A stretch of DNA of 39,216 nt from Candidatus Sysuiplasma jiujiangense (lineage in GTDB: Archaea > Thermoplasmatota > Thermoplasmata > Sysuiplasmatales > Sysuiplasmataceae), in contig JAHEAD010000006.1 of assembly GCA_019721075.1 (NCBI GenBank), forward strand, positions 62,001 through 101,216, written 5' to 3'. The position numbers and the translations under genes were made by a program. Below, in pieces: positions 1 to 39,216 of this stretch. The stretch's first letter is position 1, and each line of letters starts with the position of its first letter. The notes beneath the pieces were generated by a model. It had not been told where the DNA came from and did not search any database. It saw only the letters and a program-made list of their open reading frames with translations.

Positions 1-528
1 TCTCCTCGCGCTGTATCCTCCAACCTGTGGTTCTCTTGTCTGCGGAGAACTCGGATTCTCAGTTCTCCCTCCTGTGGTATTCGGAAAGGAACTCCATCGG
101 CGCATCCATGAGCCTGCCGATGAGTTCCTTCCATGCCGGCGATCCCCTGATTGTTGTGTTGCTTCTGGGTATTACGAACACCTTTGTTCCTTCAGAGAAG
201 TCGTCCAGTGTGTACTGTGTGCAGTAATACTGGTCGAGGCGGATGCTCCCGGCATCCGTCAGCGTGATCCCGAGCATCTTGTGTGTGTCGCGGTGTGCAT
301 GTTTCTCCGATTTCACGCCCACACCGTATGCTACGTAGAGTTGTAGAGTTTTGTGCCCAGGTCGAGTATTGCGAATGCATATTCGAAGAGTCTGTGGTCG
401 AGAGTTGTCTTTATGCAGTTGCAGTTCTTGCGCATAGTTCGGTAGTGTCGTGTGATTGGCAGTGAGTAGCCGGTGCCGTCGCCGGTCAGGTTGCCTCTGA
501 CGTGCTTAAGTCTGATCTTTACGATCAT
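1..528 (-). pseudogene. DDE transposase remnant (archaeal ISNCY/ISA1214-like), broken by stops/frameshift and truncated by the IS1182 element
   Basis: Fragments GDGTGYSLPITRHY (331-528), SIRLDQYY and EYHRREN (59-322) resemble archaeal DDE transposases; the 5' end abuts the IS1182 inverted repeat at 530. Confidence 0.6.
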
Positions 529-650
529 GGAGACTGTGTGAAAATCAAATTCCGGAAGTAATTGGATTTTACACAGGACAGCTACACATGTTTGTGAGGA
601 ATTATGTTCTGTTGCCGTGCCTATATGGAAAGGGGTAACAGGGGTAACGT

Positions 651-2153
651 TCAGATTTCTGTCTGTCTGAAGGAGTGCAGGAGAGCGGTTGAGCCCTGCA
701 GGGCAGCTATGAGCTTTGCCGTTCCGACTGTGTTCAGTGCTCTCCTCATGTCATAAGCAATCATGGTCAGGCCAAGTTCACCTTTGACCTTCCTCAGTCC
801 CTTCAGCAGCAGATAACCCTGATTGAACGCCCTCTTCATCGTTCCAAAAGGATGCTCAGACAGCTCCTTTCTCTTCCAGAGCTTCTCTCTGCCTTCCGCA
901 GTCATCATCCTTGAATCCATTTCCTCGACTATCTCCTGGTGCTCCCATCTGTAGATGCGCCTGCCTCTACTGCTTGTTGTGCAGGCAGTCATATGGTATA
1001 GGCAGGACTCGCAGGGTGCATGTCCGTATATGAGAAAACGCTTGTTCTTCCAATGGCCATCGCACATGTACGTGAGTTTTTCGCCTGCCGGACAGGTGTA
1101 TGTGTTTGTGCAGCGGTCATAGACGAATCTGTCCTCACGGAAGCCCGGCCCGGGTATGCCCCTCCTTGCAGCGATCCCTCCCGGAGCACCATGCCTGGGA
1201 ACCGACGGCCTGATGCCGTTGTCGACACATTCCTTCAGCTGCAACACGTCGAAATATCCCTTGTCGGCCACAACCTCCAGACCTGATGCATCCAGTGCTT
1301 CGCCGGCGCCTGTTGCAACAGAAGCGAGCATGCCGTAATCGGTCGGGTTGTTTGTTGCATCATATTCAGCTATGAGCTTATGCTTCGAATCGACAGCAGT
1401 CTGTACATTGTAACAGACATCCAGACCATGCCTGGTCCTCATCAGCCTGCTTTCAGTGTCTGTGAGCGATATCTCTGTCTTTCCTGTCTCCTCCATTTCC
1501 CTGAGCATCCTCTCATAGTCCGCCTTTCTCTGCTTCGCCTTCTCTATCTTCTCCTTCAGAGACTGTCTGTTCAGCGAGTCTTCATCTGTGCTTTCCTGGC
1601 TGTCACGCTCATCCATCTCCTTCATGTACCTGCTTATGGAGGCGTCCACACGCTCTATCCTGTCCTGCAGCTTCTCCCTGTTGACATTCCTCTCCTTCGA
1701 GTTGACTGCCCTGAACTTCGAGCCGTCTATGGAAATGAGCTCCTTGCCGAACAGGCCAATGTCATCACAGAGCTTGACGAACGCCCTGAATACCCTCTTT
1801 ATGCACTCCGCGTTGTCCTTCCTGAAGTCAGCTATCGTCTTGAAGTCGGGCCTGAGCTTCTTCATGAGCCACATGACCTCCACGTTCCTTGAGCATTCAG
1901 CCTCCAGCTTCCTGCTGGAGCGTCTCTGGTTGAGATAGCCGTAGATGTACAGCTTGAGCAAATCGGCGGGATTGTAAGGCGGCCTGCACGTCTCACCGGG
2001 CTCCGCATGAGTGAAACCCATCTCCTGCAGGTCGAGCATGTCCACGAATGCATCAATGAAGCGGACAGGGTTCTCCCCGCCGACATACTCGTCTATAGTC
2101 TCGGGGAAGAGCACGGTCTGCTTCCTGTCCATCCCGCCCACGTAATCGCTCAT
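651..2153 (-). CDS. IS1182-family transposase
   Basis: Motifs PYNPADLLKLYIYGY, SSRKLE, PDFKTIADFR, IDGSKFRA, ADKGY, CPAG, EHPFGTMK; likely ATG at 2153 (MSDYVGG). Confidence 0.93.
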   Translation of the reverse strand: MSDYVGGMDRKQTVLFPETIDEYVGGENPVRFIDAFVDMLDLQEMGFTHAEPGETCRPPYNPADLLKLYIYGYLNQRRSSRKLEAECSRNVEVMWLMKKLRPDFKTIADFRKDNAECIKRVFRAFVKLCDDIGLFGKELISIDGSKFRAVNSKERNVNREKLQDRIERVDASISRYMKEMDERDSQESTDEDSLNRQSLKEKIEKAKQRKADYERMLREMEETGKTEISLTDTESRLMRTRHGLDVCYNVQTAVDSKHKLIAEYDATNNPTDYGMLASVATGAGEALDASGLEVVADKGYFDVLQLKECVDNGIRPSVPRHGAPGGIAARRGIPGPGFREDRFVYDRCTNTYTCPAGEKLTYMCDGHWKNKRFLIYGHAPCESCLYHMTACTTSSRGRRIYRWEHQEIVEEMDSRMMTAEGREKLWKRKELSEHPFGTMKRAFNQGYLLLKGLRKVKGELGLTMIAYDMRRALNTVGTAKLIAALQGSTALLHSFRQTEI

Positions 2154-2154
2154 T

Positions 2155-2367
2155 TCACGCGCCTCCCTTCCTTTTCCGTCCTTCCTTCGCTGGAATATTC
2201 TTCCACTGCTCTTCCGCAATGACAAGGAACACTGTCTTCCCGAGATACTCCTTCGGGCATATCACGGCGGCGCCCGTGCCGTAGCGTACAACCTTCCTCT
2301 TCATGAATCCCAGTATGCCTTCAACACGGAGCGTACTCCTGGCCACAAATTCAACATGTCTTGACAT
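2155..2367 (-). CDS. DUF2080-like transposase-associated small protein
   Basis: KRKVVRYGTGAAVICPKEYLGKTVFLVI; immediately upstream of the transposase and inside the TIRs. Confidence 0.8.
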   Translation of the reverse strand: MSRHVEFVARSTLRVEGILGFMKRKVVRYGTGAAVICPKEYLGKTVFLVIAEEQWKNIPAKEGRKRKGGA

Positions 2368-2523
2368 AATACAGATATAATACATATTATGATTTAATTG
2401 TTGCGCTGCAGGTAGTATCTAGTTTTCACACAGTCTCTATGTATGGACGGCCATCAATGCTCATATGCATGCAACACGATAATATTGTTAAATGCCCATT
2501 AGTCATCCTCTGAGGAACATACT

Positions 2524-2685
2524 ATGTCCCGCGAAATAAAGCTCGATGAAGGCACAATACTACCGAAGGATGAGGTTGAAGTGTTCTATGAGCGGAAGAT
2601 TACAAAATTCGGCAATTCCGCGAAGCTGGATGCGTCCAAGAAATACACAGGAAAGAGAGCCTATGTCATCGTTCTCAAGAAGTAG
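2524..2685 (+). CDS. DUF2080-like small protein (53 aa, below the ORF-track cutoff)
   Basis: Manual translation MSREIKLDEGTILPKDEVEVFYERKITKFGNSAKLDASKKYTGKRAYVIVLKK. Confidence 0.75.
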   Translation: MSREIKLDEGTILPKDEVEVFYERKITKFGNSAKLDASKKYTGKRAYVIVLKK

Positions 2686-2887
2686 CCCGCAAGGAACTTA
2701 TGTCCTACTATCACGCGAGCGGTAAGCCTTTTGAACACGGCAACTTCAGATTAGACATATGTTGTGAATGCCGAAACCTCTCCTATGGGTCAACGTACGC
2801 CATGTTTGACGCGCCCGCTCACTGTTGAGGGTGACCTATGAGTAGACGTGAAAATCTCTTTTACCCAGAAACCTCCTGGACACAGAG

Positions 2888-3625
2888 ATGACAGGCATTT
2901 CGGACCGGTTTGGTGTCAAGGGACTGAGAAGGCTCAATGCCCTGCCTTTACCCAGTCACGAGAAGCACAACATGTTTCTCTACCTTCTGCAGGTCAGGTC
3001 TCTCGTGGTCATGGAGGAGCAGCTTCAGTCGCAGCTGGCTCTCATAGCAAAGGACAGGGATGATGCCGGGCTGCTCATGACCATCCCTGGCATACACTAT
3101 TACACCGCCCTTGGAATAGTCGAGGAAATAGGGGCATAACGAGATTTACCACAAAACACCATCTATGCTCCCGTGCAGCCCTTGTGCCAAGGATTGACAA
3201 CTCGGGCGACAGGGTAAGCAGGCGCAATCACGTCAGGAACGGAGACATCATACTCAAGTCGCTGCTATGCACTGCAGTGCAGGGGATGCTCAAATCTGCA
3301 AAAGAGACAGCCGCTGCAAGGTCTTACTGGAGGAAGGAGAAATCGATAGGTGCCGCAAAGGCTCAGGTTGCAGCGGCCGGAAAACTGGCATGTGTTGTCC
3401 GGGGCAATGCTCATAATTGGCGAACCATATGTGGAAGAGGACAAGGATCTCACTGCACGCAAGACAGTACCGATGGACCAACATGTGATGAATGCCGCAG
3501 CCTTCTCAGAGCAGGAGTTAGTGGATATCACCGAGTTGCTTTGCACAAAGACGGAGATATTGAACAGATCGAAGGAGGATGTAGGAATTGGCCAGGATCA
3601 GGTCGAAGACAAACAGGAAGAATAA
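2888..3625 (+). pseudogene. IS110-family transposase remnant (C-terminal part, multiple frameshifts)
   Basis: LLMTIPGIHYYTALGIVEEIG, PRIDNSG and KAQVAAAGKLACVV spread across different frames. Confidence 0.75.
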
Positions 3626-3708
3626 ATCACAGGGCTCAGAGGGTTTTCACGGGAGTGATTCAAAAGATCTCCGCCCATTCCAGCTATATGCGCTCCGGAA
3701 AATTATCC

Positions 3709-4305
3709 TCAAGAGGAGTGTGCCAACAGTCTTTTCACTCCCCTCATTACATATGTGGGACTCATAGAGAGGTATTTGTCAAGCTTTTTCCGATTGATTT
3801 TTCTTCTAATCATCGTCAGCGTTTCTTCTGAGAGGAATTCACGAAAATAGACAAAGTCGATGAGTGTCTTCTCTGTGTCAGAAACGGGCACCCAGAAGTC
3901 AGGATATCTTACAAGGTCCATACCAAAGAACATCCTTCTGTCAATTCTCCTTACAAGGTAGTTCCTGCCAGCAAAGGTCCTAATACCGGGCACCACACGC
4001 AGTGGTGTGATAACTACCGGATTCGTTTCCTGTTCCCAGAGATCCATGAGTGAAAGTGCTTCCTGTAAGCCATAGTATGAGGGTTTGTATGCAAAACAGA
4101 CGACTTCTACGTCATCCAGGAAGGTGTAATTGCCTTTCGAGATCCTCTTCAGCCTGCCAGTGCCGATCAGATTGTGAACCAGCAGCTTTCGATAATTCGT
4201 CGAAGTATCTAAGCTTGAAAGAAACAAATCAAGTTCAATCGAATTGAAAGAGGGAACTCCAGAAAACGCCTCAATCACATTGCCTACTTTGGTCATTTTG
4301 CCCAC
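3709..4305 (-). CDS. AbiEi-like antitoxin / transcriptional regulator (type IV TA)
   Basis: wHTH-like LKRISKGNY, SYYGLQEALSL, VSDTEKTLIDF; overlaps the end of the AbiEii-like gene. Confidence 0.75.
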   Translation of the reverse strand: MGKMTKVGNVIEAFSGVPSFNSIELDLFLSSLDTSTNYRKLLVHNLIGTGRLKRISKGNYTFLDDVEVVCFAYKPSYYGLQEALSLMDLWEQETNPVVITPLRVVPGIRTFAGRNYLVRRIDRRMFFGMDLVRYPDFWVPVSDTEKTLIDFVYFREFLSEETLTMIRRKINRKKLDKYLSMSPTYVMRGVKRLLAHSS

Positions 4306-4937
4306 CTGGCCATCTCAACCTTCATTCTTTCAAAAGAGGGAGAGACCCCCGAGTAGATTATGGTCTTCAAAACACCCTCGTCTACCGGCGAATCAAGATG
4401 GGTGAGAAACAAAGAGATATCCATCTTGACGGAACCCTTGTCCTCCACAAATTGAAGAAGATGGTAGATGTCATAGAGGTCTCTTATGAATCTACGGTCA
4501 CTGTATGCATGAATCTTTTCCAGGATCATGTTCTCCGCAGACAGTGTCCTGATTTGAAGTGAAGTTCCATCGGCGTTGTGATAAGGGCGCACGATTGATT
4601 CCACCTTCTTCCTGAGATTGACTTCCAGATTCAGGCTCGTACGTCCATCACTGATTGAAGAGAACAGAAGGTTGCCCGTGCTCTTGAATTTAGTAACATT
4701 GAGTCCATGGGATCTGCTCGTCTTCTCAAAATCAGTTTTTAGTGAAAAAAGCGAAGTTGAATAGAAATCAAGATCTTCAGAAAACCTATTCCCTGAATAG
4801 CACCTCCAGATTGCCGTACCTCCGTGCAAAACTGCTCTGTTGTCGAGACTGTAAACTATCTGGGCAATTTCATCTTGCAACCTGGCAACTTCAATCTGGC
4901 TCCTCTTCTTGAGCATTTTGATGATAGGCAATTGCAT
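4293..4937 (-). CDS. AbiEii/AbiGii-family nucleotidyltransferase toxin
   Basis: LHGGTAI, RFSEDLDF, EKIHA and RDLYDIY motifs. Confidence 0.9.
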   Translation of the reverse strand: MQLPIIKMLKKRSQIEVARLQDEIAQIVYSLDNRAVLHGGTAIWRCYSGNRFSEDLDFYSTSLFSLKTDFEKTSRSHGLNVTKFKSTGNLLFSSISDGRTSLNLEVNLRKKVESIVRPYHNADGTSLQIRTLSAENMILEKIHAYSDRRFIRDLYDIYHLLQFVEDKGSVKMDISLFLTHLDSPVDEGVLKTIIYSGVSPSFERMKVEMARWAK

Positions 4938-5422
4938 AGAGTCTAGAATCAATTTAAGATATAAAAAACTATATCTTTCATATATCGGTTTAAGCTACAT
5001 TTTGTTTACTGTTTCAACAACCCATATACCCCCGGGAGTCGAATACAGCACCGGCCATTCTTCGCTCTCATTAATTACTTTTTCTGCAAGTCTGTTCATA
5101 CGCCATCAATCGATTGTGATCTTTGAGGTGCGATCATTAAACTCCCAAGAATTCTTACGTCATCGTGTAGATCAACTCGGTCGTCAACTCGGCTCGAAAC
5201 TTTCTGAACACGGCTAACATGTGGTTACAGATTCCTGTCCCTCTACGATATCCAATCCCCATGCACTCAGTTAGCCACGAACGTTCGGGCATCAGCCACA
5301 TCCACAACCAAAGACTGTTTTCCATTATTGACTGGAATGGAATTTGTATGATTGTCACATCAGAGTCAACCGGTCTGTTGAGTAAGCAATTATGTGTCTA
5401 TATGTAATTGTGTTAATAAATG

Positions 5423-5437
5423 ATGGGTCTGCCCAGA
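5423..5437 (-). repeat. Degenerate tRNA-3'-end (att-like) remnant 1
   Basis: ATGGGTCTGCCCAGA; 14/15 identical to the start of the 8168 site. Confidence 0.5.
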
Positions 5438-5590
5438 CCCACAGAATTCTTTCCAAGAACCACTATTCACTTGCCTGACGTAGCAACAATTCGATTAACT
5501 ACCAAGAATAGTGTCTTGTATTGCACAAAAGCTCCATTTTTATACATCATAATGCACAATATTTATACATCATCATACCCATACAGACTC

Positions 5591-6871
5591 ATGTTCCAAA
5601 AATCGATCCTGAGGACCATCATAACAGATCAGATGCTGGAACCGAAGCTAGTGGATCGCATAGTGGAAAGGAGCCAATTTCATGCTCTGGCCAGCTACGA
5701 AGGGAAGTCTGCATTCGTAATCAAGGGTGTGAGAAGATGTGGAAAGAGCACAATGATGAAGCAGCTGATGGAAACTAACTTCAGCGATTCGTATTTCTAC
5801 CTCAACTTTGATGACGAGCGTTTAGCTGGATTCGAAAGCACCGACTTCCAGACCCTGCTGGAAACATTCATAGAACTCTATGGAGACAGGAGAAACCTGT
5901 TCATGGACGAAATCCAGAACGTAAACGGCTGGGAACTTTTTGTAAACAGGATACTTAGACAAGGTTACAGAGTTTTCATAACAGGATCAAACGCGAATCT
6001 GCTCAGCAAGGAACTGGGAACACGCCTTACCGGAAGACACATTGACGTGGAGCTCTACCCTTTTTCCTTCGTTGAATTCCTGAAAGCAAGAAATGTCAGA
6101 TACAGGCGAATCGGAAAACATTCTACATCCAGTCGAGCAATTTTGCAAAGGGAGTTTATGGCATATCTCCACACTGGGGGTATGCCGGAGGTAGTGCTTG
6201 GGTCGAACAAATCCATTCTTTCCCAACTGATAGCTGACATTGTCCAGAAAGATATAGTTGGAAGGTACGCCTTGAGGAAGTCTCAAGAACTGAGGGTACT
6301 CCTCAGGTTTCTTATTTCGAATGCGGGGAACCCCGTAACTCACCGTTCAATCATGTTGAACCTCGGTATGAAAAGTGCCAATACGGTGGAGAAATACATC
6401 TCTTATGCGGAAGAAACATATCTGGTGTTTGAGGTCAGGAAATTTGAACGAAAATTGAAGAAATTTGACAAGAATCCAAAGAAGGTTTACTGCATCGACA
6501 ACGGAATCATCATAAGAAACTCTCCAGCCTTCGGCGAAAGTGATGGAGCACTCCTCGAGAACATCGTTGCTGTCCAGCTGATGAGGCTTGGTCATGAGTT
6601 CTTCTATTACAAAGGAAGAGACGGATGTGAGGTTGATTTCATCAAGCCTGCAACTGGGGAGGCAATACAGGTTTGCTATGAGCTAAATGAAAAGAATGAG
6701 AAGCGTGAAGTGAAAGGACTTGTGGAGGCAGCAAGAGATTTGAAAATGGATAAGGCGATTATCTTGACGCTTGATCAGGAGGAGGAAATAATCCAAGATG
6801 GCGTTAAAATAGATGTCAAACCTTGCTGGTCCTGGCTCCTTGAGAGCGATGTGGCGGATCAAACGATTTGA
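5591..6871 (+). CDS. AAA_14 / DUF4143 ATP-binding protein
   Basis: Walker A GVRRCGKST, YLNFDDER, Walker B FMDEIQ, ITGS, LTGR, KKVYCIDNG, C-terminal EVDF...IQV; likely ATG at 5591. Confidence 0.9.
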   Translation: MFQKSILRTIITDQMLEPKLVDRIVERSQFHALASYEGKSAFVIKGVRRCGKSTMMKQLMETNFSDSYFYLNFDDERLAGFESTDFQTLLETFIELYGDRRNLFMDEIQNVNGWELFVNRILRQGYRVFITGSNANLLSKELGTRLTGRHIDVELYPFSFVEFLKARNVRYRRIGKHSTSSRAILQREFMAYLHTGGMPEVVLGSNKSILSQLIADIVQKDIVGRYALRKSQELRVLLRFLISNAGNPVTHRSIMLNLGMKSANTVEKYISYAEETYLVFEVRKFERKLKKFDKNPKKVYCIDNGIIIRNSPAFGESDGALLENIVAVQLMRLGHEFFYYKGRDGCEVDFIKPATGEAIQVCYELNEKNEKREVKGLVEAARDLKMDKAIILTLDQEEEIIQDGVKIDVKPCWSWLLESDVADQTI

Positions 6872-7146
6872 ATATAATTCCTCCGTTCAGTCCTCCCGCG
6901 ACAACGTGCAGCTTTGGACGAAAGATGTGTAACCTTCACAGCACTTGCTCCATCTCAACCAACGTCGAGGGAACGTTTTATTCCAACCGGGAACCACTCC
7001 ACACCGATTATTATGGGGACTGACATCATCGAAGTCCGAATAGGCTCTGAATGCATTTCTTCCGGCTTTCGGCTCGATGGCCCGTTTGCAAGTTGTATTG
7101 CTGTTTAGAATGCTTTGTAAATTTTAATATAAACATCTAAAATTTA

Positions 7147-7159
7147 ATGGGTCCGCAGA
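7147..7159 (-). repeat. Degenerate tRNA-3'-end (att-like) remnant 2
   Basis: ATGGGTCCGCAGA, preceded by TA as at 8166; the following bases loosely resemble those after 5437. Confidence 0.45.
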
Positions 7160-7327
7160 CCTACTGCAATATTTCTTCGAATACCCACAAACCCTCAATT
7201 TTGAATTGCACTCTCCGAGTACATCGTGGAGCCATTAGATCCAACAAGCAGAATTTGCAGCTTCATGACTCTACGGAGGATAAGACATATATACTATAGC
7301 CCATTATAGCACATTATAGTGATTTAA

Positions 7328-7546
7328 GTGCCCACGACCATACAGGTAAGCGAAAAACTGCAAAAGGAACTGGCAAAGCGCAAGCTGCACGACAAGGAAA
7401 CATATGAAGATGTCATCTGGGATCTAATGGAAGACTCTCTTGAACTGGATGAAGAGACTAAAAGGGATTTGGCCCAGGCCCGCAGGGAAATCAAGGAGGG
7501 CAGGGTACATACACTAGAAGAGGTCAAGAAGGAATTGGGAATTTGA
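7328..7546 (+). CDS. Putative antitoxin (RHH/CopG-like N-terminus)
   Basis: TTIQVSEKLQKEL...ETYEDVI; acidic C-terminus GRVHTLEEVKKELG; overlaps the RelE-like gene. Confidence 0.8.
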   Translation: MPTTIQVSEKLQKELAKRKLHDKETYEDVIWDLMEDSLELDEETKRDLAQARREIKEGRVHTLEEVKKELGI

Positions 7547-7794
7547 CCTACCAGATACTCTTTTCAGACCTTGCATTCCGGCAGTTGAAGAAACTCGAAG
7601 CGGCAACGAGAGAGCGTATAATTGCATCGCTTGAAAGGATCAGGGTCAGACCGGAAACATATTTGAAGAAACTGGTAGGGGATGAAGGCTTCAGACTAAG
7701 GGTGGGAGATTACAGAGTGATAGTGGAACTGGACAATGAGAAACTCATTGTGCTGGTTCTCAGAATAGGGCACAGAAAAAAAGTATATGGCTGA
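7543..7794 (+). CDS. relE: RelE/ParE-family toxin
   Basis: RQLKKL, KKLVG, FRLRVGDYRVI, IGHRKKVY. Confidence 0.9.
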   Translation: MTYQILFSDLAFRQLKKLEAATRERIIASLERIRVRPETYLKKLVGDEGFRLRVGDYRVIVELDNEKLIVLVLRIGHRKKVYG

Positions 7795-8167
7795 TGTGAG
7801 AAACGTTGCTACCCGCTACCCCATGAATCCCTAAATCAGCTTTAATCCCGAACCCTGTAAATAATTAATGCACCGGATCTTGGCTAGACTTACGAGAAAC
7901 AGTCTATGAGTCTATCCTTCTCTCTACTAACCTTCGTGACTGTTCCAATGTAATTAGAATGAAGAGCGCGATTCATGCGAGTGATCGTTTGCCCAAAGAG
8001 GGCACCTTAGTAATGTCACGAATCCTGTGTAAGCACCGGATAACTCTTGTCAAACATCTCTTGAATCTATTCACCGAAGGCGCCTTGAGCCTGGCAATGA
8101 GGCAATCTGCAAAGCAGGTGGGAAAAATTGGCAGTTAACAGGATCTAAATACAAAAATTATTATATA

Positions 8168-8189
8168 ATGGGTCCGCCCAGATTTGAAC
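8168..8189 (-). other. tRNA 3'-end fragment, probable attachment site of the downstream integrated element
   Basis: Reverse complement reads G-TTCAAAT-CTGGG-CGGACCC-A: T-loop, T-stem 3' strand, acceptor 3' strand and discriminator A; no 5' half present; isotype not determinable. Confidence 0.7.
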
Positions 8190-8329
8190 GATAATTGGTT
8201 TGAACCCATATGTATTTTACGGTTTTCGAACAGAATTTATCCTGCATTTCGAGTAATGCTCGGCACTCGTTCCGACGGCACTTCCCTCATCTGCAGGTCG
8301 TATGCTGTAATCCCTGAACCCCCTTATCA

Positions 8330-9011
8330 ACGCTTTCATGGCATCCTGCAATTGTTTGTTCTCTGCGGCATTGCCGGTTGCGTCCTCCCCACCGCGTCAG
8401 CGAGGCATTCCTCGAATTTGTTCTCAGGGGGGGGAAGCGATCATCTGCCAGCGGTGCGATTCATACTTGTCTATGCCGAGGTCCTTGAGCCTGGGTGGGA
8501 CATCGGTTGCATGATGCAACCGATGGGCAAAGCTACCTTTTCGTTTCTCCATCACCTTCAGGAACTACCCGCCTTGCTCTCTTCTTGTCTATGGTAATGT
8601 CCTTGAGTCTGGCCGGGAGATCGGTTGCATCATGTGACCGATCCTTTTTATCTGGCTCGGGCACATCCTTTCTCATTCTGAACGGAAAAGGCAGATTTTG
8701 AGCAGTTTGACCGAAATAGGAAAACTTTCCGAATCCGGTCAAACCGAGGCAAAACACCTGTCGGACTTCGAACCGCCTGTCTACAGCAATCAACCCAGGC
8801 ATGGAAACCTGTGAAAGTCTTCTTCGTCCTGCAGCAGGAGCGCATATGTCACGAGAAGGTCGAGCTTCATGTCGTCGGCAATCGTTTCAATGTCCTTTCC
8901 CTCGTGAAATGCAGATTTTACAAGTTTTACCGTTTTCGGTATTTCTTGTAAATGCTGTGCCACGGCCTGCTGCGTCAGTCCCACGGCCTCCCAATATCCC
9001 TCTGCTTCCAT
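8330..9011 (-). pseudogene. Fragmented remnant resembling N-terminal regions of mobile-element DNA methyltransferase/ParB-like proteins
   Basis: Pieces VGLTQQAVAQHL, RSHDATDLPARLKD and RLKDLGIDKYESHRWQMIA in broken frames. Confidence 0.35.
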
Positions 9012-9073
9012 TCTGCCGGCCTTTGAGAAAGGGTAAAGAATTATTCATGTCGGTTCCATACCTGAATACATAT

Positions 9074-10744
9074 ATGTCGAAATTTACACCGAAGCAGCCG
9101 ACGCAGCAGGAATATGACCGTGCTTCGAAACAGGCCAGAGAACTCTCAAGACTGTACCGCCAGGGCAAGTCAGTGAGCTGGATAGGCAAAAAGCATCGTC
9201 TGCCCGTCCTGGCGGTCAAGTGCGTGATCGATGGTTTGAGCGAAACAACCGGAGGCAGAAACGCTGCAGAGCGTCATGGCGCATCCCCCGTAGCAGTTCC
9301 CGTTGTAAAACCCGTCGCAAATTCCGTTGCAAATGCAACGGTGCCATCAGCCGTGGAATCGCACGGCGGCACGGATGTGCTCATAGACCCCATGTCATAC
9401 GCATATCCGCCGCTCGAGAACCTTCCCCCGCCCATGGGTCTTGTCGGAGCGAAGTCGGTACCGGGCGAGCCGGCAATGCAGACGCCCCTTGCGGGCACGT
9501 ACGCCGTGCCGACGGCGCTCGAGACGCTCTACCACATCATGATAGAGTTCGGGTTGCGCGACATCTATGCGAGAGGCATCATACGGCGTTTCAGCCATTA
9601 CCGTGCGGACGACTACGAGACCCTGAAACAGATATTGACTGAAACAGGAACGGGTGAACATGCACGCACATCAATCCTGGCCGCATGGAAAGAGGAAAAC
9701 GGAAGCACGGCCGTCCTCTCACGCAAGGCACTGTCCGCTGCCGAGAGGGATGAGAAGATCCGCCGCCTGAAGAAGGAACTGGGCGTTGACACCGAACCAC
9801 TGACGGCGGAAGAGTCTGCCGAGCGGATAGCGCGCAGGAAGGCAGAGGTCGAACTCAAACTGCTCGAAAAAACCCTTGAGGAGAAAGAGCGTGGGCTCAA
9901 TCCGCCGGAGGAAGCGCCTCCCGCACCGCCCGCCGAGCAGGTGGAAATGACCGACATAGTAATCAGCGCAAACGGCATTCCGCAGAGGCTCCGCATTCCG
10001 CAGAAAGACCTCCCTCTCTATGCGCCTTTCATGATAAAGCCAGATGAAAACGGCCAGACACTCACTCCGGAAATGCAGGCAATGAAGGAAGAACTCGCCG
10101 AATTGCGCCGCATGCGCCAGGAAGATGAGGAAAAGAGGAAGATAGATGCCATAGTAGGCCCTCTCGAGGAACAGATAAGGCGTCTTGAGGCACGTATTCG
10201 GCAGGAAACCGAATATGCCGCCGCCCCTGAAACCGTCCTTCAGCGGCGCCTCGACGCCCTGGAGAAGCAGAATAAGGAACTGCTTGACACATTGCGCCAG
10301 AACGAAATCAACACAGTCAAGGGCGAACTCATGGAAACGAGGAAGGAATTGGCACGTTACCGCGGCGAGTTCGACAAGCTCAGTTCCCCGGAGTTCGTCG
10401 CATCGGAACGGCACAGGTTTGACAGCCAGGCAAGGCAGATGGGATACATTCCCACGGCCGAGGTTCCCGGGCCGGGCATTGAAGGCATCAGGAATGCGGA
10501 CAGGCTGCAGTCGATATACATGAAAGATCGGGCGATAAACGCCGGCCTCGACGCCGTGGCGGACAAGGCCCGGCACACAGGCAGGCTCAAGGACGAGATA
10601 CTGAAAAGCGGCGTCGTCCGGGCGGGCCTTGACGCGCTCAAGGACGCCATAACTAAAACCGAGGACAGGGCGGCGGAAATAAGGGCGCCGACCGTGGAGG
10701 AACTGACGCGCATGCAGCAGGAACTGGATGCCGGCGGCCGCTGA
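9074..10744 (+). CDS. Hypothetical protein (556 aa), possible N-terminal HTH and long coiled coils
   Basis: Long ORF with ATG at 9074; LYRQGKSVSWIGKKHRL is HTH-like; E/K/R-rich heptads; proline-rich linkers. Confidence 0.8.
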   Translation: MSKFTPKQPTQQEYDRASKQARELSRLYRQGKSVSWIGKKHRLPVLAVKCVIDGLSETTGGRNAAERHGASPVAVPVVKPVANSVANATVPSAVESHGGTDVLIDPMSYAYPPLENLPPPMGLVGAKSVPGEPAMQTPLAGTYAVPTALETLYHIMIEFGLRDIYARGIIRRFSHYRADDYETLKQILTETGTGEHARTSILAAWKEENGSTAVLSRKALSAAERDEKIRRLKKELGVDTEPLTAEESAERIARRKAEVELKLLEKTLEEKERGLNPPEEAPPAPPAEQVEMTDIVISANGIPQRLRIPQKDLPLYAPFMIKPDENGQTLTPEMQAMKEELAELRRMRQEDEEKRKIDAIVGPLEEQIRRLEARIRQETEYAAAPETVLQRRLDALEKQNKELLDTLRQNEINTVKGELMETRKELARYRGEFDKLSSPEFVASERHRFDSQARQMGYIPTAEVPGPGIEGIRNADRLQSIYMKDRAINAGLDAVADKARHTGRLKDEILKSGVVRAGLDALKDAITKTEDRAAEIRAPTVEELTRMQQELDAGGR

Positions 10745-10824
10745 CGTTCCCTGAGCGCCATGCACTGCATTCAATCGGAACGGGAACGGCATGCTCACAG
10801 GATCCTGCGCATGTGCAGCCGGAT

Positions 10825-11060
10825 TCGAAATTTTTTTCTAAATTTTTTTGTTTATCAATTCGATTTCCATAGAATTTCAATTATATTTCTCATTGAATTT
10901 TCCTTCGTGAATGCACATTTTTGTACGCTGTTTCGCTTCAAATTTGTTTTAATTGACATTAAATTGAAAATATATAAAAATCCTCTCATTTTACAGAAGA
11001 TCAATTGTGTTTGAGTTACTCAGGCTCAAATATGATCCTGCGAAAAATTTTTCAAAAGGG
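10825..11060. promoter_or_regulatory. AT-rich non-coding region, probable promoter region for the downstream gene/ncRNA/array unit
   Basis: Sharp AT-rich island with GAAAATATATAAAA near 10967-10980 (BRE/TATA-like). Confidence 0.4.
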
Positions 11061-11142
11061 TCTATTCGGGTTTGACCGGACTTGAACAGTTTAGGCAAGC
11101 CGGATGCAATACCGGCTCGTCTAGCCAGTAGGAAGTGGTAAA

Positions 11143-11598
11143 TTGGCAAAACAAACCGTAGTGCAGGACGCTGCACAAAGTGAGCCAGCGACTGAACGCA
11201 GCCAGCCGGTAGAGCAGAGCAAGGCTCTTGCGACAGTAAGCGTTGTTCACGGCGTGGAGCTGAGAGCTGAGCAGTGGAGCAAAGCACCGGAGCTCAAGGA
11301 TCAGCTTTACGACGGGTACAGCGGTCTGTCCGAGAACCTCGCCGACATGCTTGCAAGCAAGGGCTTCACGGTGAGGGCGGGCAAGAGCTACGTGGGCATC
11401 TACATGGGTGCCACGAGGTTCAAGACCGCCACGCCGAACTTCTTCAGGTCTGAAGAGGAAGTCAGGAAGTTCCTGCTCGAGTCGGAGAACATCCGCTTTG
11501 CGAAGGAGAAAGACCTTCTCATCAACAAGGCGGTCATGGACGGCATACTCAGGCACATAGAGAAGCAGGCTGCCCAGTCGAAGGCGCAAACAGCTTAA
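11143..11598 (+). CDS. Hypothetical protein (151 aa) directly upstream of the structured RNA
   Basis: TTG start after a purine-rich leader, strong GC3 codon bias, followed by a GGGCG/CGCCC hairpin and T-tract. Confidence 0.8.
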   Translation: MAKQTVVQDAAQSEPATERSQPVEQSKALATVSVVHGVELRAEQWSKAPELKDQLYDGYSGLSENLADMLASKGFTVRAGKSYVGIYMGATRFKTATPNFFRSEEEVRKFLLESENIRFAKEKDLLINKAVMDGILRHIEKQAAQSKAQTA

Positions 11599-11908
11599 GG
11601 GCGTCAAAAGCGCCCAAACACCTTATTTTTTGTAATGTCCCCATTTGGGAGAGCCTCCGAGCGGCGGGGACGGGTAGCGCCAATCTTCCAACGGTTCATA
11701 GCATAGATGGATTAGCCGGGGCTATGAATCGTCAACAACCACACAGTCCGCACAGTCGTTAAGCATACGGCGTTATGCGTATGCGGTTGGCTGCATGGAC
11801 GATCAGACATTACAGTCATGACTGCAACAACAGGGAACCGTGGAATACGGTTCACGAGTCGCTGCGGACGGCGGGCTCCGCGGCGGCCCAAAATCACCAC
11901 GCGCCACC

Positions 11909-12262
11909 GTGCATGGGTGCAAGTCAGAAATGGGGTATGCGAGTGTTCTCCGTGAGGTAAGAGGTGAACGGCGGAGAAGCCGTGCGGCAGCACGGCAGAG
12001 ACCTGCGGAGCTGAAAAGGCGGTGAAGCAGGACATCACCGGGACAGTGTCCTGATGCCGGACACGATGTAGCCGTCCGTTACTCGCATGCCAAGCGCGAC
12101 ATTGACGCTCAGATTAGATGTATGGCAATGCTGCTTCGGCAGCCAGACTGAGCTGGCGTACCCAGCGTATCTGCCGGGCAACCGGCAGGTCGAAACCGGG
12201 GTTATTATCAGCCATACGCCGGGCCGAAAGGTCTGGAGGAAACTCCCGGCACCTGCATGCAC
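11909..12262 (+). ncRNA. Circularly permuted RNase P RNA-like catalytic domain
   Basis: P4 AAC[T]CCCGG 12241-49 / CCGGGGTT 12196-203 within GAGGAAACTCC and CGAAA...GTTA; P2 12211-19/12118-26; P3 12220-35; P5 12250-53/11916-19 followed by CAAG; P7 12256-62/11909-15; P15 11923-26/12103-06; P16 11934-45/12080-91. Confidence 0.8.
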
Positions 12263-12265
12263 ACA

Positions 12266-12375
12266 GACTTGATCGGACATATGCGGCGCACAGCATATGC
12301 ACTCTTTCAGTTTCGGCGGTAACATGTTGTTACCACCGGACTTGATCGGACATATGCGGCATACGGCATATGCAC
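12266..12375 (+). repeat. Two 37-nt direct repeats with an internal hairpin, 36 nt apart
   Basis: 12266-12302 and 12339-12375 differ at 3 positions, all in the loop of the CATATGC/GCATATG stem. Confidence 0.9.
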
Positions 12376-12411
12376 AGGCGGTCGCAGTGACCGCATTTTT
12401 TGGGTGATATA

Positions 12412-12786
12412 ACGGACAGCAAACTGGCAAAATTTGCCGTAGAGACGGCATCGTGGGCACACGAAGTGAACGCTGAAGTGGAAGAGGCCATCGGCATACT
12501 CAATTCCGCAGAAATGAGCGATGTTTGGTGGGCAAAGAAACTGGTGCGCAACATAACGGCGGCTGATGGGCCGTCGGACGATGCCGCAAAAACAGGCGAC
12601 ACCGCAAACACGCTGCTCGAAATAGCGTTCTGGTCGGGCTGGCTGAAGGGCGAACAGGACACGCTGAACAGGCTGATGGGGATAGTAGCCATGCTCATGA
12701 TGCCTGACGGTCTGCCTGACGGTCCGCACAGAACGCAGGCAGGAAAGAAAAGCGGCAAAAACGATTTCCTTGAGGGTCTGCGATGA
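12412..12786 (+). CDS. Hypothetical protein, probable ACG (or ATA 12409) start
   Basis: GGTGA-TATA-ACG; open frame TDSKLAKF...EGLR. Confidence 0.7.
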   Translation, partial: TDSKLAKFAVETASWAHEVNAEVEEAIGILNSAEMSDVWWAKKLVRNITAADGPSDDAAKTGDTANTLLEIAFWSGWLKGEQDTLNRLMGIVAMLMMPDGLPDGPHRTQAGKKSGKNDFLEGLR

Positions 12787-12804
12787 CCCTATTTTTGGGT
12801 GAAC

Positions 12805-12990
12805 ATGCACGTCAGGATTTCAAAGCTTGAGATCATAGAGCAGAGGCATGGGGCGTACCTTGCATCGCTCCACTGGCACATAGTGGGCAGGGACGGGCCG
12901 AACGTCGTCATAGAGAGGGACGACAGGAAGCTCTCCCTGTCCATACCCGTGGGCAGGGCGATCGAGGGCAACTTCGGCAGGCTGCTCTAA
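12805..12990 (+). CDS. Hypothetical protein (61 aa)
   Basis: GGTGA-AC-ATG; MHVRISKLEII... Confidence 0.7.
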   Translation: MHVRISKLEIIEQRHGAYLASLHWHIVGRDGPNVVIERDDRKLSLSIPVGRAIEGNFGRLL

Positions 12991-13005
12991 ACCTTTTTGG
13001 GTGAT

Positions 13006-13131
13006 ATGACGGCGGACATCTGGGATGCGGTATGGGAGCTGCTCTATCTGGCGGCGCTGTTCGTGATCTTGACGACGGCAGGAATGCTGCTTTTCTATTT
13101 CATTGTGTTTTTTATCCTGCCCCGCATATAA
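13006..13131 (+). CDS. Small single-pass membrane protein (41 aa)
   Basis: GGTGA-T-ATG; MTADIWDAVWELLYLAALFVILTTAGMLLFYFIVFFILPRI. Confidence 0.7.
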   Translation: MTADIWDAVWELLYLAALFVILTTAGMLLFYFIVFFILPRI

Positions 13132-13153
13132 GCGGTTTTTTTTGGGTGAACAA

Positions 13154-13375
13154 TTGACAGAATGCGACCACACTTCGATAGACACGTGCAAGCTCAGGCA
13201 GGCGGCAGCCGCAGCGATAGACGAGTTCTCGGACATGCTCGAGGGCTACGGCATAAAGATACCGAGTGCAGACAGGACAGGCGCGCCTAACGAGGACGTC
13301 ATCTACGGCACGGAGTACTACGAGCTTGAGGACGCGCTGACGGAGACGCTTGAGAAATACTTTCCGGGCCAGTAG
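13154..13375 (+). CDS. Acidic hypothetical protein (73 aa)
   Basis: GGTGA-ACAA-TTG; IDEFSDMLEGYGIKIP...IYGTEYYELED. Confidence 0.75.
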   Translation: MTECDHTSIDTCKLRQAAAAAIDEFSDMLEGYGIKIPSADRTGAPNEDVIYGTEYYELEDALTETLEKYFPGQ

Positions 13376-13396
13376 GCCCATTTTTTGGGTGATATA

Positions 13397-14242
13397 TTGC
13401 TGCAAACAACATCTGGGACAGCTGACAGCCATCCGGCCTACCAGAGAGTGCTGGAATACTTCATGCGTGGCAGGAACGGCCGCAGGAAGGTCAAGCGTGC
13501 GACCTATCTGTACAAGGAGACAGAAGGCATCGCTATGCGGTTCTGGAACACAAAGATAGTGCTTTTCAAGCCGCGGAGCTTTGTCATAGACCTCGACGGC
13601 TGGCGCTCGGTCACGACGAAAGACAGGCTGCGTGAGGGCATATTCCGGGCCGCCGGCTTCAGGGTCAACCTGTGGCATGAAAGCGGCAAGTATGTCATAA
13701 ACTGCAACGGGCACGAATATCTGTTCGACGACGGCATGGAGTTCGACTACGAGGGCAATGCGCTGAACGCATCGCCTGAACCGTTCAGGAAATGGATGGA
13801 AAAGCGCGAACGGCTCAGGGACGCATACTGGCGCAACGCCAGGAAGTCCGTCATGGACATACAGGAGGTCGAACACGAACTCGGGGCGGACATATCCTTC
13901 TCATTGACGGACTGGCGCTGGAACGAGCCGCCGTACAGCATCATGAGGGATGCATATCCCGCCAACGGCCATATCCAGAGACCGCAGATACGCCTTCCTG
14001 CCAACACACGCAGCATCGCTGTCAGGGAAGCGTTCATCACGAAGGACGTGAAGATATTCAAGGTGATCGCGCTGGAGAATGACGATCGCACCGCCGGCGT
14101 CTACCTGATGGGCAGGGACCAGACGGGGCAGCTCTGGTGCCATTCGCTTCCGCCGTTCGGGTATGCGCTGGCGTCCATACAGAAATGCGAGAGATGGCTG
14201 TTCGACATGCAACCGGGCGACGAGCTCGTGGCTGAGGCCTGA
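13397..14242 (+). CDS. Hypothetical protein with a DUF6745-like C-terminus
   Basis: GGTGA-TATA-TTG; N-terminal DGWRSVTTKDRL; C-terminal RDQTGQLWCHSLPP...CERWLFDM. Confidence 0.75.
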   Translation: MLQTTSGTADSHPAYQRVLEYFMRGRNGRRKVKRATYLYKETEGIAMRFWNTKIVLFKPRSFVIDLDGWRSVTTKDRLREGIFRAAGFRVNLWHESGKYVINCNGHEYLFDDGMEFDYEGNALNASPEPFRKWMEKRERLRDAYWRNARKSVMDIQEVEHELGADISFSLTDWRWNEPPYSIMRDAYPANGHIQRPQIRLPANTRSIAVREAFITKDVKIFKVIALENDDRTAGVYLMGRDQTGQLWCHSLPPFGYALASIQKCERWLFDMQPGDELVAEA

Positions 14243-14267
14243 CGGCCTCGATTTTTTGGGTGATATA

Positions 14268-14582
14268 ACGGCAAAAGTATACAGGCAGGGCGACGTGCTG
14301 CTGCGTGAGATAGACGGCAAGATAGACGAAGTGCCACGGTGGGGCTATGAGGACAAGGGGATGGCCACGCTGCGCATAGGCGGAGAGACCGGAAAGGTGC
14401 ATGAGATACAGGGGCATCTGTTCGAGAATCCGCACCGCAAGGACGAACAGGTAATCGTCCTGGATGCGACGGCACTCCTGAAGCATGAGGAGCACGGCGT
14501 GATGGAGATACCGGCGGGCACCTACCAGGTGTCCCGCGTGCGCGAGTACACCGGCGGCGGCACTAGGTCCGGAATGGACTGA
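14268..14582 (+). CDS. 'RQGDV' family small protein, probable ACG start
   Basis: YRQGDVLL, GETGKVH, HEEH, IPAGTYQVSRVREY; this family usually starts a few residues before RQGD, matching ACG 14268. Confidence 0.8.
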   Translation, partial: TAKVYRQGDVLLREIDGKIDEVPRWGYEDKGMATLRIGGETGKVHEIQGHLFENPHRKDEQVIVLDATALLKHEEHGVMEIPAGTYQVSRVREYTGGGTRSGMD

Positions 14583-14613
14583 GGGGCGCATGCCCCATTT
14601 TTTTGGTGAAAGG

Positions 14614-15012
14614 ACGCAATACAACAAGGAAAGGATCCTGCGCAACGTGGAACAGATACTCGAACACAGGGACATCGGACTGATGAATGAGGAAACATAC
14701 CGGTTCATCAGCCTGCACTGCGGAACGATAGCGCACTACGACATCGACGGCTGGCGCCATGCCTACGGCGACCTGCGGGACTTTATCAACCTGTTCCTCG
14801 TCCGGAACGAATACGGGAGGAACCTGCAGGAAGAGATACGGACGCCGAGGTGGCAGGAGGACGACTTCAGACCCTATGCCCCTATCGTGCAGGGCATAAT
14901 AGACCTCTGCAGGGAACACAGGGAACAAGTGTTCGATTGCTGGAAAGCAACAGTTGTTGTCACGTTTTTTTTTGACAGGAAAGACTTAACATTCACGATG
15001 CCGATAGGGTAG
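14614..15012 (+). CDS. Hypothetical protein, probable ACG start, possibly C-terminally disrupted
   Basis: GGTGA-AAGG-ACG; YRFISLHCGTIAHYDIDGW; composition changes near 14940. Confidence 0.7.
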   Translation, partial: TQYNKERILRNVEQILEHRDIGLMNEETYRFISLHCGTIAHYDIDGWRHAYGDLRDFINLFLVRNEYGRNLQEEIRTPRWQEDDFRPYAPIVQGIIDLCREHREQVFDCWKATVVVTFFFDRKDLTFTMPIG

Positions 15013-15029
15013 AGTGCTGATGCATTGAG

Positions 15030-16937
15030 ATGGCGCATACAAGACTCATGAAGCTTTTTGCCGTTATCGCCTCGGTTGTCATCATAGCTGCAGGAGCAGG
15101 ATATGCCCTTCATGTGTACAGCCGGAGAAGTGTTTCACGGCCCAAACCCAAGCCGTTTGGCTATTTCGGTCCACGAGTGGTTGTGAATTCAGGCAGCCAG
15201 ACGGGCAGCATTGCCAACAACACAACCATCAACGTGCAGATATTCTCCGCTGTGCCTTCTGCATTTGCAAAGGCAGGACTTAGCTTCTACAGCATTGCCC
15301 AGGACAATCAGTGGAACAACAGTGTCAACGATGAGCTGCTGAATGCAACGATGCTGCCTGGAAACGCATCGACAGGCAAGTTCTTCCTGTCGACACAGTT
15401 CAATTCAATTGCAAAGGAATGGATGTCCCTTCTCTCACTGGACACGGGAACGAACTACCCTTCACTCACAGTCGAGGCGGTCAAGACAGTCGTGCTGAAC
15501 GGAAGCTTGCTGTTCTACCAGTACTACAACAACATTCCTTTCAATCCTTTCAGCCTGTCCGTTGTCAGCGCAAACAGCACAGTGCTCTCAAACAGCACGC
15601 TTCTCGCATCAACGGGACTGGAGAGCTGGTTTGGCGGCAGCAGTGTCAATCTTTCGAACTATTCTCAGATATCACTGACGAACATCGGTTTCAACCTGAC
15701 GCTTGTCTTTCCCTCTGTACCCATACAGGTCATATCTGCCAATGCTTCTGCAAACGGAGACCTGTCATATTTGCATGCAGGATCCCTCGTTCCTGTCGTT
15801 GTCTCACCTGATAGCTGCTATTGGCTCTACTACTACACCTATCCGAGCACGACGAGCAACACGCTGGAAAAGACGACCTATGCGAACGGAATACTTCCGT
15901 TGCTGGGCGTGCACATAGGCAGGAATGCAGACCAGGGCAATTCACAGATAGTTCTTGGGGCAAATGTCAATATCCAGAATGACACCATCAAACTTACCTC
16001 AAACCAGGTCTACTCCAATCCTTCTGGATCGATAACAACGACAATGAGCACGCAGCCTTCCTTCTCTCACCTGGCAAACGTAACTGTTGGCAACTCAGGA
16101 GGTGGAACAGTTGCCACCCCTGAAGGCATTTCGGAAAAACTGGGAGACAACCACAGCCAAGCACAGAATCTGACAACGGGATTTGCAGGCATCCAGGGTG
16201 TCGAGTATGAATTCCAGCACTACAACAGGTACACCTGCAATTACAGGTATTACTGGGAACAATTCATCTGCCCTCCATACAGGTATCCGCCCCATCTCCT
16301 TTCCCAGACACTTGTTTCGAAGGTCTATGACGGCAACTTCACAATCGGCGAAATTATTCATGTCAACTCAACGGCGGGGCTGAAAGTCACAGGCTCCCCT
16401 GTTTCCATTGCGGTCGCATGGGTCGTACAACACTACCTGCTGCATGATTCCAACGGAAGCGTGCAGCTCAATGCGAGCGGCAGTGGCACCGAATACCAGT
16501 CCTCAACGATATGGGCAATGACCTACGGCTGGCTGAATGCGGCAGATGCATACAAGCAGGCAGAGCAGGCACTGGCAATCTTCTCTTCGGCACTTTCCCT
16601 AGGACTTGCCGTAATAGCCGCCATTGCAGCCGCCAACCCGCTGGATTTTGATGGAGGCGAGGCTGCAATTATTGCCGCTGCAGGCAACACTATAGTCAAG
16701 GCAACGTCGCTTGCAGCCACGATACTTGGGCAGTTCTCGACCATAAGCTCCGTTTCCGGCAGCACCGCAATAACGGCTAGCTGGTGGTTCAGCAATTACC
16801 CTTTAGTCTCACTAGGTTCCAATTACACTATGCCTTTTTATGAATCATCCAGCGGTGTCATGCTCACTCTGCCAAACGGCAACAGCTACTTCTTCTATGC
16901 ACCTGAAGACTATCTGAATGCAACATCGATTGTTTAA
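15030..16937 (+). CDS. Secreted or membrane-anchored S/T/N-rich protein (635 aa)
   Basis: N-terminal TM/signal segment, many N-x-S/T sequons, hydrophobic helical pair near the C-terminus. Confidence 0.85.
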   Translation: MAHTRLMKLFAVIASVVIIAAGAGYALHVYSRRSVSRPKPKPFGYFGPRVVVNSGSQTGSIANNTTINVQIFSAVPSAFAKAGLSFYSIAQDNQWNNSVNDELLNATMLPGNASTGKFFLSTQFNSIAKEWMSLLSLDTGTNYPSLTVEAVKTVVLNGSLLFYQYYNNIPFNPFSLSVVSANSTVLSNSTLLASTGLESWFGGSSVNLSNYSQISLTNIGFNLTLVFPSVPIQVISANASANGDLSYLHAGSLVPVVVSPDSCYWLYYYTYPSTTSNTLEKTTYANGILPLLGVHIGRNADQGNSQIVLGANVNIQNDTIKLTSNQVYSNPSGSITTTMSTQPSFSHLANVTVGNSGGGTVATPEGISEKLGDNHSQAQNLTTGFAGIQGVEYEFQHYNRYTCNYRYYWEQFICPPYRYPPHLLSQTLVSKVYDGNFTIGEIIHVNSTAGLKVTGSPVSIAVAWVVQHYLLHDSNGSVQLNASGSGTEYQSSTIWAMTYGWLNAADAYKQAEQALAIFSSALSLGLAVIAAIAAANPLDFDGGEAAIIAAAGNTIVKATSLAATILGQFSTISSVSGSTAITASWWFSNYPLVSLGSNYTMPFYESSSGVMLTLPNGNSYFFYAPEDYLNATSIV

Positions 16938-17181
16938 GAAGAAGTTGGATTTCTGCTTTCATGAAGACGCATATTACAAACAAGAGAGGTTCTTCACATT
17001 TTTCTCTTCTACGTTAAACCACTTCGCTGATTCGCTGTGGTAGAGCATATGATCTCTGTGTAAAACATAAAGTGAAAGGCACAGACAGATCTGCTGCTGA
17101 TCGCGAAGCTGCAGAGCGGCAGGGTCAGTCTCCGTGACATCGGCATCAGGGTGCGGTAGGCACCCGTTTTTTGGTGATACA

Positions 17182-18075
17182 ATGGACAGAGACACAACAG
17201 CAGAAATGAACAGTGTGCCAGAGGACGGGACCGATCCGGCGGGCAGTGCGCAGGTGCAGAATGCTGCCGGCGAGTCGTGCGACGGAGCGGAAGCGGTGAA
17301 GACGGGGGATACGCGGATAAGACCGGACTTCACCGTCCGCGAGGAGGCGCAGGTGCTGAAGAGGGTTGTCAAAACGCTCTTCAGCATTGCGGACGAGGCG
17401 ATGGTGTGCTTCGACGGGGAAGGCAGGATAGTGATACCCTGCATCGACCCGGCGCATGTGGCGATGATCGAATGCACGTTCACGCCGGACAGCCTCAGCC
17501 TTAACGGCTGGGAGGCTGCGGAAGGGAAGCGCCTCACCGAACCCGCATACGCCATCGACCTGGAACGCCTCGACGGCTTCCTCTCGCTGCTCGGCGTGAA
17601 GGACGGCGTTGCGTTCGGATACGACAGCGGAAGGGGTAAGTTCGTCGTCAGCTCGGGCAACCTTGAAAAGACGTTCGAGCCGGCGGACGCTTCTGACATG
17701 TCCGCTCCCAGGATGCCGCATATCGAGCTGCCCTCGTCCGTTTCAATAGCGGGCGACAGGCTCTACAGGGCAGTCAGGGCGATGGAGAAGATATCGGACC
17801 ATGTCAGGCTGAGGATCACGCCCGAAGAGTTCACCGTCATGGCGGGGAACGACACGGAGGTGCAGAAGGCGACATTCACCTCCCCGGACGTGGACATACG
17901 CTGGAACGGCGAGGCGGACAGCCTCATCCCGGCGGACTACCTGAGCCACACATTTGCGACATTCGGCAGGGATCCTGTTACCGTCGAAGTGGGTAAGAAC
18001 TATCCGTTGAGGACCACGCTGAATATAGGTTACTACGGCATGCTGTTCATGGTCGCGCCGAGGGTCGAGGGCTGA
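17182..18075 (+). CDS. pcn: DNA sliding clamp (PCNA) with acidic N-terminal extension
   Basis: IDPAHVAMI, IDLERL, ISDHV, DYLS, KNYPL, MVAPRVE; GGTGA-TACA-ATG. Confidence 0.9.
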   Translation: MDRDTTAEMNSVPEDGTDPAGSAQVQNAAGESCDGAEAVKTGDTRIRPDFTVREEAQVLKRVVKTLFSIADEAMVCFDGEGRIVIPCIDPAHVAMIECTFTPDSLSLNGWEAAEGKRLTEPAYAIDLERLDGFLSLLGVKDGVAFGYDSGRGKFVVSSGNLEKTFEPADASDMSAPRMPHIELPSSVSIAGDRLYRAVRAMEKISDHVRLRITPEEFTVMAGNDTEVQKATFTSPDVDIRWNGEADSLIPADYLSHTFATFGRDPVTVEVGKNYPLRTTLNIGYYGMLFMVAPRVEG

Positions 18076-18113
18076 ACGCGTTGAGGGCTACGGCCCTTTT
18101 TTTTGGTGATACA

Positions 18114-18479
18114 ATGTCTGTAACATACCAACTGCAGGTTGAGGTTGAGACCATGCGGTCCGAAACCGTGCTGAAGGCGCTGCGCAGTCTCGATCCGGAC
18201 TGCCTGCCGCAATATGTCCTCGACATCAGGGACATGGACCCGGAAAAGGACATAGAAGTGACCTGCGAGACGGAAGACACAAAATTCGTCGGCTATGACG
18301 GGCACATGAACATGCCATACGGCGCCGACACAGAGGCAATCAGCGAACGCATCGTGAAGGCGGCGCTGAAGGCCGACCCCGAAGCGCATGTGCAGGTCCG
18401 CTGGTGGAACCTCGACGTGCATGAACCCTCCGACACCTTCGACGACGAGGACTTCGCCGGGGGAGATGAGGAGCAATAA
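18114..18479 (+). CDS. Acidic hypothetical protein (121 aa)
   Basis: GGTGA-TACA-ATG; D/E-rich. Confidence 0.75.
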   Translation: MSVTYQLQVEVETMRSETVLKALRSLDPDCLPQYVLDIRDMDPEKDIEVTCETEDTKFVGYDGHMNMPYGADTEAISERIVKAALKADPEAHVQVRWWNLDVHEPSDTFDDEDFAGGDEEQ

Positions 18480-18506
18480 ACCTCTTCCCTTTTTTTGGGT
18501 GATACA

Positions 18507-18902
18507 ATATCAGAACAACACGATGTTGGAATAGACAACAGGCTCTTTGTGAAACGGATTGCCGCCGGCGACGACAGCGGGGACACGATATACGAATACG
18601 AGCCGCTCGAATCTGACGAGGCGGAACTGCTCAAAAGCTCCATGCCGATCATCTTCGAGTACTACGTATGGGGGATCAAGGCACTCGGTGCGCTGCCCCA
18701 TCCCACGGATTTCGTCGAGGTGCAGACCGGCGCATGGAAATTCGGCTTCGACAGGGATCCCTCGTATAATTTCCACCTCTGGATGGTCTCCTGTCTCAAC
18801 AACGAAATATGGGACGACTACGTGCTCATTTCTGCGGATGAGTACAGGGAACTGAAAGACGGCGGTGAGATACGGGAATACGCATTCCGGCACAGGAAGT
18901 AA
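18507..18902 (+). CDS. Hypothetical protein, probable ATA start
   Basis: GGTGA-TACA-ATA in the same context as neighbouring ATG starts. Confidence 0.7.
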   Translation: MSEQHDVGIDNRLFVKRIAAGDDSGDTIYEYEPLESDEAELLKSSMPIIFEYYVWGIKALGALPHPTDFVEVQTGAWKFGFDRDPSYNFHLWMVSCLNNEIWDDYVLISADEYRELKDGGEIREYAFRHRK

Positions 18903-18929
18903 ACCTCTTCCATCTTTTTGGGTGATACA

Positions 18930-19277
18930 ATGCCTGTAGAATTCGACGAAGAAACGGGGGAGTATGTCTTCCTTGGGGACAATCTCGTGAGGCGCGATTA
19001 CAGATACAGGGGAGACGTGTGCGAATGGGAATACGAAGAACCGCTGGACGTGGACATAAAGTGCATCAACGGGACGGTTGAGCCGATGTTCCGCGAACTG
19101 GCCGGCATAGCGACGAGGTTCCTTGAGGAACACCAGGAAATACGGTCGGTCGAGCTGTGGCCGAAATCGACTCCCGCATTCGGCGCGATGTTTACAACTG
19201 TCCTGGGCAAAGGCGTGAGCCTGACCTGCATAAGGACGCAGGACAGCGATCTGGACCTGCTCGACAAGAAAGCGTAA
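18930..19277 (+). CDS. Acidic hypothetical protein (115 aa)
   Basis: GGTGA-TACA-ATG. Confidence 0.75.
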   Translation: MPVEFDEETGEYVFLGDNLVRRDYRYRGDVCEWEYEEPLDVDIKCINGTVEPMFRELAGIATRFLEEHQEIRSVELWPKSTPAFGAMFTTVLGKGVSLTCIRTQDSDLDLLDKKA

Positions 19278-19322
19278 TCCACACCACAGCAGCCCCAAAC
19301 CTCTTCCTTTTTGGGTGATGCA

Positions 19323-19520
19323 ACGGACACGACGAATTACATCAAAGCAATGAAGGATCTCTCAGAATGGCGCAGGTTCATGCGGAGCTACACCCGTGCA
19401 TATGTGAGGGATCCATCACCGGCCAACTTCGAGCATTATGCGTCGGCGGCGGACAACTGCTTTGCGCTGATGACGAAGGCGCTGAGGGCGGGCGTCGAGA
19501 GGAACGGTTCGCTGAAATGA
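19323..19520 (+). CDS. Hypothetical protein, probable ACG start
   Basis: GGTGA-TGCA-ACG; alternative in-frame ATG at 19350. Confidence 0.6.
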   Translation, partial: TDTTNYIKAMKDLSEWRRFMRSYTRAYVRDPSPANFEHYASAADNCFALMTKALRAGVERNGSLK

Positions 19521-19556
19521 CGGTGGCCGCACCGCCATCCTCTTTTTTTGGTGCAT

Positions 19557-19718
19557 ATGAGCAAACTGAAGGCGTTATATGAAAGCATGGACGACGACGA
19601 GCGCATAGGCCTCTGCTTCGGCCTCTTCCCCGCAAGGCTGGAAGAACTGCGCCTGACGGACGAAGAGATCGCTGCGCTCATCTGCCTTTCGCTGACGGAA
19701 CACGGCATGGGTGCATGA
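19557..19718 (+). CDS. Hypothetical protein (53 aa)
   Basis: GGTGC-AT-ATG; MSKLKALYESMDDDERIGLCFGLFPARLEEL... Confidence 0.7.
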   Translation: MSKLKALYESMDDDERIGLCFGLFPARLEELRLTDEEIAALICLSLTEHGMGA

Positions 19719-19737
19719 CCCTCTCTTTTTGGTGAAC

Positions 19738-19869
19738 ATGCAGAAATGGAAATGCATGGAGTGCGGGAATGAATTCGAGTGCGCGAACGAGGAAGAGGCG
19801 GACGAGCTTCAAAAGCTGCACATGCAGCTCACAGGGCATTCGGGTGTCTTCTGGGTCAGGGTGAAGTGA
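19738..19869 (+). CDS. Small C2H2 zinc-finger protein (43 aa)
   Basis: MQKWKCMECGNEF...LHMQLTGH; GGTGA-AC-ATG. Confidence 0.75.
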   Translation: MQKWKCMECGNEFECANEEEADELQKLHMQLTGHSGVFWVRVK

Positions 19870-19892
19870 TTCACCCATTTTTTGGTGGTACA

Positions 19893-20951
19893 TTGAACGA
19901 AATCGGAAAGGAAAGCGGAAAGAACGGAAGTGAACATGATGGGCAGGGAGAGACGGAGAACGCACGGAAGACGGTGAACGCGCTGCAGTCATCGCTGACG
20001 GCCGCAGCGCAGGATGTTCTGCGCTACATGTACGCGCACAGGCGCTCGATACCCGTCATTTCAGAGGCGATCGCATGGGAGCGGAGGCACGGTGCGCCGT
20101 TCAGGTGGTACGACGTCAGGGCGACGACAGCAGAGCTCAACAGGCTGGTCATAGACGGCATACTCGCAAAGGAAGGGAACAGGGGATACCGCCTCAGGGA
20201 TCATGGCGCCGCAGTCAGCGCGAGGGACTGCTACAACCTGGACATGATAGAATCGGCGCTTGCGAGGATCGGCAATGGGAACGGCTGTTCAGTCCTTCCG
20301 CCCGGTGCGGACGAAGGCATGTTCGACGGCATCACAGGCTATGCAGGCGCCAAAAGGCAGATATTCATGGCTCTGGGCGCACGGCCGGCGGTCCATGTGC
20401 TGCTGACGGGCCCGCCATCGACGGCAAAGTCGCTCTTCCTCGAAGGACTGGTGAAGCTGCCCGGTGCAAAACTGACATTCGGCGACGCCGTCAGCAAGGC
20501 AGGGCTGCGCAGGTTCGTGATGGACGAGCATCCGCAGTACCTCATCATAGACGAGATAGACAAGATGTCGCCGGAGGACGACACCATACTCCTCGAGCTG
20601 ATGGAGCATCAGACCGTGAGCGTCATGCACTTCGGCATCCGCCGCTCTGAGGACATATCGCTGACGGTCTTCGGCGCAGCGAACGACACGCGCAGGATGA
20701 GGAGGGAGCTGCTCAGCAGGTTCCTGAAGATAGAACTCAGGGAATACAGCGCAGAGGAGTTCAGGAAGGTGGCGTTCCTGCACCTGACGCGCATGATGGG
20801 CGTGGACGGCGAGCTGGCGGAGGCGATTGCCGCGGGCGTCTCGGCGAAGAGCAGGGACATAAGGGACGCGGTGCGCATCGCCAGCATGAGCAGGAGCATC
20901 GACGACGTGAAATTCCTCGTTGCCGCGCTGGGGACGGCTTCGGCTGTCTGA
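19893..20951 (+). CDS. AAA+ ATPase with MCM-like core and N-terminal wHTH
   Basis: GPPSTAKS, IIDEIDKM, ELMEHQTVSV, GAAN, LLSRF; GGTGG-TACA-TTG. Confidence 0.8.
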   Translation: MNEIGKESGKNGSEHDGQGETENARKTVNALQSSLTAAAQDVLRYMYAHRRSIPVISEAIAWERRHGAPFRWYDVRATTAELNRLVIDGILAKEGNRGYRLRDHGAAVSARDCYNLDMIESALARIGNGNGCSVLPPGADEGMFDGITGYAGAKRQIFMALGARPAVHVLLTGPPSTAKSLFLEGLVKLPGAKLTFGDAVSKAGLRRFVMDEHPQYLIIDEIDKMSPEDDTILLELMEHQTVSVMHFGIRRSEDISLTVFGAANDTRRMRRELLSRFLKIELREYSAEEFRKVAFLHLTRMMGVDGELAEAIAAGVSAKSRDIRDAVRIASMSRSIDDVKFLVAALGTASAV

Positions 20952-20999
20952 GGCTAGTCTCCCTAAGTATATGCCCGGACCGGGGAAAGAGACACAGAG

Positions 21000-21767
21000 T
21001 CAGGTCCACACTGTCATCACTGTGAGGATCAAGTGGCAGGTAACACTGCTGTCAAGACCATTGAGCGATGCGGTTATCTCCATGACGCTGTAGGTTGTAC
21101 GGCTGATTGCAGCGGGCCAGAGTTGGATGACAAATGGAAAGGTGAATGAGTAATTCTTGCGGGAGGTTTGGTTTGTCAAACCACCCGTGATTGAATACCA
21201 GTTCGGGCCACCATTTATTACTTTACTGCTGAGATAATTAGTTCCATTGATCGGTGTAACGTTGACGTACGTTGTTGGCGTTAGAAAAGGATATGAATAT
21301 ATTATATCCTGTGCGGCGTAGATGGGGTCGGTCGAAGAGTTCGTTGCATTTCTGCTGTAGTTGATTCGCAGAGTTACTGAAGTTGGCCGTACGTTCTGCA
21401 ATATTGATCCATTGACATACCCCCAGATAGTATACCACATGAAACTGTTTGTGTAATCGCCAGTGCTCGATCCCCAGTTTGTGGCTCCGAACGAACTGGT
21501 CAATATTAATGCGGAATTCAAAGTGTGACCGGCGATGGAAAAATGAGATACAACAACCGGCAGAGGTGCTTTAGCACCGCTAATGCCCTCCGCACTGCTA
21601 TTGTTCTGATACCACCTGAATATTGCATTCTCTGTCTCGTTATGGACTGTTAACTTTTCCGGATGTGATGACTGCGGGAATACGGTGAAATTGATAGTGA
21701 TCAGAACTACAGCAATCGCTGTAATTGTCGATGCGAGTTTCAGTCTATTGCCCGCGGTTCTGTTCAT
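21000..21767 (-). CDS. Secreted or membrane-anchored beta-rich protein, paralogue of 22947-23663
   Basis: N-terminal hydrophobic helix; C-terminal MEITASLNGLDSSV versus FQIVVTLQGLSRPV. Confidence 0.8.
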   Translation of the reverse strand: MNRTAGNRLKLASTITAIAVVLITINFTVFPQSSHPEKLTVHNETENAIFRWYQNNSSAEGISGAKAPLPVVVSHFSIAGHTLNSALILTSSFGATNWGSSTGDYTNSFMWYTIWGYVNGSILQNVRPTSVTLRINYSRNATNSSTDPIYAAQDIIYSYPFLTPTTYVNVTPINGTNYLSSKVINGGPNWYSITGGLTNQTSRKNYSFTFPFVIQLWPAAISRTTYSVMEITASLNGLDSSVTCHLILTVMTVWT

Positions 21768-21888
21768 GGTGACACACCTTCTGATCGTTCTGCGAATACC
21801 TTATATTTTGCGGTCCCGGGGTCAATGGGAAGGTGTCGGGCCCTGATTGTCATGTTTTTCATATTTTCTATTGAGCCTCCCAGGTCTC

Positions 21889-22206
21889 CTATGTCGTCTT
21901 CATCATGTCAAGCAGTATGCCGTTTGCGATGTATGTTCCCCTCAGTATCTGGCCAGTCTGGGAGAAAGGCGCATTGTCCGGTTCATACACTGTCCAGTTG
22001 CCTATGCGTATGACTACGCTGTATACGGGTATCCATGTGCCGTTCAGCGGATCGAATATCTTCATGGTGCTGTTGAGCTGACCGAGATACACCCACTGCT
22101 CTGTTCCGTTCTGCAACTGCACATAGACTGGCTGCGTTGTTATGCCGGATATATTCACTATGCCGTCTAAAAAGCTGAAATACTGGACTGTAGACAACGA
22201 CACCAC
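21889..22206 (-). pseudogene. C-terminal fragment of a Hint-domain surface protein
   Basis: QPVYVQLQNGTE...KIFDPLNGTWI...YIANGILL, clearly paralogous to the C-terminus of 23801-25642; lacks the N-terminal Cys block. Confidence 0.75.
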
Positions 22207-22315
22207 CGTAAACGCGGCGGCCGTCCGGGGTATAGAGTGGGTGGTGAGCCAGAATTCGCAAACCGGGCAGAGAAAACGGTAGGACGTCGAATGTGCAATG
22301 CCATGATGGCAGGGT

Positions 22316-22765
22316 TTACGCGAACTTTATGCCTTCGGGCGCCTCAAGAAAGTAACCCTTCTGGTTGATTCCCTGAAACACATGCGGCACTTCCGCCGCC
22401 ATCGCCATGGGCGCAGCGGCCGAAGGGGCTGTCCCCTCTATCGGCATCCGTCCTGACTGGCGTATGCGCAGGCGGTTCGCGATTGCGCCGGTCAAATTCG
22501 TTAATATGCCGGCATTCTGGAAGCCTTCAAAAGTCCTCGCGGCGCTGTCGAACATCTTCTGGCGCTGCAGTTCCGCATCGAAGCGCGCACTGGCCGCCTC
22601 GGCTTCGTTCTTCATTGCTTCCTGCATTGCATCATATTCAATCTGTGCGATATACTGCCAATCGCCACGGCTGATGTTTATGTTGGTCGGTTCGATCTGG
22701 CCCGATGCCGCCGCTCTTTGAAGATATCCCGTATGAAACACTTCTCCCCACTCGATCCTTATCAT
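22316..22765 (-). CDS. Hypothetical protein (149 aa)
   Basis: ATG-initiated ORF with backbone-like codon usage. Confidence 0.6.
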   Translation of the reverse strand: MIRIEWGEVFHTGYLQRAAASGQIEPTNINISRGDWQYIAQIEYDAMQEAMKNEAEAASARFDAELQRQKMFDSAARTFEGFQNAGILTNLTGAIANRLRIRQSGRMPIEGTAPSAAAPMAMAAEVPHVFQGINQKGYFLEAPEGIKFA

Positions 22766-22781
22766 TGCCTAAAAGCTTTTG

Positions 22782-22848
22782 CGTTTGCCCGGCTTTGCTC
22801 CTAAATTTTCCGATTTTCGATATTTTAGGAGCAGAATGGCTTTTGGAG
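22782..22848. repeat. TTTAGGAGCA/TGCTCCTAAA repeat cluster, left part
   Basis: Inverted copies near 22794 and 22824; CGTTTGCCCGGCTTYGCTCCT and GGAGCAGAATGG shared with 25729-25845. Confidence 0.7.
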
Positions 22849-22946
22849 TCAGAGACACCGAAGTCAAAACAATATTATACACCTCAACTCATTCTGCTTC
22901 ATTAGGCTTAATGGTAATATATCAAGGGATCTGACTGTTGATTCCA

Positions 22947-23663
22947 ATGAAAAGGCGGCAAACAGTATATGGTTTCGTGGCTGTAGCAGTAGTCCTGTCA
23001 TTTGTTTCTGTTGCCGCATATGGAAGCATGTATCCGCCCATAACGGTTAAAGTCAGTTCTTCTAAGTCTTTGAATGTACATATCTTGAATTCAAGCGTGG
23101 CTACTTCCACTGTCGGCACACCACCATCATACGCTAACACAACAACCTACGTTAACGAGAGCGGCTATTACGCCTCATACCTGAACGTCACCTTTTGGGT
23201 CGGTGGATACTACGATGCTGGCATTAATGCCTTCCTGATAGGAGTTGTGCTGTGGATACAGGGGCACTTCGCATCGAATCTCCATCTCAGCGGTCTCACG
23301 ATATCCCTGAATGACTACGGCAACCCTACCAATAGCATGATACAGCTCATTCCGCTTGGCGCGTACTCATACTGGATGAATCGCACATTCAATGCATCCT
23401 TTCCGGTTCCTGGAAACCAGATTGCCGGAACGGGGAGTGCATCGTCCCACGCCACACTTAGGAACCAGTACTCCATATTTTCACTCGACGGTCAGGCAAA
23501 GAACAGTTTCTACAACTTCGGCACCTCGTACAGTGCGAATATAGCTGCATTCGTTCCGCTATCCCCGCCCTTCTCCCATGTCTTCCAGATCGTGGTGACG
23601 CTGCAGGGACTGAGCAGGCCTGTGAGCGCCAACGCGTTTGTTGTCTTTGAATATGGGGGATGA
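22947..23663 (+). CDS. Secreted or membrane-anchored beta-rich protein
   Basis: MKRRQTVYGFVAVAVVLSFV signal/TM segment; many N-glycosylation sequons. Confidence 0.8.
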   Translation: MKRRQTVYGFVAVAVVLSFVSVAAYGSMYPPITVKVSSSKSLNVHILNSSVATSTVGTPPSYANTTTYVNESGYYASYLNVTFWVGGYYDAGINAFLIGVVLWIQGHFASNLHLSGLTISLNDYGNPTNSMIQLIPLGAYSYWMNRTFNASFPVPGNQIAGTGSASSHATLRNQYSIFSLDGQAKNSFYNFGTSYSANIAAFVPLSPPFSHVFQIVVTLQGLSRPVSANAFVVFEYGG

Positions 23664-23670
23664 GTGCGCT

Positions 23671-25642
23671 ATGGAAAAAGGAGATAAATGCAGGGTTTGG
23701 CCGATTCGCACCGAGCGTGTTTCAAATGCAGTGAGTGCTGGAAAGAGGATTGTGAGCATCGTCCTCATAGTATTGCTCATCGCAGCAGGAGCATCAATAA
23801 TTGCAACAGGAAGAGCAAATGCAAGTCCCGCATCATCCCGTCCAGCGATCGGCGAACTCCATGTTGGGTGGATTGGTTATGAGGGTAACTTCGAAGTGTA
23901 TATGTCTACAGCAATCAATTCAACCTCATCTAACCCAATCCAGATCCGTGGGGTATATGCCGAATTACACATCCAACATGAGCGAAGGAGCGAATAGCGC
24001 AGACTCTGGCATCAAGAACGCAATTACACTTTCTCCAGGTGATTTGAAAGTGACATACTACTACGATCCGAATTATGGTCATTTTATAGTTGACCTCCCC
24101 GTGACGGTGGACGCTGGTATAGGAGCAAAGACAAGTGTCTGGGCCGAAATAATGACGGCAGCGCCGGAGATAAGTCTCATCATCGGGAATGCAACGACAA
24201 ACGAGGTAACAACCTACCTTATAACAAACAATAACACAGGGGCAAATATTTCATCCAACAAACTAGATCAGGGGGTACTCAATCAGACACTGTTCAGAAT
24301 AGCGCTCGATATACTCGGTTATCTGCCTATTGTCGGATATGTGGAGAACACTGTTTCACTTGCAGCCGACCTGGAAGGAGTTGGCATGAGTTCGGCCTCC
24401 GCCAGTATACTGAGCGGAAATGCAACAATGTATGAGCAAGACGCCACGGGAGGGGGCAATTACAGTTTCAACTCCAATGGGCAGGCCGTGGCATGGCAAA
24501 ACATCTATTCCACTGGAGCGGAATTCATGATAGAAATTTCTGCTCCTTATGATTCTTCTCACACTTTCGAAGTCAAGGCATACGATTCCACATATACACC
24601 CGGCGGCGGAAACTGGCAGGGTCTTGCGCGTTATTTCAATTTCTCCGCCCTGCCTGCAAACGAATTGTATGGAACAGCCTACACGTCCACCGGTGTTCCT
24701 GCTGCGAACGCAAATATTTACATTGAGACAACAACCGGGATTGCATACGAGGAACAGACGAACCAGTATGGGCAGTACAGATTCTTCGGTGTTCCCGGTG
24801 CATCATACTGGGTCTGGGGAAACTACGTAACGCCGTTCGGCAGTGCAAACAGCACCTACTATGAGGTAACTGCAAATGGAAACGGGGATGTTGGAGGCTA
24901 CACACTGGCACTGGACCTTACGATTCCTGCAACATACATCAAAGGATACGTATACGGCAGCAACGGCAGGCTGTCAGGTGCCAGCGTTACTGCGACGATT
25001 TCAGGCAAGTCGGATTCTGCCACCACAAACAGCAACGGATACTACCAGATACTCACTAACTTTGCGGGCACGTATGACATGAGCGCAAGCCATTATGACT
25101 ATTACACCGGAACAGGCAGCGTGACGGTGTCGCTGAGCAGCGATGCGTGGTGGAACAAGACTCTTGAATATCACGCTACCCCTCCACCAGGCTGCGTTCT
25201 GTTTGGTACGAGCATAACACTGTTCAACGGCAAGACGATACCCGTGCAGGATTTGACAATAGGAAAACAGATACTGTCGTATGATTTCAGCAATGAGTCT
25301 CTGATTCAAGGCATTGTCAACGGCATAACCGTGTCTAATGTCTCCCATGTCTGGGAGATTGATGGCATAATAGGCATCTCCGGGGTCAAGGACCAGCCAT
25401 TGTACGTTCAACTGCAAAACGGAACAGAGGAGCTGTTGCCCCTTGGAGAACTCAACAATACAATGGAAATTTTCGATCCGCTTAACAGCACATGGATACA
25501 AGTCTACAACATTACGGTTCTCAACGGGAATTTCACTGTGTATGATATCTCGGCATCGCCACCATCAGTTTTCCACAACGATACTGGCGTTCAAGGAGAT
25601 TACATAGCAAATGGCATTCTGGTGCCTGATAAGTTCCCTTGA
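23671..25642 (+). pseudogene. Surface protein with carboxypeptidase-regulatory-like beta repeats and a C-terminal Hint domain; frameshift near 23945
   Basis: Signal peptide in frame 23638, body in frame 23801; TNQYGQYRF and TTNSNGYYQI repeats; Hint begins at GC (Cys codon 25193) and ends YIANGILV. Confidence 0.75.
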
Positions 25643-25728
25643 ACGGGTCTGTGTGTCTTCAGCTTGGACAAGCACTTTGACGAACCGATTCAAGCACCTT
25701 TGCATCTGTAATACCAAAAATAGAGGAA

Positions 25729-25845
25729 TTTGGGAGCAGAATGGATTCTAGGAGCAAAGCCCGTTTGCCCGGCTTCGCTCCTGAAATCAGAAATCTGATC
25801 CTGAATTCTGCCACTCTGGCATTTTAGGAGCAAAGCCCGTCTGCC
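25729..25845. repeat. AGGAGCAAAGCCCGT repeat cluster, right part
   Basis: TAGGAGCAAAGCCCGTYTGCC occurs twice, with an inverted GCTCCT copy; matches 22782-22848. Confidence 0.7.
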
Positions 25846-25900
25846 TTCAGCATCGTGTCAAGAGTGATATAGCGGCCGTCCCTTCACATGCCGAGGCAAG

Positions 25901-26323
25901 TCATTGCGTCCGGCGGCGCCTCGAGACGAATATCCGCCGGGCGTCTTTCCTCTTTGCCCTGACCTTCATCCTCCTCGGCCAGTCTGCGGCGTCGAGCATC
26001 CTGAAACGCTCATCGGACGGCATGCTGCCGGCCAGCACCCTGCGGACGTACTTCGTGTATGCCCTCGCGATATAGTTTATCTCCGGCCTGAACTCATGCG
26101 GTGCGCCGTTCTGCCGCACAGCCGTGAACTGCTTCTTTGCCTGGGGGACGGGCTGCTCATCGGTCCACTGCGCCTTTCTACCCGACTTCCTCGTCGGCAT
26201 CGCCCTGACACAGCCGCACACCGCGCATGCCGTCCTGCTGCCGGCCGCATCAGAATAGTGGAACCAGTCGCCGTACAGGTCGGTGATGGCGTGAGAACAG
26301 AACCTGCAGATTGAGCGCTGCAT
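25901..26323 (-). CDS. Hypothetical basic protein with putative Zn-binding motif
   Basis: CRFCSH...H...CAVCGC; start uncertain. Confidence 0.55.
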   Translation of the reverse strand: MQRSICRFCSHAITDLYGDWFHYSDAAGSRTACAVCGCVRAMPTRKSGRKAQWTDEQPVPQAKKQFTAVRQNGAPHEFRPEINYIARAYTKYVRRVLAGSMPSDERFRMLDAADWPRRMKVRAKRKDARRIFVSRRRRTQ

Positions 26324-26553
26324 GGACGTGTCATCCGTTAAAGGATATTTAGCGGTGACCGGGGGAAGGGCAATGTCCTTCCTGCGAAGCAAGTCTTATC
26401 ATATCGTCTTACCATTGCGGCGGCGATGACGGCTGAACGGATTATTCATGGGCGCATAAAGAATCCGCCGTCCATTGGCAACGGGGCGAATGGAATGAGA
26501 AATGCAGAAGGGGCGTTAAGAAGTACAATAGCGGAACAGTGAAAGGAGATACA

Positions 26554-29500
26554 ATGCAATCGAATCTGCATGGAAGAGAGAACGATGCTGAACTCGAGGT
26601 TGCATTCGAAAGGAAGCTGAATGAGATTGTGAGAAACCTGAAAACGCACTTCAAAAGCGTGGATCGTTTTCAGGATATCATAGCCAATTCAAGAAAGTAC
26701 AGGGCTGACGATCTCATAGAGGGACAGAAGCCTGAATCACTCGTCCGGCAATTTGTGGTCGATCCCCTTCTCGAGTTCCTGCGCTTTTCGTCTATCAGGG
26801 AAACAACGATGCCCACGCCGCACGGCATCAGGGCACCTGATTATTTTGTCAGCCCGGTGAGTGCCGACGATCCTAGACTCTACGTTGAGGTGGAACCAAT
26901 GAACGCAGACCTCCGAAGGGAGGGAGAGGGCATTTCACAAATCAGGGAATGGCTTTTTTCACGCGCCTCAAAGACGGACTACGGAATGGCAACGAACGGC
27001 ATCGAATGGATCCTCGTGAAATTCGACAAATCCCTGCTGGATGTGCGGGAAGTCCGGCGCTTTGACCTCAGGAAGTCATTTCTGAAGGCGATGAACGCCG
27101 CGTCTCTCCTCGATGACAAGGAACTGGCAGGGGAACGGCAAGGTTTTCTTCGCCTGCATGCGGAAAATATTCTCGACTTCCTTTCTGCAAATGAATTAAG
27201 GGTCGAGCAGAAGAAGGAGGAGATTTCAGAGTCGTTCTACGATCATTACGTCAGAGCCGTATTCGGAAGAGACGTAAATGGGGGAAAAATCGAAGGCGGC
27301 TGTCTTCTAGATCAGATAAACGCTCCGGCGCATGCAAACGGCGAGAATGAGAAAAACCTGTTCGCCGTCATTCTGATGAACAGATTGATTTTCATAAAAT
27401 TCCTGGAGGAAAAAGGGATAGTGGACAGGAATCTGCTGAACAGCATTTTCGACCAGTACAGATCATCAAGGCTGCCGTCCACCTTCTACGCATCTTTGCT
27501 TAAGCCGCTGTTCTACAATGTTTTCAACACTCCCGTGAATGAAAGGCCGGAGCACGTTGCGGGCAACCCTGTCTTTGCCAGTCTGCCGTATCTCAACGGC
27601 GGACTGTTCAGGGAGGTGATACGCTTCGAATCTGAATACGATGTCGGCAACGACGGCATAGAACTTGTCGTCAGGGATCTGCTTGAAAGGTACCGCTTCC
27701 AGCTCAAGACCGGCGAAGGCATAAATCCCGACATCCTGGGCTATATTTTCGAGAAGACTATAAACTTCATTTCGGGCACGGGAAACATGGGTCAGAAAAT
27801 GAAGGGTGCATATTACACACCGAATGATGTTGTCGAGTTCATCGTGTCCAGTACGCTGGTGCCGGTTGTTCATGAGCGGCTGACCCGGACGTTGAGAGAG
27901 GCGGGCTTCGACGAGTCCGTTCTCTCCCGGTGCGCTACATTGAGCGATATCCTGGATCCCGCGAATCTGCCGACGGACAGGAACCTGTTGAGGAAAATGA
28001 TAGACGAAGTGGAAAGGATCACTGTGCTGGATCCTGCTTGCGGTTCCGGCCACTTCCTGACGGCAATCCTTTCGGAGTTTGTCCGCATAAAGGAATATCT
28101 GATAAAAGCCGCCGGCGGCAGGGCCGACAGATACAGGATAAAGAGAGACATCATCTCGCAGAACATCTTCGGCGTGGACATAGATCCGAATGCTGTTGAG
28201 ATAGCCAGGCTGCGCCTGTGGCTGTCCCTCATAGACGAAGTAAAAGGCGAACGGCATGTTGAAGCGCTGCCGAACATAGATTTCAATATCATCGCGGGAA
28301 ACAGCCTCATAGGCCTCAGGATGCCTTCCACGGAGAGGCTGACCCTGACCCTGTGGAACAAAGATGCGGTCGGCGAACTTTTCATGGGTTTGTCTTCGGT
28401 ACATCCGCTAAAGGCGGCAAGCATCAGGAACAGCATTCTGGCGGGCAGATGGCATCCGTGATTGGCGGGTACAGGAGCCTCATAGACATCTACGCCGGGG
28501 AACACGGAAAGAACGCGATAGAACTCAGACGAATCATGCGGCAAATCAGGGACAGACTGTACGAAGTGCTCAACACGTATTATCTGTCGATGCTGTCCAG
28601 GGAGGGCAACACGGGCAAAGAGAAATTCAGGGAGATATCGAAAGAGTTTGGGCGCTTGAATCCGTTTCACTGGTTTGTCGACTTCAACAAGGCAATTGAT
28701 CGGAGCGGTTTTGACGTCGTTCTCGGCAATCCGCCTTACATAGAGGACAGGAACTACAGCGCGATCGAGATCGCGATAATCCGATGCATGAAAAGAGGCC
28801 CGAAGAACGGCGGCAAGCCGTCCGTGCCTCTGCTCTACGCATCGAAGGACTGCGGAAACACTTACGCCTATTTCATCGAGCGGGCGCTCGATCTCGCCAG
28901 ACCGGAAGGCAGGATGTCATTGATAGTCCCGGTATCCCTTGTTTCGACGGACAGGATGGGCAGTATCAGGAGGTTCGTTCACGAAAATTCATCGTCGGCA
29001 TGGTATTACAACTTCGACGACAGGCCTGGGAAAATCTTCTCAGGTCTGGAGCACTGCAGATCCACCATCCTCGTTGCAGAGAAGGGCGGCCGGTTGAAAA
29101 GACTCGAGGTTTCAGGATACAACAGATGGCGAACCGCCGACAGATATAAGCTTTTCAACAGGATTCGGACCGTTCCGTGGCAGGCGGATGAGCCCGGAGC
29201 GCTTATTCCGAAACTCGGCAGTCCCTTGGAACTGGAGATATTGAAACGGCTCATGGAATCCAGCGAGGGGAAAAGACTCGGCGATTTCTGCGCAACGGAC
29301 GGCGTGCCCATATGGTACCACAACGCACCACAGTACTGGATACATGCGCACAGGGACGGCGCAGTGCCGAAGGTGGAATACTATTCCGAATACAGGGAGA
29401 ACGACGGTGTGATAACGCCCCTGAATCTGGAGGACGTGTCCATTTCGGATCATTACAAAAAATTGGCATTCCCCGAAAACAAGGCGGATGCAGTGATCGC

Positions 29501-29930
29501 ACTGCTGTGCTCATCAATATTTTACTGGTGGTTCACGATATGGTCGGACGGCAGGGACCTTCTCGATTCTCACATAAAACAGTTCCCTCTGAATCTGGAT
29601 AAATTGAGCAAGCAGGATGGAACGGAGCTCACCAGACTAGTCGATGAACTGACGGACAGTTTCGAACGCCATTCGGCCGAAGTAATCAACGTCAGGAAAA
29701 AAGGGACGAAGGAAAGCTATGTTATAAAAATAAAGACAATTAACACGATCGATTCATACGACATCATCAGGAAAATCGACTCTGCACTATTCAACATCAT
29801 AGGGCTTAACGAAGAGCAGTCCGAATTCTTGGCGAAATTTGACTTATCCTTCAGGATGCAGAAGGGAGAAGGTTCAATACTTGAAGATTTTACGGATCGT
29901 CCGATTTTGGATAGAGAAGGAGAGACGTAG
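26554..29930 (+). pseudogene. Type IIG (Eco57I-like) fused restriction-modification enzyme, split near 28445-28461
   Basis: N-terminal PDY...VEVE nuclease-like domain, GAYYTP and motif I VLDPACGSGHFL in 26554-28461; motif IV GNPPY and TRD-like C-terminus in 28449-29930. Confidence 0.85.
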
Positions 29931-29981
29931 TTATGAGTGTTTTAATGTTCTGTTTTCAATCCTGCGGATGGTACGGTTATC

Positions 29982-31316
29982 ATGGTTAAAAACATCAGGC
30001 TCTTTGAAATAACAAGGAAACTGAATTCGGAGGCGCTTGCAGTCCTGGTTGAAAATTTCGTATCGGAGCAATACAAGACCAATTCTGTCGTGTACCGTCC
30101 AGTTGGCGACCCGCCAGCAAGTTACACTGTAGAGCCGATTGAAACCGCTGTTTTCGATTTTCATGCGTTACTTTTTGCGAGCATGGGCAGAATACAGAAC
30201 CTGCCTGAATTTGGAGAATTGAAAAATATTATTGCAAATGATGTTGTTCTATCAAGGCATCTCGATACTCAGGCTGTTGTTGGGGACTTCTCAGGGATGC
30301 GGTCAGTTTCTTCATGGGATTTTATTTCGGATATCCTCCTTCGGCAACTCAATGGGGAAAGCAGACCTGTGTTTAATGAGAAGATTTTTTCAAATACCTA
30401 TGCAGATTGGGAGAATTTTTTCTATACGGATTCAGTTCAATTGAGCGTGATCGCTCCCATAAGTCAATTCAGGGCGGATAACTCACCTATCGTGTTACAC
30501 AATGGAGTTCGTATCAGAAGAATAACAGACACGGAATTCGATAAAATATATCAAAACGACACTGTGCAGATACCAGCATTCGAGAGGTATGCAATCAGGT
30601 ATGTTTTGGAATTTCCGGCCGAGACTGAAAAAATCTTAAAACCCATGCCCACACAAATTGATGAAACCGAGATCCTCAAAATCGAAACTTTTCTACGCGC
30701 CATTTCTGAAAAAATCGAAATATTCGCGGCATTACTGAGACTTTATGAGCCTTCCCACTTTGGGATTCGGACATACTGGATTCATCATAATACACCTCTT
30801 CCCTGTTTTTCCGATCAGTTCATGTTCGGTCTTACCAGCATAAGGCGGGTGTTCGGTCTCACTCAACTCAATCCTGTTGAAATTGCCGGATTCACGGGGT
30901 TTTATCAAGACTATGAACCCCTTATTAAGAAGCATGAATTCATTGAAAGAGCAATTCGCAGATTCAATGAATCCTATGATAGAGAGAAGCCTGAAGACGC
31001 CTTTCTTGACTTGTGTGTGGCGATCGAAATTTTGTTTCAAAAGTCAGACGAGAGTGGCGAGAACACGCATAAGATTTCTACAAGAATGGCCAAACTTCTA
31101 AGCAGTGACTTTGAAAACAGAAAGCGCATTTTTAAGGAGGCGAAGAGAATTTATGGCGAGCGCAGTTCATTAGTGCACCGCGGGAACTCACGTGATTCGG
31201 CGGAATTTGTGAGCAAAACAGCGGATTATGTAAGGAAATCGATTATCTCGTTTTTGGATCGGCTTGGCATACAATCACATGATGCGATTATCGATTACAT
31301 CGACCTTGGCAATTGA
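29982..31316 (+). CDS. ApeA-like HEPN-domain protein (putative defence RNase)
   Basis: AIRRFNESY...LDLCVAIEILF and YGERSSLVHRG (R-x4-H). Confidence 0.8.
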   Translation: MVKNIRLFEITRKLNSEALAVLVENFVSEQYKTNSVVYRPVGDPPASYTVEPIETAVFDFHALLFASMGRIQNLPEFGELKNIIANDVVLSRHLDTQAVVGDFSGMRSVSSWDFISDILLRQLNGESRPVFNEKIFSNTYADWENFFYTDSVQLSVIAPISQFRADNSPIVLHNGVRIRRITDTEFDKIYQNDTVQIPAFERYAIRYVLEFPAETEKILKPMPTQIDETEILKIETFLRAISEKIEIFAALLRLYEPSHFGIRTYWIHHNTPLPCFSDQFMFGLTSIRRVFGLTQLNPVEIAGFTGFYQDYEPLIKKHEFIERAIRRFNESYDREKPEDAFLDLCVAIEILFQKSDESGENTHKISTRMAKLLSSDFENRKRIFKEAKRIYGERSSLVHRGNSRDSAEFVSKTADYVRKSIISFLDRLGIQSHDAIIDYIDLGN

Positions 31317-31620
31317 ACAATCAGGATCGGATCATCGAAAGGAACCATTTAGTGTGCAGTTAAGCACGAGAATGCATCTTTCGGACAATGAAACCTTTTG
31401 ATTAATTTCATCTCCGACTGTTAGTGTCCGAATTGTCGGCGGACATGCGTCTTATCCTTCTCAAGCAGGATCTGACGCGGAGGAAGGAGAAGGTGCATTG
31501 CGATACCGCCGCGGATCGAAAGATAACACTCCCGCCAATGTTGACCCAAGTGTCTGACCCGGCCTTATGTTGCCGTCCATGCCGAATATCATATATCCTT
31601 CCTTTATCATATCTTATTGT

Positions 31621-31842
31621 GTGGTCGAATATATCCAGTGCCCGTTCTGCGATGCCCTCTTCAAGGAACCGCAGGCAAGAAAGGCGTCAGGGTCTACACA
31701 GCTGGAGGAGCATGTGATGACCATGCACCGCAAGGTCAGGGTGAGGAAGGGAAGCAACTACAGGTGGATGGATGAGGCGGAGGTGAAGAAGACGGCGGCC
31801 AGGGAAGGCACCTGGCCGATGAAACGAGGCAGAGGTGAATGA
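31621..31842 (+). CDS. Small C2H2 zinc-finger protein
   Basis: IQCPFCDALF...LEEHVMTMH; GTG start; overlaps the next gene. Confidence 0.65.
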   Translation: MVEYIQCPFCDALFKEPQARKASGSTQLEEHVMTMHRKVRVRKGSNYRWMDEAEVKKTAAREGTWPMKRGRGE

Positions 31843-32339
31843 CCGCAAAGTACATTGCAATCATGGTTGCGGTACTGCTAATCGCGGCAACTGCAGGCGT
31901 GACGGCCTATCTGACCATGGCAGCGCCAGACAGTCATGCCCGTACTCTGACGGTGTTACCGGCCGGATGGAAGATGCCACTCTATTCCGGCGGCTCGGTC
32001 AACAGTTCAGGCTCGATCATGCTCTTTTCGCTGAGGGTAAAGGGTGCCGCCCCTGTCACTGTGAAAGGCGCATGGAACTCGACGGGCGGATGCTCCCTCT
32101 CGCTCATATACTTCTATCCCAACAGCACAAGCTTGGTGAAAACAGTCTGGCAGACAGGGTATGCGCTATCCGGGGCGCTTAACTTTTCAGTCCCTCCCGG
32201 CGGCGCAACATGGGAAGTCATGATCACGCCTGAGGTTAACGTCACAGAAACGTTCACCGTCGTGTCCCCGATTGTTCTTCATGTGCCTGCCGGCGATTCC
32301 GTCGAATACCATGCAGTACCTGTTCCAGCGGGAGGCTGA
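31839..32339 (+). CDS. Secreted or membrane-anchored protein (166 aa)
   Basis: N-terminal TM helix, beta-rich body. Confidence 0.75.
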   Translation: MTAKYIAIMVAVLLIAATAGVTAYLTMAAPDSHARTLTVLPAGWKMPLYSGGSVNSSGSIMLFSLRVKGAAPVTVKGAWNSTGGCSLSLIYFYPNSTSLVKTVWQTGYALSGALNFSVPPGGATWEVMITPEVNVTETFTVVSPIVLHVPAGDSVEYHAVPVPAGG

Positions 32340-32390
32340 GCATACGGCAGAACGCAATGCAGCATCAGGACAGAAGGGAGTGAAATCCGC

Positions 32391-33059
32391 ATGAACGAAC
32401 TGAGGAAGAGCCTGCTCATCAGCATACCGATAGCTGCGGCATGCCTCTACTACGGAATTGTGTCGCCTTCAATGACGCTGGTAGTGGCCGGCATTGTCGC
32501 CGCATTTGTCGGCGCCGTGATTCCTGCCGTTTCGGGCAGGGCACACATGAAGGCGCTGAAGATGACAATTGCAGTCGTTGTCGCTGCCGTAATAATCATC
32601 TTCGCAATAGGCATCATGCAGATGGAAGTAGCCCATGATGTTGCTCCGCAGGGCACGCAGCCGGGGGCAGTCATCGCCACAATCATGCCCGAGAACGCCA
32701 CATTCGCCTATGCGCCCAACGGCACGGTCAGCACGGTCAGCGAGATTGTGCACATTACCTACGGCATGGTGTACGGCGGCATAGAGTTCAACATAAGCAA
32801 CGGCACGGCGATTGTGGGTTCATGGTCATCCACGTCCCAGGTGGCGGCCATCGTTGTGCCTCTGCAATACATGCACAACGTCTCGGTCCTCGGCAAGCAG
32901 CTGTCGATCGAAAAGCCGTCCATGAGCAGCAGAATCGACATGTCGTTCGGCACGGCGGTTTCCGTCAGTTCCGTGTCCCTAGTGCTCATGTTCTTCCCTC
33001 TGCCGGGGCAGAGCGGGACGGTTACGTTCACCCAGGCGCTGCTGCTTGAAGATGTGTGA
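32391..33059 (+). CDS. Membrane protein (3 N-terminal TM helices, extracellular domain)
   Basis: Three hydrophobic segments followed by a beta-rich domain. Confidence 0.75.
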   Translation: MNELRKSLLISIPIAAACLYYGIVSPSMTLVVAGIVAAFVGAVIPAVSGRAHMKALKMTIAVVVAAVIIIFAIGIMQMEVAHDVAPQGTQPGAVIATIMPENATFAYAPNGTVSTVSEIVHITYGMVYGGIEFNISNGTAIVGSWSSTSQVAAIVVPLQYMHNVSVLGKQLSIEKPSMSSRIDMSFGTAVSVSSVSLVLMFFPLPGQSGTVTFTQALLLEDV

Positions 33060-33070
33060 AGGTACGACGT

Positions 33071-34033
33071 CCTGCCATCACTGGGAGCGCCTCTTTCCCC
33101 TGTTCGATCCTCCTTGTTTTGCGTAAATCAGTGTGGTTAAAAATATTTCGATGCCGTCTTAACTGCCATTTGAGTTGTAGTCGTCATGACCGAAGTAGAA
33201 GAAGCTATTACCAACAGCATTAAGAATTTTGAGGAGAAATTCCGTCAGGAAAGACTTGACAGTATCAGGGAAGAGGCACAAGAAGACAACCCTAACGAAT
33301 GGTATCCAGATACATTCTGGTGTGAATCAGATATGAAGTACTGGATGGCGACTGAATTTTCAAAGACCCTGAGAAAGGACGGGGTTGAAATTCACACTGA
33401 GGTGCCTATCAACGAAAGTACCATATTCAACAAGAATAAAGTCAAAAAGCTTTACAGGATGATCAATGAAGGAAAACGTGAAAAGGATAGAGTGAAATTG
33501 TGGAAGCCGGATTTGGGCATATTTCCCTCTGAGGAACATGGAGAATCAGAATCTTACGCACTGATGGAATTCATGTTTGTGCCGGAGATGCGAAAGACAC
33601 CTTTCCGCGCCAGTTCTGCACCGGAAGGAGCGTTGAGAAGGGCATTCGAGAAATTGGAAATCAAGGCCATATACCTGCAAAGTGCGATAGAGTGCGAAAT
33701 CACCGGTCAGGGATGGATTGTCCTTGTTCATGAGTTGCTGTACGAATTTGTATCAGAAAAACCGGAATACAGGAAGCGTTTTGACAGCATCAAGAAGAGG
33801 TACCCCAATGTGAGATTCAATCTCATAGGCACAACATACAAGGAAAGAGCCGGGGCTGCCGGCCGCTAACGCGCTGTTTATCGATGTTGGTAAGTTATGG
33901 TGAGCGGGATATGTCAATGCTGTTCGAAATCGATGCGCCTGAAAGTGTTGTGCCATGACCACATATCGGTGTGGCTGTGAGGGGGTTGCATGGCGCCCTA
34001 CCATCACTGGGAGCGCCTCTTTTCCCTGTCCGA
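33071..34033. repeat. 37-bp imperfect direct repeats flanking a single-gene cassette
   Basis: 33071-33107 versus 33997-34033, 3 mismatches; core CCATCACTGGGAGCGCCTCTTT. Confidence 0.85.
33186..33869 (+). CDS. Putative PD-(D/E)xK nuclease-fold protein
   Basis: ESDMK, IHTEVP, KPDLGIF, LMEF pattern; catalytic Lys not evident. Confidence 0.55.
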   Translation: MTEVEEAITNSIKNFEEKFRQERLDSIREEAQEDNPNEWYPDTFWCESDMKYWMATEFSKTLRKDGVEIHTEVPINESTIFNKNKVKKLYRMINEGKREKDRVKLWKPDLGIFPSEEHGESESYALMEFMFVPEMRKTPFRASSAPEGALRRAFEKLEIKAIYLQSAIECEITGQGWIVLVHELLYEFVSEKPEYRKRFDSIKKRYPNVRFNLIGTTYKERAGAAGR

Positions 34034-34170
34034 CTTTTAGTCTGACGAAATTGAGGAATTTTTTCCTCAATTTGGGAAGATTTAAATACGGGCGGCCTGC
34101 CGGGGCGACTCCGGACAGTTTCCAGCTCCTGCTGCTTCTTCTTGAGATACGCCGCTGCAGGTGCCTTCAT
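33895..34170 (-). CDS. Hypothetical basic protein (C-terminal frame uncertain)
   Basis: Coupled to 34167-34415; contains one copy of the 37-bp repeat. Confidence 0.4.
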   Translation of the reverse strand: MKAPAAAYLKKKQQELETVRSRPGRPPVFKSSQIEEKIPQFRQTKSRTGKRGAPSDGRAPCNPLTATPICGHGTTLSGASISNSIDISRSP

Positions 34171-34415
34171 TCTTTAATCGTCTTCCGAAGGAGCGAGGCT
34201 CGGTTTTGTCTCAGAACAACGGACCAGCCCTTCCGTGTTAAATACAACATCTTAAGACGCGGTTCTAGGTCGATGGTATTGTATGGTGCGCCTTCCTTCC
34301 TGCGACTTCCGCCGCCAAGCCAGTAGGGCTCGTAATCCTCAATGTCGCTCTTGTCAAGTCGGATCCATGCGAGGGCAAGACCCCCAAACAGACCTTTACG
34401 GTAAAGGCGATGCAC
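34167..34415 (-). CDS. Hypothetical protein
   Basis: Minus-strand ORF continuing the replication operon; start uncertain. Confidence 0.4.
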   Translation of the reverse strand: MHRLYRKGLFGGLALAWIRLDKSDIEDYEPYWLGGGSRRKEGAPYNTIDLEPRLKMLYLTRKGWSVVLRQNRASLLRKTIKE

Positions 34416-34538
34416 CGCATGTGTAGATAGACTTCCTGCGTATTCGATAACCCTTCAGATGTTTCTTTTCAAACCACCGCTGTAGCAGGCTGCGCCAGTC
34501 GAGACGCCACGACGTGAAGTGGACTTTGAGATGATGCA

Positions 34539-34838
34539 TCATCTGAGTTGCTCCTTCGGCCTGCAGACTCGCAGTGGAAGCACCGGCCGACCGTAACGGC
34601 AGGTGCCGTCCGAGGAGTATTCGATGTCGATGCCTGCCAGTTTTACGCCAGTGACAAAACCGCAGTCGCTGCAGCTTCCCTCTATATAAAAAATATTAGG
34701 CTCGATGATGGTGAGTCTCTCATTGCATCTGCCGCATGTAAATTTCTGATGCACATGTGCTCCCCTGGCGTCCCATCTTTCGGCAATGGAAAACCAACTA
34801 TCCATGTTAATGTCATTGTGTTTATTCATTAAATCCAC
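34539..34838 (-). CDS. Zinc-ribbon protein
   Basis: QKFTCGRCNER...CSDCG; overlaps the helicase stop. Confidence 0.65.
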   Translation of the reverse strand: MDLMNKHNDINMDSWFSIAERWDARGAHVHQKFTCGRCNERLTIIEPNIFYIEGSCSDCGFVTGVKLAGIDIEYSSDGTCRYGRPVLPLRVCRPKEQLR

Positions 34839-36397
34839 TCACACAGATCTTCGATTGCCGATCGCCCTATGGGCAGCGTGTACTTCGAACCGAGGTCGAG
34901 TATCCAGGAAGATGAACGCCCCCGTGTGAGACCGGTGTACAGGATCCGTGCTTCGAAGTTTTCAGTCCAGTTGTCGTAGATCATTTTTGGGATGTCGACG
35001 GCGACTGCGACGTGCTCAAATTCGAAACCCTTCGCACTGTGGACTGTATCGATAAACAAGAGGTCCGCCTCATTTATGCCGGTTCCGACCCACCCCCATG
35101 CAATCGGCTTGAATTTGCACGGCAGACGGGCCGCCGAGAAAACCTCTTCCTTTGGATAATTGAGAGCCGGGAACGTTTCAACAGATACGCCTTTTCTTTC
35201 GAGCACCTCCCACCACTGTTCGACCAACATATTTTTCGGTAGAAAAAAATTAATCGCTGACGCATCGTCTTTGCTCACGCTCGGAAAATGGTGCAATGCG
35301 TTGACGAAACGAACGAAAGGTCGTGTCCATGGAGATAGATTTTCATGCTGTTCGTTTATCGACAGTGGTATGTAACCCAACTCCGAAAGTGCCTTGCTCA
35401 AACGCCACGCAAAGTATTGTGTCCGACAGAGAACCGCCTTTGTTCCTTCTTCCCTCAGGAAACGGGCCGGCACCATGGTGTGGTACACATGATCGTTGTT
35501 TTGATTCGGACTGAACGGAACGAAATCATCGATATGCGAATCCGTGAGTATTTTGGACGCGAGGCCGTAAATCCGGTTGCCGAATCGATGCGTTGCGCCG
35601 AGCTGGAAGATTGTGCCTTCCTTCATGCGGGACAGCACAAGACCCGGATCCGCTCCCCTGTAACCGTATATCGACTGGCAGGGATCGGTGAAATACACGA
35701 CCGCCTGTACGCCTTCCGCTATGTTTTCCACCGCACGCCACATCGCCGGCGAAAAATCCTGCGTTTCGTCGACCAGCAGCATGTCCGGCCCCTCGCTGCA
35801 TGACGCTTCCGCAAGCTGTTCGATCATGTCCGAATAGTCGAGGAGTCCGAGACCATGCTTGAATTCCTCATAGCATTTTGCGATCTCGTTGTAGTCCCTG
35901 GAATAATCGTTCATGAGGGCGCATATGGAATCAGACTTCAGTCCGCCGACCCACCGATCGTAACCGCCGAAAAAGCGTCCGAACTCGTCGTTTGTGTTGA
36001 GCATCTCCCAGTCGAAAAGATGCCCAAATCGATGTCCCTCATCGTATCCGATGTTGAATTTCTTGCAGAAATTCTTCAATTCAGGCTCGCCCAGATAATC
36101 AGTTATCAGCAGCCCCAGGGCGTGATGCGCGTAGGAATGTAACGTGCGTACGGGAGAAACCTCTTTCCCGTCGTCGTCCCTGACGCACCCGACCTTGGCC
36201 TTCAGCTCCTGCGCAAGTGAGCGGGAATAAGTGATAACCTCGAATTTCTGACCGAAGTGTCGCGCCTGATTGGCGAATGAGACGATGGCGGTTGTTTTGC
36301 CAGAGCCCGGGGGGCCTAATATGAAGTTTCGTTCGTGTAAGTTTTCGAGCATTATTCTGTCCGTGGGTCCGACTTTTTTTACGTTCCATGGAACCAT
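34829..36397 (-). CDS. UvrD/Rep-like superfamily 1 helicase
   Basis: GPPGSGKTT, TLHS, VDETQD, DPCQSIYGYRGA, TVHSAKGFEF, YTGLTRGR. Confidence 0.9.
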   Translation of the reverse strand: MVPWNVKKVGPTDRIMLENLHERNFILGPPGSGKTTAIVSFANQARHFGQKFEVITYSRSLAQELKAKVGCVRDDDGKEVSPVRTLHSYAHHALGLLITDYLGEPELKNFCKKFNIGYDEGHRFGHLFDWEMLNTNDEFGRFFGGYDRWVGGLKSDSICALMNDYSRDYNEIAKCYEEFKHGLGLLDYSDMIEQLAEASCSEGPDMLLVDETQDFSPAMWRAVENIAEGVQAVVYFTDPCQSIYGYRGADPGLVLSRMKEGTIFQLGATHRFGNRIYGLASKILTDSHIDDFVPFSPNQNNDHVYHTMVPARFLREEGTKAVLCRTQYFAWRLSKALSELGYIPLSINEQHENLSPWTRPFVRFVNALHHFPSVSKDDASAINFFLPKNMLVEQWWEVLERKGVSVETFPALNYPKEEVFSAARLPCKFKPIAWGWVGTGINEADLLFIDTVHSAKGFEFEHVAVAVDIPKMIYDNWTENFEARILYTGLTRGRSSSWILDLGSKYTLPIGRSAIEDLCEWI

Positions 36398-37525
36398 CAA
36401 CTATCACCCTTCCCTTCACCGACAATAGAATTGGTTTTGAGTTCTATCGGAATTTCAAGCGACGCGAGCAGCTCGTTCAGCTTAGAATAGCGAACATGCA
36501 TGGTACTGCTGCTCATCAACCACCTGAGAGACCGATCCACTGTCCGCCGATCATAAACAGGATTATACAATCGCTCGACCCGATGTATCTCCTGCACACT
36601 TACACCTGTAAGTAACATAGACCCTCAGCCTGTGGGCAGCATCACTGTGAGGCGGCAGGGGTTTCACTGCAATGAGGTAGTTCACAACCATTCTTAGTTT
36701 CGGAGGAAGGCATGCCACCGAACCCGTCAGTGCGGCGGGATCAATCTTGACAGTTTCGCTGTTACACTGCTCTTCCTCCAGTCTGGCTCCAAGATACTTG
36801 AAAAGCCCCTCTGAAAACATGCTGATGTCCCACCTCGGCGGCTTCTGCGTGAGATTCCTCACGGGAAGATCGATCGGCTTTGTATTTGACACAGAATCGA
36901 CAATGGTGCAAAATCCGCCGGACTTGGGGTGTATCGAGCCTGGCATCCGGATCATCCTGCCGCGGGACGACGACGACCAGTGCGTCAATGCCGGATCAAA
37001 AGCATTCTGAAGGCCGGTGTCATTCTCAACCAGAATTCTGAGATAGTCGCGGACACATTCGGCCACATCGAACTCAGGATTTGACTCGAATTCTGCCGCC
37101 ATCTCCTCGGGGACATCAATCGGCGCCGTGAAAAGCACGTGAACATGGTAGCTCTTATTCCCCGACCATGAAAGCCAAGGACAAGCACCGTTGTCCCTTA
37201 ACCAGCACAATACTTTCTGTGTCGCATGTGCCATAAATTCGTAGTCATCACTATCGGATTCGAGGACAAGCTCGTTTGACAGGACTGTCCTGCCGGCCAC
37301 GGTCTTGGGATGAACCCAGAACGCTCCCGAAAGCGGCGGATGCCATTCTAGGGGAAAGGCCGGACAACTATAGGGTTCGTGCCATTCGGATGTTGCGAGC
37401 CGATCATGATGTTCCGGGAATTTGTGAATTATGAGCATACGCTGACTGGATGAAGCCGACATTAGCAGCCTGAGTTCGTACGCTTGCGCATGAAAATCAT
37501 CATGACCGTTTTTCATTTTCAGCAT
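36397..37525 (-). CDS. Archaeo-eukaryotic primase/polymerase (AEP); helical C-terminal domain split off by a frameshift near 36615
   Basis: LVLESD, WSGNKSYHVH and RMIRMPGSIHPKSG in 36563-37525; PriCT/PriX-like GVSVQEIH...YDRRTVD in 36397-36618. Confidence 0.75.
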
Positions 37526-38903
37526 CTCTTATCGCAGGCTGTTCGAGGAAGATCCCACCGACGATATCCCTTTGAACGATTTCATTGAAAGGCAGTGATG
37601 AATCCACAGTACCTGCTCTCACGAGAAGGAAAGTTGTTGTTTCAATCTGAAAGAAAGCCCCATGACAATCATCCGGCTTTGGGATTGCAGCAACATGAAA
37701 ATGAGAAACCCCGTTGTCTGAACAGAGGAAAGCGGGCATCTCGTTCACGGAGCACATACCGGTTTCATCGATTGAGCCGACGATCTTCCCAGGGATCAAA
37801 TCGCTTAGAACGCTTTTTGCCGCATGGTCTTCATCGGTTCCGGGACTTCTGACTGCTCCCTCGAGCTGTGGGAACGTGCGAACTATCGCGGGCCACGATA
37901 TCTTGAGAAAGGTTTTTGAAATATCCTTCCGACCCTCTTTCCTCAGATGTCTGGACTCATACTTAGCGGATGCAAGATACGGTGCCAGCGTCACCATGGC
38001 GGCGTCACGTTTGAGACTCAAGTCCTCCAAAACCTCAGCGAATAGAGATGATGTGATGAAGAGTGCATCTCCGTGGAGAACCGCCGCCTGATTTGTATTG
38101 GTGATTGCGTCGTAAGCATCAGAAGAAAAATTTCTTAATATGCTAAAGCGCAGGAGGCGCTGGACCAGAGCTTCAACCAACAGGGCTGCAAGGGGATCTT
38201 CTTGAATCGGCCGTTCAATTGCGATCTGCTTCCAGAAATTCAGCAACATATCGTACGTGGTCTCAGTCACCGTTTCATAATCGCCGAGACGCTGCCTTAA
38301 AAACAGGTTCAGACTATTAGGTGTTCTGAATGCCTTTCCGGCAATTCTAAAGGGCGAATCAAGAGACATGTGAATATCAAGCCTTTCTGGGCTGAAGCTC
38401 TCGACTGAGGTCGTACGCAGCATCAGTCGTGACGGCGGGATTCCACCCTTCTTACCTTTCGATACCGCTTCGGCCAATTTCGAATTTAAGGCGCTACACC
38501 ATGATTTTACACTGTCGTCGTATTCGATACCGTGTGCCTTCAAAGCGGTTACAAATTCTGCCGCAAACATACTAGGCCGGTTCGTCGTCCAGTCTCCCTC
38601 ATCCAGAAAACCGCCGGTGAACTCCTGGAAGAACTGTCCTTCGATGTCGACATCAGCTGCGTAAGATAGTGATATGACTGTGTGCCAGACTATTTTTCCG
38701 TCGTGTATTTTTTTGTCGCAGACGATAACAACCGCCACGGGCACTGCAGGATTAAAATAAAAAAAGGAAACCTCAGGCACAAGTGGCACACCCCTCCCAT
38801 GACTTCTGTGTTCGATTTTCGAAGTGACCATGGTTACCATACCCTGACCATGAGAAAATTCCCTCTTTTCGTGCTCTGACCAGCTGACCATCATGACCAT
38901 CAC
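37500..38903 (-). CDS. Hypothetical protein heading the replication operon (true start uncertain)
   Basis: Long ORF overlapping the primase start; 5' end overlaps the TGACCAT repeats. Confidence 0.65.
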   Translation of the reverse strand: MMVMMVSWSEHEKREFSHGQGMVTMVTSKIEHRSHGRGVPLVPEVSFFYFNPAVPVAVVIVCDKKIHDGKIVWHTVISLSYAADVDIEGQFFQEFTGGFLDEGDWTTNRPSMFAAEFVTALKAHGIEYDDSVKSWCSALNSKLAEAVSKGKKGGIPPSRLMLRTTSVESFSPERLDIHMSLDSPFRIAGKAFRTPNSLNLFLRQRLGDYETVTETTYDMLLNFWKQIAIERPIQEDPLAALLVEALVQRLLRFSILRNFSSDAYDAITNTNQAAVLHGDALFITSSLFAEVLEDLSLKRDAAMVTLAPYLASAKYESRHLRKEGRKDISKTFLKISWPAIVRTFPQLEGAVRSPGTDEDHAAKSVLSDLIPGKIVGSIDETGMCSVNEMPAFLCSDNGVSHFHVAAIPKPDDCHGAFFQIETTTFLLVRAGTVDSSLPFNEIVQRDIVGGIFLEQPAIRDAENEKRS

Positions 38904-39028
38904 TTTTTTTCGGCGGGGGAAGGCTGTTTTTCATCATGGTAATCTGGTCAATGGAAATTTGGAGACGCTGGCTCGGTTGAAATGTTGACCATGACAGGAT
39001 TCCTGACCATATCTGGTAAAAATGGTAA
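38825..39028. repeat. T(G/T)ACCA(T) iteron-like repeats in both orientations
   Basis: Direct copies at 38825, 38834, 38845, 38877, 38885, 38894, 38986, 39004; inverted at 38936, 38945, 39014, 39022. Confidence 0.65.
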
Positions 39029-39216
39029 GGCACACACAACCCATTGAATTCGTCGCCGACAACTCCGCTCTTTATCCACGCCTCTTCAAGCATTTTAAAA
39101 GCAGAGTTTGTAGCGTGCTATGGCGGCCATAAAGGGTTAGGAAAATAAGCGTTTTTGATTCGATTTTTGAATTGCCAGTGTGCTCGGACCGAAGAGTCTA
39201 AATAGTTAGTAGTATA

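Follow-up and report, generated by a model that had tools for sequence, protein, structure and literature searches.

RNase P RNA is among the few universal ribozymes and, to our knowledge, all of its described natural genes share one 5'-to-3' order. Natural permutation is known from other RNA genes, such as the two-piece tmRNA and the permuted SRP RNA of Thermoproteus, and archaeal permuted RNA genes are repaired through BHB-dependent cutting and circularisation. Permuted tRNA genes are another case in which the gene of a structured RNA is circularly permuted in nature (PMC3978253). Our literature search found no natural permuted RNase P RNA. The type T (minimal) RNase P RNA of the Thermoproteaceae is described as keeping the catalytic domain and losing most of the S-domain, and the same work gives a 3-nt P5/P15 linker and a P2 of 6-7 bp as typical (PMC3579882). 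Laboratory constructs of the bacterial C-domain alone are reported to cleave still, with lower substrate affinity (PMC11143913). The engineered B. subtilis RNA cp240, whose ends lie between P5 and P7 and whose natural ends are joined by a loop, is reported to fold well (PMC8457005).

The window analysed here is the whole stretch of 39,216 nt of Candidatus Sysuiplasma jiujiangense. A sequence-only reading had proposed that positions 11909-12262 form a permuted RNase P core. The anatomy of this 354-nt stretch and its score against a rotated descriptor spoke for that proposal, and the missing ACAGAA of J2/4, GGU of L15 and S-domain spoke against it. We consider it probable, on the evidence set out below, that the candidate is an RNase P-derived, circularly permuted catalytic-domain RNA.

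Anatomy of the candidate RNA

Motif and helix scores are given in bits of a descriptor whose only source was a set of 31 known RNase P RNAs of archaea, aligned as A1 and A2, and which is read in rotated order. The candidate had already been seen when the descriptor and its ranges were set up, and P7 and P16 were left uncounted. When the coordinates were re-derived, all the motifs and helices of the sequence-only reading were found on the + strand at the positions it had given. The features of the candidate and of its downstream flank are as follows.

11909-11919, + strand: 3' strands of the closing stem, P7-like GUGCAUG (11909-15) and P5-like GGUG (11916-19), which pair with 12256-62 and 12250-53
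11920-11933, + strand: CR-IV-like junction with the CAA linker (3 nt), the P15 5' strand GUCA (11923-26) and the loop GAAAU
11934-12091, + strand: P16-like 12-bp helix 11934-45/12080-91 (10 Watson-Crick and 2 G.U pairs)
12092-12119, + strand: L15 3' side AAGCGCGACAU, P15 3' strand UGAC (12103-06) and 13-nt J15/2 GCUCAGAUUAGAU (12107-19)
12120-12126, + strand: P2 3' strand GUAUGGC, which pairs with GCCAUAC at 12211-17 (P2, 10.6 bits)
12127-12189, + strand: three hairpins at the P19 position, 12130-43 (UUCG loop), 12143-56 and 12171-88 (GCAA loop)
12190-12204, + strand: CR-V-like segment with J2/4 UCGAAA, the P4 3' strand CCGGGGUU (12196-12203) and A12204
12205-12210, + strand: 6-nt linker UUAUCA in place of P1
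12211-12217, + strand: P2 5' strand GCCAUAC
12219-12236, + strand: P3-like 7-bp hairpin with a GAAA loop (P3, 6.1 bits)
12236-12249, + strand: CR-I-like GAGGAAAC-U-CCCGG with the P4 5' strand (12241-43 and 12245-49) and the bulged U12244
12250-12262, + strand: 5' strands of the closing stem, P5 CACC (12250-53), a UG bulge (12254-55) and P7-like CAUGCAC (12256-62)
12266-12375, + strand: two 37-nt direct repeats with 73-nt spacing, each with a CAUAUGC hairpin; one unit is absent from variant X6
12378-12401, + strand: terminator-like hairpin and T-run

The helices were observed in the order that had been claimed, with the normally 3' half preceding the 5' half, and UUAUCA is the linker of about 6 nt that had been said to replace P1. 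P2 (7 bp), P3, P5 (8.1 bits) and P15 (4 bp) are all present and take the right topology only after rotation. At the CR-IV-like junction, for which the archaeal consensus is GGaGCAAGuccaAaua, GGUG-CAA-GUCA is found at 11916-26 (CAA, 5.4 bits); CAAG lies at 11920-23 and GUCA is paired to UGAC to form P15 (7.1 bits). The P16-like helix was also recovered as an inverted repeat (I8; 11 nt, 91%) and encloses a multi-branched insertion of 134 nt (11946-12079). P18 is absent. The length of J15/2 falls within the 12-14 nt found in A1, and the descriptor gives -7.3 bits to L15b, +3.4 to GC and -3.6 to J15/2; the bacterial J18/2 is AGAUAGAU or AGAUGAAU in the nine bacterial genes compared. In known RNase P RNAs of this class, too, the P19 position can carry insertions (L032, for example).

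For CR-I, the descriptor gives the segment 12236-12244 a score of 14.1 bits out of a maximum of 14.2. P3 and GAGGAAA share a G, the last of the one and the first of the other, which is also the case in the archaeal consensus RF00373, and the 13 nt between the P3 end and P5 are the same spacing as in RF00373. P4 had been described as 3 + 5 bp with a bulged U. This pairing is possible, since AAC-U-CCCGG (12241-49) can pair with CCGGG-GUU-A (12196-12204) around U12244, and the descriptor gives 13.6 bits to P4 and 5.2 to UUA. The 5-bp part comes cheaply because CCGGG occurs four times in this CCGG-rich RNA. The strands of P4 are AAC/GUU and CCCGG/CCGGG in the candidate as against AAG/CUU and CCCCU/AGGGG in the RNase P RNA of the host, and most of the nine bacterial type A genes have AAG/CUU and CCGGG/CCCGG. 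P4a covaries among known RNase P RNAs. The candidate keeps the pairing with a sequence unlike that of the host RNA, which is apparently compensation.

RNAfold predicts the nested helices that had been listed, namely the closing stem (also present in the MFE fold), the 12-bp arm, P2, P3 and the hairpins. The minimum free energy is -156.1 kcal/mol (z -4.08) for the + strand and -136.3 kcal/mol (z -3.45) for the - strand, a difference of 20 kcal/mol in favour of the + strand, and about five G.U pairs in P16, P3 and P2 fit the + strand only. We infer that the candidate would be expressed from the + strand with the other genes of the island. Inspection by eye found no BHB motif for circularisation beside the closing stem.

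Descriptor scores, homology searches and missing features

The candidate scores 59.2 bits, and 1000 dinucleotide shuffles gave a mean of 3.8 and a maximum of 31.5 bits. When both strands of its own 2.29-Mb genome were scanned (4.58 million positions, 9236 anchors), the candidate ranked first, 23 bits above the next-best position at 35.9 bits. None of 500 decoy motif sets placed on the candidate's own helices reached its score (maximum 34.9 bits). The archaeal training set scores 82.8-117.6 bits in rotated order, and in their native order the 31 RNAs score at most 17.6 bits. Bacterial RNase P RNAs, which lie outside the training set, score 53.2-72.8 bits after rotation in silico (9/9). The candidate thus lies within the score range of genuine RNase P RNAs, with the background at or below 35.9 bits, and its fit to the descriptor equals that of real RNase P RNAs from another domain of life.

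These scores bear directly on an alternative in which the candidate is an unrelated structured RNA of the island (a leader, a regulatory RNA or a replication-associated RNA) whose four-way junction resembles the RNase P core by chance. In favour of this alternative, the net motif score is only 13.8 bits once mismatches are counted, with the helices supplying the remainder, and the sequence is CCGG-rich. The null tail is also shallow. Among 8064 random anchors, the score outside CR-I was at least 10 bits in 174, at least 15 in 36, at least 20 in 12 and at least 25 in 3, which is a decay of about 4-fold per 5 bits. Extrapolation gives a chance of ~1e-11 to 1e-10 per position, ~5e-4 per genome and of order 1 over a 10-Gb search, so that the descriptor alone cannot rule out a lucky find.

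The sequence-only and linear covariance searches were all negative, which likewise suits an unrelated RNA. Rfam at gathering thresholds gave no match in the whole window, and in E-value mode over 11400-12600 gave two chance-level matches, both to other families. RF00373 and RF00010, run on the candidate's own genome at E<=10, returned the real RNase P gene and noise, with the candidate absent, and half-gene covariance models R1 and R2 did not place the candidate among the best 20 window matches listed. The sequence-only reading had anticipated that linear covariance models would tend to miss such a gene, and Rfam, R1 and R2 indeed passed it over. That the candidate does not reach the Rfam gathering score of the RNase P models (CL00002) is expected because the gene is rotated. 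An HMM of 31 RNase P sequences (nhmmer) left the candidate unmatched at E<=100, a rotated sequence-only profile scored 13.8 as against 11.3 +/- 5.7 for shuffles and was thus not above them, and short-word BLAST against 31 RNase P RNAs gave mostly non-homologous matches and no telling pattern.

Searches for homologues of the candidate yielded no family, a further point for an unrelated RNA. BLAST found none in 60 relatives and blastn found none in phages and plasmids, and covariance model R3 (12103-12254) gave nothing beyond noise at E=0.86 in 150 genomes of the class. Motif scans returned 1 and 32 matches in viral contigs, which lacked the P4 pairing or were apparently coding, 9 in genome contigs, none with P4 complementarity, and 6 in metagenome contigs, none of them complementary. 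Among the genome contigs matched, L012 does contain a genuine RNase P gene of bacterial type.

Against an unrelated RNA stand the distance of the candidate from the best position of its genome and from all 500 decoy sets, a score among those of real RNase P RNAs outside the training set, and five junction lengths that agree with the archaeal consensus. We judge a chance likeness to be unlikely on these grounds, and descent from RNase P is the reading that we follow below.

Three conserved features are missing, at a total cost of -15.8 bits in the descriptor. J2/4 (-4.9 bits) reads UCGAAA and agrees in three of six positions with ACAGAA, which is found in all 40 known RNAs compared (31/31 archaeal and 9/9 bacterial) and in 28/28 rows of A1. 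A looser three-domain consensus of J2/4 is ACNNNANNNNGNNUA, of which the candidate would match five of six positions. GGU is absent from the 3' side of L15, where A1 shows no variation at G51 and T52. The S-domain (P7-P12, CR-II and CR-III) is also absent: the ends of the RNA lie at P7, and no covariance model or HMM gave a match in the flanks, where conservation is lower and an indel is present. In type A RNase P RNA the GGU of L15 binds the 3' CCA of tRNA, and the S-domain reads the T-loop.

The loss of ACAGAA, of GGU and of the whole S-domain, together with the same anatomy, could also be understood if the RNA descended from RNase P and is no longer a ribozyme, serving instead as a structural RNA of the element, or as a decoy or scaffold to which RNase P proteins of the host or further RNA-binding proteins attach. 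However, the parts that are best kept are those of the active site (GAGGAAA, the bulged U, the geometry of P4, CAA and the A-rich end of J2/4). A decoy for S-domain proteins is excluded since the S-domain is absent, and the presumed partners Pop5 (PF01900) and Rpp30 (PF01876) had no match by Pfam models in the 97%-complete host genome. We find a retired ribozyme of this kind rather improbable. Catalytic activity of the RNase P-derived RNA is a possibility that we think somewhat less likely than not.

Locus and strain comparison

The host is archaeal, as had been proposed, since an archaeal RNase P RNA lies on the same contig and the island encodes an MCM-like helicase. The host's own canonical RNase P RNA gene, of the RF00373 type, is found at G000:C52:30531-30823. 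The island also contains ORFans, helicases, a restriction-modification system, a toxin-antitoxin gene and a transposase. This content makes the claim of a mobile element plausible, and the candidate may be carried by such an element. An 800-nt gap was observed to hold direct and inverted repeats, and the gene for the MCM-like helicase lies 7.5 kb from the candidate.

Of the neighbouring proteins, the 647-aa ORF has one relative in a set of 5.8 billion proteins, and the 151-aa and 128-aa proteins have no relatives in viral contigs. Homologues of the 635-aa ORF were found in 21 of 300 other genomes of the class; their neighbourhoods share no other gene and gave no match to covariance model R3, and the 18 loci scored around homologues of a neighbouring protein reached at most 30.3 bits.

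A metagenome contig of 9322 nt from another study (X6) is collinear with the window over 11100-12292, and this independent contig confirms the gene order. Parts of the element were also located in sequencing runs of mine drainage and mine tailings from 7 studies, and the 23 runs listed included none of RNA. Over 11872-12292 (421 nt) the two differ at one position, whereas the upstream 772 nt contain 32 substitutions (25, with 2 indels, in 11100-11600 and 7 in 11601-11871). This conservation is not clean evidence because the downstream gene has also changed little (5/435 in 12366-12800). The sole difference within the core is C>U at 12161, in the unpaired spacer between the hairpins at the P19 position. 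X6 also lacks one 73-nt repeat unit (joint 12292/12366), and this deletion breaks the ORFs that overlap the candidate, none of which has a Pfam match. The 354-nt stretch is probably a non-coding RNA gene, as judged from these strain differences. The 37-nt direct repeats lie outside the core and are probably not part of it, and the hairpin at 12378-12401 is likely to be the 3' end of the transcription unit.

A feature of the DNA itself (an origin, a protein-binding region or a recombination site) with an incidental RNA-like fold, for which the repeats in the 800-nt gap, the varying copy number of the 73-nt unit and the MCM-like helicase could be cited, is very improbable because the repeats lie outside the 354-nt core, the core helices contain G.U pairs and fold better on the + strand, the hairpins are capped by GNRA and UUCG tetraloops, and 11909-12262 has no AT-rich unwinding stretch.

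Proposed mechanism and comparison with known systems

Taken as a whole, the best explanation in our view is an RNA that descended from RNase P, was permuted, rebuilds the active-site scaffold and acts on RNA, and to this complete account we give about even chances. The gene would begin with the 3' half of the C-domain (P5'/P7', the CAA linker, P15/P16, J15/2, P2', J2/4 and P4'), pass through a 6-nt loop in place of P1 and continue with the 5' half (P2, P3, GAGGAAA-N-U-P4, P5 and P7). Because of the rotated order, the RNA would end at the usual site of the S-domain, which is absent. P16 would have gained a branched arm of 134 nt, and three hairpins would occupy the P19 position. Transcribed from the + strand along with the other genes of the island, the RNA would fold into a four-way junction closed by P5/P7, and the P4 pseudoknot with its bulged U would form and restore the scaffold of the RNase P active site. 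The RNA would then act on RNA, alone or with the RNase P proteins of the host. Since the S-domain and the L15 GGU, which read the T-loop and the CCA end, are both absent, another kind of substrate recognition would be needed, and the substrate is perhaps recognised through the inserted arm or the flanks. A permuted ribozyme without an S-domain, borne by an archaeal mobile element, that has exchanged the modules for reading tRNA for its 134-nt arm and the hairpins of its flanks and that cuts a non-tRNA target (transcripts of the host, of a rival element or its own) is a speculative extension that we think unlikely. Under this extension the candidate would parallel, in nature, the guide-linked RNase P ribozymes made by engineering, and it might belong to a broader group of rotated RNase P-like RNAs found in viruses of archaea.

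If the candidate is a natural rotated RNase P RNA reduced to its catalytic domain, on a mobile element and beside the normal gene of the host, a catalytic core would have been re-wired and re-purposed in nature, mobile elements would recruit the RNase P scaffold for their own ends, and covariance models would overlook such genes. It would also offer a compact natural scaffold, closed by P5/P7 and with P1 as a loop, for the study of a minimal active site.

Compared with RF00373, the candidate shares P2, P3, a P4 with the bulged U, P5, P15/P16 and the absence of P18. It also shares GAGGAAA-N-U straight after P3, the 13 nt to P5, the CAA linker, the 13-nt J15/2 and an A after P4'. It differs in its rotated order, the 6-nt loop for P1, the absence of P8-P12 of the S-domain, the UCGAAA of J2/4, the lack of GGU in L15 and the 134-nt insertion in P16. 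The type T RNA resembles the candidate in having a catalytic domain without most of the S-domain. However, it has the normal order, P1, a 3-bp P2, a 2-nt P5/P15 linker and the universal positions of J2/4 and J15/2, whereas the candidate is permuted and has a 7-bp P2, a 3-nt linker and a deviant J2/4 (PMC3579882).

The RNase P-like RNA encoded by a eukaryotic virus is similar in that it is borne by a virus or element beside the host's own enzyme; it is not described as permuted and is reported to have been inactive on pre-tRNA in vitro. The permuted tRNA, tmRNA and SRP RNA belong to other RNA families than that of the candidate. The topology of the candidate is approximated by cp240, which keeps the S-domain and is a laboratory construct (PMC8457005).

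Fold and genomic setting of the candidate RNA

The 354-nt candidate (11909-12262, + strand) is probably a circularly permuted catalytic-domain RNA derived from RNase P. Every element that the sequence-only reading had proposed was found at its position when the coordinates were re-derived, and the nested helices of that model were predicted by RNAfold alone.

Features of the candidate RNA and its 3' side
11909-11919 with 12250-12262, + strand: closing stem, 11 bp (RNAfold)
11934-11945 with 12080-12091, + strand: arm, 12 bp (RNAfold)
12120-12126 with 12211-12217, + strand: P2 (RNAfold)
Within the candidate, + strand: three hairpins and a GAAA-capped P3 (RNAfold)
12378-12401, + strand: terminator-like hairpin and T-run, 3' of the candidate

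The folding energy was -156.1 kcal/mol (z -4.08) for the + strand and -136.3 kcal/mol (z -3.45) for the - strand, and about five G.U pairs are compatible with the + strand only.

The candidate region (11600-12400) is a gap of about 800 nt between + strand ORFs, surrounded by an island of ORFans, an MCM-like helicase, an MmeI/Eco57I-type restriction-modification system, an AbiEii toxin gene, UvrD-like and AAA ATPases and a DDE transposase. The MmeI/Eco57I-like gene (26539-29930) consists of an ORF at 26539-28461 and an overlapping one at 28353-29930; a frameshift may have split it. Of 300 other genomes in the class, 21 encode homologues of a 635-aa ORFan (15030-16937), at 24-53% identity and each time in a different neighbourhood; a second copy in the host genome (G000:C34:15662-17332; 75-89% identity) is broken, with one in-frame TGA. 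At 12266-12375 a 37-nt direct repeat occurs twice with a spacing of 73 nt; each copy contains a CAUAUGC-N8-GCAUAUG hairpin and another hairpin lies between them; a similar GCAUACG hairpin is located upstream, at about 11762-11785. A recurring intergenic signal (12394-12415 and 12791-12800), made up of a hairpin, AUUUUU(U)GGGU and then GAUAUAAC, resembles a terminator adjoining the TATA-like box of the next promoter. Two additional places matching 12394-12415 were found in the contig assembled from sequencing run X6.

The window corresponds to G000:C52:62001-101216 of an archaeal genome of 2.29 Mb (97% complete), in which the candidate stretch is single copy. The canonical archaeal RNase P RNA gene of the host (G000:C52:30531-30823; 190 bits) is located on the same contig, 43 kb away, and has no nucleotide similarity to the candidate. 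Pop5 (PF01900) and Rpp30 (PF01876) gave no Pfam match in this 97%-complete genome; in archaeal control genomes they were detected in four of four and three of four, respectively. Weak second RF00373 matches of 37 bits each were noticed in two other genomes, at G031:C108:2415-2573 (1.5 kb from the real RNase P RNA gene of that genome) and G012:C7:13-136, and may be fragments or paralogues.

Conservation in an independent assembly

Logan contigs from four runs were compared with 11100-12800. The X6 contig (9322 nt) is collinear with the window over 11100-12292, and the rotated order is therefore confirmed in an independent assembly.

Differences between the X6 contig and the window
11100-11600: 25 substitutions and 2 single-base indels
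11601-11871: 7 differences
11872-12292: 1 difference (C>U at 12161, an unpaired spacer position; likewise in run X12)
12293-12365: deletion of exactly one 73-nt repeat unit
12366-12800: 5 differences and a 12-nt deletion

Against this single change in 421 nt (11872-12292), about 13 would be expected at the pooled flank rate and about 5 at the downstream rate alone, so the conservation signal is real, though not clean. The 73-nt deletion disrupts the overlapping ORFs 12035-12460 (- strand) and 12118-12345 (+ strand), neither of which has a Pfam match, and a 647-aa protein of the contig is only 86% identical to that of the window. Searches of relatives' genomes, of viral, genome and metagenome contigs and of phages and plasmids gave no homologues of the candidate, or chance matches. 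None of the runs containing the stretch is on record as RNA.

Score of the candidate against a rotated RNase P descriptor

A descriptor read in rotated order was written once the candidate was already known. It combines junction-block position scores, taken only from two alignments of known archaeal RNase P RNAs (A1 and A2), with generic pair log-odds for P2, P3, P4, P5 and P15 and with consensus junction lengths. The candidate scored 59.2 bits at exactly the assignment of the sequence-only reading (62.0 with bacterial blocks pooled in). The contributions, in bits, were CR-I 14.1, P4 13.6, P2 10.6, P5 8.1, P15 7.1, P3 6.1, CAA 5.4, UUA 5.2, GC 3.4, L15 5' loop 0.9, J2/3 0.6, J15/2 -3.6, J2/4 -4.9 and L15 3' side -7.3.

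Descriptor scores of controls (bits)
Dinucleotide shuffles (n = 1000): mean 3.8 (sd 6.1), maximum 31.5
Reverse complement of the candidate: -8.8
Host genome scanned in full on both strands (4.58 M positions, 9236 anchors): candidate ranked first, runner-up 35.9
500 decoy motif sets with matched information content, applied to the candidate: maximum 34.9 (0 of 500 reach 59.2)
33 viral loci with CR-I and CR-V motifs by construction: maximum 33.9
18 loci from related genomes: maximum 30.3
31 archaeal RNase P RNAs in their natural order: no higher than 17.6
These 31, which formed the training set, after rotation in silico: 82.8-117.6
9 bacterial type A RNAs, rotated, outside training: 53.2-72.8

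The candidate falls in the range of the bacterial RNAs and above the backgrounds; its score is therefore that expected of a true RNase P RNA of another domain of life, and nothing else that was scored resembles it.

A chance look-alike of RNase P is a rather unlikely explanation. With CR-I omitted, scores at 8064 random anchors decayed slowly (174 of at least 10 bits, 36 of at least 15, 12 of at least 20 and 3 of at least 25), from which about 5e-4 chance matches per genome are extrapolated, rising to the order of one for a scan of 10 Gb; against this stands the gap between 59.2 bits and the 35.9 or less reached by the rest of the host genome, shuffles and decoy sets. The 7-bp P7 and 12-bp P16 were left out of the score; counting them would lower the number of chance matches relative to random sequence by several orders of magnitude, although such helices are common to any structured RNA.

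Primary-sequence likeness to RNase P RNA is weak, since linear and sequence-only methods detected nothing: an Rfam scan of the window, RF00373 and RF00010 on the host genome (E<=10), and nhmmer with an RNase P RNA profile all missed the candidate, covariance models of the two halves that rotation leaves contiguous did not place it among their 20 best matches in the window, short-word BLAST against known RNase P RNAs gave no RNase P signal, and a rotated sequence profile scored 13.8 versus 11.3 +/- 5.7 for shuffles. These methods are blind to the long-range pairs P2, P4 and P5 and penalise compensatory change.

Comparison with known RNase P RNAs

Full-text literature searches revealed no natural permuted RNase P RNA. 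C-domains without an S-domain are active (PMC11143913), and in type T RNAs the S-domain is largely missing (PMC3579882). Folding is 15-fold faster in an engineered B. subtilis permutant that is broken between P5 and P7 and has looped natural ends (PMC8457005); permuted human H1 constructs had no activity in cis (PMC13022451) and a camelpox RNase P-like RNA none on pre-tRNA (PMC3001073). Cleavage of RNA by this putative ribozyme is proposed only tentatively, and a role as a decoy appears unlikely.

The archaeal pattern was derived from the host gene as aligned by Rfam and from alignments covering 28-31 members of its class. The final G of P3 is that of GAGGAAA and is followed by 13 nt to P5 (4 bp); the P5 3' strand leads through CAA to P15 (4 bp), a 5-nt loop and P16; the P15 3' strand leads through GC and J15/2 (12-14 nt) to the P2 3' strand (6 bp), and then come ACAGAA, the P4 3' strand (8 nt) and A. 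Helices inserted at the P19 position are present in some known members. In A1 (columns 80-152) many class RNAs, among them L032 (from genome G069), L023, L027, L037 and L040, were observed to carry this extra hairpin between P2 and J2/4; it usually measures 10-15 nt, but about 75 nt in L032. Three conserved features are absent from the candidate: the ACAGAA present in all 40 of the known RNAs compared, the GGU of L15 and the S-domain.

The candidate follows the same chain with the same lengths as archaeal RNase P RNA, but starts with P7'/P5' and closes with P5/P7; a 6-nt loop replaces P1 and the S-domain has no counterpart. Its P4 is AAC/GUU and CCCGG/CCGGG, whereas that of the host RNA is AAG/CUU and CCCCU/AGGGG; P4a varies among known members (AGG/CCU, AAU/AUU, ACG/CGU). 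Because its helix sequences differ from those of the host gene, the candidate is not a recent copy of it. The J15/2 of the candidate (AGAUUAGAU) resembles the AGAUAGAU type of bacteria more closely than the AGUCGAAU of the host's class.
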